Shown: piece after piece, positions 1 through 64,000 of the stretch | Position numbering within the stretch: the first letter of the stretch is position 1 | Layout: each line of letters starts with the position of its first letter | Assembly (NCBI RefSeq): GCF_045037415.1 | Contig: NZ_CP173438.1 | Reading direction: 5' to 3' (one strand) | Origin: Escherichia coli | Lineage (GTDB): Bacteria > Pseudomonadota > Gammaproteobacteria > Enterobacterales > Enterobacteriaceae | Length of the DNA stretch: 64,000 nucleotides | Translations under genes and position numbers: made by a program | The notes under the pieces: model-generated | What the model was told of the DNA's origin: nothing | Database searches by the model: none | Seen by the model: the letters and a program-made list of their open reading frames with translations, nothing else

Positions 1-530
<530 letters not shown>

Positions 531-595
531 TCGGATGCAGGCAGGGGAAGTGTCTGTTTACCCTGCCTGGTCTGATACGAGAATACGCATAACTT

Positions 596-2187
<1,592 letters not shown>

Positions 2188-2195
2188 AGGTTTCT

Positions 2196-2789
2196 ATGAC
2201 TTCTCTGTATTTAGCTTCCGGTTCTCCGCGTCGTCAGGAGTTACTTGCGCAACTTGGCGTGACCTTTGAACGTATTGTTACGGGCATTGAGGAGCAGCGT
2301 CAGCCGCAGGAGAGCGCGCAGCAGTATGTTGTGCGTCTGGCGCGCGAGAAAGCACAGGCGGGTGTCGCGCAAACGGCGCAGGATCTCCCGGTGCTGGGTG
2401 CGGATACTATCGTTATCCTGAATGGAGAAGTGCTCGAGAAACCGCGCGACGCAGAGCATGCGGCGCAGATGTTGCGCAAATTATCGGGTCAGACCCATCA
2501 GGTGATGACGGCAGTGGCGTTGGCCGACAGCCAGCACATTCTCGATTGCCTGGTGGTCACCGATGTGACTTTCAGAACGTTAACAGACGAAGACATCGCG
2601 GGCTATGTCGCCAGCGGCGAACCGTTAGATAAAGCAGGTGCATACGGTATTCAGGGGCTGGGTGGCTGTTTTGTCAGGAAGATAAATGGCAGCTTTCACG
2701 CCGTAGTCGGCTTACCGCTGGTTGAAACGTATGAATTATTAAGTAATTTTAACGCACTGCGTGAGAAAAGGGATAAACATGACGGCTGA
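2196..2789 (+). CDS. yhdE: Maf-like nucleoside triphosphate pyrophosphatase
   Basis: 197-aa ORF starting [17 protein letters not shown] (Maf family motif); mre-operon position. Confidence 0.9.
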
Positions 2790-4248
2790 ATTGTTGGTAA
2801 ACGTAACGCCTTCGGAAACTCGAGTGGCGTATATTGATGGCGGTATTCTGCAGGAAATTCATATTGAACGTGAGGCGCGACGCGGAATAGTAGGCAATAT
2901 CTACAAGGGTCGTGTAAGTCGTGTACTTCCGGGTATGCAGGCGGCTTTTGTAGATATTGGGCTGGATAAAGCCGCGTTTCTTCATGCATCTGACATCATG
3001 CCGCACACCGAATGTGTGGCGGGTGAAGAACAAAAGCAATTCACGGTGCGCGACATCTCGGAACTGGTCCGTCAGGGGCAAGATCTGATGGTGCAGGTGG
3101 TGAAAGATCCGCTTGGCACTAAGGGTGCGCGCCTGACCACCGATATCACGCTGCCTTCTCGCTATCTGGTGTTTATGCCAGGGGCTTCTCACGTTGGGGT
3201 ATCCCAACGAATTGAAAGCGAATCAGAACGTGAACGCCTGAAAAAAGTGGTCGCAGAGTATTGCGACGAGCAGGGCGGGTTTATCATCCGTACTGCAGCG
3301 GAAGGGGTTGGCGAGGCCGAACTGGCCTCCGATGCTGCTTATCTGAAACGCGTCTGGACCAAAGTTATGGAGCGTAAAAAACGCCCGCAGACCCGTTATC
3401 AGCTGTACGGCGAACTGGCGCTGGCGCAGCGTGTTCTGCGTGATTTCGCCGACGCCGAACTCGACCGCATTCGCGTTGACTCACGCCTGACTTACGAAGC
3501 ATTGCTGGAGTTTACCTCAGAGTACATTCCCGAGATGACCAGCAAGCTGGAGCATTACACCGGACGCCAGCCGATTTTCGATCTCTTTGATGTCGAAAAC
3601 GAAATCCAGCGAGCGCTGGAACGCAAAGTAGAACTGAAATCCGGTGGTTATCTGATTATCGACCAGACCGAAGCGATGACCACCGTGGACATCAATACCG
3701 GGGCGTTTGTCGGTCATCGCAATCTGGACGACACCATTTTCAATACCAATATTGAAGCGACGCAGGCTATCGCTCGCCAGTTACGGTTGCGCAATCTGGG
3801 CGGGATTATCATTATTGATTTCATCGATATGAATAATGAAGATCACCGTCGCCGCGTGCTGCACTCGCTGGAGCAGGCGTTGAGCAAAGATCGGGTGAAA
3901 ACCAGCGTTAATGGTTTTTCGGCGCTGGGGCTGGTGGAGATGACGCGTAAACGCACCCGCGAAAGCATTGAGCACGTACTGTGTAACGAATGCCCAACCT
4001 GCCACGGTCGCGGAACGGTGAAAACCGTGGAAACGGTATGCTATGAAATCATGCGCGAGATTGTTCGTGTCCACCATGCTTACGACTCCGACCGTTTCCT
4101 GGTCTATGCTTCTCCGGCAGTAGCCGAAGCCTTGAAAGGCGAAGAGTCACACTCGCTGGCGGAAGTGGAAATTTTCGTTGGCAAACAGGTTAAAGTACAA
4201 ATTGAACCGCTCTATAACCAGGAGCAGTTTGACGTCGTAATGATGTAA
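2779..4248 (+). CDS. rng: Ribonuclease G
   Basis: ORF-track frame 2761..4248; start chosen at ATG 2779 ([13 protein letters not shown]...), giving 489 aa; RNase E/G catalytic-domain family; overlaps yhdE by 11 bp. Confidence 0.93.
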
Positions 4249-4315
4249 ACAGATGCTGGGCCGCCATCCGGCAAAGGGTTTTTGAGTCACATTTTTAGCA
4301 GACAAGGAGTGACGG

Positions 4316-7300
4316 GTGAGGCGATTGCCGGGGATTTTACTGCTTACTGGAGCCGCGCTCGTTGTGATCGCTGCCCTGCTGGTTAGCGGCCTGCGTATTG
4401 CTTTACCGCATCTTGACGCCTGGCGTCCGGAAATCCTCAACAAAATAGAATCCGCGACTGGCATGCCGGTAGAAGCCAGTCAGCTCTCAGCCAGCTGGCA
4501 GAATTTTGGTCCGACGCTTGAAGCGCACGACATCCGTGCAGAACTAAAAGATGGCGGCGAATTTTCGGTTAAACGCGTTACCCTGGCGCTGGATGTCTGG
4601 CAGAGCCTGTTACATATGCGCTGGCAGTTTCGCGACCTCACTTTCTGGCAGCTGCGCTTTCGCACCAACACTTCTATCACCAGCGGCGGTGGTAATGATA
4701 GCCTGGAAGCCAGTCACATCAGCGATCTGTTTCTTCGTCAATTTGACCATTTCGATCTCCGCGACAGTGAAGTCAGTTTCCTGACGCCATCCGGTCAGCG
4801 CGCCGAGCTGGCGATCCCACAGCTCACCTGGCTGAACGATCCACGTCGACACCGTGCGGAAGGCCTGGTAAGCCTCTCCAGCCTTACCGGACAGCACGGC
4901 GTGATGCAGGTGCGTATGGATTTGCGCGATGATGAGGGGTTGTTAAGCAATGGTCGCGTCTGGCTCCAGGCGGATGACATCGACCTGAAGCCGTGGCTCG
5001 GTAAATGGATGCAGGACAATATTGCGCTGGAAACGGCACAGTTCTCCCTTGAAGGCTGGATGACGATCGACAAAGGCGATGTAACCGGCGGTGACGTCTG
5101 GCTGAAACAGGGCGGTGCCAGCTGGTTGGGCGAGAAGGAAACGCATACGCTGTCGGTGGATAATCTGACTGCGCATATTACGCGTGAAAATCCGGGATGG
5201 CAGTTCTCTATTCCCGATACACGGATCACGATGGACGGCAAACCCTGGCCGAGCGGAGCATTGACGCTGGCCTGGATACCGGAACAGGACGTTGGCGGCA
5301 AAGACAATAAACGCAGTGACGAACTCCGGATTCGTGCCAGTAATCTGGAGCTGGCAGGGCTGGAGGGCGTACGCCCGCTGGTCGCGAAACTTTCACCTGC
5401 ACTGGGTGATGTTTGGCGCTCCACACAACCGAGCGGCAAGATTAACACTCTGGCGCTGGATATCCCGCTTCAGGCGGCAGACAAGACCCGTTTTCAGGCA
5501 TCGTGGAGCGATCTGGCCTGGAAGCAATGGAAATTATTACCGGGTGCGGAACACTTCTCCGGGACGCTTTCCGGCAGCGTAGAAAATGGTTTGCTTACTG
5601 CGTCGATGAAGCAGGCAAAGATGCCTTACGAAACGGTATTCCGTGCGCCACTGGAAATCGCCGACGGCCAGGCAACGATAAGCTGGCTGAACAATGACAA
5701 AGGTTTCCAGCTGGATGGGCGTAATATTGACGTTAAAGCCAAAGCCGTCCATGCGCGCGGCGGTTTTCGTTACCTGCAACCTGCTAACGATGAACCCTGG
5801 CTGGGTATTCTGGCTGGCATCAGTACCGATGATGGTTCACAAGCCTGGCGCTATTTCCCGGAAAACTTGATGGGTAAAGACCTGGTTGATTACTTAAGTG
5901 GCGCGATTCAGGGCGGTGAAGCGGATAACGCGACGCTGGTTTATGGTGGCAATCCGCAACTCTTCCCCTATAAACACAACGAAGGTCAGTTTGAAGTGCT
6001 GGTGCCGCTGCGCAACGCGAAGTTTGCCTTCCAGCCGGACTGGCCTGCATTAACTAACCTTGATATTGAACTGGACTTTATTAACGACGGTTTATGGATG
6101 AAAACCGATGGCGTTAATCTGGGCGGCGTGCGCGCGAGTAATCTCACCGCAGTGATCCCTGACTACTCAAAAGAAAAACTGCTGATTGACGCTGACATTA
6201 AAGGTCCGGGTAAAGCCGTTGGCCCTTACTTTGATGAGACACCGCTGAAAGATTCCCTGGGTGCGACCCTGCAAGAACTCCAGCTCGACGGCGATGTGAA
6301 TGCTCGCTTACATCTTGATATCCCGCTGAACGGCGAGTTGGTAACCGCGAAAGGTGAAGTGACGCTGCGTAATAACAGTCTGTTTATCAAACCACTCGAC
6401 AGCACCCTGAAAAATTTGAGCGGTAAATTCAGCTTTATCAATGGCGATCTGCAAAGTGAACCACTGACAGCAAGCTGGTTTAATCAGCCGTTGAACGTGG
6501 ATTTTTCCACCAAAGAAGGGGCAAAAGCCTACCAGGTCGCGGTGAATCTCAACGGTAACTGGCAACCAGCGAAAACCGGCGTTCTGCCTGCAGCGGTGAA
6601 CGAAGCATTAAGTGGCAGCGTGGCGTGGGATGGTAAAGTGGGCATTGAGCTGCCTTATCATGCTGGCGCGACGTATAACGTAGAGCTGAACGGCGATTTG
6701 AAGAATGTGAGCAGTCACTTACCTTCACCGTTAGCCAAACCTGCGGGTGAACCACTATCGGTAAACGTTAAGGTTGATGGCAATCTCAACAGCTTTGAAT
6801 TAACCGGACAGGCTGGTGCGGATAACTATTTCAATAGCCGCTGGTTGCTCGGTCAAAAGCTGACGCTCGATCGTGCTATTTGGGCGGCAGACAGTAAAAC
6901 GCTCCCGCCGTTGCCGGAACAAAGTGGCGTTGAACTCAATATGCCGCCGATGAATGGTGCCGAGTGGCTGGCCCTGTTCCAGAAAGGCGCGGCGGAGAGT
7001 GTCGGTGGTGCAGCGAGTTTCCCACAACACATAACGTTACGTACGCCTATGTTGTCGCTGGGAAATCAGCAATGGAATAACCTGAGTATTGTTTCGCAAC
7101 CGACGGCAAATGGCACCCTGGTTGAGGCGCAAGGGCGTGAAATCAACGCCACGCTGGCGATGCGTAATAACGCGCCGTGGCTGGCGAATATCAAATATCT
7201 TTATTACAACCCAAGCGTGGCGAAAACTCGTGGTGATTCAACACAGTCATCACCTTTCCCGACAACGGAACGCATTAGCTTCCGTGGCTGGCCAGACGCA

Positions 7301-8116
7301 CAAATACGATGCGCAGAGTGCTGGTTCTGGGGGCAAAAATTCGGTCGCATTGACAGTGATATCACCATTTCTGGCGATACGTTAACGCTGACTAATGGAC
7401 TGATTGATACTGGTTTTGCGCGGCTCACTGCCGATGGTGAATGGGTTAACAATCCGGGGAATGAACGAACCTCGCTGAAAGGAAAACTGCGCGGGCAGAA
7501 AATTGATGCCGCCGCAGAATTTTTTGGTGTCACGACGCCCATACGCCAGTCGTCATTTAATGTGGATTACGATTTACACTGGCGCAAAGCACCCTGGCAG
7601 CCAGATGAGGCGACGTTGAATGGCATCATTCATACTCAACTGGGTAAAGGCGAAATTACCGAAATCAATACCGGACATGCCGGGCAATTGCTGCGCTTAT
7701 TGAGCGTAGATGCCCTGATGCGTAAGCTGCGTTTTGATTTCAGAGACACTTTTGGCGAAGGGTTCTATTTTGACTCCATTCGCAGCACCGCGTGGATTAA
7801 AGACGGCGTTATGCACACCGACGACACGCTGGTGGATGGCCTGGAAGCGGACATCGCCATGAAAGGGTCGGTAAATCTGGTACGTCGCGACCTGAATATG
7901 GAAGCGGTTGTCGCACCAGAGATTTCTGCGACGGTGGGTGTGGCTGCGGCCTTTGCGGTTAACCCCATTGTTGGCGCGGCAGTGTTTGCCGCCAGTAAAG
8001 TGCTGGGACCGCTGTGGAGCAAAGTCTCCATTTTGCGCTATCACATTTCGGGTCCGCTGGACGATCCGCAAATCAACGAAGTGTTGCGACAACCGCGTAA
8101 AGAAAAAGCGCAATGA
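4316..8116 (+). CDS. yhdP: Large AsmA-like envelope protein YhdP
   Basis: 1266-aa ORF with N-terminal TM anchor; length and context match yhdP. Confidence 0.9.
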   Translation: MRRLPGILLLTGAALVVIAALLVSGLRIALPHLDAWRPEILNKIESATGMPVEASQLSASWQNFGPTLEAHDIRAELKDGGEFSVKRVTLALDVWQSLLHMRWQFRDLTFWQLRFRTNTSITSGGGNDSLEASHISDLFLRQFDHFDLRDSEVSFLTPSGQRAELAIPQLTWLNDPRRHRAEGLVSLSSLTGQHGVMQVRMDLRDDEGLLSNGRVWLQADDIDLKPWLGKWMQDNIALETAQFSLEGWMTIDKGDVTGGDVWLKQGGASWLGEKETHTLSVDNLTAHITRENPGWQFSIPDTRITMDGKPWPSGALTLAWIPEQDVGGKDNKRSDELRIRASNLELAGLEGVRPLVAKLSPALGDVWRSTQPSGKINTLALDIPLQAADKTRFQASWSDLAWKQWKLLPGAEHFSGTLSGSVENGLLTASMKQAKMPYETVFRAPLEIADGQATISWLNNDKGFQLDGRNIDVKAKAVHARGGFRYLQPANDEPWLGILAGISTDDGSQAWRYFPENLMGKDLVDYLSGAIQGGEADNATLVYGGNPQLFPYKHNEGQFEVLVPLRNAKFAFQPDWPALTNLDIELDFINDGLWMKTDGVNLGGVRASNLTAVIPDYSKEKLLIDADIKGPGKAVGPYFDETPLKDSLGATLQELQLDGDVNARLHLDIPLNGELVTAKGEVTLRNNSLFIKPLDSTLKNLSGKFSFINGDLQSEPLTASWFNQPLNVDFSTKEGAKAYQVAVNLNGNWQPAKTGVLPAAVNEALSGSVAWDGKVGIELPYHAGATYNVELNGDLKNVSSHLPSPLAKPAGEPLSVNVKVDGNLNSFELTGQAGADNYFNSRWLLGQKLTLDRAIWAADSKTLPPLPEQSGVELNMPPMNGAEWLALFQKGAAESVGGAASFPQHITLRTPMLSLGNQQWNNLSIVSQPTANGTLVEAQGREINATLAMRNNAPWLANIKYLYYNPSVAKTRGDSTQSSPFPTTERISFRGWPDAQIRCAECWFWGQKFGRIDSDITISGDTLTLTNGLIDTGFARLTADGEWVNNPGNERTSLKGKLRGQKIDAAAEFFGVTTPIRQSSFNVDYDLHWRKAPWQPDEATLNGIIHTQLGKGEITEINTGHAGQLLRLLSVDALMRKLRFDFRDTFGEGFYFDSIRSTAWIKDGVMHTDDTLVDGLEADIAMKGSVNLVRRDLNMEAVVAPEISATVGVAAAFAVNPIVGAAVFAASKVLGPLWSKVSILRYHISGPLDDPQINEVLRQPRKEKAQ

Positions 8117-8190
8117 TTTGACGAGGGCGCGTAATTGCCCCAATCTCATATGATAATCGTTGCCAAAGGCCAACGAGCCAGAACATAACC

Positions 8191-8226
8191 GTAGGCCGGA
8201 CAGGGCGTTCACGCCGCATCCGGCAG
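8191..8226. repeat. REP (repetitive extragenic palindrome) element
   Basis: gtaggccggacagggcgttcacgccgcatccggcag matches REP consensus (GCCGGATGCGGCG...CGCC.TATCCGGCCTAC in reverse complement); lies in the yhdP-tldD spacer. Confidence 0.75.
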
Positions 8227-8256
8227 CCGTAAAAAATCCTCTACTGCAGTAACTAA

Positions 8257-9717
<1,461 letters not shown>

Positions 9718-9767
9718 TAATTTCAGTATTTTCAGAAGGATAATTAATCCTTCTCCGTGCACGAACG

Positions 9768-9799
9768 GTCCCCTCGCCCCTCTGGGGTTAGGGGAACCC
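9768..9799. repeat. GC-rich imperfect palindrome (TCCCCTCGCCCCT...GGGG..AGGGGAA), copy 1
   Basis: ggtcccctcgcccctctggggttaggggaacc in the tldD-aaeR convergent spacer; related copy at 25927..25961. Confidence 0.4.
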
Positions 9800-9838
9800 G
9801 TCGGCACAGGTTTGTACAACGTAACAGTACAATATTAA

Positions 9839-10768
9839 TTACTTCTCTTTCCCGCGCCCGTGCATCTCCTGAAACAATTTACCGACCTCAACAAAATAAT
9901 CCGTCAGCGAGTTGATCACGACCTGTACCTTCAGCGGCAGCTTATCTTTTTCGGTATATAACGCATAAACCGGGCGTGGATCTGACTGGTAACGTGGCAG
10001 CAGGATCTCCAGCTCCCCACGATTGATCTCGTTGATCACCCACATCAGCGGCACGTAGGCGATCCCGGCACCCGCCGTCAGCCAGCGCACCAGCGTCATC
10101 GGATCATTAGTCACAAATCTTCCTTGTGGGATCAGGCGAGTCGAGATCCCTTCCGGTGCGATCAGTTCAAATTCATTGTCGGGCCGCACGCTGTATTCAA
10201 GCCATGAGTGACTACTTAAATCGGCGGGTTTTTCCGGTATGCCGTATTGTGTGAGATAGCTTTTTGCGGCGCACACCACCATTGGCATCGCGCCCAGACG
10301 GCGGGAAAACAGGCTGGAATCTTGCAACGCGCCGACGCGGATCACCACATCCAGACCGTCGGCAATCAGGTCGGGGGCAGGAATTCCGGTAACCAGATTG
10401 ACGCTCAAACCTGGGTATTCTTTCAGCATTTTTGCTGTCAGCCCGGCGAGAACATTTTGTGCCATAGTTGAAGAACAGCCAATGCGCAGCGTCCCGATGG
10501 GGGTGTTATTGAAGGCATACAGTTGCTCATGAACATCCTGCACTTCATGGAGCATCCGACGGCAGCCCTGGTAGTAAATTCTACCGGCTTCGGTCAGGCC
10601 AATGCTGCGTGTGCTACGGTTTAACAGCTTTACCTGCAACTCATCTTCCAGTTTTGACACCGTCTGACTGATGGACGAAACGCTCATCTGTAGCTGTCTG
10701 GCGGCGGCGGTAAAAGAGCCAAATTCAACTACTTTGGCAAACACCGACATGCGTTTTAGTCGTTCCAT
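9839..10768 (-). CDS. aaeR: LysR-type transcriptional activator AaeR
   Basis: 309-aa ORF with N-terminal LysR HTH (FTAAARQLQMSVSSISQTVSKLE); divergent from aaeXAB. Confidence 0.9.
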   Translation of the reverse strand: MERLKRMSVFAKVVEFGSFTAAARQLQMSVSSISQTVSKLEDELQVKLLNRSTRSIGLTEAGRIYYQGCRRMLHEVQDVHEQLYAFNNTPIGTLRIGCSSTMAQNVLAGLTAKMLKEYPGLSVNLVTGIPAPDLIADGLDVVIRVGALQDSSLFSRRLGAMPMVVCAAKSYLTQYGIPEKPADLSSHSWLEYSVRPDNEFELIAPEGISTRLIPQGRFVTNDPMTLVRWLTAGAGIAYVPLMWVINEINRGELEILLPRYQSDPRPVYALYTEKDKLPLKVQVVINSLTDYFVEVGKLFQEMHGRGKEK

Positions 10769-10950
10769 TATTCACTCTGACTTAAAAGTGATTTAGATCA
10801 CATAATATAGATAACAGCATAACAGTTACGTTAATATATTAAATATCAATCTACAGCAATGTTGCTCTCGCCCGGCTTTCTATGCCCTTCTCTGCGGCGA
10901 CAGATGCTGAAAATAATAACGCCTGCTCTCTCTATACAACCAAGGTCAAC

Positions 10951-11154
10951 ATGAGTCTGTTTCCCGTTATCGTGGTGTTTGGGCTGTCCTTCCCACCGAT
11001 ATTTTTCGAATTGCTTTTATCACTGGCGATTTTCTGGCTGGTGCGCCGGGTACTTGTGCCAACAGGTATCTACGACTTTGTCTGGCATCCGGCGTTGTTC
11101 AACACCGCGCTCTATTGCTGCTTGTTTTATTTGATATCGCGACTGTTCGTTTGA
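10951..11154 (+). CDS. aaeX: Small membrane protein AaeX
   Basis: ORF-track frame 10882..11154; start chosen at internal ATG 10951 ([16 protein letters not shown]...), 67 aa; immediately upstream of aaeA. Confidence 0.85.
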
Positions 11155-11161
11155 GGTTGAA

Positions 11162-12094
11162 GTGAAAACACTAATAAGAAAATTCTCCCGTACGGCCATC
11201 ACGGTCGTATTAGTCATTCTGGCCTTCATCGCAATTTTTAATGCCTGGGTCTATTACACCGAATCCCCGTGGACGCGTGACGCGCGCTTTAGCGCTGACG
11301 TCGTTGCGATCGCGCCGGACGTTTCTGGACTCATTACCCAGGTGAATGTTCATGATAACCAGCTGGTGAAAAAAGGACAGGTACTGTTCACCATCGACCA
11401 GCCGCGCTATCAAAAGGCGCTTGAGGAAGCGCAAGCCGATGTTGCTTATTATCAGGTACTGGCACAGGAGAAACGCCAGGAGGCCGGACGTCGTAACCGT
11501 CTCGGTGTGCAGGCGATGTCCCGCGAAGAGATCGACCAGGCCAACAACGTACTACAAACGGTTCTGCATCAGTTAGCGAAAGCGCAGGCGACCCGCGATC
11601 TGGCAAAACTGGATCTTGAACGCACGGTGATCCGCGCGCCAGCAGATGGCTGGGTGACCAACCTCAACGTCTATACCGGTGAGTTTATTACCCGTGGATC
11701 AACGGCGGTTGCGCTGGTGAAACAGAACTCCTTCTATGTACTGGCCTATATGGAAGAAACTAAGCTGGAAGGGGTGCGCCCTGGGTATCGTGCGGAGATC
11801 ACGCCGCTTGGCAGTAACAAAGTGCTGAAAGGGACTGTTGATAGTGTTGCCGCAGGGGTCACCAATGCCAGCAGCACGCGTGACGACAAAGGGATGGCGA
11901 CCATCGACTCTAACCTTGAATGGGTACGTTTGGCGCAACGTGTTCCGGTACGTATTCGTCTCGACAACCAGCAAGAGAACATCTGGCCTGCGGGCACCAC
12001 TGCTACGGTGGTAGTCACTGGCAAACAAGATCGCGACGAAAGTCAGGATTCGTTCTTCCGTAAAATGGCTCATCGCCTGCGTGAGTTTGGTTAA
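11162..12094 (+). CDS. aaeA: p-Hydroxybenzoic acid efflux pump, membrane-fusion subunit AaeA
   Basis: 310-aa ORF, GTG start, single N-terminal TM, HlyD-like family. Confidence 0.9.
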
Positions 12095-12099
12095 TCACG

Positions 12100-14067
12100 A
12101 TGGGTATTTTCTCCATTGCTAATCAACATATTCGCTTTGCGGTAAAACTGGCGACCGCCATTGTACTGGCGCTGTTTGTTGGCTTTCACTTCCAGCTGGA
12201 AACGCCACGCTGGGCGGTACTGACAGCGGCGATTGTTGCCGCCGGTCCGGCCTTTGCTGCGGGAGGTGAACCGTATTCTGGCGCTATTCGCTATCGTGGC
12301 TTTTTGCGCATCATCGGCACATTTATTGGCTGTATTGCCGGACTGGTAATCATCATTGCGATGATCCGAGCACCATTATTGATGATTCTGGTGTGCTGTA
12401 TCTGGGCCGGTTTTTGTACCTGGATATCCTCGCTGGTACGAATAGAAAACTCGTATGCGTGGGGGCTGGCCGGTTATACCGCGCTGATCATTGTGATCAC
12501 CATTCAGCCGGAACCATTGCTTACGCCGCAGTTTGCCGTCGAACGTTGTAGCGAGATCGTTATCGGTATTGTGTGTGCAATTATGGCGGATTTGCTCTTT
12601 TCTCCGCGATCGATCAAACAAGAAGTGGATCGAGAGCTGGAAAGTTTGCTGGTCGCGCAATATCAATTAATGCAACTCTGTATCAAGCATGGCGATGGTG
12701 AAGTTGTCGATAAAGCCTGGGGCGATCTGGTGCGACGTACTACGGCGTTACAAGGTATGCGCAGCAACCTGAATATGGAATCTTCCCGCTGGGCGCGGGC
12801 TAATCGACGTTTAAAAGCGATCAATACGCTATCGCTGACGCTGATTACCCAATCCTGCGAAACTTATCTTATTCAGAATACGCGCCCGGAATTGATCACT
12901 GATACTTTCCGCGAATTTTTTGACACGCCGGTAGAAACTGCGCAGGACGTCCACAAGCAGCTCAAACGCCTGCGGAGAGTGATCGCCTGGACCGGGGAAC
13001 GGGAAACGCCTGTTACCATTTATAGTTGGGTCGCGGCGGCAACGCGTTATCAGCTTCTCAAGCGCGGCGTTATCAGTAACACAAAAATCAACGCCACCGA
13101 AGAAGAGATCCTGCAAGGCGAACCGGAAGTAAAAGTAGAGTCAGCCGAACGTCATCATGCAATGGTTAACTTCTGGCGAACCACACTTTCTTGCATTCTG
13201 GGCACGCTTTTCTGGCTGTGGACGGGCTGGACTTCCGGCAGTGGTGCAATGGTGATGATTGCGGTCGTGACGTCACTGGCAATGCGTTTGCCGAATCCAT
13301 GCATGGTGGCGATCGACTTTATCTACGGGACGCTGGCAGCGCTGCCGTTAGGGCTGCTCTACTTTTTGGTGATTATCCCTAATACCCAACAGAGCATGTT
13401 GCTGCTGTGTATTAGCCTGGCAGTGCTGGGATTTTTCCTCGGCATAGAAGTACAGAAACGGAGATTGGGCTCGATGGGGGCGTTGGCCAGCACCATAAAC
13501 ATTATCGTGCTGGATAACCCGATGACTTTCCATTTCAGTCAGTTTCTCGACAGCGCATTAGGGCAAATCGTCGGCTGTGTGCTCGCGTTCACCGTTATTT
13601 TGCTGGTGCGGGATAAATCGCGCGACAGGACTGGACGTGTACTGCTTAATCAGTTTGTTTCTGCCGCTGTTTCCGCGATGACTACCAATGTGGCACGTCG
13701 TAAAGAGAATCACCTCCCGGCACTTTATCAGCAGCTGTTTTTGCTGATGAATAAGTTCCCAGGGGATTTGCCGAAATTTCGCCTGGCGCTGACGATGATT
13801 ATCGCGCACCAGCGCCTGCGTGATGCGCCGATCCCGGTTAACGAGGATTTATCGGCGTTTCACCGACAAATGCGCCGCACAGCAGACCATGTGATATCTG
13901 CCCGTAGCGATGATAAACGTCGTCGGTACTTTGGCCAGTTGCTGGAAGAACTGGAAATCTACCAGGAAAAGCTACGCATCTGGCAAGCGCCACCGCAGGT
14001 GACGGAACCAGTACATCGGCTTACGGGTATGCTCCATAAGTATCAACATGCGTTGACCGATAGTTAA
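12100..14067 (+). CDS. aaeB: p-Hydroxybenzoic acid efflux pump subunit AaeB
   Basis: 655-aa polytopic membrane ORF directly after aaeA. Confidence 0.9.
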
Positions 14068-14070
14068 GTC

Positions 14071-14099
14071 AAAACCGACGCCTGAAGCGTCGGTTTTTT
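14071..14099 (+). terminator. Rho-independent terminator after aaeB
   Basis: aaaaccgacgc-ctgaa-gcgtcgg followed by tttttt, 4 bp after aaeB stop. Confidence 0.7.
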
Positions 14100-14158
14100 C
14101 ATGGCTATACTTAGCGATGAACGGCAGAACTCGCCGCGAAACGTGACGGTGGCAACAG

Positions 14159-14431
14159 ATGAATATTTATACCTTTGATTTTGATGAGATTGAGAGTCAG
14201 GAGGATTTTTATCGTGACTTTAGCCAAACCTTTGGTCTGGCGAAAGATAAGGTACGCGATCTCGACTCACTATGGGATGTGTTAATGAACGATGTCCTGC
14301 CGCTACCACTTGAGATTGAATTTGTTCATCTGGGAGAGAAAACGCGTCGCCGTTTTGGCGCGTTAATATTGCTGTTTGATGAGGCAGAGGAAGAGCTGGA
14401 AGGGCATTTGCGTTTTAATGTTCGTCATTAG
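14159..14431 (+). CDS. yhcO: Barstar-like protein YhcO
   Basis: 90-aa [30 protein letters not shown]..., barstar-like fold family. Confidence 0.8.
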
Positions 14432-14433
14432 CG

Positions 14434-14458
14434 CAAAAAAAGCCCCCGAACCGGGGGC
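14434..14458 (-). terminator. Rho-independent terminator of yhcN (hairpin shared with yhcO 3' end)
   Basis: gccccc-gaacc-gggggc hairpin; on the minus strand it is followed by a U7 tract (A-run 14435..14441 on plus). Confidence 0.65.
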
Positions 14459-14485
14459 AATATCGTCGGACAAGACGATGAGGGT

Positions 14486-14749
14486 TTATTTGTACAGTTC
14501 AGCCGTAGCGTGCCAGGTGTCACCACTACGAGCTTCAGTAATCTGGTAGGCCGTTGCGCCTTTCTCTTCCGCTTTTTTGTTCAGCATTTCACGCATATCC
14601 ATTGGCGAAGACGCCACACCACTTACGGATACGGTCCCGATTGCTTCACGATTTTGTGCTTGTGCAGCATCAATGGAGTCGGCAGCGAATGCACCGAAAG
14701 AGAGAACAGAAAGTACGCTTAATGCAGCAACAGTGGTTTTGATTTTCAT
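14486..14749 (-). CDS. yhcN: Periplasmic DUF1471-family stress protein YhcN
   Basis: ORF-track frame 14486..14800; start chosen at ATG 14749 (MKIKTTVAALSVLSVLSFGAFA, signal peptide) with GAGGT Shine-Dalgarno 7 nt upstream; 87 aa. Confidence 0.8.
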   Translation of the reverse strand: MKIKTTVAALSVLSVLSFGAFAADSIDAAQAQNREAIGTVSVSGVASSPMDMREMLNKKAEEKGATAYQITEARSGDTWHATAELYK

Positions 14750-15112
14750 GATTTTTACCTCGACATAATCTTTTAGCTGGGCCTTTGTTTCGTGACCCAT
14801 ATCACAAAATCAAGTATACACTAATTATTGAACTAATTAATACCACGCTAACTGTTTCAGTTGATACTAAGTGTTAAAAATGTGAATTTTAATAACAAAA
14901 AAGAATTAAAAACACGATCATTTATTGTTAATTATAGTATTTTCAATTAGATAATGAATTTTGCATAATGTGCTTTTTTACTATATGTATTCATTGTGTG
15001 AATGATATGTCGCAGTAAAACGCACTATTCGTTAAATGAATCGCAGGGGAAAGCAGTGGGTTGATAGGCAAAAGCAACATTTTCCCCGCCGCCAGAAGCG
15101 ACGGGGCAGAGA

Positions 15113-15586
<474 letters not shown>

Positions 15587-15606
15587 TCACCCGATATGGT
15601 GGTTGA

Positions 15607-15645
15607 TACAACATTATTGTGCATACAGATGAATTTTTATGCAAA
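15607..15645 (-). promoter_or_regulatory. ARG-box operator (two adjacent boxes) for argR autoregulation
   Basis: Minus-strand TTTGCATAAAAATTCATC (15628..15645) fits the 18-bp ARG box consensus (TGAAT-W4-ATTCA core); a degenerate second box lies 3 bp away; 24-62 bp upstream of the argR ATG. Confidence 0.55.
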
Positions 15646-15942
15646 CAGTCAGCCCTGAAGAAGGCTGAAATAATGTTATGAAAGAGCGGGATTTTATCAA
15701 ATTTCGTTATTGAGAAACATGCCTGCGTCACGGCCTGCAAATTCTGCTTAAAAGTAAATTAATTGTTATCAAATTGATATTGTTTTGGCTGAGCGGTAGG
15801 GTATATTGTCACCACCTGTTGGAATGTTGCGCTAATGCATAAGTGACTGTTAATTACGTAAGTTAGGTTCCTGATTACGGCAATTAAATGCATAAACGCT
15901 AAACTTGCGTGACTACACATTCTTGAGATGTGGTCATTGTAA

Positions 15943-16956
<1,014 letters not shown>

Positions 16957-16972
16957 TTGATTAGCGGATAAT

Positions 16973-17009
16973 AAAAAACCGGAGCACAGACTCCGGTTTT
17001 TGTTTTTTT
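16973..17009. terminator. Bidirectional rho-independent terminator between convergent mdh and degS
   Basis: ccggag-cacaga-ctccgg hairpin flanked by an A-run upstream and T-runs downstream. Confidence 0.75.
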
Positions 17010-17018
17010 ACGCTGACC

Positions 17019-18086
17019 TTAGTTGGTCGCCGGATATTCCTGAATGGTGACCTGCAATGTTAACTGTTTATCGTCACGCATCACGACAACCGGGATCACC
17101 GAACCAGGGCGAATTTCCGCGACCTGATCCATTGTCTCCAGGGCGGAAATAGCGGGTTTGTTATTCACAGAGATAATCAGATCGTTGACCTGGATGCCTG
17201 CATTTGCCGCTGGGCCATCAGGCGACACTTCGTTAACCACGATCCCTTGCAGTTGATCCATGCCGCCACTCTGCGCATGTAATGGGGCGATCTCACGTCC
17301 ACCAATGCCAATGTAGCCACGGATCACACGGCCATCACGGATCAGTTTATCCATAATTTTGGTCGCTAACTGGAAAGGAATCGCAAAGCCGATACCTTCC
17401 GGCGTTTCGCCATCGTTACTCTTATCAAACGACAGCGTGTTAATGCCCATCAGTTCGCCCAGCGAGTTCACCAGCGCGCCGCCAGAGTTACCGTGGTTAA
17501 TGGAAGCATCGGTTTGCAGGAAGTTTTGCCGCCCGGTCGGGTTCAGACCGATTCGACCCGTGGCACTGATAATCCCCTGGGTAATGGTCTGCCCGAGGTT
17601 GTACGGGTTACCGATCGCCAGAACCACATCGCCAATGTGCGGTACGCGGCGTGGATTGATCGGAATCGTTGGTAAACCGCCTGTGGCGTTAATTTTCAGC
17701 ACCGCCAGATCGGTTAGAGAGTCAGAGCCAACCAGTAACGCTTCAAAAACACGTCCATCCTGTAAGGCGACGATGATCTGATCGGCGTCGTTGATCACGT
17801 GTTTATTGGTGATGATATACCCGCGTTGATCCATGATTACACCAGATCCCAGGGTGCGGATCTCAAGCTGGTTGTGAGAGTTGGTGTTCAAACCGCGGTT
17901 ATAAACGTTAACCACCGCTGGCGCGGCGCGGCGAACCGCCAGATTATAGCTGGCAGGCGTTTCATCGGTACTGTCAAATTGCGGAGTGGAAAGCGGGTTA
18001 AGGCTGCGCAGCGAAGGCATGGCAACCAGCAGAATAGCGCCGACAATTAATCCAATCGCAACGGAACGTAAGAGCTTCACAAACAT
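17019..18086 (-). CDS. degS: Periplasmic serine endoprotease DegS
   Basis: 355-aa ORF with trypsin-like motif GNSGGAL and a C-terminal PDZ domain. Confidence 0.95.
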   Translation of the reverse strand: MFVKLLRSVAIGLIVGAILLVAMPSLRSLNPLSTPQFDSTDETPASYNLAVRRAAPAVVNVYNRGLNTNSHNQLEIRTLGSGVIMDQRGYIITNKHVINDADQIIVALQDGRVFEALLVGSDSLTDLAVLKINATGGLPTIPINPRRVPHIGDVVLAIGNPYNLGQTITQGIISATGRIGLNPTGRQNFLQTDASINHGNSGGALVNSLGELMGINTLSFDKSNDGETPEGIGFAIPFQLATKIMDKLIRDGRVIRGYIGIGGREIAPLHAQSGGMDQLQGIVVNEVSPDGPAANAGIQVNDLIISVNNKPAISALETMDQVAEIRPGSVIPVVVMRDDKQLTLQVTIQEYPATN

Positions 18087-18175
18087 GATGGAGGCATCGT
18101 TAAAAAAGGGAACGGCAGCAGCATACCACGAGTTAACCGGACATCACACGTCAGCCTGATGCCCGGTTTACGACA

Positions 18176-19543
18176 TTAACGCATTAGTAGGTAGAGGCTT
18201 TCATTGCCGCGTATGATTTGCAAGGCGATTATGGCCGGTTTTGCCGCCAGCACTTTACGCATTTCAGCAATCGAGTTCACCCGATCGCGGTTGACGCCAA
18301 TGATCACATCGTCTTTTTGCAAGCCAGCCTGAGCAGCTGGGCTTCCTTTGACAACCTCATCGATCTTAATACCTTTGCCACCATCTTTTAGCTGACCATC
18401 GCTCAACGTTGCACCTTCCAGCGCTGGCGTGATCATTTCAGCGCTGGCCGACGAAGAGGTGCTGGTATCGAGCGTCACTTCTACTTCCAGTGGTTTGCCG
18501 TTACGCAGCAGGCCAAGCTTCACTTTCGTGCCCGGCTCGGTGGTCGCGATACGAGAGCGCAACTCAGCAAAGCTATTCAGCGGTTTGCCGTTGAGGCTGG
18601 TAATAATATCGCCCGCTTTGACGCCCGCTTTCGCCGAGCCAGAACCTGGCAACACTTCGCTGACAAACGCGCCACGCTGCACGTCAAGGTTGAAGGCTTT
18701 GGCGATATCGGCACTCATCTCGGTGCCTTTGATACCTAACAGGCCGCGTTTGATTTCTCCAAAGTCGATAAGCTGCTGCGCCAGTGTTCGCGCCATATTA
18801 CTGGGAATGGCAAATCCAATCCCGACGCTACCGCCGCCAGGCGCAAGGATTGCAGTGTTGATGCCAATTAACTCACCGTTAAGGTTTAACAGCGCACCAC
18901 CGGAATTGCCGCGGTTAATGGAGGCATCAGTTTGAATAAAGTTTTCCAGACCTTCGAGATTCAGACCGCTGCGGCCTAACGCAGATATAATCCCGGAGGT
19001 AGCGGTTTGCCCAAGGCCAAATGGGTTACCGACCGCCACGGCAAAATCACCGACGCGCAATTTATCGGAGTCGGCAATAGCGATTTGCGTTAATTTGCTC
19101 GGGTTTTGAATTTGCAACAGGGCGATATCGCTCTGGTCATCGCTACCAATCAGTTTTGCATCAAACTCGCGCCCATCATTGAGCTGAATACTGATTTTCT
19201 GTGCCTGATTAATCACATGGTTGTTGGTCAGCACATAGCCTTTATTGGCGTTGATGATGACACCGGAGCCTAAACCTTCGAAGGGTTGTGCAGGTTGATC
19301 CGGTAAATCATCACCAAAAAACTTTTTGAATTCTTCCGGGATTTTCTGTCCCTGACTGGCCGTTCCTTCCACCCGTACGCTCACCACTGCCGGAAGCACT
19401 TTTTCCAGCATTGGAGCCAGACTGGGGAGGGGGGCCTGATCGGCAACCTGGCCTGGAATCGACGCGACGGCCTGAAATGACGCCGAGAGAGTTAACCCGA
19501 CACTTAACGCTAATGCACTCAACAGCTGGGTTTGTTTTTTCAT
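18176..19543 (-). CDS. degQ: Periplasmic serine endoprotease DegQ
   Basis: ORF-track frame 18176..19585; start chosen at MKKQTQLLSALALSVGL (signal peptide), 455 aa; GNSGGAL motif and two PDZ domains. Confidence 0.93.
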   Translation of the reverse strand: MKKQTQLLSALALSVGLTLSASFQAVASIPGQVADQAPLPSLAPMLEKVLPAVVSVRVEGTASQGQKIPEEFKKFFGDDLPDQPAQPFEGLGSGVIINANKGYVLTNNHVINQAQKISIQLNDGREFDAKLIGSDDQSDIALLQIQNPSKLTQIAIADSDKLRVGDFAVAVGNPFGLGQTATSGIISALGRSGLNLEGLENFIQTDASINRGNSGGALLNLNGELIGINTAILAPGGGSVGIGFAIPSNMARTLAQQLIDFGEIKRGLLGIKGTEMSADIAKAFNLDVQRGAFVSEVLPGSGSAKAGVKAGDIITSLNGKPLNSFAELRSRIATTEPGTKVKLGLLRNGKPLEVEVTLDTSTSSSASAEMITPALEGATLSDGQLKDGGKGIKIDEVVKGSPAAQAGLQKDDVIIGVNRDRVNSIAEMRKVLAAKPAIIALQIIRGNESLYLLMR

Positions 19544-19696
19544 TATTCCTGCTCTCGTACCTGAATGATAAGAAAAGAGATTCAAAACAGTTTGATGTTA
19601 TTGAATTTTCAGACGGCTAACAATGAGACACCAGATTAAATGATAGTCGGGGAGGGAGAGAAGAGGAGGGCGCAATGGCTGCGCCCCAAAAATAAA

Positions 19697-20095
19697 TTAG
19701 TCGCGCTTCGCGCCAGTACGCAGCAGGCCGGATGCGCCTTCAGAATAGTCGCGAGGCATCTGCACCGGTGCCTGATCGTTGCTGGCTTCAGACTCTGCCA
19801 GACGATTACGGAACGGGTTTGCTTCCGCAGACAGTTCCGGCAGCAGGCTACTGGAGCTTTTCGCCATGTGCTGATACAGCTGGCGATAGTCGTGCGCCAT
19901 GGTATCCAGTAATTCCGCGCTGCGGGCAAAGTGGCTAACCAGCTCTTCGCGATACTCGTCCAGTTCAGCTTTATTCTTTTCCAGTTCGTACTGCAACGCC
20001 TGTTGCTGGCGTAGTTTACGATTACCAAAACGCATGGCCACAGCACCAATAATGATGCCGACGACTAACCCAATTAGCGCATATTCCCAGGTCAT
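19697..20095 (-). CDS. yhcB: Inner-membrane DUF1043 protein YhcB (ZapG)
   Basis: 132-aa ORF MTWEYALIGLVVGIIIGAV... with N-terminal TM and coiled-coil. Confidence 0.85.
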   Translation of the reverse strand: MTWEYALIGLVVGIIIGAVAMRFGNRKLRQQQALQYELEKNKAELDEYREELVSHFARSAELLDTMAHDYRQLYQHMAKSSSSLLPELSAEANPFRNRLAESEASNDQAPVQMPRDYSEGASGLLRTGAKRD

Positions 20096-20288
20096 GAACA
20101 TCTCCCGTTGTCTTTTGTTTCCGTAGGGTGTTGGCTTCAGGCTCCATGCCTGCGGCTGATTATGCCACTATAACCGTTAATTCCACAGAAGTGGAATCCC
20201 GACAGCATATCGCGTAGTGTAGAACGGCCTTTTTTTCGTCAACCGTGAACAACGGCGCACCGATTATTCAAGGAATAACAATAAGATC

Positions 20289-21416
20289 ATGCAAAGCGTT
20301 ACCCCAACATCGCAATACCTGAAGGCGCTCAATGAAGGCAGCCATCAACCCGACGACGTTCAAAAAGAGGCCGTCAGCCGCCTGGAAATTATTTATAAGG
20401 AACTCGTCAATAGCACGCCACCAGCCCCCAGGACGAGTGGGCTAATGGCGCGGGTCGGTAAGCTGTGGGGTAAACGCGAAGACACAAAGCATATGCCAGT
20501 GCGTGGCTTATATATGTGGGGCGGTGTAGGACGCGGGAAAACCTGGCTGATGGACCTTTTCTATCAAAGTCTGCCGGGAGAGCGGAAACAGCGCCTGCAC
20601 TTTCACCGTTTTATGCTGCGGGTGCATGAAGAGCTAACTGCTTTGCAGGGGCAGACCGATCCGCTGGAAATTATTGCCGATCGCTTTAAAGCAGAAACTG
20701 ACGTGCTCTGTTTTGACGAATTTTTTGTTTCTGATATTACCGATGCCATGCTACTTGGCGGTCTGATGAAAGCCCTGTTCGCCCGCGGTATTACCCTGGT
20801 AGCGACGTCAAATATTCCGCCGGACGAACTTTATCGAAATGGCCTGCAACGTGCGCGTTTTTTGCCTGCAATCGATGCCATTAAACAGCATTGTGATGTA
20901 ATGAACGTGGACGCTGGTGTTGATTATCGCCTGCGTACACTCACTCAGGCGCATCTGTGGCTTTCGCCCCTCAACGATGAAACCCGGGCGCAAATGGATA
21001 AACTATGGTTGGCGCTGGCGGGGGCGAAACGAGAAAATTCACCGACGTTAGAAATCAACCATCGGCCATTGGCGACAATGGGCGTCGAGAACCAGACGCT
21101 GGCGGTTTCTTTTACTACGCTGTGCGTCGACGCCCGCAGTCAGCATGACTATATTGCGCTCTCACGCCTCTTTCACACGGTCATGTTGTTTGATGTACCA
21201 GTTATGACGCGGTTGATGGAGAGCGAAGCGCGGCGCTTTATTGCGCTGGTGGATGAGTTTTACGAGCGCCATGTCAAATTAGTGGTGAGTGCAGAAGTGC
21301 CGCTGTATGAAATTTATCAGGGCGAGCGGCTGAAGTTTGAGTTCCAGCGTTGCCTGTCACGTCTGCAAGAGATGCAAAGCGAAGAGTATTTGAAGCGCGA
21401 GCATTTGGCGGGGTAA
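20289..21416 (+). CDS. zapE: AFG1-like ATPase ZapE
   Basis: 375-aa ORF with Walker A GGVGRGKT. Confidence 0.9.
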   Translation: MQSVTPTSQYLKALNEGSHQPDDVQKEAVSRLEIIYKELVNSTPPAPRTSGLMARVGKLWGKREDTKHMPVRGLYMWGGVGRGKTWLMDLFYQSLPGERKQRLHFHRFMLRVHEELTALQGQTDPLEIIADRFKAETDVLCFDEFFVSDITDAMLLGGLMKALFARGITLVATSNIPPDELYRNGLQRARFLPAIDAIKQHCDVMNVDAGVDYRLRTLTQAHLWLSPLNDETRAQMDKLWLALAGAKRENSPTLEINHRPLATMGVENQTLAVSFTTLCVDARSQHDYIALSRLFHTVMLFDVPVMTRLMESEARRFIALVDEFYERHVKLVVSAEVPLYEIYQGERLKFEFQRCLSRLQEMQSEEYLKREHLAG

Positions 21417-21548
21417 AACCTGCCACAAATCACAAAAAGGGGTCGATCTTTGACCCCGACTTCTCTATAATCCTGCGACCCCACGTTACAAGAAAGTTTT
21501 TTTTCCCGAAACTTTTTGTGTGCTGGCATAGGCTATTCGAAGGGGTAG

Positions 21549-22064
<516 letters not shown>

Positions 22065-22076
22065 TCGGGATTATAG

Positions 22077-22472
<396 letters not shown>

Positions 22473-22504
22473 TTGGCTTCTGCTCCGGCAGAAAACAATT
22501 TGCG

Positions 22505-22531
22505 AAAAAACCCGCTTCGGCGGGTTTTTTT
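22505..22531 (+). terminator. Rho-independent terminator of the rplM-rpsI operon
   Basis: aaaaaacccgc-ttcg-gcgggttttttt. Confidence 0.85.
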
Positions 22532-22866
22532 ATGGCTAAAATCTGCATCAGCGTAAAAAATGGAAAGTTGCTTTTTGCTGCCACCTGACAGACAGGTAAA
22601 ACAAAAACCACATCGCCAATAAGGGACTAAGTCAACTATTTCAGACTAAAGCGCATCTCTTTTTCCCCATTTCCGGCATCGACTCACCACAAAGGTCGCA
22701 AAATCTGGTAAACTATCATCCAATTTTCTGCCCAAATGTCGGGTATTGCTCATTTTTTGTTTGATTTTCGAACAAAGAGAGTCGTTCCTTACTGGGTAAC
22801 ACAACTTCTGACTGGCCACCTGGTGGCTGGTAGCAGTAAAAATTCTGACTATACCTGGAGGTTTTC

Positions 22867-23505
22867 ATGGCTGTCGCTGCCAACAAACGTTCGGTAATGA
22901 CGCTGTTTTCCGGTCCTACTGACATCTATAGCCATCAGGTCCGCATTGTGCTGGCTGAGAAAGGTGTAAGTTTCGAGATCGAACACGTGGAAAAGGACAA
23001 TCCGCCTCAGGATCTGATTGACCTCAACCCGAATCAGAGCGTTCCGACCCTGGTGGATCGTGAGCTGACCCTGTGGGAATCTCGCATCATTATGGAATAT
23101 CTGGATGAGCGTTTCCCGCATCCGCCACTGATGCCTGTTTACCCGGTAGCTCGCGGTGAAAGCCGTCTGTACATGCATCGCATCGAAAAAGACTGGTACA
23201 CGCTGATGAACACCATCATCAACGGTTCAGCTTCTGAAGCCGATGCCGCACGTAAGCAACTGCGCGAAGAACTGCTGGCGATTGCGCCGGTCTTCGGTCA
23301 GAAGCCGTACTTCCTGAGCGATGAGTTCAGCCTGGTCGATTGCTACCTTGCTCCTCTGCTGTGGCGTCTGCCGCAACTGGGCATCGAGTTCAGCGGCCCG
23401 GGTGCGAAAGAGCTGAAAGGCTATATGACCCGCGTCTTTGAACGTGACTCTTTCCTTGCTTCTTTAACTGAAGCAGAACGTGAAATGCGTCTGGGCCGGA
23501 GTTAA
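22867..23505 (+). CDS. sspA: Stringent starvation protein A
   Basis: 212-aa GST-like ORF MAVAANKRSVMTLFSGPTDIYSHQVRIVLAEKG. Confidence 0.95.
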   Translation: MAVAANKRSVMTLFSGPTDIYSHQVRIVLAEKGVSFEIEHVEKDNPPQDLIDLNPNQSVPTLVDRELTLWESRIIMEYLDERFPHPPLMPVYPVARGESRLYMHRIEKDWYTLMNTIINGSASEADAARKQLREELLAIAPVFGQKPYFLSDEFSLVDCYLAPLLWRLPQLGIEFSGPGAKELKGYMTRVFERDSFLASLTEAEREMRLGRS

Positions 23506-23510
23506 TCTGT

Positions 23511-24008
23511 ATGGATTTGTCACAGCTAACACCACGTCGTCCCTATCTGCTGCGTGCATTCTATGAGTGGTTGCTGGATAACCAGCTCACGCCGCACCTG
23601 GTGGTGGATGTGACGCTCCCTGGCGTGCAGGTTCCTATGGAATATGCGCGTGACGGGCAAATCGTACTCAACATTGCGCCGCGTGCTGTCGGCAATCTGG
23701 AACTGGCGAATGATGAGGTGCGCTTTAACGCGCGCTTTGGTGGCATTCCGCGTCAGGTTTCTGTGCCGCTGGCTGCCGTGCTGGCTATCTACGCCCGTGA
23801 AAATGGCGCAGGCACGATGTTTGAGCCTGAAGCTGCCTACGATGAAGATGCCAGCATCATGAATGATGAAGAGGCATCGGCAGACAACGAAACCGTTATG
23901 TCGGTTATCGATGGCGACAAGCCAGATCACGATGATGAAACTCATCCTGACGATGAACCTCCGCAGCCACCACGCGGTGGTCGACCGGCATTACGCGTTG
24001 TGAAGTAA
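23511..24008 (+). CDS. sspB: ClpXP adaptor SspB
   Basis: 165-aa ORF with acidic tail ending ...GGRPALRVVK. Confidence 0.95.
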   Translation: MDLSQLTPRRPYLLRAFYEWLLDNQLTPHLVVDVTLPGVQVPMEYARDGQIVLNIAPRAVGNLELANDEVRFNARFGGIPRQVSVPLAAVLAIYARENGAGTMFEPEAAYDEDASIMNDEEASADNETVMSVIDGDKPDHDDETHPDDEPPQPPRGGRPALRVVK

Positions 24009-24013
24009 AATGA

Positions 24014-24038
24014 AAACAGGCCCATGTGGCCTGTTTTG
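24014..24038 (+). terminator. Rho-independent terminator after sspB
   Basis: acaggcc-catgt-ggcctgt followed by tttt, 6 bp after the sspB stop. Confidence 0.75.
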
Positions 24039-24115
24039 CTATCTGTCATCTTTTCGCCTGACTTTGATACTGTGCTACGATAGCGTCGTTATTATCCGCT
24101 AACGCATTTTCCTGA

Positions 24116-24907
24116 ATGAGTCCTATGAACGCATTTGATCCGCAAGCTGAAGATTCTACTACCACTATCGGGCGCAACTTGCGCAGCCGCCCGCTGGCGC
24201 GTAAAAAACTCTCCGAAATGGTGGAAGAAGAGCTGGAACAGATGATCCGCCGTCGTGAATTTGGCGAAGGTGAACAATTACCGTCTGAACGCGAACTGAT
24301 GGCGTTCTTTAACGTCGGGCGTCCTTCGGTGCGCGAAGCGCTGGCAGCGTTAAAACGCAAAGGTCTGGTGCAAATAAACAACGGCGAACGTGCCCGCGTC
24401 TCACGTCCTTCTGCGGACACCATCATCGGCGAGCTTTCCGGCATGGCGAAAGATTTCCTTTCTCATCCTGGTGGGATTGCCCATTTCGAACAATTACGTC
24501 TGTTCTTTGAATCCAGCCTGGTGCGCTATGCGGCTGAACACGCCACCGATGAGCAAATCGATTTGCTGGCAAAAGCACTGGAAATCAACAGTCAGTCGCT
24601 GGATAACAACGCGGCATTCATTCGCTCAGACGTTGATTTCCACCGCGTTCTGGCGGAGATCCCGGGTAACCCAATCTTCATGGCGATCCACGTTGCCCTG
24701 CTCGACTGGCTAATCGCCGCACGTCCAACCGTGACCGATCAGGCTCTGCATGAGCATAACAACGTTAGCTATCAACAGCATATTGCGATCGTTGACGCGA
24801 TCCGCCGTCATGATCCTGACGAAGCCGATCGCGCGTTGCAATCGCATCTCAACAGCGTCTCTGCTACCTGGCACGCCTTCGGTCAGACCACCAACAAAAA
24901 GAAATAA
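24116..24907 (+). CDS. nanR: GntR/FadR-family sialic acid regulon repressor NanR
   Basis: 263-aa ORF with GntR-type HTH ([22 protein letters not shown]). Confidence 0.9.
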
Positions 24908-24970
24908 TGCCACTTTAGTGAAGCAGATCGCATTATAAGCTTTCTGTATGGGGTGTTGCTTAATTGATCT

Positions 24971-24993
24971 GGTATAACAGGTATAAAGGTATA
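24971..24993 (+). promoter_or_regulatory. NanR operator: three direct GGTATA repeats in the nanA promoter
   Basis: GGTATAacaGGTATAaaGGTATA at 24971..24993, 36 bp upstream of the nanA ATG. Confidence 0.75.
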
Positions 24994-25028
24994 TCGTTTA
25001 TCAGACAAGCATCACTTCAGAGGTATTT

Positions 25029-25922
25029 ATGGCAACGAATTTACGTGGCGTAATGGCTGCACTCCTGACTCCTTTTGACCAACAACAAGCACTGGATAAA
25101 GCGAGTCTGCGCCGCCTGGTTCAGTTCAATATTCAGCAGGGCATCGACGGTTTGTACGTGGGTGGTTCGACCGGCGAAGCCTTTGTACAAAGCCTTTCCG
25201 AGCGCGAACAGGTACTGGAAATCGTCGCTGAAGAGGCGAAAGGTAAGATTAAACTCATCGCCCATGTCGGTTGCGTCAGCACCGCCGAAAGCCAACAACT
25301 TGCGGCATCGGCTAAACGTTATGGCTTCGATGCCGTCTCCGCCGTCACGCCGTTCTACTATCCTTTCAGCTTTGAAGAACACTGCGATCACTATCGGGCA
25401 ATTATTGATTCAGCGGATGGGTTGCCGATGGTGGTGTACAACATTCCAGCCCTGAGCGGGGTAAAACTGACCCTGGATCAGATCAACACCTTGGTTACGC
25501 TGCCTGGCGTAGGTGCGCTGAAACAGACCTCTGGCGATCTCTATCAGATGGAGCAGATCCGTCGTGAACATCCTGATCTGGTGCTCTATAACGGTTACGA
25601 CGAAATCTTCGCCTCTGGTCTTCTGGCGGGCGCAGACGGCGGTATCGGCAGCACTTACAACATCATGGGCTGGCGTTATCAGGGGATCGTGAAGGCGCTG
25701 AAAGAAGGCGATATCCAGACCGCGCAGAAACTGCAAACTGAGTGCAACAAAGTCATTGATTTACTGATCAAAACTGGCGTATTCCGTGGGCTGAAAACTG
25801 TCCTGCATTATATGGATGTCGTTTCTGTGCCGCTGTGCCGCAAACCGTTTGGTCCGGTAGATGAAAAATATCTGCCAGAACTGAAGGCGCTGGCTCAGCA
25901 GTTGATGCAAGAGCGCGGGTGA
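25029..25922 (+). CDS. nanA: N-acetylneuraminate lyase
   Basis: 297-aa [20 protein letters not shown]... (DHDPS-like family). Confidence 0.95.
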
Positions 25923-25926
25923 GTTG

Positions 25927-25961
25927 TTTCCCCTCGCTCGCCCCTACCGGGTGAGGGGAAA
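25927..25961. repeat. GC-rich palindrome (TTTCCCCTC-N17-GAGGGGAAA), copy 2
   Basis: Perfect 9-bp arms; 5' half (tcccctcgctcgcccct) closely resembles the copy at 9768..9799; 5 bp after the nanA stop. Confidence 0.4.
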
Positions 25962-26030
25962 TAAACGCATCTGTACCCTACAATTTTCATACCAAAGCGT
26001 GTGGGCATCGCCCACCGCGGGAGACTCACA

Positions 26031-27521
26031 ATGAGTACTACAACCCAGAATATCCCGTGGTATCGCCATCTTAACCGCGCACAATGGCGGGCATTTTCCG
26101 CTGCCTGGTTGGGATATCTGCTTGACGGTTTTGATTTCGTTTTAATCGCCCTGGTACTCACCGAAGTACAGGGTGAATTCGGGCTGACGACGGTGCAGGC
26201 GGCAAGTCTGATCTCCGCAGCCTTTATCTCTCGCTGGTTCGGCGGCCTGATGCTCGGCGCTATGGGTGACCGCTACGGGCGTCGTCTGGCAATGGTCACC
26301 AGCATCGTTCTCTTCTCGGCCGGGACGCTGGCCTGCGGCTTTGCGCCAGGCTACATCACCATGTTTATCGCTCGTCTGGTCATCGGCATGGGGATGGCGG
26401 GTGAATACGGTTCCAGCGCCACCTATGTCATTGAAAGCTGGCCAAAGCATCTGCGTAACAAAGCCAGTGGTTTTCTGATTTCAGGCTTCTCAGTGGGGGC
26501 CGTCGTTGCCGCTCAGGTCTATAGTCTGGTGGTTCCGGTCTGGGGCTGGCGTGCGCTGTTCTTTATCGGCATTTTGCCAATCATCTTTGCTCTCTGGCTG
26601 CGTAAAAACATCCCGGAAGCGGAAGACTGGAAAGAGAAACACGGGGGTAAAGCACCAGTACGCACGATGGTAGACATTCTTTACCGTGGTGAACATCGCA
26701 TTGCCAATATCGTAATGACGCTGGCGGCGGCTACTGCGCTGTGGTTCTGCTTCGCCGGTAACCTGCAAAATGCCGCAATCGTCGCTGTACTCGGGCTGTT
26801 ATGCGCCGCAATCTTTATCAGCTTTATGGTGCAGAGTACGGGCAAACGCTGGCCAACGGGCGTAATGCTGATGGTGGTCGTGTTGTTCGCTTTCCTCTAC
26901 TCATGGCCGATTCAGGCGCTGCTGCCAACGTATCTGAAAACCGATCTGGCTTATGACCCGCATACTGTCGCCAATGTGCTGTTCTTTAGTGGCTTTGGCG
27001 CGGCGGTGGGGTGCTGCGTCGGTGGCTTCCTCGGTGACTGGCTGGGAACCCGCAAAGCGTACGTTTGTAGTCTGCTGGCCTCGCAGCTGCTGATTATTCC
27101 GGTATTTGCGATTGGCGGCGCAAACGTCTGGGTGCTCGGTTTGTTACTGTTCTTCCAGCAAATGCTTGGTCAGGGCATCTCAGGGATTTTACCGAAACTG
27201 ATCGGCGGTTATTTCGATACCGACCAGCGTGCGGCGGGGCTGGGCTTTACCTACAACGTTGGCGCACTGGGCGGTGCACTAGCTCCAATCCTCGGCGCGT
27301 TGATCGCTCAACGTCTGGATCTGGGAACGGCACTTGGCTCGCTCTCGTTTAGTTTAACGTTTGTGGTGATCCTGCTGATTGGTCTGGATATGCCTTCTCG
27401 TGTTCAGCGTTGGTTGCGCCCGGAAGCATTGCGTACTCATGACGCTATCGACGGCAAACCATTTAGCGGTGCCGTGCCATTTGGCAGCGCCAAAAACGAT
27501 TTAGTCAAAACCAAAAGTTAA
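26031..27521 (+). CDS. nanT: Sialic acid MFS transporter NanT
   Basis: ORF-track frame 26001..27521; start chosen at ATG 26031 ([22 protein letters not shown]), 496 aa, polytopic. Confidence 0.93.
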
Positions 27522-27568
27522 TCCTGTTGCCCGGTCTCTGTACCGGGCCTTTCGCTAAGGGAAGATGT

Positions 27569-28254
27569 ATGTCGTTACTTGCACAACTGGATCAAAAAAT
27601 CGCTGCTAACGGTGGCCTGATTGTCTCCTGCCAGCCGGTTCCGGACAGCCCGCTCGATAAACCCGAAATCGTCGCTGCCATGGCATTAGCGGCAGAGCAG
27701 GCGGGCGCGGTTGCCATTCGTATTGAAGGTGTGGCAAATCTGCAAGCCACGCGTGCGGTGGTGAGCGTGCCGATTATTGGGATTGTGAAGCGCGATCTGG
27801 AGGATTCTCCGGTACGCATCACGGCCTATATTGAAGATGTTGATGCGCTGGCGCAGGCGGGCGCGGACATTATCGCCATTGACGGCACTGACCGACCGCG
27901 TCCGGTGCCTGTTGAAACGCTGCTGGCACGTATTCACCATCACGGTTTACTGGCGATGACCGACTGCTCAACGCCGGAAGACGGCCTGGCATGCCAAAAG
28001 CTGGGAGCCGAAATTATTGGCACTACGCTTTCTGGCTATACCACGCCTGAAACGCCAGAAGAGCCGGATCTGGCGCTGGTGAAAACGTTGAGTGACGCCG
28101 GATGCCGGGTGATTGCCGAAGGGCGTTACAACACGCCTGCTCAGGCGGCGGATGCGATGCGCCACGGCGCGTGGGCGGTGACGGTCGGTTCTGCCATTAC
28201 GCGTCTTGAACACATTTGTCAGTGGTACAACACAGCGATGAAAAAGGCGGTGCT

Positions 28255-28258
<4 letters not shown>
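27569..28258 (+). CDS. nanE: N-acetylmannosamine-6-phosphate 2-epimerase
   Basis: ORF-track frame 27527..28258; start chosen at ATG 27569 ([23 protein letters not shown]), 229 aa. Confidence 0.93.
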
Positions 28259-29591
<1,333 letters not shown>

Positions 29592-29617
29592 AATTTAGTT
29601 GGATAGCTCGTTTTATA

Positions 29618-29644
29618 AATTCGCCAGACACTGTCTGGCGAATT
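29618..29644. other. Perfect inverted repeat (12-bp arms, 3-nt loop) at the yhcH/gltD convergent junction; possible bidirectional terminator hairpin
   Basis: aattcgccagac-act-gtctggcgaatt; contains GAATTC; no strong U-tract on either side. Confidence 0.5.
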
Positions 29645-29658
29645 CATTGTTACCTCGC

Positions 29659-31089
<1,431 letters not shown>

Positions 31090-34000
31090 TTACTGCGCCT
31101 GCACGCGCAACTCTGCTGCGCTACGACTACGGTGACCCAGCAGTGCTTTTACATCACTGGACTTCGGTTTAACCAGCGCAAATTTAGTGGCGAAGGTTGA
31201 CCAGTTCGCCAGAATCTCTTCACCACGCTGGGAACCGGTATGCTGAACATGCTCGGTGATAAGACCACGCAGATGCTCTTCATGGATCGCCAGATCGTCA
31301 ACGCTTAAGACCTCGACCAGCTCCGGGTTAACGCGTTTGCGGAAATCGCCGCTTTCATCGAGAACGTAAGCGAAGCCGCCAGTCATGCCCGCGCCGAAGT
31401 TAACGCCGGTTTTACCCAGAATACAGACGATACCACCCGTCATATATTCACAGCCGTTGTCGCCAATGCCTTCTACCACGGTGATAGCACCGGAGTTACG
31501 CACGCCGAAACGTTCACCCGCGCGGCCTGCGGCATACAGACGACCACCGGTCGCGCCATACAGGCAGGTGTTGCCGATAATGCTCGCTTCATGGCTGCGG
31601 AAGGCGGAACCAACCGGAGGACGAATGGCGATTAAGCCGCCCGCCATGCCTTTACCAACATAGTCGTTGGCATCACCGGTCAGGTACAGTTCCACGCCGC
31701 CCGCGTTCCACACGCCGAAGCTCTGGCCTGCAGTGCCGTTGAAGTACGCTTTGATAGGATCGGCTGCCAGCCCCTGATCGCCGTGCGTCTGGGCGATATA
31801 GCCTGAAAGCGACGCGCCGACAGAACGGTCGGTGTTGCGGATATCGAACCAGAAGGTTTTGCTCTGGCGTTCATCGACAAACGGTTTTGCCTGTTGCAGC
31901 AACTGCGCGTTCAGCAGGCCGTTATCAAACGGCGGGTTGTTTTCGGTGCAGTAGAGCGCTTTACCAGGATGCGGCTCGGCAGTCTCCAGCAGCTTCGACA
32001 GTGCCAGTTTCTGCTGTTTGGCGGTGAAACCGTCCAGCTCTTTCAGCAGGTCGGTGCGACCAATCAGATCCACCAGACGCGTTACCCCCAGCTGTGCCAT
32101 CAGCTCGCGGGTTTCACGGGCGATAAACTCAAAGTAATTAGTCACTTTGAACGGCAGGCCGTGATAGTGATTCTTACGCAGTTTGTCATCCTGAGTTGCT
32201 ACACCCGTGGCGCAGTTGTTCAGGTGGCAAATTCGCAGATATTTACAGCCAAGCGCTACCATCGGGCCAGTGCCGAAGCCAAAACTTTCCGCGCCAAGAA
32301 TCGCCGCTTTGATGATATCGACACCCGTTTTCAGGCCGCCATCGACCTGCAAACGGATCTTGTGACGCAAGCCGTTGGCAACCAGCGCCTGTTGGGTTTC
32401 AACAAGCCCCAGCTCCCACGGACAGCCTGCGTATTTCACCGATGAAAGCGGACTTGCGCCGGTGCCGCCGTCATAGCCTGCGATGGTGATTAAATCGGCA
32501 TAAGCTTTTGCCACGCCAGTCGCGATGGTGCCTACGCCCGGTTCGGAAACCAGCTTCACGGAGATCATCGCTTTTGGATTGACCTGCTTGAGGTCGAAAA
32601 TCAGCTGCGCTAAATCCTCAATAGAGTAGATATCGTGGTGCGGCGGCGGGGAGATCAGCGTCACGCCCGGCACCGAATAGCGCAGTTTGGCAATGTAAGG
32701 AGTGACTTTATCACCCGGTAACTGACCACCTTCACCCGGCTTCGCGCCCTGGGCGACTTTTATCTGAATGACGTCGGCATTGACCAGATACGCCGGAGTA
32801 ACCCCAAAGCGACCGGACGCTACCTGCTTGATGCGCGACACTTTGTTAGTGCCATAGCGCGCCGGGTCTTCACCGCCTTCGCCGGAGTTTGAGTTACCGC
32901 CGATGCTGTTCATCGCTTCCGCCAGCGCCTCGTGGGCTTCCGGGCTTAACGCACCGATAGACATCGCGGCGGTATCGAAGCGTTTAAACAGTTCGCTTGC
33001 CGGTTCAACATCAGCAATGTTGACCGCGTTTTCACCCGGCGTAATTGCCAGCAGATCGCGTAGCGTGGTTGCCGGACGCTCATTAACCAGCTTCGCGTAT
33101 TCCTGATAGTCGCTATACTCGCCGCTCTGTACCGCCTGTTGCAGCGTGCGCACCACGTCCGGGTTGTAGGCGTGGTATTCGCCACCGTGTACATATTTCA
33201 GCAGGCCGCCCTGGCTGATAGGCTTACGCGCCAGCCAGGCTCGTTTCGACAGATTCAGCAGATCCTGCTGGAAGTCTTCAAAGCTCGCCCCCCCAATGCG
33301 GCTAACTGCCCCCTGGAAGCACAGGCCCACGACATCATCGTGCAGACCGACCGCTTCAAACAGTTTCGAGCAGCGGTAAGAGGCGATGGTGGAGATGCCC
33401 ATTTTGGACATGATTTTGTACAAGCCTTTGTTGATGCCGTTACGATAGTTGAGCATCACGGTACGATAATCTTTGGCAATCGCGTGGGTGTCTACCAGGC
33501 GGCCCAGCGTTTCATAGGCAAGGTATGGATAAATAGCCGTCGCGCCGAAACCCAGCAACACGGCGAAGTGGTGCGGATCACGGGCGCTGGCGGTTTCTAC
33601 GATGATGTTGGCATCGCAACGCAGGCTTTGCTCGACCAGACGGGTCTGGATCGCGCCAACCGCCATCGGAGCCGGAACCGGCAGGCGATCTTTAGCGATA
33701 TTCCGGTCGGAGAGCACCAGCAGCACGGTGCCGCTACGTACCATTTTTTCGGCTTTGTCACACAGTTCTTTCACCGTCGCTTCGAGCGTGGTTTTAGTGA
33801 CGTCAAAGGTGATATCCAGCGTATCTGCGCGGTAGTGATCCTCTTTCATCGTCGTGAGCTGTTTGAAATCGGAATAGAGCAGAATCGGCGATTTAAAGCT
33901 TAAACGGTGCGCCTGGCCTTCTGCTTCACAGAAGACGTTCATTTCACGACCGATACTGGTGGCGAGCGACATAACATGCGCTTCGCGCAGCGGGTCGATT

Positions 34001-35643
34001 GGCGGGTTGGTTACCTGAGCAAACTGCTGGCGGAAGTAGTCGTAAATAATGCGCGGCTGGCTGGAGAGCACGGCGAATGGGGTATCGTCGCCCATCGAAC
34101 CGACCGCTTCCTGACCGTTTTCACCCAGTACGCGGATCACCGAATCCAGCTCTTCCGCGCTGTAGTTAAATTGTTTCTGGTAGCTGGCAAGCGTGTCGTC
34201 GTCCAGTTCGCGGCTACCCACTTCTTCATCGGGCAGATCTTCAAACGGTACCAGACGGCGGACGTTTTTCTCCATCCACTCTTTATAAGGGTGGCGGCTT
34301 TTCAGATCGTCATCGGTTTCTGCCGAGTGCAGAATACGCCCACTGCGGGTGTCGATAACCATCAGTTCGCCTGGCCCCACGCGGCCTTTTTCGACCACTT
34401 CGTCAGGCTGATAATCCCAGATACCGACTTCAGAGGCGCAGGTAATGAGCTTATCTTTGGTGATGACGTAGCGCGCCGGACGCAGACCGTTACGGTCGAG
34501 GTTACAGGCGGCAAAACGACCGTCAGACATCACGATGCCTGCCGGGCCATCCCACGGCTCCATATGCATGGAGTTAAAGTCAAAGAAGGCACGCAGTTCC
34601 GGGTCCATATCCGGGTTGTTCTGCCAGGCAGGTGGCACTAACAGACGCATGGCACGGATGATATCCATCCCACCTGCCAGCAGGAGTTCCAGCATGTTAT
34701 CCATCGAACTGGAGTCAGAGCCGGTTTCGTTGACGAACGGCGCGGCGTCGTGCAGGTCAGGGATCAGCGGCGTCTGGAATTTATAGGTACGCGCACGCGC
34801 CCATTGGCGGTTACCAGTGATGGTGTTGATTTCACCGTTATGCGCGAGGTAGCGGAACGGCTGCGCCAGCGGCCAGCGCGGTACGGTGTTAGTGGAAAAG
34901 CGCTGGTGAAACAGGCAGATGGCCGATTCCAGACGCAGGTCCGCGAGGTCCAGGTAGAAGCGCGGCAGATCCGCCGGCATACACAGACCTTTATAAATAT
35001 TGACCAGATTCGACAGGCTACAGACGTAGAAGTCTTTGTCGGCTTCGAGACGCTTTTCAATGCGGCGGCGGGCGATAAACAGACGGCGCTCCATATCGCG
35101 CGGACGCCAGCCTGCCGGGGCGTTCACAAAAATTTGCTCAATGCGTGGCAGAGAGGAGAGGGCGATTTCACCCAGCACGCCTTCGTTAGTGGGGACATCA
35201 CGCCAGCCCACAATCGACAACGTTTCGCGTTGCAGCTCTTCTTCAACGATGCGGCGTGCGGCAGCGGCGAGTTCAGGATCTTTATTCAGGAAGAGCATCC
35301 CGACGGCGTAGTTTTTTGCTAAACGCCAGCCGCGCTCCTGCGCAACGATGCGAAAAAAACGATCCGGTTTTTGTAACAGCAAGCCGCAACCGTCACCGGT
35401 TTTACCATCGGCGAGAATCGCGCCACGGTGCTGCATGCGGGCCAGTGCGTGTATTGCAGTACGCACTACCTTGTGGCTAGGTTCGCCTTCTATGTGGGCG
35501 ATCAGGCCGAAACCACAGTTATCCCTCTCAAGGGATTTATCGTACAACATATCGTGAACCTCCCCCAGGCTCTGCGGGAACCCCACTTCCGAACCGCTGC
35601 GCACGGGCACAGTAAGAGCGTGGCGACGGGGTTTGCGTGTCAT
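31090..35643 (-). CDS. gltB: Glutamate synthase (NADPH) large subunit
   Basis: ORF-track frame 31090..35658; start chosen at ATG 35643 ([13 protein letters not shown]..., GAGGTG Shine-Dalgarno 7 nt upstream); the 35658 start is possible; 12 bp upstream of gltD. Confidence 0.93.
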
Positions 35644-36224
35644 ACGCGCACCTCGCATTCGCCCCCTTGTTGTCCTTTTCGCATCGGTTAATACGGTGAA
35701 GAGGGGATCTCAATTACTGCATAAATATGATGAGCAGGCTGCTCATCCAGAAAGCTTCCAGCGGATTTCCAACTTATCGGGAAAGCTGATACAGGTCAAA
35801 TGGCAAGCTTATTGGTACAGAAATGTGCTTTAGCGCAAAATTCTTTATTAATTGTATGAAATTAAAGTGGATTTTCTATTTAAGGCTAAAAGGGGTGTCG
35901 TTAGAGAAACAGCCAATTCCTGACTGTCATAAAGGCGTGTTAACCCTTATCCTGCCTTGAATTGATGAGAAAGCCAGCATTTTATACTGCCTTAATTGGT
36001 AATAACGTTTCATGCTACTGTTTTTGCCTAAAATCCATAAGAAGATAAAAAAATCTGACACAAGATAAGCAACAGTGATTTATGTGATTGTGCATGAAAT
36101 TTCGGTAATTTTGATTGGTTATGCAGTTGATAAAAGCAGGCTGGGACGATTGATCCAGGTCATCGCCGAATTGGGCTAAAAATGGCAGGCTTTGGCCTCT
36201 TTTCAAGGCGCGGTCTATCAGATT

Positions 36225-37154
36225 ATGCAGTTACAGAAATTAGTCAATATGTTTGGTGGTGATCTCACCCGTCGTTATGGGCAAAAGGTGCATAAGCTGA
36301 CGCTGCACGGCGGTTTTAGCTGCCCTAACCGTGACGGTACCATCGGGCGTGGCGGCTGCACATTCTGTAATGTTGCCTCGTTTGCCGATGAAGCGCAGCA
36401 GCATCGTTCCATTGCCGAGCAACTGGCGCACCAGGCGAATTTAGTTAACCGCGCTAAACGCTATCTGGCCTACTTTCAGGCGTATACCAGCACCTTTGCG
36501 GAAGTTCAGGTGCTGCGTTCGATGTATCAGCAGGCGGTGAGCCAGGCCAATATTGTCGGTTTGTGTGTTGGTACCCGCCCGGACTGCGTGCCGGATGCGG
36601 TGCTGGATCTGCTTTGCGAATATAAGGACCAGGGCTACGAAGTGTGGCTGGAGCTGGGGCTACAAACCGCCCACGACAAAACACTGCATCGCATAAATCG
36701 CGGTCATGATTTTGCCTGCTATCAGCGCACGACGCAGCTGGCGCGTGAGCGTGGGCTGAAGGTGTGCTCTCACTTAATTGTTGGCCTGCCTGGCGAAGGG
36801 CAGGCTGAATGTTTGCAAACGCTGGAGCGAGTGGTTGAAACCGGCGTGGACGGCATAAAGCTGCATCCGCTGCATATAGTGAAAGGCAGCATTATGGCGA
36901 AAGCCTGGGAAGCGGGGCGTTTGAACGGAATTGAACTGGAGGATTACACGCTCACTGCCGGAGAAATGATTCGCCATACGCCACCGGAAGTTATCTACCA
37001 CCGTATTTCCGCCAGCGCCCGTCGCCCGACGCTGCTTGCTCCGCTGTGGTGCGAAAATCGATGGACGGGAATGGTCGAGCTGGATCGTTATCTGAATGAA
37101 CATGGCGTACAGGGATCGGCGCTGGGACGTCCGTGGCTACCTCCAACGGCGTAG
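36225..37154 (+). CDS. yhcC: Radical SAM family protein YhcC
   Basis: ORF-track frame 36192..37154; start chosen at ATG 36225 (MQLQKLVNMFGGDL...), 309 aa; CxxxGxxGxCxFC radical-SAM-like motif (CPNRDGTIGRGGCTFC). Confidence 0.85.
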   Translation: MQLQKLVNMFGGDLTRRYGQKVHKLTLHGGFSCPNRDGTIGRGGCTFCNVASFADEAQQHRSIAEQLAHQANLVNRAKRYLAYFQAYTSTFAEVQVLRSMYQQAVSQANIVGLCVGTRPDCVPDAVLDLLCEYKDQGYEVWLELGLQTAHDKTLHRINRGHDFACYQRTTQLARERGLKVCSHLIVGLPGEGQAECLQTLERVVETGVDGIKLHPLHIVKGSIMAKAWEAGRLNGIELEDYTLTAGEMIRHTPPEVIYHRISASARRPTLLAPLWCENRWTGMVELDRYLNEHGVQGSALGRPWLPPTA

Positions 37155-37249
37155 GCCATTGAGGGGAATTCCGCATTTCTCACACAATTTATAACGTAAC
37201 TGTCAGAATTGGGTATTATTGGGGCAGGTTGTCGTGAAGGAATTCCCTA

Positions 37250-39586
37250 ATGAAGCAAATTCGTCTGCTGGCGCAGTATTATGTTGACCTGATGATGAAG
37301 TTAGGTCTGGTGCGCTTCTCAATGTTGCTGGCGCTGGCCCTCGTCGTTCTTGCCATTGTGGTACAAATGGCGGTAACCATGGTGCTGCATGGTCAGGTCG
37401 AAAGCATTGATGTTATTCGTTCTATCTTCTTTGGTTTGCTGATTACGCCGTGGGCGGTCTACTTTCTATCGGTGGTCGTCGAGCAACTGGAGGAGTCACG
37501 ACAACGTCTGTCACGACTGGTGCAAAAACTGGAGGAGATGCGCGAGCGCGATTTGAGCCTCAACGTTCAGTTAAAAGATAATATTGCCCAGCTAAATCAG
37601 GAAATCGCCGTTCGTGAAAAAGCGGAAGCAGAACTGCAGGAAACCTTCGGCCAACTGAAAATTGAAATCAAAGAGCGCGAAGAGACACAAATTCAGCTCG
37701 AGCAGCAATCCTCATTCTTACGTTCCTTCCTTGACGCTTCACCCGACCTGGTTTTTTATCGTAACGAAGATAAAGAGTTTTCCGGCTGTAACCGCGCGAT
37801 GGAGCTGCTGACCGGAAAAAGCGAAAAACAACTGGTTCACCTGAAACCTGCTGATGTTTACTCACCAGAAGCCGCTGCGAAAGTCATTGAAACCGATGAA
37901 AAAGTGTTCCGTCATAATGTGTCACTGACCTATGAGCAGTGGCTGGATTATCCCGACGGACGCAAAGCCTGCTTTGAAATCCGTAAAGTGCCGTACTACG
38001 ACCGCGTGGGTAAACGTCACGGTTTGATGGGCTTTGGTCGCGACATTACCGAGCGTAAGCGGTATCAGGATGCGCTTGAACGCGCCAGCCGCGACAAAAC
38101 GACGTTTATCTCCACCATCAGTCACGAATTGCGTACACCGCTGAACGGTATCGTCGGCCTGAGCCGCATTCTGCTGGATACTGAACTCACCGCCGAGCAG
38201 GAAAAATATCTCAAAACCATCCATGTTTCGGCTGTCACGCTGGGGAATATCTTCAACGATATTATCGACATGGATAAGATGGAACGGCGCAAGGTCCAGC
38301 TTGATAATCAGCCGGTTGATTTCACCAGCTTCCTTGCCGATCTGGAAAATCTCTCCGCATTGCAGGCGCAACAAAAAGGATTGCGCTTTAATCTGGAGCC
38401 GACGCTGCCATTACCGCATCAGGTCATTACCGACGGGACGCGTTTACGGCAGATCTTGTGGAACCTCATCAGTAACGCCGTCAAATTCACTCAGCAAGGC
38501 CAGGTTACCGTGCGCGTGCGCTACGATGAAGGCGATATGCTGCATTTTGAAGTGGAAGACTCTGGTATCGGCATTCCGCAGGATGAGCTGGATAAAATCT
38601 TCGCCATGTATTACCAGGTGAAAGACAGTCATGGCGGTAAACCTGCCACCGGCACCGGTATTGGTCTGGCCGTTTCTCGTCGTCTGGCGAAAAATATGGG
38701 CGGCGATATTACGGTTACCAGCGAACAGGGCAAAGGTTCAACCTTTACGTTGACGATCCACGCACCGTCGGTAGCAGAAGAGGTTGATGATGCGTTTGAT
38801 GAAGACGATATGCCTTTACCGGCGCTGAATGTGCTGCTGGTGGAAGACATTGAACTGAACGTGATTGTCGCGCGTTCTGTGCTGGAAAAATTAGGTAACA
38901 GCGTTGATGTCGCCATGACCGGCAAGGCGGCGCTGGAGATGTTTAAACCGGGCGAATACGACCTGGTATTGCTGGATATTCAGTTGCCAGATATGACCGG
39001 GCTGGATATCTCTCGTGAACTGACGAAGCGTTATCCGCGCGAGGATTTACCGCCGCTGGTGGCCTTAACCGCTAACGTGCTGAAAGACAAGCAAGAGTAC
39101 CTCAATGCTGGAATGGATGATGTGCTGAGTAAGCCGCTTTCTGTTCCGGCGCTAACCGCGATGATCAAGAAATTCTGGGATACCCAGGATGATGAGGAGA
39201 GTACGGTGACGACAGAAGAGAACAGTAAATCAGAAGCATTGCTCGATATTCCCATGCTGGAACAGTATCTCGAACTTGTAGGACCGAAGCTGATCACCGA
39301 CGGGTTAGCGGTGTTTGAGAGAATGATGCCGGGCTATGTCAGCGTGCTGGAGTCGAATCTGACGGCGCAGGATAAAAAAGGCATTGTTGAGGAAGGGCAT
39401 AAAATTAAAGGTGCGGCGGGGTCAGTGGGGTTACGCCATCTGCAACAGCTGGGTCAGCAAATTCAGTCTCCTGACCTTCCCGCCTGGGAAGATAACGTCG
39501 GTGAATGGATTGAAGAGATGAAAGAAGAGTGGCGTCACGACGTAGAAGTACTGAAAGCGTGGGTGGCAAAAGCCACTAAAAAATGA
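37250..39586 (+). CDS. arcB: Aerobic respiration control sensor kinase ArcB
   Basis: 778-aa ORF with HisKA H-box (ISTISHELRTPLNGI), receiver and HPt domains. Confidence 0.95.
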   Translation: MKQIRLLAQYYVDLMMKLGLVRFSMLLALALVVLAIVVQMAVTMVLHGQVESIDVIRSIFFGLLITPWAVYFLSVVVEQLEESRQRLSRLVQKLEEMRERDLSLNVQLKDNIAQLNQEIAVREKAEAELQETFGQLKIEIKEREETQIQLEQQSSFLRSFLDASPDLVFYRNEDKEFSGCNRAMELLTGKSEKQLVHLKPADVYSPEAAAKVIETDEKVFRHNVSLTYEQWLDYPDGRKACFEIRKVPYYDRVGKRHGLMGFGRDITERKRYQDALERASRDKTTFISTISHELRTPLNGIVGLSRILLDTELTAEQEKYLKTIHVSAVTLGNIFNDIIDMDKMERRKVQLDNQPVDFTSFLADLENLSALQAQQKGLRFNLEPTLPLPHQVITDGTRLRQILWNLISNAVKFTQQGQVTVRVRYDEGDMLHFEVEDSGIGIPQDELDKIFAMYYQVKDSHGGKPATGTGIGLAVSRRLAKNMGGDITVTSEQGKGSTFTLTIHAPSVAEEVDDAFDEDDMPLPALNVLLVEDIELNVIVARSVLEKLGNSVDVAMTGKAALEMFKPGEYDLVLLDIQLPDMTGLDISRELTKRYPREDLPPLVALTANVLKDKQEYLNAGMDDVLSKPLSVPALTAMIKKFWDTQDDEESTVTTEENSKSEALLDIPMLEQYLELVGPKLITDGLAVFERMMPGYVSVLESNLTAQDKKGIVEEGHKIKGAAGSVGLRHLQQLGQQIQSPDLPAWEDNVGEWIEEMKEEWRHDVEVLKAWVAKATKK

Positions 39587-39698
39587 CCCCGGCTAGACCG
39601 GGGTGCGCGAATACTGCGCCAACACCAGGGAAATCTTGGCTGCGCCGTAAATTATTATGATGAGTTACAAGGGCACAGCACTGTTTTTCAGGCCGCAC
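39578..39698 (-). ncRNA. arcZ: Hfq-dependent small RNA ArcZ (SraH/RyhA)
   Basis: Minus-strand sequence GUGCGGCCUGAAAAACAGUGCUGUGCCC...CCCUGGUGUUGGCGCAGUAUUCGCGCACCCCGGUCUAGCCGGGGUCAUUUUUU; terminator hairpin ccccggctagaccgggg overlaps the arcB stop codon; convergent with arcB. Confidence 0.75.
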
Positions 39699-39815
39699 GC
39701 AGTTAAGATAGCAAAACTTAAATGATTTGTTACATGAATCAGTTAAATGTGTGATGCGTAGCATTTTTATTAAAAAAATTAATGTGTTTCAGTCAATTGC
39801 GAAAGGAAGATCACA

Positions 39816-40469
39816 ATGAAGAAAATTGGCGTAATTCTGAGCGGATGCGGCGTCTATGACGGTTCTGAAATTCATGAAGCGGTATTGACGTTGTTAGCTA
39901 TTTCACGCAGCGGTGCGCAGGCGGTTTGCTTTGCACCGGATAAGCAGCAGGTTGATGTTATCAACCATTTAACTGGTGAAGCGATGACGGAAACGCGCAA
40001 TGTGCTGATTGAAGCGGCACGAATAACGCGCGGTGAAATCCGTCCTCTGGCCCAGGCCGATGCCGCTGAACTGGATGCGTTGATTGTGCCGGGGGGTTTT
40101 GGCGCGGCGAAGAATTTAAGCAATTTTGCCAGTCTTGGTAGCGAATGCACCGTTGACCGTGAATTAAAGGCGCTGGCACAAGCGATGCATCAGGCCGGAA
40201 AACCGCTTGGTTTTATGTGTATTGCACCGGCGATACTGCCGAAAATTTTCGATTTCCCGCTACGTTTGACCATCGGTACTGATATCGATACCGCAGAAGT
40301 GCTGGAAGAGATGGGCGCGGAGCATGTGCCGTGTCCTGTCGATGATATCGTGGTTGATGAAGACAATAAGATTGTCACCACCCCGGCATATATGCTGGCG
40401 CAGAACATTGCAGAAGCGGCGAGCGGCATTGATAAGCTGGTTTCCCGCGTGCTGGTTCTGGCTGAATGA
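39816..40469 (+). CDS. elbB: DJ-1/PfpI-family glyoxalase ElbB
   Basis: 217-aa [26 protein letters not shown]... Confidence 0.9.
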
Positions 40470-41194
40470 GTAAAAGCCGCTTAACGGTGTTTAGTTTCGT
40501 TCGCCGTTTTCTTCTGCGGTTAATGGTTGTCCTCGCCATTTTCTGGGGCGGGGGCATCGCGTTGTTTAGCGTTGCGCCTGTTCCTTTCTCAGCGGTAATG
40601 GTCGAGCGGCAAGTCAGCGCCTGGCTGCATGGCAATTTTCGTTACGTGGCACATTCTGACTGGGTCAGTATGGATCAAATCTCGCCGTGGATGGGACTGG
40701 CGGTGATTGCCGCAGAAGATCAGAAATTTCCTGAGCACTGGGGCTTTGATGTCGCTTCCATTGAGCAAGCCCTGGCGCACAACGAGCGCAATGAAAACCG
40801 TATTCGCGGTGCTTCAACGATTTCTCAGCAGACAGCCAAAAATCTCTTTTTATGGGATGGGCGTAGCTGGGTTCGAAAAGGGCTGGAAGCCGGATTAACG
40901 CTGGGGATAGAAACAGTCTGGAGCAAAAAGCGTATCCTGACGGTTTACCTGAATATCGCCGAATTTGGCGACGGTGTGTTTGGCGTCGAAGCTGCGGCAC
41001 AACGTTATTTCCACAAACCCGCGAGCAAACTTACCCGGTCGGAAGCTGCATTACTGGCAGCTGTATTACCTAATCCACTTCGTTTCAAAGTCTCCGCGCC
41101 ATCGGGCTATGTGCGTAGCCGTCAGGCGTGGATTTTACGGCAGATGTATCAGTTAGGCGGTGAGCCGTTTATGCAACAACACCAGCTTGATTAA
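40466..41194 (+). CDS. mtgA: Monofunctional peptidoglycan glycosyltransferase
   Basis: 242-aa ORF with N-terminal TM and transglycosylase motifs ([21 protein letters not shown]); overlaps the elbB stop. Confidence 0.9.
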
Positions 41195-41823
41195 GCTTCG
41201 CGCGAAGTGAGGGCCAGCGTTTTGCTCTCACGAGGTTGCAGATCTTTCTGCAGGGCAATAGCCAGCGCCGGTTGGGCGATAAATCGTTTCCATAACCGCT
41301 CTTGCTTACGCAGACAACACCACTTCGACCAGGTCGCCAGTGGAATCAATGTGCTTTCACCAATGTTGTCGCAGACGACGGGGATAACCTCTGACTCACT
41401 GATGCGGTGACAGAGGATATTCTGCGGCTTCAGCGACATCGTCACGATACGGTTATCCTGCAAATAACGCTTCAGCTGTTTCAGTAACTGGCGCAGTTGT
41501 GCAATGTCTTCTTCGTAACGGCATTGTTCTGCAAATTCGGTCAGCGTAATGGAAGGCTTGCCGTCGAAATCGGCAATCACATCGTAGACATAACCGGTTC
41601 CGCAATCCGTCTCAACGGTACCGTGATAGCGCGGTATTCCACTCCAGTCTTTTAACCGGCGACCAAGATGCGCGTAGTACTTTAACTCACGGCGGATCTC
41701 TTTATCGCCACCATCGCCACGATGGTAGACAATCTTGATACAGCGTTGGGCATCTTCCGGATGCGCATAACATTTCCGATGTCTTCCGGTGCCCAGGGGA
41801 CTTTGTTCAGATAAGCGAATCAT
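41191..41823 (-). CDS. yrbL: PhoP-regulated protein YrbL
   Basis: 210-aa [36 protein letters not shown]...; stop codon overlaps the mtgA stop (TTAA). Confidence 0.85.
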
Positions 41824-41873
41824 GCCATCTCCTGGAAATATTTTCTGACGATCTCCAGTATGGTCGATTAACT

Positions 41874-41890
41874 TAAACGAAATCTAAACA
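41874..41890 (-). promoter_or_regulatory. PhoP box (direct hexamer repeat) in the yrbL promoter
   Basis: Minus-strand TGTTTA-gattt-CGTTTA matches (T/G)GTTTA-N5-(T/G)GTTTA; 51-67 bp upstream of the yrbL ATG. Confidence 0.6.
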
Positions 41891-42035
41891 ATGCTTCTTA
41901 AGGTTTTCTTAAGGTTCTTCTGAAAGTAAAAAGCGCACGAAATGTACAATCGACGTTGATTGATAACGATTTCAGTACGCGCTTTTCTTATTGCCGGGGG
42001 AGCTTGAAGGGATTTGAATGTCAAAGTGATGAAGA

Positions 42036-42308
42036 TTAATCTTCATCAAAACCAGAGTTAAAGAGGGCGATAACGGCGGCCAGTGCTTCCTCTTCCTGTG
42101 GACCGGTCGCTTCAACTTCAATCTGCCGTCCTTTGGCAGAATCCAACATCAGCAGCGCAATAACGCTGTTGGCTTCAGCCTCGGTGCCTTCGTCATTACG
42201 TAACAGCACTTCAGCGTCAAAACCCTGCATTAATTCAAACAGCTTCATTGCAGGCCGGGCATGCATGCCCAGCTTGTTTGTAATTTCAACAGTTTGCTTG
42301 ACGGTCAT
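42036..42308 (-). CDS. npr: Nitrogen-PTS phosphocarrier NPr
   Basis: 90-aa HPr-like [29 protein letters not shown]. Confidence 0.9.
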
Positions 42309-43159
42309 GGTTTACGTTTTTCCAGCGTCCGATGGCGTGACTGGACGTTTTTACCGCGCGAGCGGAAGTAGTCTGCCAGTTGCTCTGCAATATACACCGA
42401 ACGGTGCTTCCCGCCGGTACAACCAATGGCGACCGTCAGGTAGCTACGGTTGTTGGTTTCCAGCATAGGTAACCATAGCTCAAGATAGCTTCGCGTCTGG
42501 TAGATAAAATTGTGTACTTCTGTGTGGCGGTCGAGGAACGCGGCGACAGGTTTATCAAGACCTGTCATTGGACGCAGTTTCGGATCCCAGTGTGGGTTCG
42601 GCAAGAAGCGCACGTCAAAGACGTAATCTGCATCGATAGGGATACCGTGTTTGAAGCCGAAAGACTCAAAGACCATGGTCAGTTCACGTTCACGTTTACC
42701 CAACAGACGGGTACGCAGCATTTCTGCCAGCTCGTGAACGGACATTTCTGAGGTATCGACAATCAGATCCGCTCGCGAACGCAGAGGCTCCAGCAAATCG
42801 CTTTCTTTGTCGATAGCACTTTCCAGCGACAGGTTTTTGCTGGAAAGCGGATGCAGTCGGCGCGTGTCACTGTAACGACGAATTAAGGTATTACGGTCGG
42901 CATCCAGGAACAGTAGTTGCGGTGAGAAAGCGTCAGGCAGGTTACTCATCGCCTGTTCGAATATTTCTGGTGACTCCGGCATATTACGAACATCAATGCT
43001 GACGGCGGCAGAAATCTCTCGATCGGCCAGAGTTCGAGCCAGATCGGGTAACAACACTACGGGAAGGTTATCCACGCAGTAAAAACCCATATCTTCCAGC
43101 GCACGCAGGGCGACAGATTTACCTGAACCTGAACGTCCGCTGACGATCATCAGTACCAT
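42305..43159 (-). CDS. rapZ: RNase adaptor protein RapZ
   Basis: 284-aa ORF with Walker A GRSGSGKS. Confidence 0.93.
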
Positions 43160-43204
43160 GTACTGTTTCTCCTCACAACGTCTAAAAGAGACATTACCGA
43201 ATAA

Positions 43205-43696
43205 CTACGCTTCATCCGGAGTACCTTCGGTATCCGTAATGATTTGATACAGCTCTTCATCGCTCTGGGCTGCGCGTAAACGGCGGCAGATGGTTTTGTC
43301 CGCCAGACGTTTCGCCACCAGCGACAGAGTATGCAGGTGCGTTTTAGTTTGGTCTGCCGGCACCAGCAGGGCAAAAAGTAAGTCCACCGGTTGGTTGTCG
43401 ATGGCATCGAAAGCTATAGGTGTTTCGAGCTGAACGAAAACGCCAACGGCACGCAGAGTATCTTCTTCCAGTTTGCCATGCGGAATGGCAATACCATTGC
43501 CGATACCGGTACTGCCCATTTTTTCCCGCGTCAGGATAGCTTCAAAAACCACCTGAGGCGCCAGGCTAAGTTGTTTCGCCGCCAGCTCGCTGATGATTTC
43601 CAGGGCGCGTTTTTTGCTCTGGCAGTGGACGCGGCTTCGCGTACATTCCCTGTTAAGAACACTGCTAAGCTGTAGAGTTGTATCATTATTTGTCAT
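43205..43696 (-). CDS. ptsN: Nitrogen-PTS EIIA (EIIA-Ntr)
   Basis: ORF-track frame 43205..43720; start chosen at MTNNDTTLQLSSVLNRE, 163 aa. Confidence 0.93.
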   Translation of the reverse strand: MTNNDTTLQLSSVLNRECTRSRVHCQSKKRALEIISELAAKQLSLAPQVVFEAILTREKMGSTGIGNGIAIPHGKLEEDTLRAVGVFVQLETPIAFDAIDNQPVDLLFALLVPADQTKTHLHTLSLVAKRLADKTICRRLRAAQSDEELYQIITDTEGTPDEA

Positions 43697-43813
43697 AATT
43701 TCACCTAAGAACCTGCCCACTCAAACAGTGGAACAGGTTCGGAGCATTAACCGTACAAATGGCCCGTTGTGCCGCACAACAGGCCGCCATGCACATGCTA
43801 ATTGCCCGGACAA

Positions 43814-44101
43814 TTAGTGTTGTTTCAGTTTATCTTTATGTTTGGTCAACTGGCGTGCCAGCTTATCAATTAAGCCATCAATGGCAGCGTACATGTCCTG
43901 ACCTTCCGCGCTGGCATGAATTTCACCACCGTTTACATGCAGTGTTGCATCTGAGGTGTGGGTGACTTTCTCCACTTTCAGAACAACATAGACCTGGTTG
44001 ATTCGGTCAAAATATTGCTCAAGTTTGGCAAATTTGGCTGTAACAAATTCGCGCAGTGCCTCGGTGATCTCGACGTTATTTCCGGTAATGTTGAGCTGCA
44101 T
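43814..44101 (-). CDS. hpf: Ribosome hibernation promoting factor
   Basis: ORF-track frame 43814..44185; start chosen at MQLNITGNNVEITEALREFV, 95 aa. Confidence 0.93.
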   Translation of the reverse strand: MQLNITGNNVEITEALREFVTAKFAKLEQYFDRINQVYVVLKVEKVTHTSDATLHVNGGEIHASAEGQDMYAAIDGLIDKLARQLTKHKDKLKQH

Positions 44102-44123
44102 AGTGTCTTCCTTATCGGTTGGG

Positions 44124-45557
44124 TCAAACGAGCTGTTTACGCTGGTTTGACGGCGGAATGGATAAAGACTCTCGGTACTTCGCAACAGTGCGGCGTGCCA
44201 CCATGATACCTTGTTCCGACAGCAAAGAGGTTAACTTGCTGTCGCTCAACGGTTTCGCTGGGTTTTCCGCCGCGATTAATTTCTTCACCAGCGCACGAAT
44301 CGCTGTGGAAGAGGCTTCACCCCCGCCTTCAGTATTGACGTGACTGGAAAAGAAATATTTCAGTTCAAAAATGCCTCGTGGACTATGCAGGTATTTTTGC
44401 GTGGTCACGCGAGATATCGTCGATTCATGCATTTCGACAGCCTGGGCGATATCGGCCAGTACCATCGGTTTCATATATTCTTCACCTTGCTCAAAGAAGG
44501 CTTGCTGCTGTTCAACGATACAGCGACTCACGCGCAGTAGCGTATCGTTACGGCTTTCCAGACTCTTGATCAACCATTTGGCATCCTGCAGATTGCTGCG
44601 GATAAACTGGCTATCACCATCATTGCGCGCGTTATTGCACATCGAGGCGTAGTGCTGGTTGATTTGCAGACGCGGAATGCTGTCACTGTTGAGTTCTACC
44701 GTCCAGTGGCCGTTATGCTTACGCACCAGCACATCTGGAATGACATACTCAGGTTCGCCAGTCTGGATCGACTGCCCGGGGCGCGGATCGAGCGACTGGA
44801 TCAGATTGACGGCTTCTTTCAGCACATCTTCTTTCAGACGCGTGACGCGCATTAAAGTGCGGAAGTCGTGATTGGCTAATAGATCGAGATGATCGCTAAT
44901 GATCAGTCTGGCCTCTTCCAGCCATGGCGTGGTCTTATCGAATTGGGAGAGTTGGATCAGCAGGCAGTCACGCAGATCTTTTGCCGCCACACCGACTGGA
45001 TCAAACCGTTGGATCCGCTTAAGGACGGCTTCAACTTCGTCGATGTCAATCTCTTCATCGCCCATACTTTCGAGAATATCTTCCAGCGGGACAGTCAGAT
45101 AACCGGTGTCATCAACGGCATCGACGATAGAGGTAGCAATCGCGCGGTCAGTGTCGGAAAACGGTGTCAACTCGACCTGCCACATCAGGTAATCCTGTAA
45201 GGTCTGCGTCGTTTCGCCCTGATAGACCGGCAGCTCGTCATCAATGTAGTCACCGCTGGTGCCGGATGGTGTACCAGCGGTGTAAATGGTGTCCCAACTG
45301 GCATCGAGCGGCAGCTCTTCCGGCATCTCTTTTTGTTCGAGCGCGTCGGCGGTGTCCAGTGTTTCACTGTCTTGCGTTTCGCGGGTGTCGATTTCTTCAT
45401 GAGTGTCGATTTGCTCAAGCAGCGGATTGCTCTCCAGCGCCTGCTGTAGCTCTTGCTGAAGTTCCAGCGTCGACAACTGCAACAGACGAATTGCCTGTTG
45501 GAGCTGTGGCGTCATCGCCAGTTGTTGGCTAAGCCTGAGTTGCAAACCTTGCTTCAT
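44124..45557 (-). CDS. rpoN: RNA polymerase sigma-54 factor
   Basis: 477-aa ORF with Gln/Leu-rich N-terminus and C-terminal RpoN box ([21 protein letters not shown]). Confidence 0.97.
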
Positions 45558-45604
45558 GTTCAGAATCGTACTCTCCTGCTAAAACGTCGCAAACTTCTAC
45601 CCTA

Positions 45605-46330
45605 TCAGAGTCTGAAGTCTTCCCCAAGGTATACACGCTTAACGTGTTCGTCTTGTAAGATTTCTGTAGGCGTGCCGTGGGCGATCAAATGCCCCTGACT
45701 GACGATATAAGCGCGTTCACAAACCGCCAGTGTTTCACGCACGTTGTGGTCAGTGATCAGTACGCCCAGGCCGCTGTCGCGCAGGTGCTCAATGATGCGT
45801 TTAATGTCGATAACCGAGATCGGGTCAACCCCGGCAAACGGTTCGTCGAGCAGAATAAATTTCGGATTCGCAGCCAGTGCGCGGGCAATTTCTACACGGC
45901 GACGTTCACCCCCGGAGAGTGACTGCCCCATGCTGTCACGCAGGTGCTCAATGTGAAACTCTTCCATCAGCTCGTTCGCACGGTCTTCACGTTGTTCAGC
46001 AGACAAGTCGTCACGAATTTGCAGTACCGCCATCAGGTTATCGTAAACGCTGAGGCGACGGAAAATGGAGGCTTCCTGCGGCAGATAGCCGATACCGCGG
46101 CGCGCGCGTGCATGCAGAGGCAGCAGACTGATATCGTCATCATCAATAATGATGTTGCCCGCATCGCGCGGCACAATGCCAACAACCATGTAGAAAGTGG
46201 TGGTCTTACCGGCACCGTTTGGCCCCAGCAGACCGACAATTTCCCCGGAGTTGACGGTCAGGCTGACGTCTTCTACCACGCGACGGCCTTTATAGGCTTT
46301 TGCAAGGTTCTTTGCAGTTAATGTTGCCAT
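45605..46330 (-). CDS. lptB: LPS export ABC transporter ATPase LptB
   Basis: 241-aa ORF with Walker [10 protein letters not shown] and ABC signature LSGGERRR. Confidence 0.95.
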
Positions 46331-46336
46331 AACGAA

Positions 46337-46894
46337 TTAATTACCCTTCTTCTGTGCCGGGGTCTGGCCTTTATTGTTTTTGTCCTGCAACTGCGACGGC
46401 ACCAGAACGGTGGTTACGCGCTTGCCTTTGTCGCTGAAAGCCTGCATTTTCTGCTCTTTCACCAGGTAAGTGATCTTATCGCCCTTAATGTTGCTATCGA
46501 CCTGCTGCAGATAAGCATTACCCGTCAGAACGACAAAATCTTTTGCCAGTTCGTAGTGCATCTGGGAAGCGTGACCTTCAACGGGTTTACCGTTGTCCTG
46601 CATCTGGTAGAACGTTGCCGGTTTACCGTAGCCGTCAATCACTTCTTTACCTTGTTCGCCGCCCGGACGGGTAACGACCACTTTGTCGGCATTAATTTTG
46701 ATGGTGCCCTGGGTGACGATAACATTACCGGTAAAGGTAACCACGTTGCCTTGCATATCAAGAGATTGCTGGTCCGATTCAATGTGGATCGGCTGATCAG
46801 TGTCTCCGGTTACGGCAAATGCCGGAATGCTGGCGGCCAGAAGTGAGCTGGCAAGCACAAGATTAAGGCTGAGTTTGTTTGTTTTGAATTTCAT
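46337..46894 (-). CDS. lptA: Periplasmic LPS transport protein LptA
   Basis: ORF-track frame 46337..46915; start chosen at MKFKTNKLSLNLVLASSLLAASIPAFA, 185 aa. Confidence 0.93.
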   Translation of the reverse strand: MKFKTNKLSLNLVLASSLLAASIPAFAVTGDTDQPIHIESDQQSLDMQGNVVTFTGNVIVTQGTIKINADKVVVTRPGGEQGKEVIDGYGKPATFYQMQDNGKPVEGHASQMHYELAKDFVVLTGNAYLQQVDSNIKGDKITYLVKEQKMQAFSDKGKRVTTVLVPSQLQDKNNKGQTPAQKKGN

Positions 46895-47438
46895 AGGATG
46901 TTCTAACCTTTTCAATCAGCTCGGCGTTCTTGCTGCGTAAGTTGCCGCGCATTTTCAGACCGCTGGAGTTAAATGTTGTTCCGTATAACGTGACGAGGTC
47001 TTCAGAGGTAACATCCTGCGTCACCAGATTGATCTGCGCGTTATCCGTCGTGATTCTGCGAAGTTGAGAGTCCGGCACGAGTGCATTGACTTCAACGTGT
47101 CCATATAAATAGAGCATCCGGTCATTGGTCAGCTTGGCTTTATCTGCTTTTACGGACCATGTCGGGATTTTATCCTTATCAAACGTGGTAAGTACCGGCT
47201 GCGTAAACCACGAAACGGCCTGATCGGAATAATATTCAACGTGTTGAGCAATCAATCGATAGCTTAGTGCCCCTTCTGGGTTATAGACGAGCGTGTCCGT
47301 ATGCTCGCTTTTATAGGTGGGATCATTGTTGTTGACGACCACCTGGGCGGTATCGTCTTTTTCGGCCATATTAATGCCGATCATCACCAGAACCGCCAGT
47401 GATAGCACAATGATAACCCAACGTCTGGCTTTACTCAT
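46863..47438 (-). CDS. lptC: LPS export protein LptC
   Basis: 191-aa ORF with single N-terminal TM; 3' end overlaps the lptA start. Confidence 0.9.
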   Translation of the reverse strand: MSKARRWVIIVLSLAVLVMIGINMAEKDDTAQVVVNNNDPTYKSEHTDTLVYNPEGALSYRLIAQHVEYYSDQAVSWFTQPVLTTFDKDKIPTWSVKADKAKLTNDRMLYLYGHVEVNALVPDSQLRRITTDNAQINLVTQDVTSEDLVTLYGTTFNSSGLKMRGNLRSKNAELIEKVRTSYEIQNKQTQP

Positions 47439-48001
47439 ATCGATTGCCCTTTGGCTTCATCCAGTTTGCCCTGCGCCAGGAGTAATAAGTCGCAAACTTC
47501 TCGCACTGCGCCACGACCGCCAGCAATGCGCGTTACGTAATCGGCGCGCGGGATCAACAGTGGATGCGCATCGGCCACGGCGACGCTTAAACCCACTTTT
47601 TCCATTACCGGCCAGTCGATGAGATCATCGCCGACATAAGCCACATTTTCCGGGGCAATCGCCAGTTTTTCCAGCAGATCGCTAAAGGCGATCAGTTTGT
47701 TTGACTGCCCCTGATACAAGTGAGTGATCCCCAATGTGGCACAACGATCTTCTACCAGTTTAGCCTTTCGCCCGGTAATGATAGCGACTTCAATATCAGA
47801 GGTGAGCGCACAACGAATGCCATAACCGTCACGAACATTGAACGCTTTCAGCTCTTCGCCGTTATTGCCCATATAAATCAGGCCATCTGACAGTACGCCG
47901 TCAACGTCGAGGATCAGCAGACGAATGTTCTCTGCTTTTGCCATAACGTCGGCGCTGACAGGGCCGTAACAGGTCGCAAGCGACGCACCTGCTTTGCTCA
48001 T
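47435..48001 (-). CDS. kdsC: KDO-8-phosphate phosphatase
   Basis: 188-aa HAD-family ORF with LLILDVDGVLSDG. Confidence 0.93.
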   Translation of the reverse strand: MSKAGASLATCYGPVSADVMAKAENIRLLILDVDGVLSDGLIYMGNNGEELKAFNVRDGYGIRCALTSDIEVAIITGRKAKLVEDRCATLGITHLYQGQSNKLIAFSDLLEKLAIAPENVAYVGDDLIDWPVMEKVGLSVAVADAHPLLIPRADYVTRIAGGRGAVREVCDLLLLAQGKLDEAKGQSI

Positions 48002-48021
48002 TGTTGTTTATCCTTGAATCT

Positions 48022-49008
48022 TTACACTACGCCTGCACGCAGTAAATCATGCATATGTAACACACCGAGTAAATGGTCGCCATCGGCAACCATCACGGAG
48101 GTGATATGGCGGGACTGCATTAAGTTCAGTGCCTCAACGGCCAGAATGCCTGGGCGCACGCGTATTCCCCCCGGCGTCATCACATCGGCAATACTTAACT
48201 GACGAACATCCACGCCCATATCGAAGACACGGCGTAAATCACCGTCGGTAAAGATGCCTTCAATCATCATATTGTCATCGCAAATGACAGTCATACCAAG
48301 ATTTTTGCGGGTAACTTCCAGCAATGCGTCACGCAGACTGGCCGTTTTCTTAACATGCGGGATCTCATCGCCCGTATGCATAATATCGTTTACGCGCAGC
48401 AGAAGTTTACGACCCAGTGCGCCGCCTGGGTGTGAGAGCGCAAAATCTTCAGCAGTAAAGCCGCGTGCTTTTAACAGCGCGACAGCGAGGGCATCGCCCA
48501 TAACCAGCGTGGCGGTTGTGCTGCTGGTCGGTGCCAGCCCTAACGGACAGGCTTCTTTCGCTACTTTAACACACAGATGCACATCTGCGGCGCGCGCCAT
48601 GCTGCTCTCCGGGCGACCGGTGATGCAGATTAACGGTACGTGAAGACGCTTAAGCACTGGAATTAAGGCCGTGATTTCGCTGGATTCACCTGAGTTAGAG
48701 ATAGCAATCACCACATCCTGCGGGGTGACCATGCCTAAATCACCATGCGCGGCTTCACCAGGATGGACGAAAAATGAAGGTGTACCAGTGCTGGCAAATG
48801 TTGCTGCCATTTTGCGCCCGATGTGCCCCGATTTCCCCATCCCCATGACGACAACTTTCCCTTTACACCAGAACATCTTTTCACAGGCAAGCGTGAAATT
48901 CTGATTGATGTATTGATCAAGCTCCGCCAGGCATTCACGTTCAATCGCCAGGACTTCTTTACCTGCTTGCTGAAAGTCAAAACCCGGTTGTAACTCTACG
49001 TGCGACAT
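48022..49008 (-). CDS. kdsD: D-arabinose-5-phosphate isomerase
   Basis: ORF-track frame 48022..49029; start chosen at MSHVELQPGFDFQQAGK, 328 aa; SIS domain plus tandem CBS. Confidence 0.93.
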   Translation of the reverse strand: MSHVELQPGFDFQQAGKEVLAIERECLAELDQYINQNFTLACEKMFWCKGKVVVMGMGKSGHIGRKMAATFASTGTPSFFVHPGEAAHGDLGMVTPQDVVIAISNSGESSEITALIPVLKRLHVPLICITGRPESSMARAADVHLCVKVAKEACPLGLAPTSSTTATLVMGDALAVALLKARGFTAEDFALSHPGGALGRKLLLRVNDIMHTGDEIPHVKKTASLRDALLEVTRKNLGMTVICDDNMMIEGIFTDGDLRRVFDMGVDVRQLSIADVMTPGGIRVRPGILAVEALNLMQSRHITSVMVADGDHLLGVLHMHDLLRAGVV

Positions 49009-49021
49009 AATGCGTTTCCAG

Positions 49022-49999
49022 TTATTCAACGAGTATTGGCGATAACCAGTACAACATCGCCAGCCATACGATAAATCCGCCAGTTAATAATACCCCTACA
49101 CCACGGCCCGGTTGCGGGGAGCGCCGCCAGCACAGCAACGCAAAAATAATGCTCACCAGCAACATCACGCTGTAGTCACGACTGTACGCCAGTGGATCAA
49201 TCTCTCCTGGCGTTATCAGCGCGGGTAAACCCAACACGATGACAATATTAAAAATGTTTGCGCCAATGATATTTCCGACCGCAATGTCGTTTTCACCTTT
49301 GCGAACCCCTGCTATTGCGGTTGCCAGTTCCGGCAGGCTGGTTCCGATAGCAATTGCCGTCAGACCCATCGTCAACTCGCTGATGGCAAAGTAATTCGCC
49401 AGCACCGTGGCGTTATCAACTACCATCCGCGTGGCCACTGGCATAATGATCAGTGCGATGCCGAGCCATAAAAATGCGACGGGCAATCCACCTTCACGCG
49501 GCAGCTCTGCAAGCTGCTCTCTGGTCAGGCTGTCAGTCCCCTGACGTTCAGCCTGACGTGCAAGTTTAACAATGAACAGCAGCCATAGCACAGCCAGAAA
49601 GAGGAGAAAGATACCATCGCTGCGACTAAGTTGTCCGTCATAGAGTACGGAACCGGCCACCACGCTGACCAACAACATTAAGGGTAATTCACGGCGTAGA
49701 ACATCAGAATGGACGGTAAAAGGACGAACCAGCGCAGCCAGACCGAGGATCAGCAATATATTGATAATGTTTGAGCCGAGGGCTGTACCAACGGCTAAAT
49801 CGCGTTGTTCGTGCAAAGACGCGGCAAGCGAGACGATGATTTCTGGTAACGATGTACCAATACTGACCACCGTCATGCCGATGATCAACGGCGGGATGCC
49901 AAAGGTTCGGCAAAGAATAGACGCGGCAAAAACCAGGCGGTCGGCACTGTAAACGACCAAAAGTAAACCAACAATTAACAGTGCCGTAGCTAAAAGCAT
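49022..49999 (-). CDS. yrbG: CaCA-family cation antiporter-like membrane protein YrbG
   Basis: 325-aa polytopic ORF with duplicated alpha-repeat motifs (GTSLPE). Confidence 0.85.
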   Translation of the reverse strand: MLLATALLIVGLLLVVYSADRLVFAASILCRTFGIPPLIIGMTVVSIGTSLPEIIVSLAASLHEQRDLAVGTALGSNIINILLILGLAALVRPFTVHSDVLRRELPLMLLVSVVAGSVLYDGQLSRSDGIFLLFLAVLWLLFIVKLARQAERQGTDSLTREQLAELPREGGLPVAFLWLGIALIIMPVATRMVVDNATVLANYFAISELTMGLTAIAIGTSLPELATAIAGVRKGENDIAVGNIIGANIFNIVIVLGLPALITPGEIDPLAYSRDYSVMLLVSIIFALLCWRRSPQPGRGVGVLLTGGFIVWLAMLYWLSPILVE

Positions 50000-50208
50000 C
50001 TAACGTCCTTTCTTCAGGTATACTCGCCGGTCCGCTGAAGATTTTCAGAAAGCCGTAACAGATTCTTAATTTTGACTTTATGCGGCTAAAAAGTAAAACA
50101 AATGCCAGCTTTCGCTAACCACGGCAGGTAATATTCTGTAAATATGTTGGGTTCAAGGTTAAATTGAGCGCCATGCTTAGAAAATCAACGCAAGACGAAG
50201 GGTGAATT

Positions 50209-51808
<1,600 letters not shown>

Positions 51809-51812
51809 GTTC

Positions 51813-52364
51813 ATGCAAACGAAAAAAAATGAAATTTGGGTGGGTATCTTTTTATTAGCAGCACTGCTTGCGGCGCTGTTTGTTTGCCTGAAGGCAGCGA
51901 ACGTGACGTCTATACGTACTGAACCGACCTATACGCTTTATGCGACGTTCGATAACATTGGCGGCCTGAAAGCCCGCTCTCCGGTCAGCATTGGTGGCGT
52001 TGTTGTGGGCCGGGTGGCGGATATTACGCTGGACCCGAAAACCTATCTGCCGCGCGTAACGCTGGAAATTGAACAACGTTATAACCACATTCCTGATACC
52101 AGTTCGCTGAGCATTCGTACTTCCGGCCTGCTGGGGGAACAATATCTGGCATTAAACGTCGGTTTTGAAGACCCGGAACTGGGGACTGCTATCCTGAAGG
52201 ATGGCGATACAATTCAGGACACCAAGTCTGCGATGGTGCTGGAAGATCTCATTGGTCAGTTCCTTTACGGTAGTAAAGGCGATGACAATAAGAATAGTGG
52301 CGATGCGCCAGCTGCTGCGCCAGGTAATAATGAAACCACTGAACCTGTGGGTACAACGAAATAA
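51813..52364 (+). CDS. mlaD: MCE-domain phospholipid-binding protein MlaD
   Basis: ORF-track frame 51798..52364; start chosen at MQTKKNEIWVGIFLLAALLAALF, 183 aa. Confidence 0.9.
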   Translation: MQTKKNEIWVGIFLLAALLAALFVCLKAANVTSIRTEPTYTLYATFDNIGGLKARSPVSIGGVVVGRVADITLDPKTYLPRVTLEIEQRYNHIPDTSSLSIRTSGLLGEQYLALNVGFEDPELGTAILKDGDTIQDTKSAMVLEDLIGQFLYGSKGDDNKNSGDAPAAAPGNNETTEPVGTTK

Positions 52365-53017
<653 letters not shown>

Positions 53018-53018
<1 letters not shown>

Positions 53019-53311
53019 TGAGCGAGTCACTGAGCTGGATGCAGACGGGTGACACGCTGGCGTTATCCGGAGAGCTGGATCAGGACGTTTTGCTACCGCT
53101 TTGGGAAATACGTGAGGAAGCGGTGAAGGGGATTACCAGCATCGATCTTAGCCGTGTGTCTCGCGTGGATACGGGTGGACTGGCACTGCTGCTCCATCTT
53201 ATCGATCTGGCGAAAAAGCAGGGCAACAATGTGACGCTTCAGGGGGTAAACGACAAAGTGTATACCCTGGCGAAATTGTATAATTTGCCTGCTGATGTTC
53301 TGCCTCGTTAA
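53018..53311 (+). CDS. mlaB: STAS-domain protein MlaB
   Basis: ORF-track frame 52922..53311; start chosen at ATG 53018 overlapping the mlaC stop (TAATG); MSESLSWMQTGDTLALSGELD, 97 aa. Confidence 0.88.
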
Positions 53312-53320
53312 ATTTTTTCA

Positions 53321-53351
53321 GGCCGGATATGGCGTTAACCGCCTGTCCGGC
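53321..53351. repeat. REP-like imperfect palindrome
   Basis: ggccggatatggcgttaaccgcctgtccggc resembles the REP consensus GCCGGATG.GGCG...CGCC.TATCCGGC but is degenerate. Confidence 0.35.
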
Positions 53352-53370
53352 AAACCTGCCTGCAAGTCGA

Positions 53371-53400
53371 GCCTTGTCTGATTTATCAGCGAGGCTTTTT
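53371..53400 (+). terminator. Probable rho-independent terminator after mlaB
   Basis: Imperfect hairpin gccttgtctgat..atcagcgaggc followed by ttttt. Confidence 0.45.
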
Positions 53401-53470
53401 GCTTATTTATGCCAGCGCAACTTTGCTCTAAGATGTTTCGCTGATTTATTAACTGATGATTGAAGATCCC

Positions 53471-53725
53471 ATGGAAAATAATGAAATTCAGAGCGTGTTG
53501 ATGAACGCTCTCTCCCTCCAGGAAGTCCACGTTTCCGGCGATGGCAGCCACTTTCAGGTTATTGCCGTGGGTGAGTTGTTTGACGGCATGAGTCGGGTTA
53601 AAAAACAGCAGACGGTCTATGGCCCGCTGATGGAATATATTGCGGATAACCGCATTCATGCTGTGTCGATCAAAGCGTATACCCCTGCGGAGTGGGCGCG
53701 CGATCGCAAACTGAACGGCTTTTGA
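53471..53725 (+). CDS. ibaG: BolA-family protein IbaG
   Basis: ORF-track frame 53456..53725; start chosen at [33 protein letters not shown], 84 aa. Confidence 0.88.
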
Positions 53726-53779
53726 GCTATGGGCGATTCGCCGGTAGCGGATATGAATTGTTAACTGAGAACAAACTAA

Positions 53780-55039
<1,260 letters not shown>

Positions 55040-55055
55040 TTGTCTGAGAGCTGGC

Positions 55056-55073
55056 AGCCCCGTTCGCGGGGCT
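55056..55073. terminator. Bidirectional terminator hairpin between convergent murA and sfsB
   Basis: agccccg-ttcg-cggggct GC-rich hairpin. Confidence 0.55.
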
Positions 55074-55086
55074 ACCGCCAGACCAC

Positions 55087-55365
55087 TCATTTTTTCGGTT
55101 TAGTGTAGCTACGCATCAACTGCGTTCTGTCGATAAACTCATGGGTCTGCGGATCATGGTAGCGTGATGGCCAGATAACCCAGGGGTCAGTTCCCAGGGC
55201 TTTCGCAATAATCATCTCTCCTTTCGGCCATGGGCGTGATAATGCGTTCGCCAGCGTTGAGGAACTCAAACCATTTCTGCGAGACTCCGCCGCCATTGAC
55301 GTTCCCTTCTTGCGCAAACCTGCAATGATGTCAGCGGGATGCCAGTCAATGAAATTACTTTCCAT
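55087..55365 (-). CDS. sfsB: Ner-like DNA-binding regulator SfsB (Nlp)
   Basis: 92-aa ORF MESNFIDWHPADIIAGLRKKGTSMAAESRRNGLSSSTL. Confidence 0.88.
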   Translation of the reverse strand: MESNFIDWHPADIIAGLRKKGTSMAAESRRNGLSSSTLANALSRPWPKGEMIIAKALGTDPWVIWPSRYHDPQTHEFIDRTQLMRSYTKPKK

Positions 55366-55597
55366 CTTTCCTCACTCCTTAAATTAGTCGCTTTCATTCA
55401 GAATACTTCTTCTGTTTCTGTCGAGCATCACTATACTCCTGATGGCCTATTGCTCTAAAAAGTTCCTGTAAAGAGTGTGAATATTCAGAATATATAAAGA
55501 TACACAGCCCTGTTTTTCAGGAGTTATAGAGCTGAATAAGTGTTTTATGGAATTTACTGGAATCATCCCGCGCACTGCGCGGGATGAGGGGAGGGGA

Positions 55598-56569
55598 TTA
55601 ACGATCGCGTTGAACAGCGATGTGCGCGAGGCCGATAAGTGCTTCTCTCCACGGGGTGTCCGGGAGCACCTGTAACGCTGCGATGGCTTTGTCTGCTTCT
55701 TCCTCGGCACGCTGACGCGTCCATTCAAGAGATCCACAAGCGTTCATTGCTTCCAGAACCGGTTCCAGAAGATGGCGACCGTTACCCTGTTCGATGGCGG
55801 TACGAATCATCTGTGCCTGTTCTGGTGTGCCATGATGCATCGCATGCAGCAGCGGCAGCGTCGGTTTACCTTCGTTCAGATCGTCGCCGACGTTTTTACC
55901 TAACTGTTCGCCATCGGCATTGTAATCGAGTAAATCGTCGATCAACTGGAAAGCAGTGCCGAGATAGCGCCCATAATCTTGTAGGCCTTTCTCCTCCTCC
56001 GGCGTACAGCCAGCCAGAATCCCGGAACACTGCGCGGCAGCCTCAAACAGACGCGCAGTCTTGCTGTAGATAACGCGCATGTAGTTTTCTTCAGTGATGT
56101 CCGGATCGTTAACGTTCATCAGTTGCAGAACTTCACCTTCTGCGATGACGTTTACGGCTTCTGACATGACTTCCAGCACTTTGAGTGAACCGAGGCTGGT
56201 CATCATCTGGAACGCGCGGGTATAAATAAAATCGCCTACCAGCACGCTGGCGGCATTGCCAAATGCGGCGTTGGCGGTAGCTTTACCCCTGCGCATATCT
56301 GATTCATCCACAACGTCGTCGTGTAGCAGAGTCGCCGTGTGGATAAACTCGATCAGGGCAGCAATGGTGACATGCGCATTTCCCTCATAGCCAACAGCTC
56401 GTGCAGCCAGTACAGCAATCATCGGACGAATACGTTTACCGCCGCCGCTGACGATGTAATAGCCTAACTGATTGATCAGTTGGACGTCGGAATTAAGCTG
56501 CTCAAGGATTGCCGCATTAACACCCGCCATATCTTGCGCGGTTAACTCATTGATTTTTTCTAAATTCAT
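55598..56569 (-). CDS. ispB: Octaprenyl diphosphate synthase
   Basis: 323-aa ORF with polyprenyl synthase DDxxD motifs (LLHDDVVDESD; DDLLDY). Confidence 0.95.
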   Translation of the reverse strand: MNLEKINELTAQDMAGVNAAILEQLNSDVQLINQLGYYIVSGGGKRIRPMIAVLAARAVGYEGNAHVTIAALIEFIHTATLLHDDVVDESDMRRGKATANAAFGNAASVLVGDFIYTRAFQMMTSLGSLKVLEVMSEAVNVIAEGEVLQLMNVNDPDITEENYMRVIYSKTARLFEAAAQCSGILAGCTPEEEKGLQDYGRYLGTAFQLIDDLLDYNADGEQLGKNVGDDLNEGKPTLPLLHAMHHGTPEQAQMIRTAIEQGNGRHLLEPVLEAMNACGSLEWTRQRAEEEADKAIAALQVLPDTPWREALIGLAHIAVQRDR

Positions 56570-56726
56570 CGCAAAAGCCGGGCTTTTCGCCCCGATTACC
56601 TTACTGTGAACAAAGGCAACTTAGGGTTTATGGTTAGGAATATAGGGTGATTGTACTGAAAAAATGGCACAGATAAACGTTACCGTACAAGTTGTGTTTT
56701 TTTTCTTCGTGTATTGACTGTAGCAC

Positions 56727-56755
56727 TTGTCAAAGGCGTGCGTTTTGCGTAATAT
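56727..56755 (+). promoter_or_regulatory. Candidate sigma-70 promoter of rplU-rpmA
   Basis: -35 TTGTCA (56727..56732), 17-bp spacer, -10 TAATAT (56750..56755); AT-rich UP-like tract upstream; about 70 bp upstream of the rplU ATG. Confidence 0.5.
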
Positions 56756-56791
56756 TCGCGCCCTATTGTGAATATTTATAGCGCACTCTGA

Positions 56792-57417
<626 letters not shown>

Positions 57418-57443
57418 GTTTTTCGCGTCCCGGTAACGGATGA

Positions 57444-57472
57444 AAGCCCCGCAACACGTTGCGGGGCTTTTT
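57444..57472 (+). terminator. Rho-independent terminator of rplU-rpmA
   Basis: agccccgcaac-acg-ttgcggggct followed by ttttt. Confidence 0.85.
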
Positions 57473-57543
57473 ACATTCGATAACCGGTAAAAATGCGCAT
57501 GGTGCGACGTTAATCCGCATATGCGCTTTGCAGGGAATACGGT

Positions 57544-58509
57544 ATGAAGCAGCAGGCAGGCATTGGCATTCTTTTGGCGCTCACCACAGCAATTTGCTGG
57601 GGGGCGTTGCCAATCGCAATGAAGCAGGTGCTGGAGGTGATGGAACCTCCGACAATCGTGTTTTACCGTTTCTTGATGGCGAGTATTGGCCTTGGTGCCA
57701 TTCTTGCGGTGAAGAAGCGGTTGCCGCCATTACGCGTGTTTCGTAAGCCACGCTGGTTGATTTTGTTAGCAGTGGCGACCGCCGGGCTGTTTGGGAACTT
57801 CATCCTGTTCAGCTCATCCTTGCAATACCTGAGTCCGACCGCTTCGCAGGTGATTGGGCAACTCTCGCCAGTTGGCATGATGGTTGCCAGCGTATTTATC
57901 CTGAAAGAGAAAATGCGCAGTACTCAGGTTGTAGGGGCATTGATGCTCCTGAGCGGCCTGGTGATGTTTTTTAACACCAGTCTGGTCGAGATATTTACAA
58001 AGCTCACCGATTACACCTGGGGAGTTATCTTTGGGGTCGGTGCGGCGACGGTTTGGGTGAGTTATGGCGTGGCGCAAAAGGTTTTATTGCGTCGGCTGGC
58101 CTCACCGCAGATCCTGTTTTTGCTGTACACTTTATGTACAATTGCGCTCTTCCCTCTGGCAAATCCTGGAGTGATAGCGCAGCTTAGCCACTGGCAGCTC
58201 GCCTGTTTAATTTTTTGCGGACTGAATACATTGGTAGGATATGGCGCCCTGGCGGAAGCGATGGCTCGCTGGCAGGCAGCGCAGGTGAGCGCGATCATCA
58301 CGCTCACCCCACTGTTTACGCTGTTTTTTTCAGATCTTTTATCACTGGCCTGGCCCGATTTCTTCGCCAGACCGATGTTAAACCTTTTAGGTTATCTCGG
58401 TGCGTTTGTCGTGGTTGCGGGCGCGATGTATTCCGCCATTGGTCATCGTATTTGGGGCGGATTACGTAAGCATACAACGGTGGTATCGCAACCCCGCGCA
58501 GGCGAATGA
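57544..58509 (+). CDS. yhbE: EamA/DMT-family inner-membrane transporter YhbE
   Basis: 321-aa polytopic ORF. Confidence 0.85.
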   Translation: MKQQAGIGILLALTTAICWGALPIAMKQVLEVMEPPTIVFYRFLMASIGLGAILAVKKRLPPLRVFRKPRWLILLAVATAGLFGNFILFSSSLQYLSPTASQVIGQLSPVGMMVASVFILKEKMRSTQVVGALMLLSGLVMFFNTSLVEIFTKLTDYTWGVIFGVGAATVWVSYGVAQKVLLRRLASPQILFLLYTLCTIALFPLANPGVIAQLSHWQLACLIFCGLNTLVGYGALAEAMARWQAAQVSAIITLTPLFTLFFSDLLSLAWPDFFARPMLNLLGYLGAFVVVAGAMYSAIGHRIWGGLRKHTTVVSQPRAGE

Positions 58510-59697
<1,188 letters not shown>

Positions 59698-59702
59698 TCA
59701 GC

Positions 59703-59733
59703 AAAACCCCGGCCATGTGCCGGGGTTTCTCTT
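59703..59733. terminator. Bidirectional terminator between convergent obgE and dacB
   Basis: aaaa-ccccggc-catgt-gccgggg-ttt. Confidence 0.7.
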
Positions 59734-59737
59734 TAGG

Positions 59738-61171
59738 CTAATTATTCTGATAAATATCTTTATACAAACGGCTTTCAAAACGCACTAACGGAATACGGCG
59801 ATTACGCTGATCCGCCGGTTCTACTGCATAGCCAGAAAGATATTGCACAAACGCCATTCGTTGCCCGCTCGCTGTGGTAATGAATCCCGCCAGGTTATAT
59901 ACCCCCTGCAACGAACCGGTTTTCGCTGAGACTTTTCCATCCACGCCCGCCTGATGCAGACCTGCACGGTACTGCAAAGAGCCGTCATAGCCCGCCAGCG
60001 GCAGCATGGAGATAAAGTTAAGTTCATTGTCGTGTTGGGCAATATATTGCAGCACCTGCATCATGGTGGCGGGGGCAATCAGGTTATGCCGCGAAAGCCC
60101 TGAACCATCGGCAATAATGGTGTTTCCGATATCGACACCGGCTTGCTGGCGCAGGATCTGACGCACGGCGTCCGATCCGGCCCGCCATGTTCCAGGCACA
60201 TTGAAGCGCGCATGGCCGATCATGCGGAAAACCGTATCGGCAATCATGTTGTCCGACTTTTTCAGCATAATCTTAAGCAGATCGTGCAGCGGGGCCGACT
60301 GTTTACTGGCAACTACCGTTCCAGGTTCGTTAACCTGAGTCTGGCGCAGCAGTGTTCCGCTCCAGGCGATACCCGCCTGTTTTAACTCATCTTTCAGAAT
60401 TGCCCCGGCATAGCTGGCACCATCCTGCACGGCAAAAGCCAACGGGAGCGGCTCAGAACGTTGTGGCAGGCATCCCGTTAGCGTAAAGCGGTTCAGGTCA
60501 CCTGGTACGACATCCAGTTCGCAGTATTGCGCTTCGGCAGAACCACGGGGGAGGGTGCGTACCTGGCTGAACATCGTAACGGGGTAATAAGATGCCACGC
60601 GTATAAAAGCCATATCACCAGGTTTTGGGGCACTGTAGAGCGAGACGGAGAAACAGTTGCGGTCAACTATGGCGGCGGCAGGCGGTGCGCTAAAGCATTG
60701 TGTCATGTCATTCCATGGCCAGCCGGGGGCTTTATCGTGGCTGGCGAAAATGGAGGTATCTATCAACACATTGCCATCGATTTGGTTGACGCCAGATTTT
60801 TTCAAAGTCGTGACCATATTGCGAATATCCTGACGTTTTAACGTCGGATCGGCACCAAATCGCGCAACTAAGTCACCCTTAAGTACGCCGTTTTCCACAT
60901 TGCCTTTGGTTTCAAGCGTCGTGGTAAAACGAAAATCGGGGCCGAGTTGAATCAACGCCGCCAGCGCAGTAATCACTTTCTGCGTACTGGCGGGTAGCGC
61001 CATCTGCTGACTGTGGTAATCAATAGCGGGGGCCGACGCGCCGACTTTTTGCACCATCAGGGCAAGGTTGGCACCTGCGGGGAGTTGAGTAATGTACTCA
61101 TCAACATTTGCGGCCTGAACACTGAACGCTATACAGCTGGTCAATCCGATGATAAATCTGGAAAATCGCAT
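59738..61171 (-). CDS. dacB: D-alanyl-D-alanine carboxypeptidase/endopeptidase PBP4
   Basis: 477-aa ORF with signal peptide and SxxK active-site motif (STQK). Confidence 0.93.
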   Translation of the reverse strand: MRFSRFIIGLTSCIAFSVQAANVDEYITQLPAGANLALMVQKVGASAPAIDYHSQQMALPASTQKVITALAALIQLGPDFRFTTTLETKGNVENGVLKGDLVARFGADPTLKRQDIRNMVTTLKKSGVNQIDGNVLIDTSIFASHDKAPGWPWNDMTQCFSAPPAAAIVDRNCFSVSLYSAPKPGDMAFIRVASYYPVTMFSQVRTLPRGSAEAQYCELDVVPGDLNRFTLTGCLPQRSEPLPLAFAVQDGASYAGAILKDELKQAGIAWSGTLLRQTQVNEPGTVVASKQSAPLHDLLKIMLKKSDNMIADTVFRMIGHARFNVPGTWRAGSDAVRQILRQQAGVDIGNTIIADGSGLSRHNLIAPATMMQVLQYIAQHDNELNFISMLPLAGYDGSLQYRAGLHQAGVDGKVSAKTGSLQGVYNLAGFITTASGQRMAFVQYLSGYAVEPADQRNRRIPLVRFESRLYKDIYQNN

Positions 61172-61236
61172 AATCTCGCGCTAACAACCTGGAATCGAGC
61201 CGTCATACTACGGCGCAACGCCCTATAAAGTAAACG

Positions 61237-61325
61237 ATGACCCTTCGGGAACTCCAGGGTAAAATGACTATCAAAATGTGAATTGTAGCTGACCTGGGAC
61301 TTGTACCCGGGTCGGTATTTTTTTG
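61237..61325 (+). ncRNA. graL: greA P1 promoter plus leader terminator (GraL short leader RNA)
   Basis: -35 ATGACC (61237..61242), 17-bp spacer, -10 TAAAAT (61260..61265); leader hairpin gacctggg..cccgggtc followed by a T7 run (61291..61324), about 95 bp upstream of the greA ATG. Confidence 0.4.
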
Positions 61326-61418
61326 CTTCTGGTCCCGGTGAGGAGTTATGCCGGGCAGGCCGAACAGCCGGGGTGGGTGAAGACTTGCCCCATCAGGAAT
61401 ATTCAAGAGGTATAACAA

Positions 61419-61895
<477 letters not shown>

Positions 61896-61938
61896 GAATT
61901 ACCCAATACTCAAGATGTTGATGTATTGTAAAGAAAGG

Positions 61939-61964
61939 AAAAAGGCCGCTATGCGGCCTTTTAT
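61939..61964. terminator. Bidirectional terminator between convergent greA and yhbY
   Basis: aaaaa-ggccgc-tat-gcggcc-ttttat. Confidence 0.75.
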
Positions 61965-62050
61965 CAACGAACAGAGCGTGGCATTTTGCTCTCCTGCCTG
62001 CGGAAAACCCCTCGTTTTACACAGCGAATGTGTGTAACTTTAGGATAATC

Positions 62051-62344
62051 TTAGCGTGGCAGCGAGATTTTACGTTCTTTAGTTGGGCGATAAAGCACCA
62101 GCGTTTTACCGATGACCTGTACATTACAGGCGCCGGTTTCGCGCACGATAGCTTCCACGATCAAGGTTTTAGTTTCGCGATCTTCGGTGGCGATTTTCAC
62201 CTTGATGAGTTCATGGTGCTCTAACGCTTGTTCAATCTCGGCCAGCACCCCTTCGGTCAAACCATTACTGCCAAGCAGAACAACTGGCTTGAGCGGATGT
62301 GCCAGACCTTTCAGGTGCTGTTTTTGTTTAGTACTCAGATTCAT
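62051..62344 (-). CDS. yhbY: CRS1/YhbY-family RNA-binding protein
   Basis: 97-aa ORF MNLSTKQKQHLKGLAHPLKPVVLLGSNGLTEGV. Confidence 0.9.
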   Translation of the reverse strand: MNLSTKQKQHLKGLAHPLKPVVLLGSNGLTEGVLAEIEQALEHHELIKVKIATEDRETKTLIVEAIVRETGACNVQVIGKTLVLYRPTKERKISLPR

Positions 62345-62469
62345 CGTATTTTTTGCTTACGTTGGGATTGAAAACGGGTCATTCTACCGCCATCTCCCAT
62401 ATATCACCAAATAGGCGCGTAAAAATTTACGCAATTGGTTACGATGAGTTATCCCCATGGGAAAGTTAA

Positions 62470-63099
62470 ATGACAGGTAAGAAGCGTTCTGCCAGCTCCA
62501 GCCGCTGGCTTCAGGAACACTTTAGCGATAAATATGTTCAACAGGCACAGAAAAAGGGGTTACGTTCCCGTGCCTGGTTTAAACTTGATGAAATACAGCA
62601 AAGTGACAAACTCTTTAAACCGGGAATGACGGTTGTCGACCTTGGTGCTGCTCCGGGTGGTTGGTCACAATATGTGGTCACCCAAATTGGCGGCAAAGGC
62701 CGCATCATCGCTTGCGATCTTTTACCTATGGATCCTATCGTTGGTGTGGACTTTCTTCAGGGCGATTTTCGTGATGAACTGGTGATGAAAGCACTGCTGG
62801 AGCGCGTTGGCGACAGCAAAGTCCAGGTTGTCATGTCCGATATGGCACCAAACATGAGCGGAACACCGGCGGTGGATATCCCCCGTGCCATGTATCTGGT
62901 GGAACTGGCGCTAGAAATGTGTCGTGATGTATTAGCGCCAGGTGGCAGTTTTGTAGTGAAGGTGTTCCAGGGCGAAGGTTTCGATGAGTATCTAAGGGAA
63001 ATTCGCTCCCTGTTTACGAAGGTCAAAGTTCGTAAGCCGGACTCTTCTCGTGCACGTTCGCGGGAAGTGTATATTGTAGCGACCGGGCGTAAACCCTAA
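62470..63099 (+). CDS. rlmE: 23S rRNA 2'-O-ribose U2552 methyltransferase (RrmJ/FtsJ)
   Basis: 209-aa ORF with SAM-binding motif [13 protein letters not shown]. Confidence 0.95.
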
Positions 63100-63198
63100 C
63101 CGGGAGATTTCAGACGAAAGTTTGAAAGATGCTGGATATAGAGTATCCTGACGCTGTTTTTAACACAGTTGTAATAAGAGGTTAATCCCTTGAGTGAC

Positions 63199-64000
63199 AT
63201 GGCGAAAAACCTAATACTCTGGCTGGTCATTGCCGTTGTGCTGATGTCAGTATTCCAGAGCTTTGGGCCCAGCGAGTCTAATGGCCGTAAGGTGGATTAC
63301 TCTACCTTCCTACAAGAGGTCAATAACGACCAGGTTCGTGAAGCGCGTATCAACGGACGTGAAATCAACGTTACCAAGAAAGATAGTAACCGTTATACCA
63401 CTTACATTCCGGTTCAGGATCCGAAATTACTGGATAACCTGTTGACCAAGAACGTCAAGGTTGTCGGTGAACCGCCTGAAGAACCAAGCCTGCTGGCTTC
63501 TATCTTCATCTCCTGGTTCCCGATGCTGTTGCTGATTGGTGTCTGGATCTTCTTCATGCGTCAAATGCAGGGCGGCGGTGGCAAAGGTGCCATGTCGTTT
63601 GGTAAGAGCAAAGCGCGCATGCTGACGGAAGATCAGATCAAAACCACCTTTGCTGACGTTGCGGGCTGCGACGAAGCAAAAGAAGAAGTTGCTGAACTGG
63701 TTGAGTATCTGCGTGAGCCGAGCCGCTTCCAGAAACTCGGCGGTAAGATCCCGAAAGGCGTCCTGATGGTAGGTCCTCCGGGTACCGGTAAAACGTTGCT
63801 GGCGAAAGCAATTGCAGGCGAAGCGAAAGTTCCGTTCTTTACTATCTCCGGTTCTGACTTCGTAGAAATGTTCGTCGGTGTGGGTGCATCCCGTGTTCGT
63901 GACATGTTCGAACAGGCGAAGAAAGCGGCACCGTGCATCATCTTTATCGATGAAATCGACGCCGTAGGCCGCCAGCGCGGCGCAGGCTTGGGCGGTGGTC
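63199..64000 (+). CDS. ftsH: ATP-dependent zinc metalloprotease FtsH, N-terminal part (runs off window end)
   Basis: ATG at 63199; translation [31 protein letters not shown]...[23 protein letters not shown]...[18 protein letters not shown] (AAA+ Walker A/B); absent from the ORF track because no stop occurs in the window. Confidence 0.95.

Follow-up and report, generated by a model that had tools for sequence, protein, structure and literature searches.

Two GC-rich hairpins after tldD and nanA in Escherichia coli: probable shortened Box C elements with a possible role in 3'-end protection

Two GC-rich palindromic motifs lie in a 64,000-nt stretch of E. coli DNA (NZ_CP173438.1, assembly GCF_045037415.1; hereafter the window), and they raise the question of which family of intergenic repeats they belong to and whether they do anything for the messages in which they would be transcribed. 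Both motifs are real and sit where the preliminary description had placed them. On the plus strand, copy 1 reads T-CCCCTCGCCCC-TCT-GGGG-TTA-GGGG-AA (9769-9796) and copy 2 reads TTT-CCCCTCGCTCG-CCCCTAC-CGGGTGAGGGG-AAA (25927-25961), and direct reading finds in both the common core TCCCCTCGC...CCCCT...GGG..AGGGGAA that had been proposed. Two further features attributed to the pair hold for copy 2 only. The inverted TTCCCC/GGGGAA ends are absent from copy 1, which starts with GGTCCCC, and the location just downstream of a stop codon applies to copy 2, which begins 4 nt past the nanA stop (25920-25922) within the nan operon and is separated from the nanT ATG at 26032 by 70 nt. Copy 1 is located between the convergent genes tldD (8272-9717, plus strand) and aaeR (9839-10768, minus strand), 52 nt 3' of the tldD stop (9715-9717) and 42 nt from the aaeR stop (9839-9841).

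As RNA of the plus strand, both motifs fold into stable stem-loops. The hairpin core of copy 1 (9769-9795) is a stem between the C-block CCCCTCGCCCC (9770-9780) and GGGGTTAGGGG (9784-9794), with TCT as triloop, at -34.8 kcal/mol and with a z score of -4.1. Copy 2 forms a 14-bp stem (25927-25940 with 25948-25961), including two G-U pairs, around the loop CCCCTAC, at -31.9 kcal/mol and with a z score of -5.3. For neither copy was any of 200 shuffled sequences as stable. The antisense RNA of copy 2 folds poorly (-19.1 kcal/mol, z -0.9). With intrinsic terminators the motifs share a GC-rich hairpin after a stop codon, but both lack a T-tract on either strand and, since copy 2 lies inside an operon, expression of nanT, nanE and nanK requires transcription to pass through it. 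A terminator scan of both strands found no terminator-like site at either motif, in agreement with the earlier view that these are not canonical intrinsic terminators. A promoter scan was negative at both sites, and an Rfam scan of the whole window at gathering thresholds assigned no family to either motif; the Rfam matches obtained, ArcZ sRNA at 39591-39698 (minus strand) and the greA leader at 61202-61323 (plus strand), are ordinary for the region. Simple motif counts say little about a family. The pattern CCCCT-N12-30-AGGGG occurs twice against 0.48 occurrences expected, and 8 of 100 shuffled sequences also reach two, while TCCCCTCGC with at most one mismatch is not enriched; such counts are weak evidence and insignificant when taken alone.

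The family to which the motifs point is Box C, described in the 1990s by Bachellier and Hofnung, with 32 copies of 56 bp in Bachellier's first list, and again, as PIT elements, by Hoyne and Maher in 2000. The same element, earlier named BoxC and PIT, was later called TMECO and given the pattern CCCTCNCCC-N3-6-GGGNGAGGG-N3-GGGNGAGGG (Holder et al. 2015, PMC4666352). All 23 K-12 elements were recovered with their flanks, and the TMECO regular expression matches 23 of 23. An intact element comprises about 36 nt plus conserved flanks, and its G-rich half consists of consecutive, nearly identical GGGNGA/GGGTTA units. The K-12 copies fall into type A, with TTA as the second loop, a 5' flank GCAC-N5-6-GGTC and a 3' flank GAAC...GCAC, and type B, with a CCG loop, a T-rich 5' flank (TTTTCY) and a 3' flank [G/T]AAAT...CGC. 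The window copies have in common with the family the C-block CCCTCGCCCC, the G-blocks GGGTGAGGGG or GGGTTA, the type-specific flanks and an intergenic location, often between convergent genes or within operons. Unlike intact elements, each lacks one of the two G-blocks and so fails the published pattern and is unable to form the triplex to which the family owes its modern name, and the C-block of copy 2 carries an insertion of 3-4 nt. Consequently, the three-block regular expression has no match within the window, where each copy consists of the C-block and a single G-block. Both copies are shortened derivatives of a three-block element, a point absent from the preliminary description.

Since a profile of the TMECO core gave E-values of only 0.13 and 4.5 at the two sites, too weak to decide membership, flanks were added, and nhmmer profiles were built from the K-12 copies with 18 nt on each side, the orthologue being excluded (the type A profile was made from 14 other copies). 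Over 128 kb, the type A profile matched copy 1 at 9757-9793 with E=1.5e-7, and the type B profile matched copy 2 at 25928-25972 with E=2.3e-3 and a 12-nt deletion at the place of the middle G-block; no other site in the window was significant with either flanked profile. From the profile match and the K-12 alignment, copy 1 is delimited as a truncated type A allele at 9757-9810 (plus strand), with the conserved flanks GTGCACGAACGGTC on the 5' side and GAACCCGTCGGCAC on the 3' side, both of type A. Copy 2 (25927-25961, plus strand) appears, from profile match, fold and synteny with related genera, to be derived from type B: it retains the T-rich 5' flank with GTTGTTTCC 5' of the C-block, the C-block itself, CCG 5' of the last G-block GGGTGAGGGG and, after it, GAAATAAACGCATC and the 3' flank AAATAAACGCATC, the middle G-block being the part that is missing. 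The minus strand of copy 2 also scores (E=0.012), so that its orientation is ambiguous.

For copy 1, the assignment can be followed at the orthologous locus. Over its full length, the window spacer can be aligned with its K-12 counterpart between tldD and aaeR except for a 12-nt gap that corresponds to two GGGTKA hexamers. The K-12 orthologue, CCCTCGCCCCTTTGGGGTGAGGGTTAGGGTGAGGGG, satisfies the three-block pattern and is the exact sequence of TMECO #14, listed at 3,390,494-3,390,529 (PMC4666352, Table 1) and placed between aaeR and tldD (Table S2), with which the K-12 annotation agrees. Copy 1 contains one GGGTKA hexamer where K-12 contains three, and the third (Hoogsteen) block is absent from the window, so that copy 1 is left as a simple hairpin. 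On this alignment it is virtually certain that copy 1 is Box C, as the one-hexamer allele of TMECO #14. The spacer is length-polymorphic in E. coli, with G-halves G(GGGTGA)(GGGTTA)(GGGTGA)GGGG in K-12, G(GGGTTA)(GGGTGA)GGGG in a second allele and G(GGGTTA)GGGG in the window. Among 5,425 E. coli genomes, alleles with one, two and three hexamers account for ~10%, ~49% and ~40%, respectively; a search with the K-12 allele, divided into identity bands, returned 59-nt matches in ~553 genomes, 65-nt matches in ~2,674 and 71-nt matches in ~2,040-2,220, and an evenly spaced sample of a 651-nt search fell into these three length classes as well. Over those 651 nt, every one of the 554 window-type genomes matches the window at 99% identity or more. 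There is, in addition, a fourth variant that has a 1-nt deletion. We conclude that the window allele is probably a derived, twice-shortened form of an inserted three-block element, a polarity read from the family consensus and from the restriction of the allele to a closely related set of genomes rather than from a rooted tree. Two distant enterobacterial tldD-aaeR spacers lack any Box C. TldD is too conserved to help in sorting nearer relatives, clusters at 90% failing to separate E. albertii or E. fergusonii.

Some further observations concern this spacer. Between the tldD stop and copy 1 there is a perfect AT-rich palindrome, AGAAGGAT-AATTA-ATCCTTCT (9734-9754), which other tldD-aaeR alleles keep with one or two changes. 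An insertion in the G arm of hairpin 1, annotated as ISEc13 in NZ_LT903847.1, was considered as a natural event and rejected as a laboratory construct of Tn5 type; a transposon end of that type, CTGTCTCTTGATCAGATCT, is found at the equivalent of window position 9789, and the record comes from EPEC E2348/69.

The dispersed nature of the family agrees with the earlier proposal of an intergenic repeat family other than REP. When the full K-12 allele of copy 1 was used as a query, a median of 17 places per genome was found across the 5,425 E. coli genomes (range 1-32). Genomes with the window allele (e.g. NZ_CP019000.1 and NZ_CP124324.1) have just 2-3 places detectable by BLAST, and this low number against the median of 17 marks the lineage of the window as poor in Box C, consistent with the published variation of TMECO counts between strains from 29 to 1 (PMC4666352). 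The absence of further copies and of conservation in orthologous spacers had been named as grounds for giving up a family; the genomes contain many further copies, and both motifs recur in orthologous spacers. Box C was also among the published repeat families that the preliminary description had listed for comparison, and it is the one that fits. Elsewhere in E. coli, a Box C in the pstA-pstB spacer (K-12 3,908,340-3,908,680) belongs to a 92-nt segment that is present in 2,099 of 5,425 genomes and missing from the others. An 8-nt direct repeat, AACCGTGT, stands at both ends of this extra segment, with a third repeat copy just past the G-block; the arrangement looks like a target-site duplication or a deletion at microhomology and is relevant to the spread or loss of Box C.

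The nanA-nanT spacer was retrieved from 80 species. All Escherichia species have a short hairpin there. Pseudocitrobacter faecalis and Enterobacter sp. kpr-6 carry two full inverted Box C elements at this place, P. vendiensis carries five within a spacer of 403 nt, and Kluyvera has a partly truncated one, CCTCTCCC-TGAA-GGGGAGAGGG-TAA-GGGG. In these relatives the elements are oriented like copy 2 and are found after the nanA stop, ahead of the flank TTCATACCAAAGCG; the downstream flank TTCATACCAAAGCG...GGGAGACTCAC is common to them and to E. coli, and in every case the last G-block is 14-28 nt upstream of this shared anchor. REP elements take their place in Citrobacter, Salmonella, Enterobacter and Lelliottia, and other GC-rich palindromes are seen in the spacers of Raoultella, Atlantibacter and Leclercia. 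To judge from these sequences, the first 30-400 nt after the nanA stop are a hot spot for intergenic repeats, and since relatives have Box C at the same position, copy 2 would be a Box C relic in a spacer that hosts repeats. We regard its identity as Box C as very probable; this membership, resting on an E-value of ~0.002 together with synteny for a motif that fails the pattern match, is well supported, as is the view of copy 2 as the older relic, fixed in the genus Escherichia. It may have arisen from a single type B element by loss of the middle block or from a collapsed inverted pair. The MAFFT alignment favours a single type B element with an internal deletion, and the CCCTCAC arm in E. 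albertii and in E. coli strain E69 fits a collapsed pair, the process that Holder et al. called the 'palindrome effect'. That study describes 'TMECO mutated' and 'palindrome effect' derivatives in general terms, and the nanA-nanT site is absent from its list (PMC4666352).

Within E. coli, the nanA-nanT spacer is more conserved than the adjoining coding DNA. A 136-nt segment across it has 99% identity or more in 5,393 of 5,408 genomes. That level is reached by the last 300 nt of nanA in 741 of 5,409 genomes (3,522 being 90-95% identical) and by the first 300 nt of nanT in 2,645 of 5,409. Compared with K-12, the window has no difference in the spacer, while 118 nt of nanA show 3 and 175 nt of nanT show 4. 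The extreme conservation could partly reflect a recombination mosaic; the contrast in identity between 25620-25919 and 25900-26035 suggests a mosaic or recombination boundary at the nanA end. From one Escherichia species to another, spacer and coding DNA diverge to about the same extent. Among representatives of seven Escherichia species, 4 of the 14 stem pairs of copy 2 vary, in the 5' arm only, with an invariant 3' arm; the varying pairs stay C-G/U-G or A-U/G-U, so that every pair is kept. Double compensatory changes were not found in this stem among the seven, and one-sided wobble changes could also reflect a C-to-T bias on the non-template strand. Structure after nanA is frequent across genera and shows no preference for the sense strand (44 of 81 species), and this lack of strand asymmetry over 81 species leaves an RNA-level role beyond Escherichia unsupported.

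Farther along the same spacer there is a second, smaller hairpin, GCG-T-GTGGGC-ATC-GCCCAC-CGC (25997-26018), which abuts the Shine-Dalgarno sequence of nanT (GGGAGA, 26019-26024) on the 5' side. At least 10 genera conserve this hairpin, and at two pairs of the 6-bp inner stem both partners have changed in a compensatory manner (G-C to A-U in 4 sequences, C-G to U-A or G-C in 3). Of all its cells, 85.5% are paired, compared with 37-50% when the partner is slid. This hairpin may control translation or processing of nanT.

What the transcribed motifs might do, for which the preliminary description had proposed stabilisation of mRNA or binding of protein, is suggested by the sequence that follows them. 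The 35 nt behind hairpin 2 (25962-25996, plus strand) are rich in C and poor in G and make a candidate Rho loading region; over 25962-26031 as a whole there are 22 C versus 14 G, most of the G residues being in the later small hairpin and the Shine-Dalgarno sequence. Behind hairpin 1, the first 100 nt contain 28 C versus 14 G, and a region at 9800-10140 on the strand of the tldD transcript, antisense to aaeR, was delimited from composition and from K-12 Rho mapping. In K-12, DirectRNA-seq with and without bicyclomycin placed a Rho termination region at 3,390,148(-), with a score of 5.99 and p=5.5e-18, and another at 3,372,577(-), with a score of 2.10 and p=6e-5 (PMC7815308, supplementary file 2). 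The former is antisense to aaeR, ~350 nt past the tldD Box C, and corresponds to about window position 10140; the latter corresponds to window position 26029, which is 3 nt short of the nanT ATG and ~65 nt beyond hairpin 2, these positions being coarse as the scores use 800-nt windows. At 3,372,577(-), coverage upstream and downstream was 164/58 without bicyclomycin and 205/152 with it (PMC7815308). Rho-terminated E. coli transcripts have been shown to carry, at steady state, 3' ends just past stable stem-loops that lack a U-tract and that shield the RNA from PNPase and RNase II (Dar and Sorek 2018, PMC6061677). The window hairpins resemble these in being GC-rich and U-tract-less and in having more C than G downstream and a K-12 Rho region beyond, a likeness in anatomy and context, since the protective stem-loops form a functional class and not a sequence family. 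The curated Term-seq 3' ends in PMC7815308 include none at either hairpin, the nan operon being barely expressed in the media used.

By analogy with that class, we infer that the C-rich stretches and the K-12 Rho regions are tied to the hairpins upstream of them, and that the transcribed hairpins would guard 3' ends after Rho termination. A slipped-strand deletion in the hexamer run would remove one G-block, and the surviving G-block, still able to pair with the C-block, would leave a simple hairpin. Both elements would act only when transcribed, each as a stable U-tract-less stem-loop, one in the 3' UTR of tldD (and of aaeR), the other in the RNA between nanA and nanT. Transcription would pass the hairpin until Rho stopped it in the C-rich sequence that follows, 3'-to-5' exonucleases would trim the transcript back to the hairpin, and the hairpin would shield the message upstream. 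In this way, the tldD message and a nanA-only message would be stabilised, and nanA message would exceed nanT message. Decayed Box C hairpins combined with 3'-end protection after Rho termination are, on balance, the likely explanation overall. Taken by itself, an RNA-level role has about an even chance for copy 2, and for copy 1 it is doubtful; the three common alleles at the latter locus argue against strong constraint on its exact form.

The identity of the motifs can be weighed against accidental likeness. That they are unrelated GC-rich hairpins that look alike by chance, or REP/BIME elements, or weak intrinsic terminators, would agree with the insignificant motif counts and with the poor E-values of the core-only profile, and yet it is scarcely credible: for copy 1 it is refuted by an orthologue that is a catalogued TMECO, the flanked profiles give significant matches at both sites, full Box C elements stand at the position of copy 2 in other genera, and neither a T-tract nor any Rfam family is present at either site. 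REP/BIME (PU) elements are, like these motifs, short, GC-rich, palindromic, dispersed and transcribed intergenic repeats, they are known to stabilise upstream mRNA, and the nanA-nanT spacers of Citrobacter, Salmonella and Enterobacter contain them. Their sequence, however, is unrelated: direct reading found no REP consensus core (GCCGGATG...CCGGC palindrome) at either motif, and the true REP of the Citrobacter and Salmonella spacers (GCCGGATAAGGCG...) looks quite different from copy 2. REP also has a dedicated transposase-like partner, RAYT, while we know of no RAYT-like partner for Box C. As to the remaining repeats, the ERIC/IRU and RSA consensus sequences measure 127 bp or 152 bp, and the motifs, at 27-35 nt, are already accounted for by Box C.

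If the motifs are Box C, they may still be idle. It is quite possible, though less probable than the protective role after Rho termination, that both are neutral relics without present function and that the hairpins are merely what deletion left, persisting because elements without remaining direct repeats are no longer unstable. The three common length alleles of copy 1, the small number of Box C places in window-allele genomes, which makes the family look dispensable, and the clean presence/absence polymorphism of the pstA-pstB element are what neutrality would predict, as are the earlier tests of PIT elements, which detected neither promoter nor terminator activity and saw no phenotype in vivo (as reviewed in PMC4666352), and the lack of a mapped 3' end at either hairpin (PMC7815308). 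Neutrality sits poorly with copy 2, where the motif and its spacer vary much less within E. coli than the coding sequence on either side does, every Escherichia substitution in the stem keeps RNA pairing, and coverage drops in a Rho-dependent manner at the nanA-nanT junction. The short distance between the nanA stop and the stem also allows for an effect on translation. Because the stem starts 4-7 nt past the stop, a terminating ribosome must melt it, and copy 2 might act as a translation-coupled brake that stalls termination and lowers NanA output; Liang, Rudd and Deutscher reportedly described in 2015 REP elements within ~15 nt of a stop codon, which would serve as the analogy. The distance is read straight from the sequence and the position is conserved in all Escherichia species, but such a brake is inapplicable to copy 1, which is 52 nt away from the end of tldD, the spacing between stop and element varies among related genera, and we consider it improbable. 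A role in DNA is less probable still: non-B structures (triplex or quadruplex) that stall replication and promote local rearrangement, an idea put forward for intact TMECO elements, would fit the length polymorphism at tldD-aaeR, and intact TMECO oligonucleotides do form stable triplexes in vitro, TMECO loci being more variable between strains (PMC4666352). Each window copy, however, has a single C-block and two G-tracts, and the absence of the three-block pattern makes neither an intrastrand triplex nor a four-tract G-quadruplex possible in the window alleles; besides, in vivo footprinting gave no support for triplex even in intact elements (PMC4666352), and copy 2 is exceptionally stable across 5,408 genomes. 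The protective role after Rho termination is the reading that we prefer. Its strongest form, in which the nanA-nanT hairpin is a Box C relic domesticated in the nan mRNA as a Rho-linked attenuator and a 3'-end protector that sets the NanA:NanT ratio, with selection on its RNA fold leaving it almost unchanged across E. coli, remains a tentative and rather unlikely one.

Box C has been known since the 1990s and was described on three occasions, under the names Box C, PIT and TMECO, and the published K-12 list includes the tldD-aaeR locus; as the family is already known, the finding is an ordinary one of low novelty. Its modest interest lies in what became of the elements. Catalogues based on patterns miss hairpin-only derivatives such as copy 2, and the size and history of the family are underestimated as a result. 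Stepwise loss of hexamers, from three to two and then to one, by which the triplex motif is disarmed, is clearly exemplified at tldD-aaeR. At nanA-nanT, a relic with unusual conservation and an adjacent Rho-dependent drop offers a cheap and testable candidate function for a family that has none. If this function were true, the collapse of Box C by slippage of a hexamer or a 12-mer would be a route from an unstable selfish repeat to a stable regulatory stem-loop.

Follow-up and report, generated by a model that had tools for sequence, protein, structure and literature searches.

YhcO of Escherichia coli, a barstar-family protein very probably left behind by the loss of a barnase-type ribonuclease

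Introduction

Barstar from Bacillus amyloliquefaciens (PF01337; PDB 1BRS and 1A19) is the inhibitor of barnase, a secreted RNase. It is an acidic protein of about 90 residues, which contacts the enzyme mainly through D35, W38 and D39 in helix 2 and through E76. Barnase from Bacillus is lethal in E. coli unless barstar is co-expressed, and the recent paper reporting this asserts that a barstar gene is lacking in E. coli (PMC8403359). Members of the same superfamily, termed Imm-Barstar, are found in toxin/immunity arrays, and orphan immunity genes may outlive their toxins (Zhang et al. 2012, PMC3482391). A similar fate is met by orphan or domesticated antitoxins, in which the harmful partner is lost while the protective partner is kept and its regulation rewired.

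The E. coli gene yhcO is already annotated in RefSeq as 'yhcO: barstar family protein'. In the literature on yhcO function, orphan barstars and enterobacterial barnases, we found only transcriptome or regulon listings, one motility phenotype in Salmonella and no published test of RNase inhibition by YhcO. The Salmonella gene in question, STM3363, is presumably the yhcO ortholog, judging from its description as a barstar-domain gene and from the LT2 gene order. Its deletion increased swarming, an effect that was mild and not complemented, and the mutant was viable (PMC4534456). Given this presumed orthology, the swarming effect would be an RNase-independent phenotype of a YhcO homolog. In E. 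coli, yhcO is listed as RpoS-dependent (PMC2907692), as acid-induced (PMC2270276) and as activated by LldR (PMC10272880).

Here, we compare yhcO with these systems and with its homologs in other Enterobacterales. The gene and its fold were known before, but their evolutionary history appears to be new.

Results

YhcO has the barstar fold

The gene is real and encodes a member of the barstar-type RNase inhibitor family. In a profile comparison with Pfam PF01337, residues 1-81 of the 90 residues of YhcO are aligned with an E-value of 2.1e-9 and a score of 37.6 bits, which exceeds the gathering cutoff of 23.4, and a direct BLASTP comparison with B. amyloliquefaciens barstar yields 27% identity over 77 residues (E=5e-6). 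The sequence is 100% identical to PDB 2CX6, the crystal structure of E. coli YhcO, and 77% identical to the Salmonella protein in PDB 5F4C. An AlphaFold2 model (pLDDT 95.8) matches 2CX6 with a TM-score of 0.99 and the barstar chains of 1BRS (1BRS_D), 1B3S and 1A19 with a TM-score of 0.81 (Foldseek, E ~1e-4), and the protein accordingly displays the three-helix/three-strand α/β fold of barstar. The resemblance that the initial annotation had pointed out is thus borne out by both the profile match and the fold. YhcO further resembles barstar in its length and in its acidity (pI 4.5), and barstar is its single Pfam domain, without a DNA-binding domain. No match was found among the NCBIfam models or, at E<=1, among the PADLOC defence families.

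The locus and its predicted transcription signals

The window, i.e. the whole stretch of 64 kb that was analyzed, contains yhcO between aaeXAB and the convergent yhcN (Table 1), in agreement with the initial annotation, and past yhcN follow argR and then mdh. As had been noted there too, no RNase or toxin ORF adjoins yhcO, and no barnase-like sequence was detected in the window; within 20 kb, there are no toxin, Rhs or secretion genes. We rejected yhcN as a functional partner, as it is convergent and encodes an exported DUF1471 protein rather than an RNase.

Table 1. Features at the yhcO locus (positions in the window)
Feature	Position	Strand	Remarks
aaeA	11162-12094		upstream of yhcO
aaeB	12100..14067	+	upstream neighbor, synteny anchor
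Intrinsic terminator of aaeB	14075..14099	+	stem CCGACGC/GCGTCGG, 5-nt loop, T6 run; read from sequence
Predicted sigma-S-type extended -10 element CTATACTTA	14105..14113	+	hexamer TATACT 14106-14111, C at -13
yhcO CDS	14159..14431	+	ATG-started ORF, 90 aa + stop; barstar-family protein
yhcN terminator	14434..14458	-	G+C-rich hairpin GCCCCCGGTTCGGGGGC then T run; terminator-like site in pattern scan
yhcN	14486..14749	-	DUF1471 / YdgH_BhsA-like periplasmic stress protein; convergent downstream neighbor

The terminator of aaeB, which is conserved in E. coli, Salmonella and K. pneumoniae and is absent from the output of a pattern scan for terminators, sets yhcO apart from the aaeXAB operon. Downstream of it, 46 nt 5' of the yhcO start codon, lies the element CTATACTTA, which is invariant in the upstream regions of Escherichia, Salmonella and Klebsiella, where the flanking bases differ. 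The element matches the -10 consensus of sigma-S promoters, KCTAYRCTTAA; a generic sigma-70 promoter scan did not call it. Judging from its sequence and conservation and from the listing of yhcO as RpoS-dependent (PMC2907692), this element is likely to be yhcO's own promoter, so that in these three genera the gene would be under sigma-S-type control of its own, unlike barstar genes that are co-transcribed with an RNase gene. At the other end, the hairpin of the yhcN terminator lies 11 nt past the yhcO stop, and it is probably where transcripts of yhcO end as well.

Searches for a barnase-type RNase

Unlike for barstar, no RNase gene is adjacent to yhcO or detectable in E. coli. A tblastn search of the window with five barnase-family RNases gave nothing above noise (best E=0.25), and none of the 15 RNase-less ('orphan') loci that we compared has an RNase gene within a distance of 10 kb. 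The Serratia RNase gene had no blastn match (distant mode) in 5,426 complete E. coli genomes, a single DNA-level query that would miss a diverged barnase domain, such as one at an Rhs or T6SS tip. By tblastn, no such RNase is encoded on enterobacterial plasmids, the sole matches outside the Firmicutes being two 4-Mb Proteus mirabilis records, and no barnase-type gene was found in any phage record; hence, we found no plasmid- or phage-borne barnase that YhcO might serve to counter. Among 5.8 billion proteins, the best 120 of 7,228 profile matches all come from Serratia, Yersinia, Hafnia, Xenorhabdus, Proteus, Edwardsiella and relatives, and none of these 120 is named Escherichia, Salmonella, Klebsiella, Citrobacter or Enterobacter, despite the huge sampling of these genera. 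The RNase catalogue of E. coli K-12 is not known to include an enzyme of the N1/T1/barnase family.

An RNase gene precedes yhcO homologs in other Enterobacterales

The orthologous loci of other families present a different picture. At 67 loci, an ORF of 137-267 aa for a PF00545 barnase-family RNase lies directly upstream of the YhcO homolog. Such pairs occur in Serratia, Yersinia, Rahnella, Ewingella, Rouxiella, Hafnia and Edwardsiella as well as in Xenorhabdus, Photorhabdus, Proteus, Providencia, Arsenophonus and Budvicia; in Serratia, Yersinia, Hafnia, Xenorhabdus and Proteus, they are annotated as 'ribonuclease N', 'ribonuclease Ba' or 'barnase' with a 'barstar family protein'. The RNase ORF ends between -17 and +32 nt from the start of the barstar gene, with gaps mostly of -4 to +5 nt, and the two genes are translationally coupled. 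Their barstar-family products are 45-57% identical to YhcO, with a common C-terminal block of 23 residues.

The partner RNases consist of a hydrophobic N-terminal signal-like segment and the catalytic domain only. In an alignment of ten representatives with barnase, the barnase residues K27, R59, E73, R83, R87 and H102 are invariant, and the enterobacterial homolog is 52% identical to barnase. We conclude that the ancestral pair comprised a secreted RNase and a cytoplasmic inhibitor for self-protection, and was neither a polymorphic-toxin cassette nor a classical toxin-antitoxin system: type II systems combine a cytoplasmic toxin with a co-transcribed, labile, DNA-binding and autoregulating antitoxin, whereas the ancestral RNases carry an export-type signal and barstar is a stable inhibitor without a DNA-binding domain. 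Neither these RNases nor YhcO fit the type II description.

The pairs share the tldD/aae chromosomal neighborhood with yhcO, which is thus the positional ortholog of their barstar genes, downstream of tldD and aaeXAB (and, in part, of an aldehyde dehydrogenase gene, ALDH). Yersiniaceae and Hafniaceae have the order tldD-aaeR-aaeXAB-ALDH-RNase-barstar-darP-pmbA, so that aaeB is separated from the barstar gene by ALDH and the RNase gene. In Enterobacter, Citrobacter, Kosakonia, Lelliottia and Erwinia mallotivora, the order is tldD-aaeR-aaeXAB-ALDH-yhcO-yhcN-argR-mdh, and E. coli, Salmonella and Klebsiella have tldD-aaeR-aaeXAB-yhcO-yhcN-argR-mdh, without ALDH. The gene downstream differs as well: yhcN adjoins yhcO only in the RNase-less lineages, whereas darP and pmbA follow the barstar gene in the paired ones. 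Since Edaphovirga, which NCBI places in the Enterobacteriaceae, has the paired state, we map the loss to the 'core' Enterobacteriaceae and not to everything that goes by the family name.

The stand-alone context of yhcO is therefore not universal, because its relatives keep an RNase gene upstream. This is the lost upstream gene that the initial annotation had suggested might emerge from synteny, and its view of yhcO as a possible remnant of a toxin-immunity module finds support in the 67 loci. From gene order and homology, yhcO is very probably the barstar half of an ancestral RNase-barstar pair, stranded by the loss of the RNase.

RNase loss can be seen in progress outside the E. coli lineage. 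In Hafnia psychrotolerans, a remnant of the RNase, 'GRRGTDRVLFASDG------QHNRQRVRVE', is recognizable (E=2e-6), in which the segment with the catalytic histidine is deleted, and in Edwardsiella ictaluri the RNase is cut down to 48 aa; in both species, the barstar gene is still intact and its product carries the ancestral FG.NLDALWD motif. In E. coli, Salmonella, Klebsiella and Enterobacter, tblastn searches revealed no recognizable trace of the deletion. Neither the 91-nt spacer between aaeB and yhcO nor the spacer between tldD and aaeR harbors a remnant, as searches with five and then about 65 RNase queries returned only noise. Weak matches of the N-terminus of a Rahnella 'RNase' to orphan loci are artefactual, as this ORF had been called too long and reads out of frame into the 3' end of ALDH. 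No replacement toxin is encoded in the 1.5 kb that separate aaeB from yhcO in Enterobacter, Citrobacter and Kosakonia; this gap is filled by the aldehyde dehydrogenase gene (PF00171), which is also found upstream of the RNase in Yersiniaceae and is hence a synteny anchor rather than a partner.

The orphan genes form one clade under purifying selection

The 15 orphan sequences are monophyletic in 60/60 neighbor-joining bootstraps, with a stem length of 0.196. Their dN/dS ratios of 0.04-0.08, estimated across genera at saturating synonymous divergence, and of 0.056 at dS 0.43 within Escherichia, compare with 0.035-0.126 for paired barstar genes. The frame is intact in all 15 species (89-94 codons), and the yhcO region is present in 5425/5426 complete E. 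coli genomes at 95-100% identity. The orphan clade thus has a single origin and has been under strong purifying selection since the RNase was lost. Its distribution is not that of a strain-variable, horizontally mobile gene: yhcO is a core gene, monophyletic and syntenic across genera. In this, it differs from Imm-Barstar genes, as it is vertically inherited and lies outside toxin/immunity arrays, with no Rhs, CDI or T6SS gene as a neighbor.

The RNase-contact loop is remodeled

YhcO retains the acidic plug of barstar, i.e. the helix-2 LDxLWD motif (D35, W38 and D39 of its DxxxD segment) together with E76 and E80, as D36, W39, D40, E75 and E79; D36, W39 and D40 are invariant in alignments of 27 and of 80 homologs. 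The retention of D36, W39, D40 and E75 would be equally expected if YhcO were still an inhibitor of some barnase-type RNase.

The contact loop before helix 2, by contrast, is not of the ancestral type. It reads D30-K31-V32-R33-D34 in YhcO versus Y29-Y30-G31-x-N33 in barstar and F-G-x-N in the RNase-linked homologs, so that D, K, V and D take the places of Y29, Y30, G31 and N33 of barstar; in addition, YhcO has a one-residue insertion after T42 and lacks W44. At barstar position 30, all 64 paired sequences have F and all 15 orphans K; at position 31, G is found in 63/64 paired sequences and V in 15/15 orphans; and at position 36, A (64/64) is opposed to S (15/15). The insertion after position 42 occurs in every orphan and in 4/64 paired sequences. 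The residues specific to the orphan clade (K31, V32, S37, the inserted N44 and P48) are invariant within it. Fixed changes are concentrated in the RNase-contact loop, with four of five fixed differences falling within YhcO residues 28-49 (Fisher p=0.013). The loop changes could predate the loss through co-evolution with a variant RNase, yet they are absent from all 64 paired genes.

Discussion

We propose the following course of events. Early Enterobacterales would have had a two-gene operon downstream of tldD/aaeXAB, encoding a secreted barnase-family RNase and its cytoplasmic inhibitor. The RNase gene would then have been deleted cleanly in an ancestor common to the core Enterobacteriaceae and at least Erwinia mallotivora, leaving the barstar gene behind. 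The stranded gene did not decay but became a core gene under strong purifying selection; its contact loop was rebuilt once (F to K, G to V, A to S, the one-residue insertion and Pro at 48) and then frozen, with the acidic residues that would plug a basic active site (D36, W39, D40, E75 and E79) retained throughout. With the RNase lost, the inhibitor strictly conserved and the binding loop altered, yhcO probably does something else now. Taken as a whole, i.e. origin by RNase loss, retention and probable repurposing, we consider this account probable on balance.

As for its present role, YhcO would be produced in stationary phase and under acid or lactate stress, as a small and acidic protein of the cytoplasm. 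In place of the lost RNase, it may cap the basic, nucleic acid-binding site of a different partner, which would most probably be endogenous. We infer both the capping of an active site and the new endogenous partner, and give such a repurposed binder a chance just short of even. More tentatively still, YhcO could be neofunctionalized, with its acidic 'phosphate-mimic' face intact and its specificity loop rebuilt, and could regulate an endogenous basic RNA- or nucleotide-binding protein within the RpoS-dependent stationary-phase and acid/lactate response.

Three other explanations have to be weighed against repurposing. That yhcO is a functionless relic, which has had too little time to decay or is hitch-hiking between useful genes, is barely credible. 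Its RNase partner is gone, it has no known function and knock-outs are viable (PMC4534456), but the low dN/dS at saturating synonymous divergence effectively refutes this idea, and the intact frame in all orphan species and nearly all E. coli genomes, the invariance of the clade-specific residues themselves, the predicted conserved promoter element and the regulated expression all speak against it; nor did we see ORF or RNA evidence of an antisense gene whose overlap could bias dN/dS. It is also very improbable that YhcO is the unlinked inhibitor of a barnase-family RNase encoded elsewhere in the E. coli genome. While the conserved acidic plug would suit such a pair, the searches described above count against it, that is, the lack of a DNA-level match in the complete genomes, of a plasmid copy, of the five enterobacterial genera among the best 120 profile matches and of any RNase within 10 kb of the orphan loci, as does the K-12 RNase catalogue.

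A role as orphan immunity protein, which corresponds to the other option of the initial annotation (protection against RNase toxins delivered in trans), deserves more attention, but we regard it as unlikely. YhcO would here neutralize barnase-type or BECR-fold RNase toxins that are injected by competitors (via T6SS, Rhs, CDI or Tc tips) or leak from RNase-secreting neighbors such as Serratia, Proteus, Hafnia and Bacillus. The main barnase-binding residues are invariant in YhcO, and strong purifying selection implies that the protein does something; many RNase-making Enterobacterales share habitats with Enterobacteriaceae, and γ-proteobacterial polymorphic toxins do combine barnase tips and Imm-Barstar with T6SS, RHS, TcdB and TcaC routes (PMC3482391). 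However, the RNases encoded beside YhcO homologs have no receptor-binding or translocation module for entry into the cytoplasm of another cell, and there is neither a PADLOC match nor a barnase-type gene in enterobacterial plasmids or phages. Orphan immunity genes usually belong to the variable, accessory part of a genome, whereas yhcO is core and uniform across genera, and the F-G of the contact loop in RNase-linked homologs has become K-V, with an insertion, in all orphans. Moreover, Bacillus barnase kills E. coli, with its chromosomal yhcO, when no barstar is supplied (PMC8403359); as yhcO is expressed in stationary phase, this argument is confounded by expression level. The remodeled loop, the core-gene distribution and this lethality argue against a general anti-barnase role.

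YhcO is one of the remaining 'y-genes' of E. coli K-12, for which two crystal structures are available. The stakes are moderate, as a known orphan is given a clean explanation in evolutionary terms and no new type of system is described. Nevertheless, the RNase deletion at a defined point of enterobacterial evolution, the selection and the rebuilt loop sharpen a vague annotation to a question that can be tested, namely what a barstar does after the loss of its barnase, and the intact RNase-barstar pairs of Serratia, Yersinia, Proteus and Hafnia provide natural partners for direct tests. Counter-selection, protein-interaction screens and biocontainment in E. coli all make standard use of barnase and barstar, and a homolog native to the host could matter there if it cross-reacts. 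More generally, the case bears on the domestication of immunity and inhibitor proteins after toxin loss, and if the neofunctionalization is true, it would document how an RNase-inhibitor/immunity protein was domesticated into a core stress regulator.

YhcO is a barstar homolog without a linked RNase

The product of yhcO (ATG start, 90 codons and a stop) matches the Pfam Barstar profile (PF01337) with 37.6 bits (E=2.1e-9; curated cutoff 23.4), agrees at every residue with the crystallized E. coli YhcO (PDB 2CX6) and shares 77% identity with the Salmonella Typhimurium structure 5F4C. In a direct BLASTP comparison, barstar from B. amyloliquefaciens aligned over 77 residues (27% identity, E=5e-6), and an AlphaFold2 model of YhcO (pLDDT 95.8) superimposed on the barstar of the barnase-barstar complex with a TM-score of 0.81. 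The protein is acidic, with a pI of 4.5 and 21 D+E residues against 10 K+R. RefSeq already labels the gene 'yhcO: barstar family protein', and the surrounding 2.6 kb are 100% identical to E. coli Z247, whereas identity to J53, a K-12 derivative, is 98%. A tblastn search of the full 64 kb, in which barnase, RNase Sa and three of the enterobacterial homologs of barnase served as queries, detected no barnase-like sequence (best E=0.25). The initial annotation, which had described a barstar-like gene between aaeXAB and the convergent yhcN with no barnase-type partner in the window, is thus confirmed in full.

Coordinates of features in the window and in homologous loci (L-numbers) of other genomes
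Feature	Location	Strand	Remarks
yhcO	14159-14431	+	
aaeX/aaeA/aaeB		same as yhcO	upstream of yhcO
yhcN		convergent	downstream of yhcO; then argR, mdh
aaeB intrinsic terminator	14075-14099	+	hairpin and T6, read by eye, kept in relatives; missed by the pattern scan for terminators
CTATACTTA	14105-14113	+	just 3' of the aaeB terminator
aaeB-yhcO interval	14068-14158		without ALDH
ALDH (PF00171, ~484-508 aa)	~8430-9955 in L010, L012-L015, L019, L022, L024, L087		between aaeB and yhcO
RNase fragment, Hafnia psychrotolerans	L050 9819-9995		58 codons
RNase stump, Edwardsiella ictaluri	L071 9849-9995		48 aa
RNase, Xenorhabdus vietnamensis	L065 9169-9972		267 aa
ALDH, Yersinia pestis	L036 7881-9313		upstream of RNase

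An RNase gene precedes the homolog in other Enterobacterales

A search of 1.8 billion cluster representatives returned only 112 relatives at E<=1e-3, and the full-length homologs (35-60% identity) were traced back to their source contigs. A PF00545 gene (Ribonuclease, barnase/N1/T1 family; 52-65 bits) lies directly 5' of the homolog in Xenorhabdus and in two Enterobacterales from metagenomes, and this pair directly follows yhdP-(CN hydrolase)-tldD, the genes upstream of the E. coli aae operon. A further scan, with each GTDB species represented by a single genome, yielded 80 loci of 20 kb, in which genes were identified by tblastn using marker proteins from E. coli as well as RNases as queries. 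A PF00545 RNase gene adjoins the homolog at 67 loci in total, so that the lost upstream gene that the initial annotation had proposed to seek by synteny was indeed found. An aldehyde dehydrogenase (ALDH) ortholog (70-95% identity) occurs in both the RNase-linked and the RNase-less arrangement and therefore brackets the exact spot of the missing gene.

Gene order around the barstar homologs
Taxa	Order
Yersiniaceae and Hafniaceae (Serratia, Yersinia, Rahnella, Ewingella, Rouxiella, Hafnia, others)	tldD-aaeR-aaeXAB-ALDH-RNase-barstar-darP-pmbA
Morganellaceae and Budviciaceae (Xenorhabdus, Photorhabdus, Proteus, Providencia, Arsenophonus, Budvicia, Limnobaculum)	rng-yhdP-tldD-RNase-barstar
Enterobacter, Lelliottia, Citrobacter amalonaticus, Kosakonia, one other enterobacterium, Erwinia mallotivora, metagenomic P0127 contig	tldD-aaeR-aaeXAB-ALDH-yhcO-yhcN-argR-mdh
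Escherichia, Salmonella, Klebsiella	tldD-aaeR-aaeXAB-yhcO-yhcN-argR-mdh (ALDH absent)

The linked RNases are encoded by ORFs of 137-267 aa with a hydrophobic, signal-like segment at their start. Their catalytic domains share 52% identity with barnase, and when ten representative linked RNases are aligned with barnase, K27, R59, E73, R83, R87 and H102 do not vary. The distance from the end of the RNase ORF to the barstar start ranges from -17 to +32 nt, mostly -4 to +5, a spacing that suggests translational coupling.

The X. vietnamensis RNase exceeds the 137-190 aa forms found elsewhere by a long Pro/Thr/Ser-rich tandem repeat ('QGTVPLTKPS...') between its signal-like N-terminus and the catalytic domain. 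In Y. pestis, the ALDH was recovered in two overlapping tblastn pieces (query 31-383 and 375-508), as opposed to a single piece in other Yersinia, which suggests a frameshifted pseudogene. The distribution of ALDH, which is missing in Escherichia, Salmonella and Klebsiella, is patchy and at odds with the usual genus relationships, yet the junction with terminator and CTATACTTA is common to all three. A second kind of RNase-barstar pair, from Erwiniaceae (31-42% identity to YhcO) resides at another locus without tldD/aae markers (L054, L058, L060, L067, L068, L079, L080, L086 and L046; Erwinia, Pantoea, Mixta, Winslowiella and 'Enterobacter cancerogenus M004'); the M004 record may be misnamed, as its RNase and the Erwinia sp. 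S63 enzyme differ at just two residues and the flanking genes are laid out alike.

Among the homologous proteins, P0214 (255 aa, 1.5-kb ENA contig) carries the barstar domain at residues 173-251, behind an additional N-terminal part, while P0029, P0031 and P0032 (137 aa, short ENA contigs), in which 80 residues identical to YhcO are followed by a PF04397 (LytTR) match, are probably chimeric or mis-assembled gene calls. The occurrence of yhcO at 100% identity on a 241-bp scaffold (L016) of a Corynebacterium lipophiloflavum assembly, and of aaeB and yhcO at ~71% identity on a 422-bp contig (L020) of a Hydrogenophaga intermedia assembly, most likely reflects contamination with enterobacterial DNA.

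Loss of the RNase

In H. psychrotolerans, the RNase fragment ends '...GRRGTDRVLFASDG------QHNRQRVRVE', matches the RNase C-terminus (E=2e-6) and is devoid of the catalytic-His segment; in E. ictaluri, just the stump is left. The barstar gene is intact in both species and retains the ancestral motif. Their RNase genes have decayed independently and recently and show RNase loss at an early stage. No RNase remnant was found in E. coli or any other core Enterobacteriaceae locus examined.

In neighbor-joining trees built on ~90 columns, the 15 RNase-less sequences, hereafter orphans, form one clade in 60/60 bootstraps, with a stem of 0.196 substitutions per site. This monophyly points to a single ancient deletion rather than to repeated losses. 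The loss does not coincide with one named family: Edaphovirga cremea (L057), which belongs to the Enterobacteriaceae according to NCBI, has the paired, darP-flanked arrangement and Yersiniaceae-like identities to E. coli (TldD 85%, AaeB 65%), and Erwinia mallotivora (Erwiniaceae) has the orphan arrangement. It therefore encompasses the core Enterobacteriaceae and at least one Erwinia.

Remodeling of the contact loop

Throughout the 64 RNase-linked homologs and 15 orphans compared, barstar residues L34, D35, W38, D39, E76 and E80 (YhcO L35, D36, W39, D40, E75 and E79) are conserved; according to the mutational work of Schreiber and Fersht and the 1BRS structure, these reportedly provide most of the barstar binding energy. 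Categorical differences are located in the loop leading into helix 2 and in the turn after it.

Residue differences between RNase-linked homologs and orphans
Barstar position	RNase-linked	Orphans
30	F 64/64	K 15/15
31	G 63/64	V 15/15
33	N 64/64	D 10/15
36	A 64/64	S 15/15
extra residue after 42	4/64	15/15
46	variable	P 14/15

Relative to the synteny-matched Yersiniaceae/Hafniaceae set, only five differences are fixed in the orphans across the entire protein, and four lie within YhcO 28-49 (Fisher p=0.013). The orphan-type residues do not vary among Escherichia, Klebsiella, Kosakonia and E. mallotivora, and the metagenomic orphan P0127 (61% identity) has the same pattern, with Q-V. Among the sequences compared, the orphan motif is not found in any RNase-linked gene, nor the ancestral motif in any ancient orphan. 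At the sequence level, this shows a change that was made once and is centered on the contact loop.

Conservation and expression of the orphan

By the Nei-Gojobori method, dN/dS is 0.056 for a pair of Escherichia species (dS 0.43) and 0.04-0.08 for the remaining orphan pairs with estimable dS, most inter-genus dS values being saturated; RNase-linked genes lie in the same range (0.035-0.126). Of 5426 complete E. coli genomes, 5425 contain the 2.6-kb region, at 95-100% identity and in constant context. The orphan gene is maintained, not decaying, and the evidence for selection rules out a relic without function.

In O157:H7, yhcO is listed as RpoS-dependent (PMC2907692); it is induced by a rapid acid shift (PMC2270276), and LldR binds and activates it (PMC10272880). 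The nonamer CTATACTTA is invariant in the aligned regions upstream of yhcO from Escherichia, Salmonella and Klebsiella (the window and L009, L011, L017, L018 and L021), where nearby bases vary. It fits the sigma-S extended -10 consensus and probably serves as the yhcO promoter element. None of the RNase-linked loci has it, nor do the orphan loci that contain ALDH (Enterobacter, Citrobacter, Kosakonia), and a generic sigma-70 scan made no call at this site.

Discussion

By sequence, fold and core motif, YhcO belongs to the barstar family; of the family features examined, it lacks a cognate RNase partner and the contact loop that is otherwise conserved. It qualifies neither as part of a polymorphic-toxin immunity cassette nor as a type II antitoxin, and is not among the known defense components. 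Neither the gene and its fold nor the 'barnase inhibitor' label is new (2CX6, released 2005; PGAP name). We did not find in the searchable literature the deletion of the RNase from a still-recognizable operon, the finding that the orphan clade arose once and is strongly conserved, the remodeling of the loop, or the conserved sigma-S-type element.

YhcO descends from an RNase-coupled inhibitor of barstar family and fold that lost its RNase, and it has remained under strong selection, with stress-linked expression. This very acidic protein would act in the cytoplasm, where helix 2 and its acidic side chains would probably still be laid over a basic, phosphate-binding surface, now of a partner other than the lost RNase. 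We tentatively favor an endogenous partner, at somewhat less than even chances. The main rival, that YhcO is an orphan immunity protein countering injected barnase-type or BECR toxins, draws on its intact acidic plug and on the Tox-Barnase/Imm-Barstar cassettes that polymorphic toxin systems contain (PMC3482391). We consider it rather unlikely. In favor of an endogenous partner, yhcO is a uniform core gene tied to RpoS, which sets it apart from typical orphan immunity genes, and the simple Sec-type RNases of neighboring genera have no means of entering the cytoplasm of another cell.

An endogenous partner is further favored by the Salmonella barstar-domain gene STM3363, a presumed yhcO ortholog, whose deletion increases swarming at unchanged flagellar number (PMC4534456), and by the finding that Bacillus barnase is not expressible in E. 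coli unless barstar is co-expressed (PMC8403359). A partnership of YhcO with an unlinked RNase elsewhere in the genome appears very improbable after DNA-level searches of E. coli genomes. Rather than a new type of system, the outcome is a tidy explanation for a y-gene and a sharper, testable question about it.

Follow-up and report, generated by a model that had tools for sequence, protein, structure and literature searches.

The 363-bp spacer between argR and yhcN, at positions 14750-15112 of the 64,000-nucleotide stretch of Escherichia coli DNA analyzed here (the window), is probably a composite of the argR 3' end and the yhcN regulatory region, in which a silenced promoter island carries a module of marbox-like sites and a promoter covered by a CRP site. 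The region is already known. It has been catalogued as a promoter island bound by H-NS, and it contains both the argR mRNA end and the tightly silenced, strongly acid-inducible promoter of yhcN. As a feature it is of an ordinary kind, and the fixed spacing of its far-upstream module, as judged from the spacers of 16 genera, appears to be the sole point that goes beyond the literature searched.

The genes argR (15113-15583) and yhcN (14486-14749) are both encoded on the minus strand, with the spacer located 3' of argR and 5' of yhcN. They are flanked by yhcO (14159-14431) and mdh (16018-16956), both on the plus strand. An invariant Shine-Dalgarno sequence, GAGG, occurs at 14757-14760 ahead of the yhcN start codon at 14747-14749. 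The 1.3-kb chromosomal stretch around the spacer was found to be identical to several sequenced E. coli strains.

A reading made from the sequence only had described the spacer as much more AT-rich than its surroundings and as containing many A/T tracts, and both descriptions were borne out when the composition was computed. The spacer has a G+C content of 0.333 compared to 0.520 for the window, where equally AT-rich 363-bp windows account for 0.2%, and no other spacer of 40 bp or longer among the 27 in the window's first 50 kb has so low a value (0.441 for the others pooled). The AT-rich part extends over 14750-15040 (G+C 0.27) and includes the AT-richest 100 bp in the 64 kb (14864-14963, G+C 0.17), and the argR-proximal part at 15040-15112, which contains a hairpin and a C-rich tract, has a G+C content of 0.575. 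Thirteen A/T runs of at least four nucleotides were found in the spacer, compared to an average of 3.2 in tiles of the window. Mononucleotide shuffles of the spacer gave 5.8 +/- 2.2 such runs and reached thirteen in 0.5% of cases (p about 0.005), so that the tracts exceed what composition only would lead one to expect. The AT-richness of the spacer is therefore confirmed as real, extreme and beyond chance. Internal repeats in the spacer were just short, imperfect, AT-rich matches.

The suggestion that this DNA is curved fared less well. In a Bolshoy-type wedge model, the mean curvature per 30 bp was 11.8 degrees for the spacer and 9.4 degrees for the window. This places the spacer in the top 6.6% of windows, and its value was no higher than that of its own dinucleotide shuffles. 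The local maximum of predicted bending in the same model, approximately 23 degrees per 30 bp, lies at 14880-14920. No significant phasing of A-tracts was observed in the spacer, the power of the AA/TT periodicity at 10-11.5 bp being 0.71 compared to a shuffle 95th percentile of 1.11. Curvature of the argR-yhcN spacer beyond the effect of its AT-richness is not supported by these predictions. For promoter islands as a class, stronger curvature than in ordinary promoters has been reported (PMC3661553), and this class-level property may hold.

The spacer corresponds to entry 3383263_333, argR(+)/yhcN(+), in the list of 78 K-12 promoter islands published by Panyukov and Ozoline (PMC3661553), and this island spans about 14714-15045 in window coordinates. 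Our own sigma-70 position weight matrix, used in place of PlatProm, found 13 sigma-70-like matches of at least 6 bits per 300 bp in the spacer, seven on the plus strand and six on the minus strand, which is the window maximum compared to a window mean of 1.9. By this matrix the spacer therefore resembles the islands in having at least 300 bp of extreme start-point density on both strands. The A+T content agrees as well, with 66.7% for the spacer, 73% for 14750-15040 and 81% for 14849-14957 compared to a class mean of 71%. [quoted passage not shown]

The sequence-only reading had also proposed that the spacer is bound by nucleoid proteins and serves a stress promoter, and published data agree on both counts. 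Two of three H-NS ChIP data sets show binding, as the island carries the H-NS code ‘O’, meaning that it was positive in the ChIP-chip data of Oshima and of Grainger and negative in those of Kahramanoglou et al. (PMC3661553, Table 1). Genomic SELEX placed an H-NS site in the argR>yhcN spacer, where it overlaps a peak of RpoD holoenzyme (Shimada et al., PMC3946193). The published H-NS nucleation motif TCGATAAATT was uninformative, with a single match of two mismatches in the spacer. For yhcN RNA, a log2 fold change of 9.1, or approximately 500-fold, has been reported at pH 4.4 (PMC10746267). The gene was also reported to be 15-fold up with octanoate, alongside micF and gad genes, and to be induced by acrylic acid, in which case a truncated cloned promoter fragment gave no improvement of the sensor. 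This induction range fits strong silencing plus its stress-dependent relief.

An ArgR-anchored scan of species-representative genomes yielded 80 loci, and yhcN follows argR in 15 of them. This gene order was found in Escherichia albertii, Citrobacter, Enterobacter, Kluyvera, Pseudocitrobacter, Superficieibacter, Mangrovibacter, Yersinia, Acerihabitans and Pantoea. Spacers in the Enterobacteriaceae measure 357-380 bp, and all argR-yhcN spacers are well under the local G+C content, with a minimum 100-bp G+C of 0.17-0.31. Our alignment (A1) and motif scans revealed a fixed order of elements. From the argR side these are a hairpin, a reverse marbox-like site, a palindrome ATTCAC-N3-GTGAAT, a forward marbox-like site and an AT-rich segment, followed on the yhcN side by TTAGC..GGTATTAAT, TATACT, seven nucleotides, GTGA-N6-TCAC and a leader with GAGG.

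In 13 genera the AT-rich segment between the marbox and the core promoter measures 119-121 bp, whereas the E. coli segment has 109 bp. Its median pairwise identity is only 0.58, with conserved blocks embedded in it. In the window the AT-rich core lies at 14849-14957 (G+C 0.19), inside the promoter island, and contains the densest promoter-like sequence of the window. One of the embedded blocks, TTTTTAATTC..GTTATTAAAA on the minus strand at 14887-14912, consists of near-invariant alignment columns and is recognizable in Yersinia and Acerihabitans. It may resemble a GAD box. The distance from the argR stop codon to the forward marbox varies between 132 and 179 bp. Within E. coli, K-12 differs from the window at 19 of 363 positions in the spacer, 6 of 471 in argR and 1 of 264 in yhcN, and the core promoter and CRP site are free of these differences. 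Taken at the level of sequence, conserved synteny, spacing and blocks are not the pattern that recently acquired DNA would be expected to have.

The core promoter of yhcN is located at the yhcN-proximal edge of the AT-rich core. Its -10 hexamer, TATACT, on the minus strand at 14813-14818, scores 8.3 bits and is invariant in all 16 spacers. A second block of invariant columns, TTAGCGTGGTATTAATT (minus strand, 14835-14851), includes a weak -35 element, TTAATT, at a spacing of 16 bp. The promoter drawn for Salmonella yhcN spans TTAATT to the matching -10 (PMC10268841, Fig. S1), and we confirmed this sequence in a Salmonella-like locus. In Yersinia, the transcription start of yhcN was reported at -56/-57 from the start codon (PMC13033631). 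For E. coli, the filter applied to the Term-seq data implies a start 21-200 nt upstream of K-12 position 3385522, and the supplements of the Cappable-seq and SMRT-Cappable-seq papers contained no entry for the argR-yhcN locus. Taken together, the position of TATACT, the Yersinia start, the Salmonella drawing and the Term-seq filter place the start near 14805 on the minus strand, which would give a leader of 56 nt.

This start would be covered by a CRP operator, TGTGA-N6-TCACG (TGTGATATGGGTCACG, 14791-14806), which is centred at approximately +7 relative to the inferred start. The operator has one mismatch to the consensus TGTGA-N6-TCACA, and it is one of only two sites in the window that come this near to it. 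Its half-sites, GTGA and TCAC, are invariant in 16 genera, as is the whole arrangement TATACT-N7-GTGA-N6-TCAC. Footprint-seq reported a ‘novel’ CRP site, ttCGTGAcccataTCACAaaa, with a Kd of 1.2 nM centred at K-12 position 3385490 (PMC12871828), yhcN is among the CRP SELEX targets (PMC3105977), and yhcN was reported to be up in a crp mutant of Yersinia. Since the site is centred near +7, CRP should repress, and repression of yhcN by cAMP-CRP in E. coli is what we infer from this position.

Two marbox-like sites were found further upstream. The distal site, AACGCACTATTCGTTAAAT (plus strand, 15019-15037), points away from yhcN, has one mismatch to the 19-nt marbox pattern AYNGCACNNWNNRYYAAAY and occurs in most Enterobacteriaceae spacers. 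The proximal site, AAAGCACATTATGCAAAAT (minus strand, 14958-14976), points toward yhcN and has two mismatches in E. coli. It was found in 14 of 16 spacers, with no mismatch in seven genera and with invariant GCAC and AAA columns. Between the two sites lies the palindrome ATTCAC-N3-(G/A)TGAAT (14989-15003), which consists of invariant or near-invariant alignment columns and was found with up to two mismatches in nine of 16 spacers. Across the window the bare marbox pattern is at chance level, with 17 matches compared to 16 expected. That two matches fall in a single 363-bp spacer, each on a conserved block, and that seven genera have perfect matches cannot be put down to chance. The motif of the SoxS ChIP-seq peak at Salmonella yhcN, GCATGATTTGCCAAA (PMC10268841), is the reverse complement of positions 1749-1763 of the Salmonella-like locus L084, TTTGGCAAATCATGC, and equals the distal reverse site of that locus.

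The positions of the two sites are unusual. In E. coli their starts are 158 and 219 bp ahead of TATACT, and they lie approximately 170-245 bp upstream of the transcription start, outside the positions of class I and class II marboxes, and the Salmonella authors file the yhcN promoter under ‘Other promoters’ (PMC10268841, Fig. S1). From the start of the proximal site to TATACT we measured 168-170 bp in 13 genera, Yersinia and Acerihabitans among them, 168 bp in the Salmonella-like locus and 158 bp in E. coli, where the shorter distance is due to an 11-bp deletion in Escherichia. Neither the MarA target lists nor the other reports on E. coli that were searched mention yhcN as affected by MarA, SoxS or Rob. 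Other regulators were considered as well. The ATTCA..TGAAT palindrome was rejected as a pair of ARG boxes because its half-sites do not follow the order of the ARG-box consensus and are spaced 2 bp too closely for a tandem pair. Motifs of OxyR, Fur, FNR, PhoP and GadE gave no convincing match by eye.

At the other end of the spacer, the argR message runs into a GC-rich hairpin, CCCCGTCGC/GCGGCGGGG (minus strand, 15084-15106), with a 10-bp stem that begins 6 nt past the argR stop codon. The predicted fold has an energy of -20.3 kcal/mol (z = -3.3). A hairpin of unrelated sequence occurs at the equivalent place, 9-30 nt past the argR stop, in all 16 genera examined, and K-12 differs from the window strain by a compensatory change of C-G to T-A at the top pair (15098/15092). 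That the hairpin is kept as a structure in 16 genera, together with this compensatory change, argues that the structure is under selection. The 3' end of the argR mRNA was mapped by Term-seq as a ‘primary’ end at 15080 on the minus strand (K-12 3385206; PMC7815308 supplement 1), which is the fourth A after the stem and 4 nt past the hairpin.

The hairpin had been taken for the argR terminator in the sequence-only reading. The stem at 15106-15084, 4 nt before the mapped end, stood up to scrutiny, and the classic U-tract terminator did not. A GC-rich stem-loop is present with no U-rich tract adjacent to it, the tail after the E. coli stem being AAAAUGUU. A U-run directly after the stem was likewise absent in all 16 genera, where the tails are AAAAUGUU, AUAAUGCU, ACAUCUUC and similar. 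A consensus terminator scan did not call the hairpin because there is no T-run. What follows the stem is a C-rich, G-poor tract (minus strand, 15024-15083; C:G 16:8 in E. coli), which is a candidate loading site for Rho. Over the 60 nt past the stem, E. coli has a C to G ratio of 2.0, and in the other genera this ratio is 1.7-3.4 in 14 cases and 1.2 in one case, so that untranslated RNA of the C-rich, G-poor type associated with Rho-dependent termination lies upstream of the presumed point of release. The lack of a U-tract and the C-rich RNA after the stem make a protective stem, left after Rho-dependent termination, likelier than a classic intrinsic terminator.

A bicyclomycin (BCM)-sensitive ‘Rho termination region’ was reported at K-12 3385385(+), corresponding to approximately 14902 in the window (score 2.5, p = 6e-6), where the coarse 800-nt windows include yhcN (PMC7815308 supplement 2) and an induction of yhcN by BCM could therefore mimic read-through. 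We consider it more likely that argR transcription ends by Rho-dependent termination in the AT-rich DNA and that the transcript is then trimmed by exonucleases to the stem. In the model of Dar and Sorek (2018), Rho-dependent transcripts are said to be trimmed back to a protective stem-loop. Trimming of this kind is also discussed in PMC7815308.

The leader between the inferred start and the yhcN start codon holds little else that is conserved. A hairpin, UGGGUC-N10-GGCCCA (minus strand, 14778-14799), is a low-confidence candidate that is part of the minimum free energy fold of 12 of 15 leaders. It appears only in single-sequence folds, as RNAalifold did not recover it and gave minimal covariation on the leader. 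RNAalifold recovered only the invariant CRP palindrome, and did so without covariation, a result more in keeping with a site in the DNA than with a stem in the RNA. Term-seq reported an RNA 3' end in the leader at 14765 on the minus strand (K-12 3385522), 16 nt before the ATG and classed as ‘orphan / upstream ORF -16’ (PMC7815308 supplements 1 and 3), and this end is preceded by no hairpin plus U-run. An Rfam scan of 13900-16100 at E <= 1 found nothing in the spacer. Just two ORFs of 30 aa or longer start in the spacer, one of 30 aa (TTG, 14785-14877) and one of 33 aa (TTG, 15061-15162) that runs antisense into argR. An ATG within 5 nt of the inferred transcription start, at 14800, is in frame with yhcN in E. 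coli. Upstream ATG frames in the different genera range from 5 to more than 10 codons with no conserved length, and since the frame opened at 14800 is not kept in other genera, we did not accept this ATG as a genuine start. The search for conserved short ORFs or small RNAs that had been suggested for this spacer thus found no conserved ORF and no known RNA family.

Taken as a composite, the spacer would work as follows. The argR transcript would pass the GC-rich hairpin into C-rich RNA, and Rho would release it further downstream in the AT-rich DNA, with trimming back to the hairpin. The two marbox-like sites around the palindrome would form an upstream module for activators of the MarA/SoxS/Rob type. 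The AT-rich segment of approximately 110-120 bp would bind H-NS and, non-productively, RNA polymerase, and yhcN would be almost silent in unstressed cells. The weak -35/TATACT core promoter, with the high-affinity CRP site over its start, would lead into the 56-nt leader. As this site covers the transcription start, we propose that cAMP-CRP adds repression. Acid, organic acids and peroxide would overcome the silencing and give up to approximately 500-fold induction, and the marbox module may have a part in counter-silencing.

A more ambitious version of this model can be put forward only tentatively. The island may be an ancient, vertically inherited nucleoprotein switch and not a by-product of foreign DNA. 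In such a switch, a fixed distance would separate the module of two marboxes and a palindrome from the CRP-occluded TATACT (168-170 bp in 13 genera, and in Escherichia shorter by approximately one helical turn). The intervening AT-rich DNA, constant in length and free in sequence, would then be a measured scaffold for H-NS and RNA polymerase, and distant binding of a MarA/SoxS/Rob-type activator would counter-silence without contact to RNA polymerase. An account of the same tentative standing proposes a second, distal yhcN promoter in the AT-rich core, with a -35 of TTGAAA (14946-14941) and a -10 at approximately 14922-14917, activated from the proximal marbox in a class-I-like manner and with the constant spacing incidental. 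TTGAAA-18-AATGAT scores 8.8 bits, and Shimada et al. named TTGAAA-18-AATAAC as the K-12 promoter in the spacer (PMC3946193). The TGA of this -35 is invariant and lies approximately 12 bp past the marbox, and TAnnnn is found 16-18 bp further in most genera. The -10 sequence itself, however, is not conserved, with K-12 differing at two of six bases, and -10-like hexamers are expected by chance in DNA this AT-rich. The reports on Salmonella and Yersinia give only the proximal start, and an independent promoter would not need a fixed 168-170 bp to the proximal -10.

The remaining explanations we regard as unlikely to different degrees. The first is the sequence-only reading taken literally, in which argR would end at a classic Rho-independent terminator and the promoter region would owe an intrinsic curvature to its AT-rich DNA, and we consider it unlikely. 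The strength and structural conservation of the hairpin, the argR end 4 nt beyond it, the greater curvature of promoter islands as a class and the local bend at 14880-14920 would all agree with it, but it is opposed by the missing U-run in 16 genera, the terminator scan that made no call, the shuffle-level curvature and the lack of 10-11 bp phasing. Still less probable is a separate product hidden in the spacer, whether an sRNA, a short polypeptide or an attenuator in the leader to which the -16 3' end would be due. Such a product could draw on that mapped end, on the leader hairpin predicted in most genera and on the in-frame ATG no more than 5 nt from the inferred start. The leader end is not of the hairpin plus U-run type, however, the upstream ATG frames vary in length, and neither the Rfam scan, the two short TTG frames nor the RNAalifold result offers a candidate. 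Least probable of all, in our estimate, is that the AT-richness is a scar of a horizontal acquisition of yhcN with no regulatory architecture specific to the locus. Of the 78 promoter islands, 75 are tied to predicted foreign genes, one of five predictors flags the argR/yhcN island as foreign (PMC3661553), and within E. coli the spacer diverges faster than either gene. Against such a scar, the synteny, the spacer length and several blocks are common to Enterobacteriaceae, Yersinia, Acerihabitans and Pantoea, yhcN has the same G+C content as argR (0.48 each), and the within-species changes spare the core promoter and the CRP site.

Our preferred reading, the composite of an argR 3' end and a silenced yhcN promoter island, adds little to what is known of yhcN, which is a well-known marker of acid and oxidative stress and a biosensor promoter. 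Two by-products are the negative result on curvature and a corrected view of how the argR message ends, with a protective stem that lacks a U-tract and with termination that probably depends on Rho. As the argR-yhcN island appears ancient and locked in position, it would be a misfit with the link that has been proposed between promoter islands and horizontal genes. The locus is also a compact test system for how a range of approximately 500-fold between silencing and induction is built.

The spacer resembles the known promoter islands in its length of at least 300 bp, its A+T content of approximately 70% or more, its dense promoter-like sites on two strands and its published binding of H-NS and RNA polymerase. 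It differs from most of them as it flanks a vertically inherited, syntenic locus and holds factor sites that appear deeply conserved and locked in position, and the downstream gene is not permanently silent, with very high expression under acid. Compared to promoters of the mar/sox/rob regulon, both yhcN sites fit the 19-nt marbox with one or two mismatches (none in several genera), and SoxS was observed on the distal site in Salmonella, whereas their positions, approximately 170 and 230 bp upstream of the -10, are far outside the class I/II geometry.

Promoters that are repressed by CRP at the start site, namely the promoter of crp itself and cyaA P2, provide a close parallel to the core promoter, as yhcN also has a near-consensus CRP site downstream of the -10 that overlaps +1. 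The site has nanomolar affinity, and yhcN is up in the Yersinia crp mutant. The difference is that for E. coli yhcN both the repression and the position relative to +1 are inferred. The argR end resembles Rho-dependent ends that have been trimmed, in that the mapped 3' end lies at a stable hairpin without a U-tract and is followed by C-rich, G-poor RNA. A BCM-sensitive region has been called within 200 nt of it, in 800-nt windows that include yhcN, and Rho would probably act here. Finally, yhcN shares with the H-NS-silenced stress promoters hdeAB, gadA/BC and bhsA an AT-rich, H-NS-bound upstream region and a very large induction by acid and organic acids. Evidence for GadE or GadX at yhcN was not found. 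The yhcN paralogue bhsA, with its comR-bhsA spacer, is likewise marked for H-NS and listed as a CRP SELEX target.

The AT-rich argR-yhcN spacer (window 14750-15112) differs from its K-12 counterpart (1675-2038 in the K-12 locus L001) at nineteen of 363 positions, while the flanking genes show six differences in 471 positions for argR and one in 264 for yhcN. The spacer differences were found to be concentrated in 14913-14939 and 15057-15098, and both the yhcN core promoter (TATACT, 14813-14818) and the CRP site (14791-14806) are free of them. In the GC-rich hairpin that follows the argR stop codon (15084-15106, minus strand), the pair 15098/15092 carries a compensatory change between the window and K-12.

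A larger alteration was observed in strain Z247 (NZ_CP021207.1), in which the spacer is interrupted by a 1070-bp copy of ISApl1 (IS30 family) at the position equivalent to window 14894-14895, exactly within the AT-richest core. The insertion is accompanied by a 2-bp AA duplication and splits the marbox module, i.e., two marbox-like sites (15019-15037 and 14958-14976) flanking a palindrome, from the yhcN core promoter.

Term-seq mapping has placed an antisense 3' end within argR, at K-12 3385042(-) or window ~15244 (+) (PMC7815308), and therefore a transcript of the window plus strand exits the spacer and stops ~130 nt into argR. Its origin is probably one of the plus-strand promoter-like sites of the published promoter island 3383263_333 argR/yhcN.

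An ATG at 14798-14800 (minus strand) lies within the CRP site and is in frame with yhcN; the ORF prediction includes the resulting frame of 104 aa. As an ATG 2 nt upstream begins short reading frames of variable length in other genera, 14798-14800 is probably not a real start. In Escherichia albertii (L082 3290-3340), the yhcN ATG itself has been removed by a 9-bp deletion within the repeat AAAATC-ATG-AAAATC; the start there is apparently a GTG, with the same N-terminal residues retained.

A second yhcN paralogue with 44-61% identity lies ~100 bp beyond the first in seven loci (L006-L011, L015 ~3700-3990), which include Kluyvera, Pseudocitrobacter and Superficieibacter; in Escherichia its place is occupied by the convergent yhcO. 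Between yhcN and yhcO is a GC hairpin, GCCCCCGGTTCGGGGGC (14442-14458), which, with an A-run and a T-run on its flanks, looks like a bidirectional intrinsic terminator. The yhcO 3' end determined by Term-seq (K-12 3385823) falls at this hairpin (PMC7815308).

The argR-mdh spacer (15584-16017) is likewise AT-rich (G+C 0.38), and its promoter-like density places it second to fourth in the window. The second AT-richest 100 bp of the window (10754-10853, G+C 0.25) lies in the aaeR/aaeX spacer, where a near-consensus CRP site (10787-10802) is the only one in the window besides that of yhcN. This spacer is among the CRP SELEX and H-NS targets reported in the same papers as yhcN (PMC3105977, PMC3946193).

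Follow-up and report, generated by a model that had tools for sequence, protein, structure and literature searches.

What occupies the DNA between rpsI and sspA of Escherichia coli? In the window (the whole stretch of DNA analyzed, 64,000 nucleotides), the genes follow the order zapE, rplM, rpsI, sspA, sspB and nanR, with the rpsI stop codon at 22470–22472 and the sspA ATG at 22867. From the terminator of the rplM-rpsI unit to that ATG there are 335 bp (22532–22866), coordinates which were re-read and found correct. A sequence-only reading had described this interval as a long, feature-free spacer, large for so compact a region, with no recognizable gene, and probably an extended promoter and leader of sspA. 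The answer that emerged is that the interval is very probably an ordinary junction of two transcription units to which a small evolutionary scar has been added. The promoter and leader biology of the spacer is already known and already mapped. The description as feature-free was mistaken, as the spacer holds a promoter conserved throughout the order, a mapped transcription start, a structured leader of 145 nt and, probably, a gene remnant. The promoter and leader assignment was right for the downstream part and not for the upstream half, which is not promoter and where some 74 bp probably represent a lineage-specific gene remnant.

As to the neighborhood, dcuD (K-12 b3227) is missing from the strain of the window, in which sspB and nanR are separated by 107 bp (24009–24115).

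Conservation of the rpsI-sspA spacer

The rpsI-sspA intergenic region (IGR) was found in 5,425 of 5,426 complete E. coli genomes, and the sequence of the window was 100% identical to that of Nissle 1917 and further strains. Compared to K-12, the strain of the window (B2-type) differed at 6 of the 394 IGR positions, which leave the −10 element and the transcription start described below intact. The IGR did not behave as a dispersed repeat (REP/BIME, ERIC and the like), as both the whole region and a 101-bp core were found, in sensitive blastn mode, at a median of one place per genome.

The comparison was extended to Enterobacterales with a sample of 80 SspA-encoding loci, one genome per species. 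In all the 76 fetched loci where rpsI could be found, it lay directly 5′ of sspA. The distance from the rpsI stop codon to the sspA ATG was 394 bp in E. coli and E. albertii, about 310 bp in most Enterobacteriaceae, and 287–520 bp in 75 of the 77 IGRs that could be measured, the other two exceeding 1.2 kb. So, the size of the spacer is no oddity, spacers of around 300 bp or more being the rule. The alignment of 75 IGRs displayed three conserved blocks, corresponding to the terminator, to positions 22686–22735 and to the Shine-Dalgarno region of sspA, while positions 22549–22628 fell in gaps in more than 90% of the species. The approximately 90 bp from the terminator to 22623 appear unconstrained, and this stretch, with its probable remnant, accounts for the extra 80 bp or so of the E. 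coli spacer relative to Citrobacter, Enterobacter and Klebsiella.

Promoter and transcription start of sspAB

The transcription start of sspAB is known from published mapping in K-12. By SMRT-Cappable-seq, the sspA-sspB transcript runs on the reverse strand of NC_000913.3 from 3377565 to 3376246 under both growth conditions tested (Yan et al. 2018, PMC6131387, supplementary file 3). Base-by-base mapping places 3377565 at A22722 on the plus strand of the window, 145 nt before the ATG and 7 nt after the hexamer TAAACT, inside the range of 6–8 nt set for a primary 5′ end belonging to that hexamer. The promoter and leader reading is supported by this position, and the K-12 start-site data do not give the contrary picture of a start immediately 5′ of the sspA ATG with an unexpressed spacer. 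Apart from the positions given here, the same dataset held no start or end within the interval, with zero further coordinates beginning with 33774, 33775, 33776, 33777 or 33778. Among the rows listed in the supplements of Romero 2014, Kim 2012 and Ettwiller 2016 there was neither an sspA entry nor a corresponding coordinate.

The hexamer belongs to an extended −10 element, TGgTAAACT (22706–22714, plus strand), in which TGn precedes a hexamer with T1, A2 and T6, and most of whose positions are invariant in 44 species. The form TGGTAAACT was found exactly in 63 of the 77 IGRs, and the pattern CTGnTAnAnT fits 75 of them; the remaining two, from Pectobacterium, carry TGATAAGCT at the −10 site. The distance from this element to the ATG is usually 140–245 nt in the 77 Enterobacterales IGRs. 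A weak −35-like hexamer, ACCACA (22686–22691, plus strand), agrees with the consensus in three of six positions and lies 17 bp 5′ of the −10 hexamer, within a CCACAA box whose A26 never varies, and whose C22, C23, A24, C25 and A27 hardly vary, in 44 species. This box is part of the central conserved block, where it appears as CCACAA-N-AAAATCTGGTAAACT. Further upstream, the plus-strand region 22623–22685 contains T-tracts (CTCTTTTTCCCCATTTCC) and is moderately conserved in Enterobacteriaceae.

Two published observations bear on the activity of this DNA. A deletion was complemented "under native regulation" by a plasmid on which sspAB was preceded by 236 bp of its upstream DNA (PMC11879090), and the RpoD holoenzyme binds the rpsI-sspA spacer in vitro, with no added factors, in genomic SELEX experiments (Shimada et al. 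2014). It seems reasonable to interpret that the promoter is used by sigma-70 RNA polymerase, with the extended −10 element offsetting the weak −35. The weakness of the −35 is also the reason why a simple sigma-70 consensus scan of positions 22300–23000 missed the sspA promoter and reported none on the plus strand, which is probably why the interval had looked empty.

The agreement with extended −10 (TGn) sigma-70 promoters includes the TGn before TAnnnT, a −35 with three of six matches, the 17-bp spacing and the start 7 nt downstream. The difference is that the CCACAA box and the AAAATC bases of the spacer between the two hexamers are almost invariant across the order. Such conservation goes beyond what a dispensable −35 would need, so some factor may bind there. 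As judged from the alignments, the near invariance of CCACAA, of AAAATC and of a leader hairpin considered below may leave room for an additional regulator, though none is required. Inspection of the spacer by eye gave no convincing match to IHF, CRP or Pho boxes. Weak RpoH and RpoE holoenzyme SELEX peaks have been reported for the rpsI-sspA spacer. A sigma-32 −10 candidate, CCCCATTT (22666–22673), was discarded, its −35 being poor and its motif not conserved in other genera.

The sspA leader and the proximal promoter candidate

The distance from the start to the ATG defines a 5′ untranslated leader of 145 nt (22722–22866, plus strand). In 72 species the predicted leader length was 76–295 nt, with a median of 148.5 nt. 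The E. coli leader plus 21 nt of coding sequence gave a minimum free energy (MFE) of −48.7 kcal/mol, with z = −2.5 relative to dinucleotide shuffles. In the MFE fold, the 5′ part of the leader forms a long imperfect hairpin (domain 1, 22729–22798, plus strand), where the conserved 5′ UGCCCA pairs with UGGGUA. It is followed by ACACA (22799–22803), which contains a MazF site, by a shorter hairpin of 9 bp, ACUGGCCAC-cug-GUGGCUGGU (22811–22831), and by the Shine-Dalgarno sequence GGAGG (22857–22861), located 5 nt before the ATG and invariant in 44 species, all of them on the plus strand.

The shorter hairpin gave the clearest signs of conserved pairing. Among 25 Enterobacteriaceae, 92% of its cells were paired, with three pairs altered on both sides; among 44 Enterobacterales, 80% were paired versus 23–66% in slid controls, with compensatory changes in six of the nine pairs. 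Domain 1 and the other helices were weaker, the paired fraction of cells in the 25 Enterobacteriaceae being 66–71%; in the inner helix of domain 1, 12 pairs changed on both sides, figures that come from a part of the alignment which is itself uncertain.

The covarying hairpin, together with the mapped start, bears on the best placed of the alternatives considered, namely that sspA is transcribed from a proximal promoter, TGGCCA-18-TAAAAA (22813–22818 and 22837–22842), that would leave sspA with a leader of about 17 nt and make the upstream DNA a non-functional spacer. These hexamers are the best in silico match to a sigma-70 promoter in the spacer (Shimada et al. 2014), and the A/T-rich stretch GTAAAAATTCTGA at the site is conserved in Enterobacteriaceae. 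They are nevertheless a computational prediction and not a mapped start, and SMRT-Cappable-seq gives no transcription start with a 33774xx coordinate. Moreover, the proximal −35 falls within the 5′ arm of the covarying hairpin, so that it is not conserved as sequence. A last argument comes from the MazF regulon study, in whose Table 1 (PMC5001579) the cleaved ACA of sspA is 66 nt 5′ of the AUG; the mRNA therefore reaches at least that far upstream in vivo, which is more than a 17-nt leader allows. Altogether, transcription from the proximal site is very unlikely, and the best consensus match published for the spacer probably does not correspond to the true sspA promoter.

Coming back to the leader that starts at A22722, its length and structure raise the question of function, as it might influence mRNA stability or translation. 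The E. coli MFE fold pairs CUUCU (22805–22809) with the Shine-Dalgarno sequence, but sequestration of the latter was rejected as a conserved feature, with zero pairs showing compensatory change, and it was not relied on because the addition of 30 nt of coding sequence shifts the predicted partner from CUUCU to codons 8–9. A pairing of the leader 5′ end with GCAG was likewise abandoned, the registers being inconsistent between Enterobacteriaceae and Pantoea.

The leader resembles the long structured leaders of stress regulators such as rpoS in exceeding 100 nt across genera, in having a conserved hairpin and in the pairing of the Shine-Dalgarno sequence in the E. coli fold. It differs from them in that the pairing of the Shine-Dalgarno sequence is without compensatory support, its partner varying with the folded length, and in that the literature searched gave no sRNA, protein or ligand partner of the sspA leader. 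Specifically, searches on the sspA leader or untranslated region, and on sRNA or Hfq control of E. coli sspA, returned no regulator or partner. It is conceivable, though on balance doubtful, that the 145-nt leader is a cis-regulatory RNA tuning SspA synthesis post-transcriptionally. The features that would make it a candidate, at the same tentative level, are the near-invariant 5′ end, the hairpin that covaries across the order and the pairing of the Shine-Dalgarno sequence in the E. coli fold; starvation, temperature, an sRNA or a protein partner might act as the signal.

Term-seq data of K-12 (Adams et al. 2021) contain no 3′ end within the sspA leader. The same study lists an ORF-internal sspA 3′ end 85 nt into the coding sequence (K-12 3377335, window 22952), scored as not Rho-dependent; leader and coding sequence up to that end would make an RNA of about 230 nt.

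Termination of rplM-rpsI and the question of read-through

The upstream transcription unit ends at an intrinsic terminator (22505–22531, plus strand) composed of A6, a stem CCCGC/GCGGG closed by a TTCG loop, and T7, all highly conserved. That the sequence-only reading had called the terminator correctly is borne out by K-12 data: by SMRT-Cappable-seq, the rplM-rpsI transcript (b3231|b3230) spans 3377753/3377755..3378803 (Yan et al. 2018, PMC6131387), and its 3′ ends 3377753 and 3377755 map to window positions 22534 and 22532, just beyond the T-tract of the GC-rich hairpin and T7 at 22511–22531. The element is like other Rho-independent terminators of ribosomal-protein operons in its GC-rich stem of 5 bp, TTCG tetraloop, T7 and transcript ends 8–10 nt after the stem. 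It is unlike them in that another small conserved hairpin, CTGC-tccg-GCAG (22480–22491, plus strand), stands before it in the 3′ untranslated region of rpsI; the stem of this hairpin is kept and its loop varies in 75 IGRs, and the dominant 3′ end of Term-seq falls after it. In that study, the "primary" rpsI 3′ end of K-12 is 3377788 (Adams et al. 2021), equivalent to 22499, just 3′ of the small hairpin. The two methods disagree on the rpsI 3′ ends (a dominant one at 22499 by Term-seq, ends at 22532 and 22534 by SMRT-Cappable-seq), which suggests RNA processing between the small hairpin and the terminator hairpin.

These data are pertinent to a second alternative, according to which sspA would be expressed mainly by read-through from the strong rplM-rpsI promoter, the hairpins of the spacer acting as processing or attenuation signals. 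Operon variants b3231|b3230|b3229 and b3230|b3229|b3228 are indeed present in file 5 of the SMRT-Cappable-seq study (PMC6131387), and the Term-seq end at 22499, 5′ of the main terminator hairpin, hints at processing. On the other hand, the sspAB unit beginning at 3377565 was defined, in both conditions, alongside an rplM-rpsI unit ending at the terminator, which is canonical and conserved, and the 236 bp of upstream DNA mentioned above are enough for sspAB to complement the deletion. In K-12, the variants that span rpsI and sspA are minor operon extensions (Yan et al. 2018, PMC6131387). Transcription from upstream may therefore contribute to sspA expression, while read-through as the main source is improbable, slightly more so than the proximal promoter.

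A separate observation concerns the other end of this unit. The rplM leader (window 21484–21564) has a very abundant "orphan" Term-seq 3′ end (K-12 3378723, score 724234), about 80 nt 3′ of the rplM transcription start (3378803) and ahead of the start codon of rplM. This would correspond to a leader RNA of the L13-S9 operon formed by attenuation or processing, and the RNA matched no Rfam family.

Search for small genes in the spacer

With respect to the coding potential of the spacer, the earlier statement that it contains no gene was upheld, as no ORF of at least 20 amino acids is conserved and the homologous interval is unannotated in the K-12 RefSeq record. One detail had to be amended: the short ORF said to start at an ATG at 22541 and to have 17 codons does not exist as such, there being no ATG at 22541, and the ORF meant is that of ATG 22532, with 18 codons and a TGA at 22586–22588. 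Two of the six differences from K-12 abolish, in K-12, the starts of the two short plus-strand ORFs closest to the terminator (ATG 22532 becomes ATA, and ATG 22560 becomes CTG), and ATG 22736 is ATA in Citrobacter and Enterobacter. None of these three starts combined a Shine-Dalgarno sequence and start codon with a frame kept in relatives. Rfam searches at permissive E-values gave zero matches reaching the gathering score and only noise driven by the terminator, the top one being STnc370, with 32.4 bits versus a threshold of 54 and confined to the terminator; the region 22560–22866 was without matches. A literature search for an rpsI-sspA intergenic feature found nothing relevant.

The remaining alternative, that one strand or the other of the spacer conceals a gene for a small protein or encodes an independent small RNA, is hardly credible, since the several ORFs of 18–57 codons that exist have start codons that, where checked, are not conserved even relative to K-12 or neighboring genera, the Rfam matches over the terminator region are far below their gathering scores, the terminator (which could also end a minus-strand transcript, as it has both an A-tract and a T-tract) is accompanied by no extra start or end in the interval by SMRT-Cappable-seq, K-12 is unannotated there, and the upstream half is the least conserved part of the spacer.

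Origin of the 74-bp segment upstream of the promoter

The part of the spacer specific to Escherichia is a filler of 74 bp (22549–22622, plus strand). Within E. coli, the region 22540–22640 occurs as a single copy and varies more than the remainder of the IGR: its identity was only 90–95% in 1,877 genomes, and it was missing from 51. At exactly the same site, 49 of the 5,426 complete E. coli genomes (about 1%) contain an intact gene with DUF695 and RraB domains, annotated as DUF695 domain-containing protein in these 49 genomes, with a length of 795 bp (positions 999–1793 of locus L082). In the divergent genome that represents "E. coli" in GTDB (locus L003), the IGR is 1,217 bp long and the segment is replaced by an ORF of 264 amino acids with DUF695 and RraB domains. 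In strain MRY15-131, where the cassette also lies between rpsI and sspA, the flanks match the window in 71 of 76 positions on the left and in 243 of 244 on the right (22623 to the ATG). The alleles with the cassette and those with the 74 bp are highly divergent from each other, and their flanks are nearly identical.

The 74 bp are collinear with the terminal 85 bp of the cassette, which comprise the tail of the coding sequence and the 3′ flank, and share about 57% identity with them. The position-specific global alignment scored 5, compared to −17 ± 5 for dinucleotide shuffles, none of which reached that score in 1000 trials; none of 270 other windows of the cassette did either, and the score of the coding-tail half alone was reached by 3 of 1000 shuffles. 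The segment lies where the intact gene does, and its collinear similarity to that gene is significant in the position-specific test only. As the unrestricted local alignment of the 74 bp with the cassette was not significant, with 51 of 300 shuffles scoring as high, its interpretation as a deletion scar is considered probable but not proven.

With that caution, the comparison of alleles indicates that the 74 bp most probably derive, by decay, from the 3′ end of a DUF695/RraB gene. They behave like known intergenic pseudogene remnants in being short, single-copy and fast-evolving, in lying at the site of the intact gene and in being collinear with its 3′ end; they depart from them in the low similarity (about 57%) and in that the direction of the event, loss or replacement, is deduced. 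We infer that the segment arose by deletion.

In Erwinia endophytica (locus L063), the IGR measures 1,536 bp, and the place between the terminator of rpsI and the promoter of sspA is occupied by a different ORF, similar on visual inspection to an Asp/Asn beta-hydroxylase. As this is another gene, cargo has been taken up on more than one occasion at the site 3′ of the rpsI terminator.

The upstream edge of this region shows a further difference between lineages. Directly after the rpsI terminator, about a dozen species of the Enterobacter, Kosakonia, Phytobacter and Pluralibacter type (loci L005, L010, L015, L023–L028 and L038 included) carry TATGGATAA-N8-TTATCCACA, a pair formed by a perfect DnaA box and an inverted box with one mismatch, at IGR offsets of about 55–83. 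In Escherichia and Citrobacter the inverted pair is degenerate: at the homologous position of the window (22531–22556) the two boxes have 2 and 5 mismatches, and the IGR of the window has no DnaA box (TTATCCACA with at most one mismatch). To judge by these motifs, a lineage-specific control of sspA by DnaA may exist in the relatives bearing the boxes.

Interpretation and significance

The interval can be described, in the 5′ to 3′ direction, as follows. Transcripts of rplM-rpsI stop at the intrinsic terminator (22505–22531). The next 150 bp or so appear largely unconstrained, their core (22549–22622) being the probable decayed tail of a former DUF695/RraB gene. From about 22623, the control region of sspAB comprises the T-rich upstream part, the weak −35 ACCACA and the extended −10 TGgTAAACT, presumably used by sigma-70 RNA polymerase. 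Transcription, as mapped in K-12, starts at A22722 and yields an mRNA with a leader of 145 nt, predicted to consist of a 5′ imperfect hairpin domain, the short hairpin at 22811–22831, an A/U-rich stretch and a strong Shine-Dalgarno sequence.

In practical terms, constructs for the study of sspA regulation and CRISPRi guides should be aimed at about 22623–22866 and not at the bases adjacent to the ATG, because a conserved promoter dedicated to sspA lies far upstream of the gene and is followed by a long leader. Concerning the evolution of the locus, the gene present at the site past the rpsI terminator has differed from one lineage to another, and only the scar is left in most E. coli. For the study of post-transcriptional control of SspA, the conserved leader hairpin offers an inexpensive candidate; should such regulation by the leader be true, it would add a post-transcriptional layer to the control of a global regulator of stress and virulence.

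Follow-up and report, generated by a model that had tools for sequence, protein, structure and literature searches.

The short sspB-nanR spacer of Escherichia coli, the dcuD cassette of other strains and a linked nanR haplotype

In Escherichia coli K-12 the genes sspB, dcuD and nanR occupy consecutive positions on the chromosome (b3228-b3227-b3226). [quoted passage not shown] A pan-genome study of E. coli placed it among 198 "extended-core" genes, a class found in the majority of strains but missing from some (PMC12595684). That study does no more than list dcuD, and its main text makes no reference to phylogroups; the restriction to a clade and the ancestral polarity of the locus are worked out here, and our literature search yielded no paper in which "dcuD" and "phylogroup B2" occur together. 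As for the regulator NanR, three dimers of the K-12 protein are known to assemble cooperatively on the (GGTATA)3 operator by means of their N-terminal 32 residues (PMC8012715).

Direct adjacency of sspB and nanR is already annotated in more than 1000 RefSeq genomes, and the short spacer analyzed below is an ordinary and widespread instance of a known gene-content polymorphism. The aspect of the locus that most deserves a look by specialists is the haplotype linked to it, in which the nanR promoter and the NanR N-terminus are deeply diverged from their K-12 counterparts.

The sspB-nanR junction and its distribution among E. coli genomes

The window that we analyzed is a stretch of 64,000 nucleotides from an E. 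coli genome. On its plus strand the genes zapE, rplM, rpsI, sspA, sspB, nanR, nanA, nanT, nanE, nanK and nanQ (yhcH) follow one another, and the spacer between the end of the sspB ORF (24008) and the start of the nanR ORF (24116) is exactly 107 bp long (24009-24115). The junction comprises the following features:

23511-24008, plus strand: sspB coding sequence (ClpXP specificity-enhancing factor, 165 aa), according to the ORF list and the RefSeq annotation of the identical SK1144 sequence
24009-24185, plus strand: diverged haplotype block linked to the presence or absence of dcuD, about 180 bp, comprising the spacer and approximately the first 70 nt of nanR (residues 1-23)
24013-24037, no strand assigned: hairpin AAAACAGGCC-CATGT-GGCCTGTTTT, presumed intrinsic terminator of sspAB
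24039-24049, plus strand: linker CTATCTGTCAT, defined by breakpoint mapping; the cassette of other genomes lies at its 3' edge
24050-24115, plus strand: conserved block upstream of nanR, presumed sigma-70 promoter, 66 bp, defined by multi-genus alignments
24053-24058, 24071-24074 and 24076-24081, plus strand: promoter-like landmarks within this block, i.e. a -35-like TTCGCC, TGTG and the -10 hexamer TACGAT, with a predicted transcription start near 24088
24116-24907, plus strand: nanR coding sequence as annotated (263 aa), according to the ORF list and the RefSeq annotation of the identical sequence

The product of sspB differs from its K-12 counterpart at two residues. No coding sequence of the DcuC family was found in the spacer or in the whole 64-kb window, where a tblastn search with K-12 DcuD as the query yielded only noise with E>3. 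On the other hand, in the K-12 genome ER2796 (locus L001), to which the interval was aligned, 1789 bp separate sspB from nanR and contain a DcuC-family gene of 455 aa, located on the strand opposite to sspB and convergent with it. This gene is dcuD (b3227), even though its PGAP label is "dcuC". The first-pass annotation of this DNA had placed sspB and nanR 107 bp apart with no dcuD between them, which is borne out by the ORF coordinates and by tblastn, and its statement that in K-12 dcuD is located between nanR and sspB and convergent with sspB is correct for ER2796; it had also described the spacer as a hairpin followed by some 80 bp of presumptive nanR promoter, in agreement with the 78 bp that follow the hairpin.

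PGAP names the dcuD orthologue (L001 2256-3623, as well as in RefSeq E. coli genomes generally) "anaerobic C4-dicarboxylate transporter DcuC" and gives it the symbol dcuC, with the consequence that searches by gene name confuse dcuD with the true dcuC (b0621).

A survey of 5426 complete E. coli genomes with the sspB-spacer-nanR query (megablast) revealed the contiguous arrangement in 1039 of them, and in the remaining genomes the match is interrupted at the spacer. The core of the spacer (24030-24125) is present in one copy in each of these 1039 genomes and in no other genome, also in blastn mode, and the DNA of K-12 dcuD finds a match in 4386 genomes. These two sets are complementary and together account for 5425 of the 5426 genomes (1039 + 4386), so dcuD has not been relocated elsewhere in the genomes with the short spacer. 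Positions 1-25000 of the window are 100% identical to many clinical genomes and are matched at an identity of at least 99% by 1042 genomes. Since this number, obtained over 25 kb of flanking core, is nearly the same as that of the spacer carriers, the short-spacer allele marks one large clade of E. coli and is not strain-specific. The named carriers include O25b:H4-ST131 strains, EC958, UPEC 536 and PMV-1, and the named strains with dcuD include K-12, O157:H7, ST69 and ETEC. We take ST131, EC958, 536 and PMV-1 to be members of phylogroup B2, and infer from these strain names that the short-spacer clade is phylogroup B2, including ST131 and the lineage of the window itself. The short spacer can be used as a simple clade marker.

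The dcuD cassette and the probable ancestral layout of the locus

A scan of species representatives with NanR yielded 80 loci, in each of which SspB, NanR and DcuD were located by tblastn; the genus Escherichia is incompletely sampled, as the scan did not return E. fergusonii, E. marmotae or E. ruysiae. Adjacent sspB and nanR genes with no dcuD between them were identified in E. albertii, Salmonella enterica subsp. arizonae, C. amalonaticus, C. sedlakii, Yokenella, Raoultella, Kluyvera, Trabulsiella, Lelliottia, Enterobacter, Pseudocitrobacter, Cedecea and Buttiauxella (the last judged from tblastn gaps only, which agree for the other unaligned dcuD-less loci). E69 and SCPM-O-B-8794, which are labelled E. 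coli but whose nanR genes are only 90-93% identical to that of the window, also lack dcuD. The spacer is occupied by dcuD only in K-12-type E. coli, in Escherichia sp. MOD1-EC7003, Escherichia sp. E1V33 and E. whittamii, and in the C. freundii complex, while among the genomes labelled C. amalonaticus both alleles, with and without dcuD, occur.

Seventeen dcuD-less loci were aligned, and in 16 of them, from E. albertii to Cedecea, the distance from the sspB stop codon to nanR is 92-131 bp, the seventeenth (L021) being left out of the lengths, as its sspB end could not be placed. In this locus (Citrobacter koseri NCTC10786, L021 ~5380-6000) tblastn aligns only residues 49-133 of SspB and the extrapolated frame meets an early stop codon, a finding that a frameshift, an error in the assembly or a shifted extrapolation of the frame could explain. 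The spacer of E. albertii is exactly 107 bp long and about 91% identical to that of the window. The hairpin, the linker and the TGTGnTAnGAT block can be aligned across the dcuD-less genera, and the spacers of dcuD-less Enterobacteriaceae (E. albertii, Salmonella enterica and others) differ from that of the window by ordinary divergence only, with the same hairpin, linker and promoter-like block. Because the same order, length and landmarks are found in dcuD-less outgroup genera, this comparison supports the short layout as the probable ancestral state for the family Enterobacteriaceae.

One of the options offered by the first-pass annotation, that the short spacer is the ancestral state relative to an insertion in K-12, can accordingly be retained as far as the ancestral state is concerned, but not with regard to an insertion specific to K-12, as the cassette is ancient and widespread (4386 of the 5426 E. 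coli genomes). The same annotation would have taken a normal adjacency of sspB and nanR with this spacer as evidence against its reading, and such adjacency is found in part, namely in 19% of E. coli and in most of the sampled Enterobacteriaceae. The gene order of K-12 is thus unsuitable as an ancestral reference at this locus.

In the K-12 locus the cassette corresponds to L001 2243-3935 (1693 bp). It consists of the dcuD coding sequence, which specifies 455 aa on the opposite strand, together with upstream DNA of 312 bp and a GC content of 33.5%, and contains no other gene. In genomes with dcuD the promoter block still adjoins nanR (K-12 L001 3936-4002) and the hairpin still adjoins sspB, and the retention of this block beside nanR places the insertion between the linker and the promoter block, at a point corresponding to 24049/24050 of the window. 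The lengths are in agreement, as the cassette exceeds the 11-nt linker by as much as the K-12 interval exceeds that of the window (1693 - 11 = 1682 = 1789 - 107). An initial reading of a blastn alignment (word size 7), according to which 75 bp (24039-24113) without a K-12 counterpart replaced 1758 bp, was rejected: the 66 bp proximal to nanR are positionally homologous in the two alleles but too diverged for BLAST, so that the actual difference is that between an 11-nt linker and a 1693-bp cassette.

In both Escherichia and Citrobacter the stop codon of dcuD is located 13-17 nt after the hairpin, and the nanR-side end of the cassette coincides with the same promoter block. Identical boundaries on the left and on the right in these two genera point to a single insertion event. 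The nucleotide identities of dcuD and of the nanR body, respectively, are 96% and 96% between K-12 and MOD1-EC7003, 92% and 92% between K-12 and E1V33, 91% and 91% between K-12 and E. whittamii, and 77-80% and 80-82% between K-12 and Citrobacter. Since the divergence of dcuD tracks that of its flanks, the cassette has co-diverged with them since about the split of Escherichia and Citrobacter, the insertion is ancient, and the cassette is neither specific to K-12 nor a recent acquisition of E. coli.

An origin of the cassette from a mobile element (an insertion sequence, a transposon or an integrative element) was considered and rejected. No repeats bracket the cassette ends in L001:2190-4020, where those detected apart from the sspB hairpin are short and imperfect and occur in two copies; dcuD is the only gene of the cassette, which encodes no transposase or integrase; and genuine plasmids carry no dcuD, only DcuC relatives of less than 43% identity.

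In two other genera the spacer is filled by different cargo. In Siccibacter turicensis (L060 3139-5691) it contains a gene for an autotransporter adhesin of 850 aa (TIGR01414 beta-barrel, E 2e-87), and in Enterobacteriaceae bacterium 89 (L056 3282-5906) an ORF of 874 aa that has no match in NCBIfam or Pfam. Because the cargo differs between these loci, the spacer seems to have accepted single genes repeatedly, which suggests that it is a recurrent site for single-gene insertions.

A diverged haplotype around the spacer and its origin

In the 68-bp stretch preceding nanR, identity to the window amounts to 91% for E. albertii, 90% for SCPM-O-B-8794 and 81% for E69, compared to only 48-52% for four dcuD-containing lineages of Escherichia (52% for K-12), which are 93-99% identical among themselves. 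Over 77 nt the corresponding values are 76-91% for dcuD-less and 49-51% for dcuD-containing Escherichia, and the two measurements together give 88-91% for E. albertii and SCPM-O-B-8794, bearing in mind that distances over a promoter block of 68-77 nt are noisy. Overall, the nanR promoter regions of dcuD-less and dcuD-containing Escherichia exhibit 48-58% identity, and the base in the loop of the hairpin is likewise linked to the allele. The divergence extends into nanR itself. Of the 39 nucleotides of this gene that differ from K-12, 14 are concentrated within its initial 66 nt, and the bins after that contain 1, 0 and 1. All seven amino acid differences between the two NanR proteins are found at residues 2, 3, 9, 11, 15, 16 and 17. 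The flanks, however, are very similar to those of K-12 (98.8-100% identity for sspB and 97% for the body of nanR). A second cluster of substitutions was observed further downstream in nanR (window 24710-24775, nt 595-660), where a single 66-nt bin contains nine of them, compared to 0-2 in most bins; all are synonymous, and the cluster may represent another short recombination patch.

We are confident in explaining these observations as follows: the 107-bp interval is very probably an uninterrupted spacer of the ancestral type, composed of a hairpin terminator and the nanR promoter and fixed in the B2 clade, in whose line the cassette was never inserted. The hairpin would end the transcription of sspAB, and the 66-bp block after the 11-nt linker would drive nanR as an extended -10 promoter. 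The absence of dcuD would then be due to the fact that the 1693-bp cassette never entered the line of descent of this allele, and the cassette would be an old single insertion that is now present in most other E. coli, in some cryptic Escherichia and in the C. freundii complex.

The alternative that survives best concerns only the route by which B2 came to carry this allele, and is compatible with the explanation given above. It is possible, if on the whole unlikely, that the B2 ancestor had a resident allele with dcuD, which was replaced by one of the ancestral type through homologous recombination with a dcuD-less Escherichia, the imported patch measuring some 180 bp plus arms. The narrowness and the sharp edges of the diverged block, evident from the distribution of the differences along nanR, speak in favor of such a replacement, as does the evidence of exchange at the locus: in L005 a spacer of the dcuD-less type is combined with a nanR 5' end of the K-12 type, a mosaic indicating that recombination happens inside the diverged block, and both alleles are found in genomes labelled C. 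amalonaticus. However, the block differs by about 9-24% from that of every sampled dcuD-less Escherichia, so none of these is a plausible recent donor, and a difference of this size is ordinary species-level divergence, which fits vertical retention equally well.

The seven differences between the NanR proteins (24119-24166) fall inside the disordered 32-residue N-terminal extension that is needed for cooperative binding to the operator (PMC8012715). All NanR biochemistry has been done on the K-12 version of the protein (PMC8012715). [quoted passage not shown] One could go further and propose that the alleles with and without dcuD, as two old and closely linked haplotypes that differ in the cassette, the promoter block and the NanR N-terminus, constitute a trans-species regulatory polymorphism instead of neutral variation in gene content, maintained by selection across Escherichia and Citrobacter and setting different levels or cooperativity of NanR. 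We regard this idea as improbable; if it were true, B2 strains and ExPEC would regulate the catabolism of sialic acid and the NanR-dependent targets unlike other E. coli.

The hairpin, the presumed nanR promoter and the neighbouring nanQ-gltD junction

The hairpin is located directly 3' of the sspB stop codon in nearly all genera. It is predicted to fold into a 10-bp stem with dG of -14.9 kcal/mol (z = -3.8), and none of 200 shuffled sequences was as stable. Its stem is altered on both sides in Kluyvera (CAGACC/GGTCTG) and in Cedecea (GCCAGTC/GACTGGC). On the plus strand the four U's are part of the stem, at its base, and GCUAUCU comes after them, and a terminator scan scored the minus strand only. 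The most likely function of the hairpin, judging from its position and fold, is the termination of sspAB transcription; in genomes with dcuD the same hairpin is found between the convergent sspB and dcuD genes, and there it could serve both of them. An Rfam scan of 23800-24300 revealed nothing near any gathering score. The linker that follows the hairpin is unlike the post-hairpin sequence of K-12 and similar to those in dcuD-less loci (gTTATCTGTCCCA in L038 and gTTATCAGCTGTCC in Trabulsiella), and a similar linker (gCTTTCTGTGCC) is also found after the hairpin in the Citrobacter loci with dcuD.

Sigma-70 promoters of the extended -10 type are characterized by TGn before the -10 hexamer, and a poor -35 element is usual among them. 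The block upstream of nanR resembles these promoters in that TGTG stands directly before a TAnnAT hexamer, with a poor -35 element 17 nt upstream, with the difference that in the window the promoter is predicted. TG at 24073-24074 is located directly upstream of TACGAT at 24076-24081, as expected for TGn followed by TAnnnT. The hexamer matches the -10 consensus at 4 of 6 positions and the -35-like element at 3 of 6, the latter being the reason why a strict scan for two hexamers called no promoter, as is to be expected of this class. Of 81 loci, 71 contain the TGTGnTAnnnT motif, which precedes the conserved ATG by 43-64 nt, and the invariant positions of the block (TG, T, A and the final AT) are those of the extended -10 element. 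In K-12 a homologous TGTGnTAnGAT block precedes this ATG of nanR by about 55 nt. The block is thus most likely to be the nanR promoter together with a short leader, and the promoter is predicted to have an extended -10 element (TGTGcTACGAT) and a weak -35 element. A CRP site, considered on account of the TGTGA of K-12, was rejected, as the second half-site is mis-spaced in K-12 and absent from the window, and conservation is confined to the extended -10 positions.

With regard to the start codon of nanR, codon 1 of the annotated frame (24116) is ATG in only 9 of the 17 aligned spacers and AAG in the Escherichia lineage E69. Codon 4 (24125), on the other hand, reads ATG in every one of these 17, as it does in 73 of 81 loci; the true start of nanR may be Met4, which would yield a NanR of 260 aa. 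The NanR operator upstream of nanA is intact in the window, with three copies of GGTATA at 24971-24976, 24980-24985 and 24988-24993.

The short U-tract, the lack of a -35 consensus and the absence of a promoter call in the scan, as well as the location of sspB and nanR on the same strand only 107 bp apart, could also be accommodated if nanR had no promoter of its own and were transcribed by read-through from sspAB over a leaky hairpin, the conserved block then being a regulator-binding site or a leader. We consider this improbable. [quoted passage not shown]

Much less probable still is a secondary deletion, in which a K-12-like B2 ancestor would have lost the cassette, leaving the 107 bp as a scar. 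In favor of such a scenario, B2 lies within E. coli, which mostly carries dcuD, and in both flanks, sspB and the body of nanR, identity to K-12 reaches 97-100%. However, after a deletion both sides of the junction should be of the K-12 type, whereas the 68 bp beside nanR resemble E. albertii and SCPM-O-B-8794 (90-91%) rather than K-12 (52%); since the K-12-type sequence is missing beside nanR, the spacer is not a deletion scar. Moreover, the linker matches those of dcuD-less genera and not the sequence that follows the hairpin in K-12, and sequence comparison detected no remnant of the cassette in the window. The other option of the first-pass annotation, a strain-specific deletion, is rejected on the same grounds, i.e. 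the roughly 50% identity of these 68 bp to the K-12 type, and also because the allele is clade-wide. We assign a negligible probability to an error of assembly or sequencing and to a deletion confined to this isolate, which are refuted by the identical junction in 1039 independently assembled complete genomes.

Apart from the spacer inherited, in the explanation that we favor, in its uninterrupted form, the window differs from K-12 in gene content at the other end of the nan cluster. Here, nanQ/yhcH (29127-29591) directly abuts gltD (29659-31077, minus strand), with a gap of only 29592-29658. The nanQ-gltD interval of ER2796 comprises yhcG, a DUF1120 gene (yhcF) and yhcE, none of which is present in the window, and that of MG1655 presumably also includes yhcD, yhcA and gltF, which are absent from the window as well. 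The direct nanQ-gltD junction is contiguous in 946 of the 5426 genomes, compared to 1039 for the short spacer, so the two sets are not identical. ER2796 itself carries an IS5-associated deletion in this region (L083 7879-9377) that leaves partial mtgA and partial yhcE, which makes it an unfaithful K-12 reference for the gltF-yhc region.

Follow-up and report, generated by a model that had tools for sequence, protein, structure and literature searches.

A palindrome between gltD and nanQ of Escherichia coli, its relatives in yhcG and other DUF1016 genes, and the alleles of the site

The gltD–nanQ junction and its alleles in E. coli

In E. coli K-12 the glutamate synthase genes and the nan operon are separated by gltF, fimbrial genes and yhcG, whereas in the window, the whole 64,000-nucleotide stretch of E. 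coli DNA analysed here, the two gene ends meet directly with a perfect palindrome between them. The last gene of the nanATEK-yhcH operon, nanQ (yhcH), was called as an open reading frame at 29127..29591 on the plus strand with its TAA stop at 29589-29591, and the identical region is named nanQ (N-acetylneuraminate anomerase) in RefSeq genomes. On the minus strand, gltD (glutamate synthase small subunit) occupies 29659..31077 with the stop codon at 29659-29661, both by ORF call and by the annotation of identical sequence. The large-subunit gene gltB was placed at 31090..35658 on the same strand by a mechanical ORF call; the start annotated in RefSeq relatives would give it 4,461 nt. By these ORF coordinates, the convergent spacer from the nanQ stop to the gltD stop spans 29592..29658, the 67 bp that an earlier sequence-only reading had counted. 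The inverted repeat described there was located at 29618..29644 (27 bp), with 12-bp arms at 29618-29629 and 29633-29644 and a 3-nt loop at 29630-29632. Its sequence is AATTCGCCAGAC-ACT-GTCTGGCGAATT with GAATTC at 29640-29645, and a repeat finder extended the arms to 16 nt at 94% complementarity.

The two flanks of the palindrome have different relatives. The gltD-proximal flank (29645..29658, minus strand) is 14 nt long, reads GCGAGGTAACAATG in gltD orientation and is common to the window, K-12 and Escherichia sp. MOD1-EC7003 but absent from the alleles that carry yhcG alone. The nanQ-proximal flank (29592..29617, plus strand) is 26 nt long, and its homologue in other E. coli is the stretch that separates nanQ from hairpin B, the hairpin after yhcG; the window has a long form with 8 extra nt, as does strain HH97. 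At the joint, the 34-bp FRT core found no match with up to 3 mismatches, in agreement with the earlier view that there is no FRT-like scar. A tRNA/integrase-type insertion site was also considered and rejected, as 28000-31500 contains no tRNA gene and the ORF list of the window has no recombinase at the joint. The comparison with MG1655 showed that the K-12 gene order given in the sequence-only reading, gltD-gltF-yhcA-yhcD-yhcE(IS5)-yhcF-yhcG-yhcH, was correct.

Of 5,426 complete E. coli genomes, 946-947 have the window-type joint at an identity of at least 95%. An 851-bp query spanning the joint reached a coverage of at least 80%, at a single place, in 947 of these genomes, and a 107-bp query, counting strong matches only, found 947 genomes with full coverage in 946 and all at least 95% identical. 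These genomes come from human, animal and water sources and include O25:H4, S88 and APEC O1:K1:H7 records, types that we take to be ST131/B2; many genomes with this joint match the window at 100% identity over a 24-kb flank. The same joint occurs in MOD1-EC7003, a GTDB species representative from a cryptic clade, whose gltD and nanEKQ are only 93-94% identical to those of the window. Because a clade 6-7% divergent has it too, the empty allele is either old or has been spread by recombination. A laboratory deletion, other engineering or an assembly artefact, for which nothing speaks beyond the clean look of the joint, has a negligible probability given the same joint in 946-947 independent genomes and in the cryptic clade and the lack of an FRT site.

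The site is multi-allelic in E. coli, and three main configurations account for most genomes. In the empty allele of the window (about 17% of genomes), the order is gltD, 14 nt, hairpin, 26 nt, nanQ. The second allele (about 58%), seen in E. coli 042 and many others, has yhcG alone between the two genes in the order gltD, a different GC hairpin, yhcG, hairpin B, nanQ; its gltD-yhcG joint was covered in 3,141 genomes (~58%), which makes it the commonest allele. The same joint query gave a further 1,142 best matches at 80-90% identity, and in the listed examples of this band the match is confined to the yhcG-proximal part, as would be predicted from the divergent upstream region of K-12-type yhcG. 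The K-12 type (about 20%) has the order gltD, 14 nt, hairpin B', gltF-yhcADEF, yhcG, hairpin B, nanQ, and its whole segment (gltF-yhcADEF-yhcG) was covered to at least 80% in only 1,099 genomes (~20%). The remaining genomes have IS insertions or truncations at the site. In the literature, gltF-yhcADEF is a beta-class chaperone-usher locus found in phylogroup A strains only (PMC5216030).

The window therefore carries a natural gltD|nanQ allele, one typical of the B2/ST131 lineage. The sequence-only reading had proposed the presence/absence polymorphism of one accessory fimbrial islet; the polymorphism is natural as proposed, but the block consists of two modules and not of a single islet. The same reading had regarded the junction as worth attention unless it proved common across E. 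coli, and with 946-947 of 5,426 genomes carrying it the junction is common and, by that measure, unremarkable. As stated, the direct gltD-yhcH junction is already known and ordinary. The historical 'gltBDF operon' of K-12 represents a minority configuration in E. coli. The parts of wider interest are only the origin of the hairpin and the conserved palindrome of DUF1016 genes to which it leads.

Palindromic units inside yhcG and the DUF1016 family

In K-12, two hairpins related to that of the window were found. Hairpin B' (MG1655 3360631-3360656) lies 14 nt after the gltD stop and reads AATTCGCCAGAC TGT GTCTGGCGAAT. Hairpin B lies between the stops of yhcG and nanQ, reads AATTCTGCAGAC AGT GTCTGCAGAAT and is a diverged copy of B', the two differing by two compensated pair changes. 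A degenerate pattern for the window hairpin had a single match in the 64-kb window, where 0.00 were expected, and the palindrome is thus no product of chance. Among complete E. coli genomes the unit was found at this locus only, with a median of 2 places, which correspond to one palindrome read on both strands; the K-12-type records listed gave 4 unit places. As the unit is confined to one locus per genome, a REP/BIME or another dispersed repeat was rejected.

Across genomes with the empty allele, the loop (29630-29632) was seen to vary on a fixed stem, being AGT in the window (gltD orientation) and TGT in EcN_Sk. SCU-116 and MS 110-3 match as though they had ACT, that of the window reverse-complemented, in the loop; a flipped loop could explain this. 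EcN_Sk, a Nissle derivative (L062), has a gltD annotated as a pseudogene with an internal stop.

The closest relatives of the window hairpin lie inside a coding sequence. Within the yhcG frame, three in-frame units follow each other in tandem at about nt 298-405, repeating every 39 nt (L003:4426-4533 in E. coli 042; L001:9625-9732 in K-12). In 042, unit 1 reads GAAATTCGCCAGAC AGT GTCTGGCGAATT, unit 2 reads GGAATTCCGCAGAC ACC ATCTGCAGAATTCC, with a 3' arm that begins GTCTG in K-12, and unit 3 reads AAGATTTGGCAGAC GCT GTCTGCCAAATCTT. The window hairpin is identical at 27 of 27 positions to unit 1 of yhcG from E. coli 042, L008 and EcWJ. In a nucleotide comparison of the yhcG locus with the window, unit 1 of 042 was also the sole strong match (27/27); a weaker one, 30 nt at 87% in the hairpin-B region, overlapped the same hairpin. 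Furthermore, the window unit aligned without gaps and pairs at 12/12 positions. The hairpin in the window is surrounded by no yhcG/DUF1016 reading frame.

The number of units varies from 1 to 3 among yhcG orthologues, and hairpin B in each lineage resembles an internal unit of the same lineage. The Pfam DUF1016_N model aligned to YhcG residues 19-184 against 136 model positions, and the ~30 extra residues are consistent with two extra 13-residue repeats. YhcG, a DUF1016 / PD-(D/E)XK nuclease, matched the PADLOC candidate PDC-S02 with E = 1.7e-134, and it has no sequence relative with a solved structure in the PDB. Among 21 distinct units of the Escherichia group, 94% of cells pair, and at the three stem positions that vary the changes always affect both sides. 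The covariation score of this set was 0.198 compared with 0.060 ± 0.014 in shuffles, and 0 of 500 shuffles reached 0.198.

A palindrome at the same place was then found to be a feature of the wider family. The sample comprised five plasmid-borne DUF1016 genes with 34-62% amino acid identity to YhcG, from B. cepacia, Granulicella, Diaphorobacter, Methylobacter and a C. freundii plasmid, and 20 IMG/VR contigs with DUF1016 genes of 30-60% identity. In 24 of the 25 loci, the best or second-best 12+3+12 window of the locus was at the same codon site, at least 25 nt upstream of the L(S/P)W(S/T)H codons. Pairing of at least 11 of 12 positions was reached at this site in 16 loci, and these are the sole 16 such windows among 48,510 positions scanned. 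The stems themselves are diverse in sequence, as seen in GTCGTGAC, GCGAACGC, CTCGTATC and TCCGAGAC. With the best window at the site picked per locus and several of the viral loci being close relatives, 29 DUF1016 units showed pairing in 93.7% of cells against 69.9 ± 1.6% in shuffles, and windows slid off the site gave 25-41%. Ten of the 12 pairs change on both sides, and the covariation score was 0.602 against 0.150 ± 0.021 with 0 of 500 shuffles reaching 0.602, a signal to be read with the reservation that templated mutation of quasi-palindromes can mimic compensatory stem changes without selection. The stem mismatches were A.C/C.A in 16 cases, G.T/T.G in 7 and other types in 12, a spectrum that does not separate selection at the RNA level from selection at the DNA level.

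Rfam gave no match at E<=1 for 8 of the DUF1016 loci, and no description of the palindrome was found in the literature searched, which is not proof of its being undescribed. The gene neighbourhoods of some of these loci were also recorded. The Methylobacter plasmid (L067) has its DUF1016 gene between hsdM and hsdS, and in Granulicella (L065) and the C. freundii plasmid (L068) the gene is directly downstream of a tyrosine recombinase/integrase gene, with an overlap of 4 nt in C. freundii. DUF1016 genes are known to be enriched next to invertible genes (PMC9881135).

It is possible, though short of probable, that the window hairpin is the orphan of an apparently undescribed and deeply conserved cis element of DUF1016/YhcG (PDC-S02) genes, acting as an RNA hairpin or as a DNA hairpin/cruciform. 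As RNA it would control the expression of a potentially toxic nuclease, and as a DNA structure it would be recognised, or cut, at the base of the stem. Such action in cis would explain the joints found at unit edges in the gltD|nanQ locus. DUF1016/YhcG is a widespread and uncharacterised family of candidate defence nucleases, and the palindrome, if functional, would provide a direct experimental handle on the control or mobilisation of these genes and would also account for the recurrent rearrangements at this locus.

Joints at unit edges and the origin of the empty allele

The breakpoints between alleles were compared with the edges of the units. K-12 and the window split right after the stem, K-12 reading ...GGCGAAT|CAAATTAC and the window ...GGCGAATT|TATAAAACG, such that the window follows the gltD side of K-12 to the last stem base and then the nanQ side of K-12 with 8 extra nt. 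In the truncated yhcG of the EcWJ type, the 3' half of the gene is replaced directly after unit 3 (...GCCAAAT|TGAGAGG). E. albertii has a hybrid of unit 2 and hairpin B at the site. In HH97, whose flanking genes are not B2-like, a gltD-proximal hairpin and a decayed 5' part of yhcG reaching to unit 1 are followed by the window-type flank TATAAAACGAGCTATCCAACTAAGTTTTAA.

Two of these alleles deserve a further description. The replacement in EcWJ (L005:4400-5020) is about 470 bp long with a 101-aa ORF annotated as 'transposase', and 'DUF1016 N-terminal' annotations like that of EcWJ occur in many genomes, so this truncated yhcG is a common allele. The ORF has no Pfam or NCBIfam match; the label is unsupported, and a transposase as the agent of the rearrangement was rejected. 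The yhcG remnant of HH97 (L063:3020-3480) has many small deletions relative to 042 next to flanking genes annotated as intact, and these deletions could reflect real decay or a sequencing or assembly problem. HH97 is the only 'intermediate' allele found.

The site was also surveyed in outgroups through NanQ-anchored loci, with one genome per species. Direct gltD|nanQ abutment was found in Enterobacter, Lelliottia, Huaxiibacter, Siccibacter, Trabulsiella and some Citrobacter, where the spacer has a GC-rich stem that is mostly followed by a T-run. The yhcG gene is present at the site in E. whittamii, two other Escherichia lineages, Pseudocitrobacter vendiensis, C. amalonaticus and C. gillenii, and remnants of it are present in E. 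albertii and Salmonella arizonae/diarizonae. In Citrobacter werkmanii, codB-codA for a cytosine permease and deaminase occupy the site (L013:6527-9071). The cargo of the gltD|nanQ site thus changes from genus to genus. Inserts of comparable size and ORF arrangement were noted in Salmonella arizonae (L027:6594-9138) and in related Citrobacter loci.

In Pseudocitrobacter faecalis the site is without yhcG and has a unit-3-like hairpin, and the ~45 nt behind it share homology with the K-12 sequence downstream of B' (local alignment score 51-61, shuffle maximum 24). Correspondingly, the first ~45 nt after B' in K-12 (CAAATTACTGACGAAGTGCGCGTTGTTTTC..., L001:2158-2200) were matched in Pseudocitrobacter L020/L024, which are without yhcG or fimbrial genes.

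From these comparisons, the window allele is likely to be the scar of a loss of yhcG, that is, a secondary loss and not a virgin site, the direction of the change being inferred. This reading follows from the home of the palindrome being the DUF1016 gene and from the presence of yhcG or its remnant at the site in the deepest Escherichia branches. Across phyla, DUF1016 genes carry the palindrome as an intrinsic part of their sequence, and its extragenic copies are therefore taken as derived. The gene would have been lost through deletions with joints at palindrome edges, leaving one unit behind. The 14-nt flank GCGAGGTAACAATG had no convincing similarity, by eye or by blastn-short, to yhcG or its upstream region.

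The opposite direction was also weighed, in which the window represents the ancestral and never occupied site, the K-12 block or yhcG was inserted beside an existing hairpin, and the units of yhcG are copies of that hairpin. Direct abutment around a single hairpin is widespread in the other genera listed above, the divergent clade of MOD1-EC7003 has the empty allele too, and the K-12 islet starts exactly after the hairpin; the first two of these observations count against the scar of yhcG loss as well. However, the terminators of the other genera are GC-rich with a T-run and unrelated to this palindrome, which is found at the same DUF1016 codon site in Burkholderia, Granulicella, Diaphorobacter, Citrobacter plasmids and prophage contigs. 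With yhcG at the site in E. whittamii, its remnant in E. albertii, and HH97 as a plausible intermediate, an ancestral empty site appears unlikely.

The positions of the joints raise another explanation, namely that recombination or cleavage actively takes place at the palindrome, which would be extruded as a hairpin or cruciform and cut at its base, possibly by the PD-(D/E)XK nuclease YhcG or by a partner recombinase, the window then holding an empty, attachment-like site. The fimbrial islet, the replaced yhcG 3' half and codBA-like cargo would in that case have been exchanged at the 3' edge of the palindrome. Several independent joints do fall on the last base of a unit, the copy number of units ranges from 1 to 3 with hairpin B resembling the internal unit of its own lineage, and DUF1016 genes often adjoin integrase genes besides being enriched next to invertible genes (PMC9881135). 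On the other hand, no recombinase is encoded at the locus in the window, short palindromes are prone to deletion without any dedicated enzyme, and the codBA inserts inspected in Citrobacter and Salmonella are not flanked by the unit. We regard such a site as quite improbable.

The hairpin at the end of gltBD and its likeness to known elements

The hairpin may have a role at the convergent gene ends. The 12-bp stem stands 14 nt after the gltD stop and 26 nt after the nanQ stop, and the spacer RNA folded at -19.1 kcal/mol on the plus strand (z = -3.4) and at -23.1 kcal/mol on the minus strand (z = -5.6). A consensus scan of 29000-30200 found no terminator made of a stem and a T-run on either strand, and a U-rich tract (at least 5 U in 8) after the stem is absent from both tails, UAUAAAAC in the gltD transcript and CAUUGUUA in the nan transcript. 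The scan bears out the earlier remark that neither strand has a clear U-tract, and a canonical intrinsic terminator was rejected on its result. No family of Rfam 15 covers the hairpin at E<=10. In a comparison of the window with MOD1-EC7003, 27/27 hairpin positions are conserved, whereas 7 of the remaining 40 positions of the spacer differ (p about 0.02, from a hand count and hand calculation on one pairwise alignment).

Published 3'-end mapping in K-12 bears on this role. In the M63 0.4 sheet of a Term-seq study, a 'primary' 3' end of gltD is listed at MG1655 3360660(+) with an average read count of 956 and with the region string AGTTTAAGCGAGGTAACAATGAATTCGCCAGACTGTGTCTGGCGAATCAAATTACTGACGA, covering 50 nt upstream and 10 nt downstream (PMC7815308, supplementary file 1). 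When this string was placed on the sequence, 3360660 was found 4 nt past the last paired base of hairpin B'. The Rho table of Adams et al, 2021 puts a termination region further downstream, inside gltF (PMC7815308). Mapping of 3' ends had been put forward as the way to see whether the hairpin ends both the gltBD and the nan transcripts. For gltD the K-12 data agree, with an end 4 nt after the same stem, whereas for nanQ the tables have no 3' end under yhcH or at the candidate coordinate 3368968, presumably because the operon is repressed without sialic acid. The K-12 gltD end could also come from processing and not from termination.

Two other K-12 ends in the same data fall in sequence that is absent from the window allele. 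An 'orphan' 3' end lies at MG1655 3360783(+), 123 nt past B' (PMC7815308), and a very abundant 3' end at MG1655 3367641(-), between yhcF and yhcG, belongs to the ncRNA G0-10703 (PMC7815308). This ncRNA is antisense to the 5' region of yhcG (PMC7967276).

Since the stem and its distance from gltD are those of K-12, where the end has been mapped, the hairpin probably sets the 3' end of the gltBD mRNA in the window strain by analogy, and it may also end the nan operon mRNA from the other side. Without a U-tract it would act through weak termination or by blocking 3' exonucleases after Rho-dependent termination further downstream. The K-12 gltBD message already ends at this hairpin, and the same stem is found at the end of gltBD in B2 strains. 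Taken as a whole, the account that we favour with fair assurance is a natural B2 allele that is the scar of yhcG loss, in which the surviving unit would have become the stem-loop setting the 3' end of the gltBD mRNA.

The junction and its hairpin can be set beside several known systems. The yhc chaperone-usher locus gltF-yhcADEF forms the main part of the K-12 block, is variable among strains and is missing from the window; its absence is the majority state but does not by itself yield the window junction, as most strains without it keep yhcG. Hairpin B' of K-12 shares with the window hairpin the 14-nt spacer and the stem AATTCGCCAGAC/GTCTGGCGAAT, and differs from it in the loop (TGT compared with AGT) and in being followed by gltF-yhcADEF-yhcG where the window has the nanQ-proximal flank. 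The gltD|nanQ terminators of other Enterobacteriaceae, which are intrinsic and often bidirectional, have the same position and likewise form a single stable hairpin between the two stops, but they consist of a GC-rich stem and a T-run, as in GCCGGATGG...CCATCCGGCTTTTTTT, whereas the window hairpin is unrelated in sequence and has no T-run. With REP/BIME elements it shares being a short extragenic palindrome at convergent gene ends, although it is not dispersed, and the REP-like GCCGGATG elements at this site in Citrobacter and Pseudocitrobacter differ from it in sequence. Its closest likeness is to the yhcG/DUF1016_N unit (PF17761 + PF06250; PADLOC PDC-S02), with which it has in common the 12-bp arms, the 3-nt loop, the AATT outer ends and the manner in which the stems covary; unlike the in-frame units of yhcG, the window unit is extragenic and solitary, orphaned in the same way as hairpins B and B' of K-12.

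Follow-up and report, generated by a model that had tools for sequence, protein, structure and literature searches.

The closest described counterparts of the element analyzed here are the rpoS leader, a target of DsrA, RprA, and ArcZ, and the leaders of the RyhB targets sodB, shiA, and uof-fur. Glutamate synthase and glutamine synthetase together assimilate ammonia at low ammonium, and in Bacillus subtilis the synthase genes gltAB come under iron-sparing control by the small RNA (sRNA) FsrA. To our knowledge, the control of glutamate synthase has been studied almost wholly at the promoter, through Lrp, IHF, Crp, and ArgR. A shared logic, in which an iron-starvation sRNA represses an Fe-S enzyme, can be recognized in the pairs RyhB-gltB1 of Vibrio cholerae, FsrA-gltAB of B. 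subtilis, and IsrR-gltB2 of Staphylococcus aureus; for V. cholerae, gltB1 is cited as a RyhB target in PMC5511505.

The gltB leader of Escherichia coli resembles the rpoS and RyhB-target leaders in being long and untranslated, in having conserved hairpins, in exposing single-stranded blocks complementary to sRNA seeds, and in yielding Hfq-dependent chimeras (with RyhB, FnrS, and GcvB). It differs from them in two respects: about 200 nt separate its RyhB-complementary block from the start codon downstream, which excludes simple occlusion of the ribosome-binding site as the mechanism, and the binding of Hfq to its hairpin is something that we infer. The leaders of the glutamate synthase genes of V. 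cholerae, B. subtilis, and S. aureus are not homologous to it, the hairpin being lineage specific. The element is undescribed in the literature searched and has no Rfam family. Namely, the covariance models of Rfam 15 gave no credible match to the E. coli leader at E ≤ 10 and none to the gltB loci of Enterobacter, Yersinia, Pantoea, and Photorhabdus at E ≤ 1.

The window, a stretch of 64,000 nucleotides of E. coli DNA, carries gltB on the minus strand and the divergent yhcC, whose start is at 36225. Its sequence is present in 5,416 of 5,426 E. coli genomes and is 100% identical to strain SK1144. The initial annotation described a perfect 19-bp palindrome at 35729-35747, GATGAGCAG-G-CTGCTCATC, and all of its parts, the 9-nt arms as well as the 1-nt spacer, were found again. 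The distance of about 95 bp to the gltB start codon is also correct, but only for an ATG at 35643 that comes from an outdated annotation; the same old start gives the 581 bp to the yhcC start that had been reported as a spacer of some 580 bp. The current RefSeq start of K-12 gltB (NP_417679.2, protein beginning MLYDK) is 93 nt downstream of the old one, at window position 35550, and the palindrome sits 179 nt ahead of this conserved codon. The CUGGGGAGGUUCACUGAUAUG motif before the ATG at 35550 is near-invariant across genera, and the reading frame farther upstream is disrupted by indels.

Three observations place the gltBDF transcription start at about 35766 (Table 1). A fragment end at +8 in Paul et al. 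2007 (PMC1784095) is set by primer gltP2, whose 3' part matches window positions 35760-35779, and the mutated Crp site at -76 to -55 falls at 35842-35821 of the window. In addition, the earliest 5' end among the gltB.5UTR fragments of an enteropathogenic E. coli (EPEC) RIL-seq study (PMC8550237) maps to 35765. By the window mapping, the -35 hexamer TTGACC lies 21 bp beyond the Crp site, and the TTGACC-N17-TAAnTT layout also occurs upstream of gltB in other Gammaproteobacteria. A promoter-like TAGAAA-16-TACAAT (35878-35851) was considered as the gltB promoter and rejected; TACAAT is absent in K-12, and the published +1 is about 80 nt downstream. Since K-12 and the window are identical over the palindrome, the K-12 literature can be applied to it. 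It follows from the start at about 35766 that the palindrome is transcribed, at +20 to +38 of a leader of about 217 nt. Its earlier placement upstream of gltB thus holds with respect to the codon, yet the palindrome is inside the transcript and downstream of +1. This leader is specific to Enterobacterales, and the hairpin is its first structural element.

Table 1. Features of the gltB leader and promoter (window coordinates; +1 at about 35766)
Feature	Position	Strand	Detail and basis
gltBDF promoter -35 hexamer TTGACC	35794-35799	-	2007 promoter paper; TTGAC invariant in 16 of 16 genomes
-10 hexamer TAAGTT	35771-35776	-	17-nt spacer from -35; read from the sequence
gltBDF +1, about 35766 ± 1	35765-35767	-	Primer gltP2, Crp site mapping, RIL-seq 5' end
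Conserved, single-stranded 5' block CCGCUGGAAGCUUUCUG	35748-35764	-	CUGGAA (35761-35756) invariant in 16 of 16 genomes
RyhB-complementary GCUGGAAGC	35754-35762	-	Would pair with RyhB nt 53-61; 9 bp, predicted -16.3 kcal/mol
Palindrome, leader RNA hairpin P1	35729-35747	-	8-bp stem, 3-nt loop; about +20 to +38; folding, covariation
Conserved 3' block AUAUUUAUGCAGUAAUUGAGAUCCCCUCU	35700-35728	-	UUAUGCAGU (35724-35716) invariant in 16 of 16 genomes retrieved via the GltB protein
Candidate second FnrS site UAUGCAGUAAUU	35712-35723	-	12-nt perfect complement of FnrS nt 63-74; -16.3 kcal/mol
CCCUCU-type strand	35700-35705	-	Columns 66-71 of alignment A3; pairs with 35662-35667; 98% of cells paired
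AGGGGG strand (AGAGGG)	35662-35667	-	Columns 131-136 of alignment A3; partner of 35700-35705; may instead join the long stem
Old gltB start (MTRKPRR...), inside the leader	35641-35643	-	Start chosen in the initial annotation
Published RNA 3' end	35618	-	Adams et al. 2021 Term-seq; K-12 3354657; about +149, base of the long stem
Shine-Dalgarno GGGGGAGG of the true gltB start	35559-35566	-	CUGGGGAGGUUCACUGAUAUG near-invariant in all genomes
True gltB start codon (MLYDK...)	35548-35550	-	RefSeq NP_417679.2; upstream reading frame unconserved

As RNA, the palindrome folds into an 8-bp stem with a 3-nt loop at -11.1 kcal/mol, a value reached by none of 500 shuffled hairpin sequences (-2.8 ± 2.0 kcal/mol). 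A search of the 64-kb window for perfect arms of at least 9 nt with loops of up to 4 nt returned 12 hits at 7 loci, and the same search of dinucleotide shuffles of the window (loops of 0 to 4 nt) returned 1.5. Most of the other palindrome loci of the window have a terminator-like appearance. One such palindrome in 64 kb could arise by chance, and our judgment that this one is selected therefore relies on conservation rather than on the count.

To follow the hairpin across species, we retrieved gltB loci through the GltB protein, one genome per species, which gave 80 loci (15 from Enterobacterales and 65 from other Gammaproteobacteria). A hairpin at the same position is present in all 15 Enterobacterales loci, among them those of Citrobacter, Enterobacter, Klebsiella, Superficieibacter, Mangrovibacter, Yersinia, Pantoea, Photorhabdus, and Acerihabitans; a leader profile (nhmmer) matched none of the 65 gltB loci outside the order. 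Over all sequences compared, five families of Enterobacterales carry the hairpin. Of the 5,416 E. coli genomes, 5,378 match the leader at 100% over its first 71 nt, palindrome included, and only 548 reach at least 99% identity over the whole 701-bp spacer, which mostly falls between 95 and 99%. Conservation in close relatives, on which the initial annotation had made its suggestion depend, is therefore found both within the species and across families.

What is conserved is the pairing and not the sequence of the arms. Half-sites vary among relatives (GATGAGCA, GATGGGTG, GACGGGTG, CTAGACG, and TCAGAT), and the arms that differ remain complementary, as in the pairs GATGGGCCG/TGGTCCATC, GATGAACA/TGTTCATC, GATGGGTG/CACTCATC, CTAGACG/CGTCTAG, and TCAGAT/ATCTGA. 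Metagenome sequences, retrieved by a scan that was tied to the flanks and let the hairpin region vary, raised the total to 93 distinct enterobacterial leaders with 41 or 42 hairpin variants, according to the slice taken. Across these leaders, 92.6% of the stem cells form standard pairs; when the partner was slid by one to three columns as a control, pairing amounted to only 18 to 58%. At seven of the eight stem pairs, both partners have changed (45 cells), and no shuffle attains the score of the alignment. Because the leaders are related, such cell counts exceed the true number of independent events, which we estimate at 7 to 10 or more separate compensatory changes. All 41 sequence variants fold in register, with free energies of -4.9 to -13.2 kcal/mol. 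Read on the gltB sense strand, the non-Watson-Crick stem cells comprise 59 G·U or U·G and 3 A·C or C·A, an excess that indicates an RNA hairpin on this strand rather than a symmetric DNA operator. Of the two possibilities first offered for the palindrome, a leader structure is thus borne out by its transcription and by the compensatory and G·U changes, and a site for a dimeric regulator is disfavored by the variable half-sites and the wobble asymmetry. Overall, the palindrome is very probably a selected RNA hairpin within the gltB leader.

On this comparative evidence, selection has kept the hairpin paired as sense-strand RNA, and a near-invariant single-stranded block lies on either side of it. 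The scope of the flank data differs between samples. In 78 of the 93 leaders, flank invariance holds by construction because these were retrieved by a pattern that fixed 22 flank bases; the invariance of CUGGAA and UUAUGCAGU is taken from the unbiased 16-genome alignment. The conservation of the flanks could equally stem from DNA-level roles in the initially transcribed region.

Both flanks contain complementarity to sRNAs, for which we predicted duplex energies in double windows of 16 to 18 nt, using verified RyhB and FnrS sequences. The match between the 5' block and RyhB was recognized independently of the EPEC RIL-seq study (PMC8550237), in which the pair gltB.5UTR-RyhB is represented by 13 chimeras (odds ratio, 12.1; p = 4.7e-4). 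The 5' ends of these fragments, at EPEC positions 3632648-3632695, correspond to 35765-35718 of the window and cover the RyhB-complementary block and the hairpin, a mapping that presumes no indel between the two strains and uses coarse RIL-seq coordinates. A second potential pairing site for RyhB, at 35666-35651 (-17.1 kcal/mol), could also be contained in fragments that begin at the 5' end. The gltB coding region has its own RyhB signal in the same data set (86 chimeras; p = 1e-103; PMC8550237). A lone 8-mer match to RyhB is weak by itself, with about 0.3 expected per leader by our own estimate.

In the 3' block, UAUGCAGUAAUU is the only 12-mer match to FnrS in the window, where 0.85 would be expected by chance per 64 kb, and it forms the best predicted duplex with FnrS nt 37-80 across the leader and the early coding region. 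FnrS nt 1-82 do not vary among E. coli, Salmonella, Raoultella, Kosakonia, Atlantibacter, and Franconibacter; the Rfam consensus of FnrS hints at variation of the nt 63-74 segment outside Enterobacteriaceae. The 27 gltB-FnrS chimeras of the EPEC study (PMC8550237) fall close to the start codon, at 35610-35521, a segment with weaker sites at 35591-35580 and at the Shine-Dalgarno sequence. The EPEC tables contain no FnrS chimera at UAUGCAGUAAUU and no significant FnrS-gltB.5UTR pair, and we consider it rather doubtful that this predicted site is functional. Since the target blocks and the sRNAs are both invariant within Enterobacteriaceae, they leave no covariation to score. A third sRNA touches the leader in K-12, where CLASH recovered a GcvB hybrid with nt 35687-35658. 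Two hallmarks of an sRNA target are therefore present here, in vivo Hfq-linked RyhB chimeras over this region and seed complementarity to RyhB and FnrS. In the literature searched, no paper text treats the control of E. coli gltB by FnrS or RyhB. An OmrA/B preprint reports effects on GltB and GltD that are indirect only.

These features suggest a role in which the hairpin, together with the AU-rich AUAUUUAU on its 3' side, would form a rigid structural module for Hfq docking, holding the flanking blocks exposed for base-pairing sRNAs. RyhB would pair at GCUGGAAGC in the 5' block, and FnrS might pair at UAUGCAGUAAUU in the 3' block; the synthesis of glutamate synthase, an Fe-S enzyme, would in this way be tied to iron and oxygen status. 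The output could take the form of mRNA decay, refolding of the leader, or premature 3'-end formation. We see the chances as evenly balanced for this account as a whole, in which the palindrome reflects in DNA a conserved leader RNA stem-loop serving as an sRNA-targeted module that acts on the transcript and not as an operator. The specific role of the hairpin as a platform for sRNAs and Hfq is a more tentative proposal, which we would put somewhat short of even. The hairpin and the invariant blocks matching RyhB and FnrS point to a post-transcriptional layer that would link an abundant Fe-S enzyme to the supply of iron and oxygen. The leader is also a candidate structured RNA outside the Rfam families, and its length and the start codon of gltB are now fixed for annotation and engineering.

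Beyond the hairpin, the fold of the leader can be read from comparative analysis alone, since the single-sequence fold of the whole leader has an unremarkable energy (z = -0.06). RNAalifold and pair counts indicate further helices with compensatory changes at columns 107-109/230-232, 135-139/204-208, and 144-155/187-199 of alignment A3. The helix CCCUCU/AGAGGG shows a double change from U-A to C-G in six sequences (Pantoea type). Its AGAG can alternatively pair with a downstream CUCUU (84.5% of cells), beside the RNA 3' end at 35618, which is the sole 3' end in the leader in the Term-seq tables of Adams et al. 2021 (K-12 3354657). Having two alternative partners for AGAG could permit a switch. 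The hairpin might then begin, as helix one, a cis-regulatory RNA that is undescribed and common to the order, in which AGAGGG partners either the upstream CCCUCU or the downstream CUCUU and the leader senses nitrogen, iron, or oxygen under attenuator, riboswitch, or protein control. Contacts with RyhB, FnrS, and GcvB would tip the balance, and the fragment of about 150 nt might be an sRNA sponge. We regard this arrangement as unlikely.

RNase E prefers AU-rich single strands beside stems, and AUAUUUAU, next to the hairpin and conserved like it, resembles such a substrate. The hairpin might accordingly guide RNase E to an adjacent AUAUUU cut site or stand as a barrier to it or to exonucleases, independently of sRNAs, and set the half-life of the gltBDF mRNA or of the leader fragment of about 150 nt. 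The stability and conservation of the hairpin, some RIL-seq fragments whose 5' ends fall just 3' of it (35718), and the stable leader 3' end at +149 are all compatible with such a function. Like hp1 of the ompA 5' UTR, the gltB hairpin is stable, conserved, and near the 5' end of its mRNA; yet stabilizers of the ompA type have their stem within a few nucleotides of the 5' end, and about 19 unpaired nucleotides precede the gltB stem from the mapped start. Shielding of the 5' end in the manner of ompA is thus ruled out, and we rejected the hairpin as a 5'-terminal stabilizer on the ground that its stem begins at about +20. Processing or stabilization in the broader sense is, in our estimate, improbable as the function of the element.

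The same stem and AUAUUUAU would acquire another meaning if they paused RNA polymerase or terminated it weakly early in the leader, timing the folding of downstream RNA or tuning read-through. A simple terminator scan flags the hairpin (8 pairs, 4 of them G-C, with the tail ATATTTATGC); the hairpin and its U-rich tail are conserved; and the competition between the downstream pairings CCCUCU/AGAGGG and AGAG/CUCUU could hinge on the order of folding. However, the U-tract AUAUUUAUGC is interrupted (5 U in 8) and does not adjoin the stem. A terminator here, in K-12 coordinates after a hairpin at 3354528-3354546, would predict a 3' end at about 3354550, and the Term-seq tables (Adams et al. 2021) contain none within 3354400-3354599, so the hairpin is not a detected terminator. 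Of the traits that define one, the G+C-containing stem-loop is present; an uninterrupted, abutting U-tract and a 3' end at the site are not. The leader shares with intrinsic terminators and with the trp and pyrBI attenuators a G+C-containing stem followed by a U-rich stretch and, as in those attenuators, combines pairings that exclude one another with a premature 3' end, here farther downstream. In contrast to them, the gltB hairpin has no detected 3' end, a broken U-tract, and no conserved leader peptide of regulatory codons. A pausing or attenuating hairpin is therefore a distinctly improbable account.

The 5' arm also contains an AUG (35746) that opens a 10-codon reading frame, MSSLLIIFMQ*, ending at 35714, with a candidate Shine-Dalgarno sequence GGAAG 8 nt upstream. 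The hairpin might control this frame by occluding its AUG, and RyhB could cover its Shine-Dalgarno sequence. The frame and its spacing can be read directly, the AUG is retained in Enterobacteriaceae, and a downstream AUG-CAG-stop is almost universal, with UAA, UGA, and UAG variants. Yet AUG becomes ACG in sequences of the Yersinia, Pantoea, and Serratia types and AUA in two others, and each of these changes is compensated in the opposite arm, which indicates selection on pairing and not on the codon. The peptide is not conserved, and the stop is replaced by UUA in at least five sequences. Moreover, positions 35728-35700 are devoid of synonymous-site variation, which points to constraint at the nucleotide level. 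Upstream-frame control thus seems very unlikely.

The suggestion that a dimeric regulator binds the palindrome as its DNA operator and forms a roadblock at +20 to +38 takes its appeal from the perfect 9-1-9 symmetry, from the good conservation of the outer GATG/CATC within Enterobacteriaceae, and from the ability of repressors to act from such a position. A Fur box, also a 19-bp element, has the same 9-1-9 geometry and the same GAT...ATC ends; when set against the Fur consensus, however, the palindrome agrees at just 10 of 19 positions, and by eye it bears no convincing likeness to the consensus sequences of Fur, FNR, or Crp. From operators of the Fur type it differs by its RNA-type covariation. 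The half-sites drift in sequence while their complementarity persists, with the predominance of G·U over A·C given above. Comparison with the published gltBDF footprints, proposed as a check on the dimeric site, spoke against it: ArgR, the three Lrp sites, IHF, and Crp are all upstream of -50, and none lies on the palindrome. Finally, gltB-lacZ fusions whose promoter fragment stops at +8, short of the palindrome, such as pPM2005 (35760 to about 36094), are still activated by Lrp and repressed by cAMP-Crp. The hairpin is therefore dispensable for control by Lrp and Crp, and we give the operator very little credence. As for a functionless product of chance, composition predicts roughly one palindrome of this kind per 64 kb, but the order-wide conservation with compensatory substitutions and the near-invariance in E. 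coli count against it, and the covariation effectively refutes it.

Two further elements of the leader deserve mention. We rejected a long-range helix that RNAalifold proposed between UAUGCAGU and the start-codon region (columns 47-54/280-288 of A3), as it lacks covariation and a 1-nt deletion disrupts it in E. coli. Most genera have a second hairpin, GCAAGUCCUCAAACUUGU, which is deleted in E. coli.

The ATG at 35643, which opens a long gltB ORF (MTRKPRR...), is not the conserved start codon. A Shine-Dalgarno sequence and ATG (MLYDK) lying downstream at 35566-35548 on the minus strand are near-invariant between genera. RefSeq also begins the K-12 gltB gene at the MLYDK ATG. The 93 nt separating the two gltB ATGs (35548-35643, minus strand) are leader and non-coding.

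Published Term-seq data place an RNA 3' end within this leader, at K-12 position 3354657 (window 35618, minus strand, approximately +149) (Adams et al. 2021). This end is positioned at the base of a long covarying stem; it implies a gltB 5' leader fragment of about 150 nt, produced by either processing or premature termination. The same tables contain a second 3' end on the gltB-sense strand, at K-12 3354141 (+) (window ~36134, minus strand), labeled as internal to G0-10702, an EcoCyc gene that carries no name (Adams et al. 2021). From the gltB start site it is about 370 nt further upstream, close to the yhcC start.

Two mutually exclusive pairings adjoin the premature 3' end, and both involve the strand AGAGGG (35662-35667), which reads AGGGGG in E. 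coli. In the alignment of enterobacterial gltB leaders, pairing with the upstream CCCUCU (35700-35705) is retained in 98% of cells (base-pair positions counted over the aligned sequences), with a compensatory change in one clade, and pairing with the downstream CUCUU (~35614-35618) is retained in 84.5%. Given this exclusivity and the nearby 3' end, it is possible that the leader switches between the CCCUCU/AGAGGG and AGAGGG/CUCUU pairings. Most Enterobacterales also carry a second leader hairpin, GCAAGUCCUCAAACUUGU (alignment columns 77-96, window ~35690-35699). E. coli and its closest relatives have ACCGUAUU in its place, so that the E. coli leader is a reduced form.

The leader also contains stretches related to small RNAs. 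Within its most conserved block, 35712-35723 (minus strand) is perfectly complementary to FnrS nt 63-74 over 12 nt. Published FnrS-gltB chimeras map to 35610-35521 rather than to this stretch, so the complement may represent a second site or a coincidence. The K-12 Hfq-CLASH data include a hybrid between GcvB and gltB, with 5 reads and an energy of -17.8 kcal/mol, to which gltB contributes GATGCGAAAAGGACAACAAGGGGGCGAATG. Elsewhere in the window, perfect 12-nt complements of the RyhB seed, CTGGAAGCAATG, occur twice, against a chance expectation of 0.6.

Upstream of the mapped gltB promoter, 35851-35878 (minus strand) holds a promoter-like TAGAAA-16-TACAAT. Since the K-12 sequence reads AGTCAT where this strain has TACAAT, this site is strain-specific and probably not the operon promoter. 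Outside Enterobacterales, the motif TTATGCAG recurs upstream of gltB in Aeromonas and in one Vibrio, at loci where the whole enterobacterial leader is not present; its occurrence there may be due to chance. A further palindrome, TGATGAAGATTAATCTTCATCA at 42027-42048, is perfect over 22 bp, AT-rich, and loop-less, and resembles a protein-binding site more than it does a terminator.

Locations of small-RNA-related segments in the window and of the upstream motif at gltB loci found by a GltB-protein scan
Feature	Position	Strand	Location
gltB part of GcvB hybrid	35658-35687	-	mid-leader
RyhB-seed complement	5518-5529	+	yhdP coding region, sense strand
RyhB-seed complement	55745-55756	-	ispB coding region, sense strand
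TTATGCAG	~1935-1950		locus L017, Aeromonas caviae
TTATGCAG	~1885-1900		locus L018, Vibrio hepatarius
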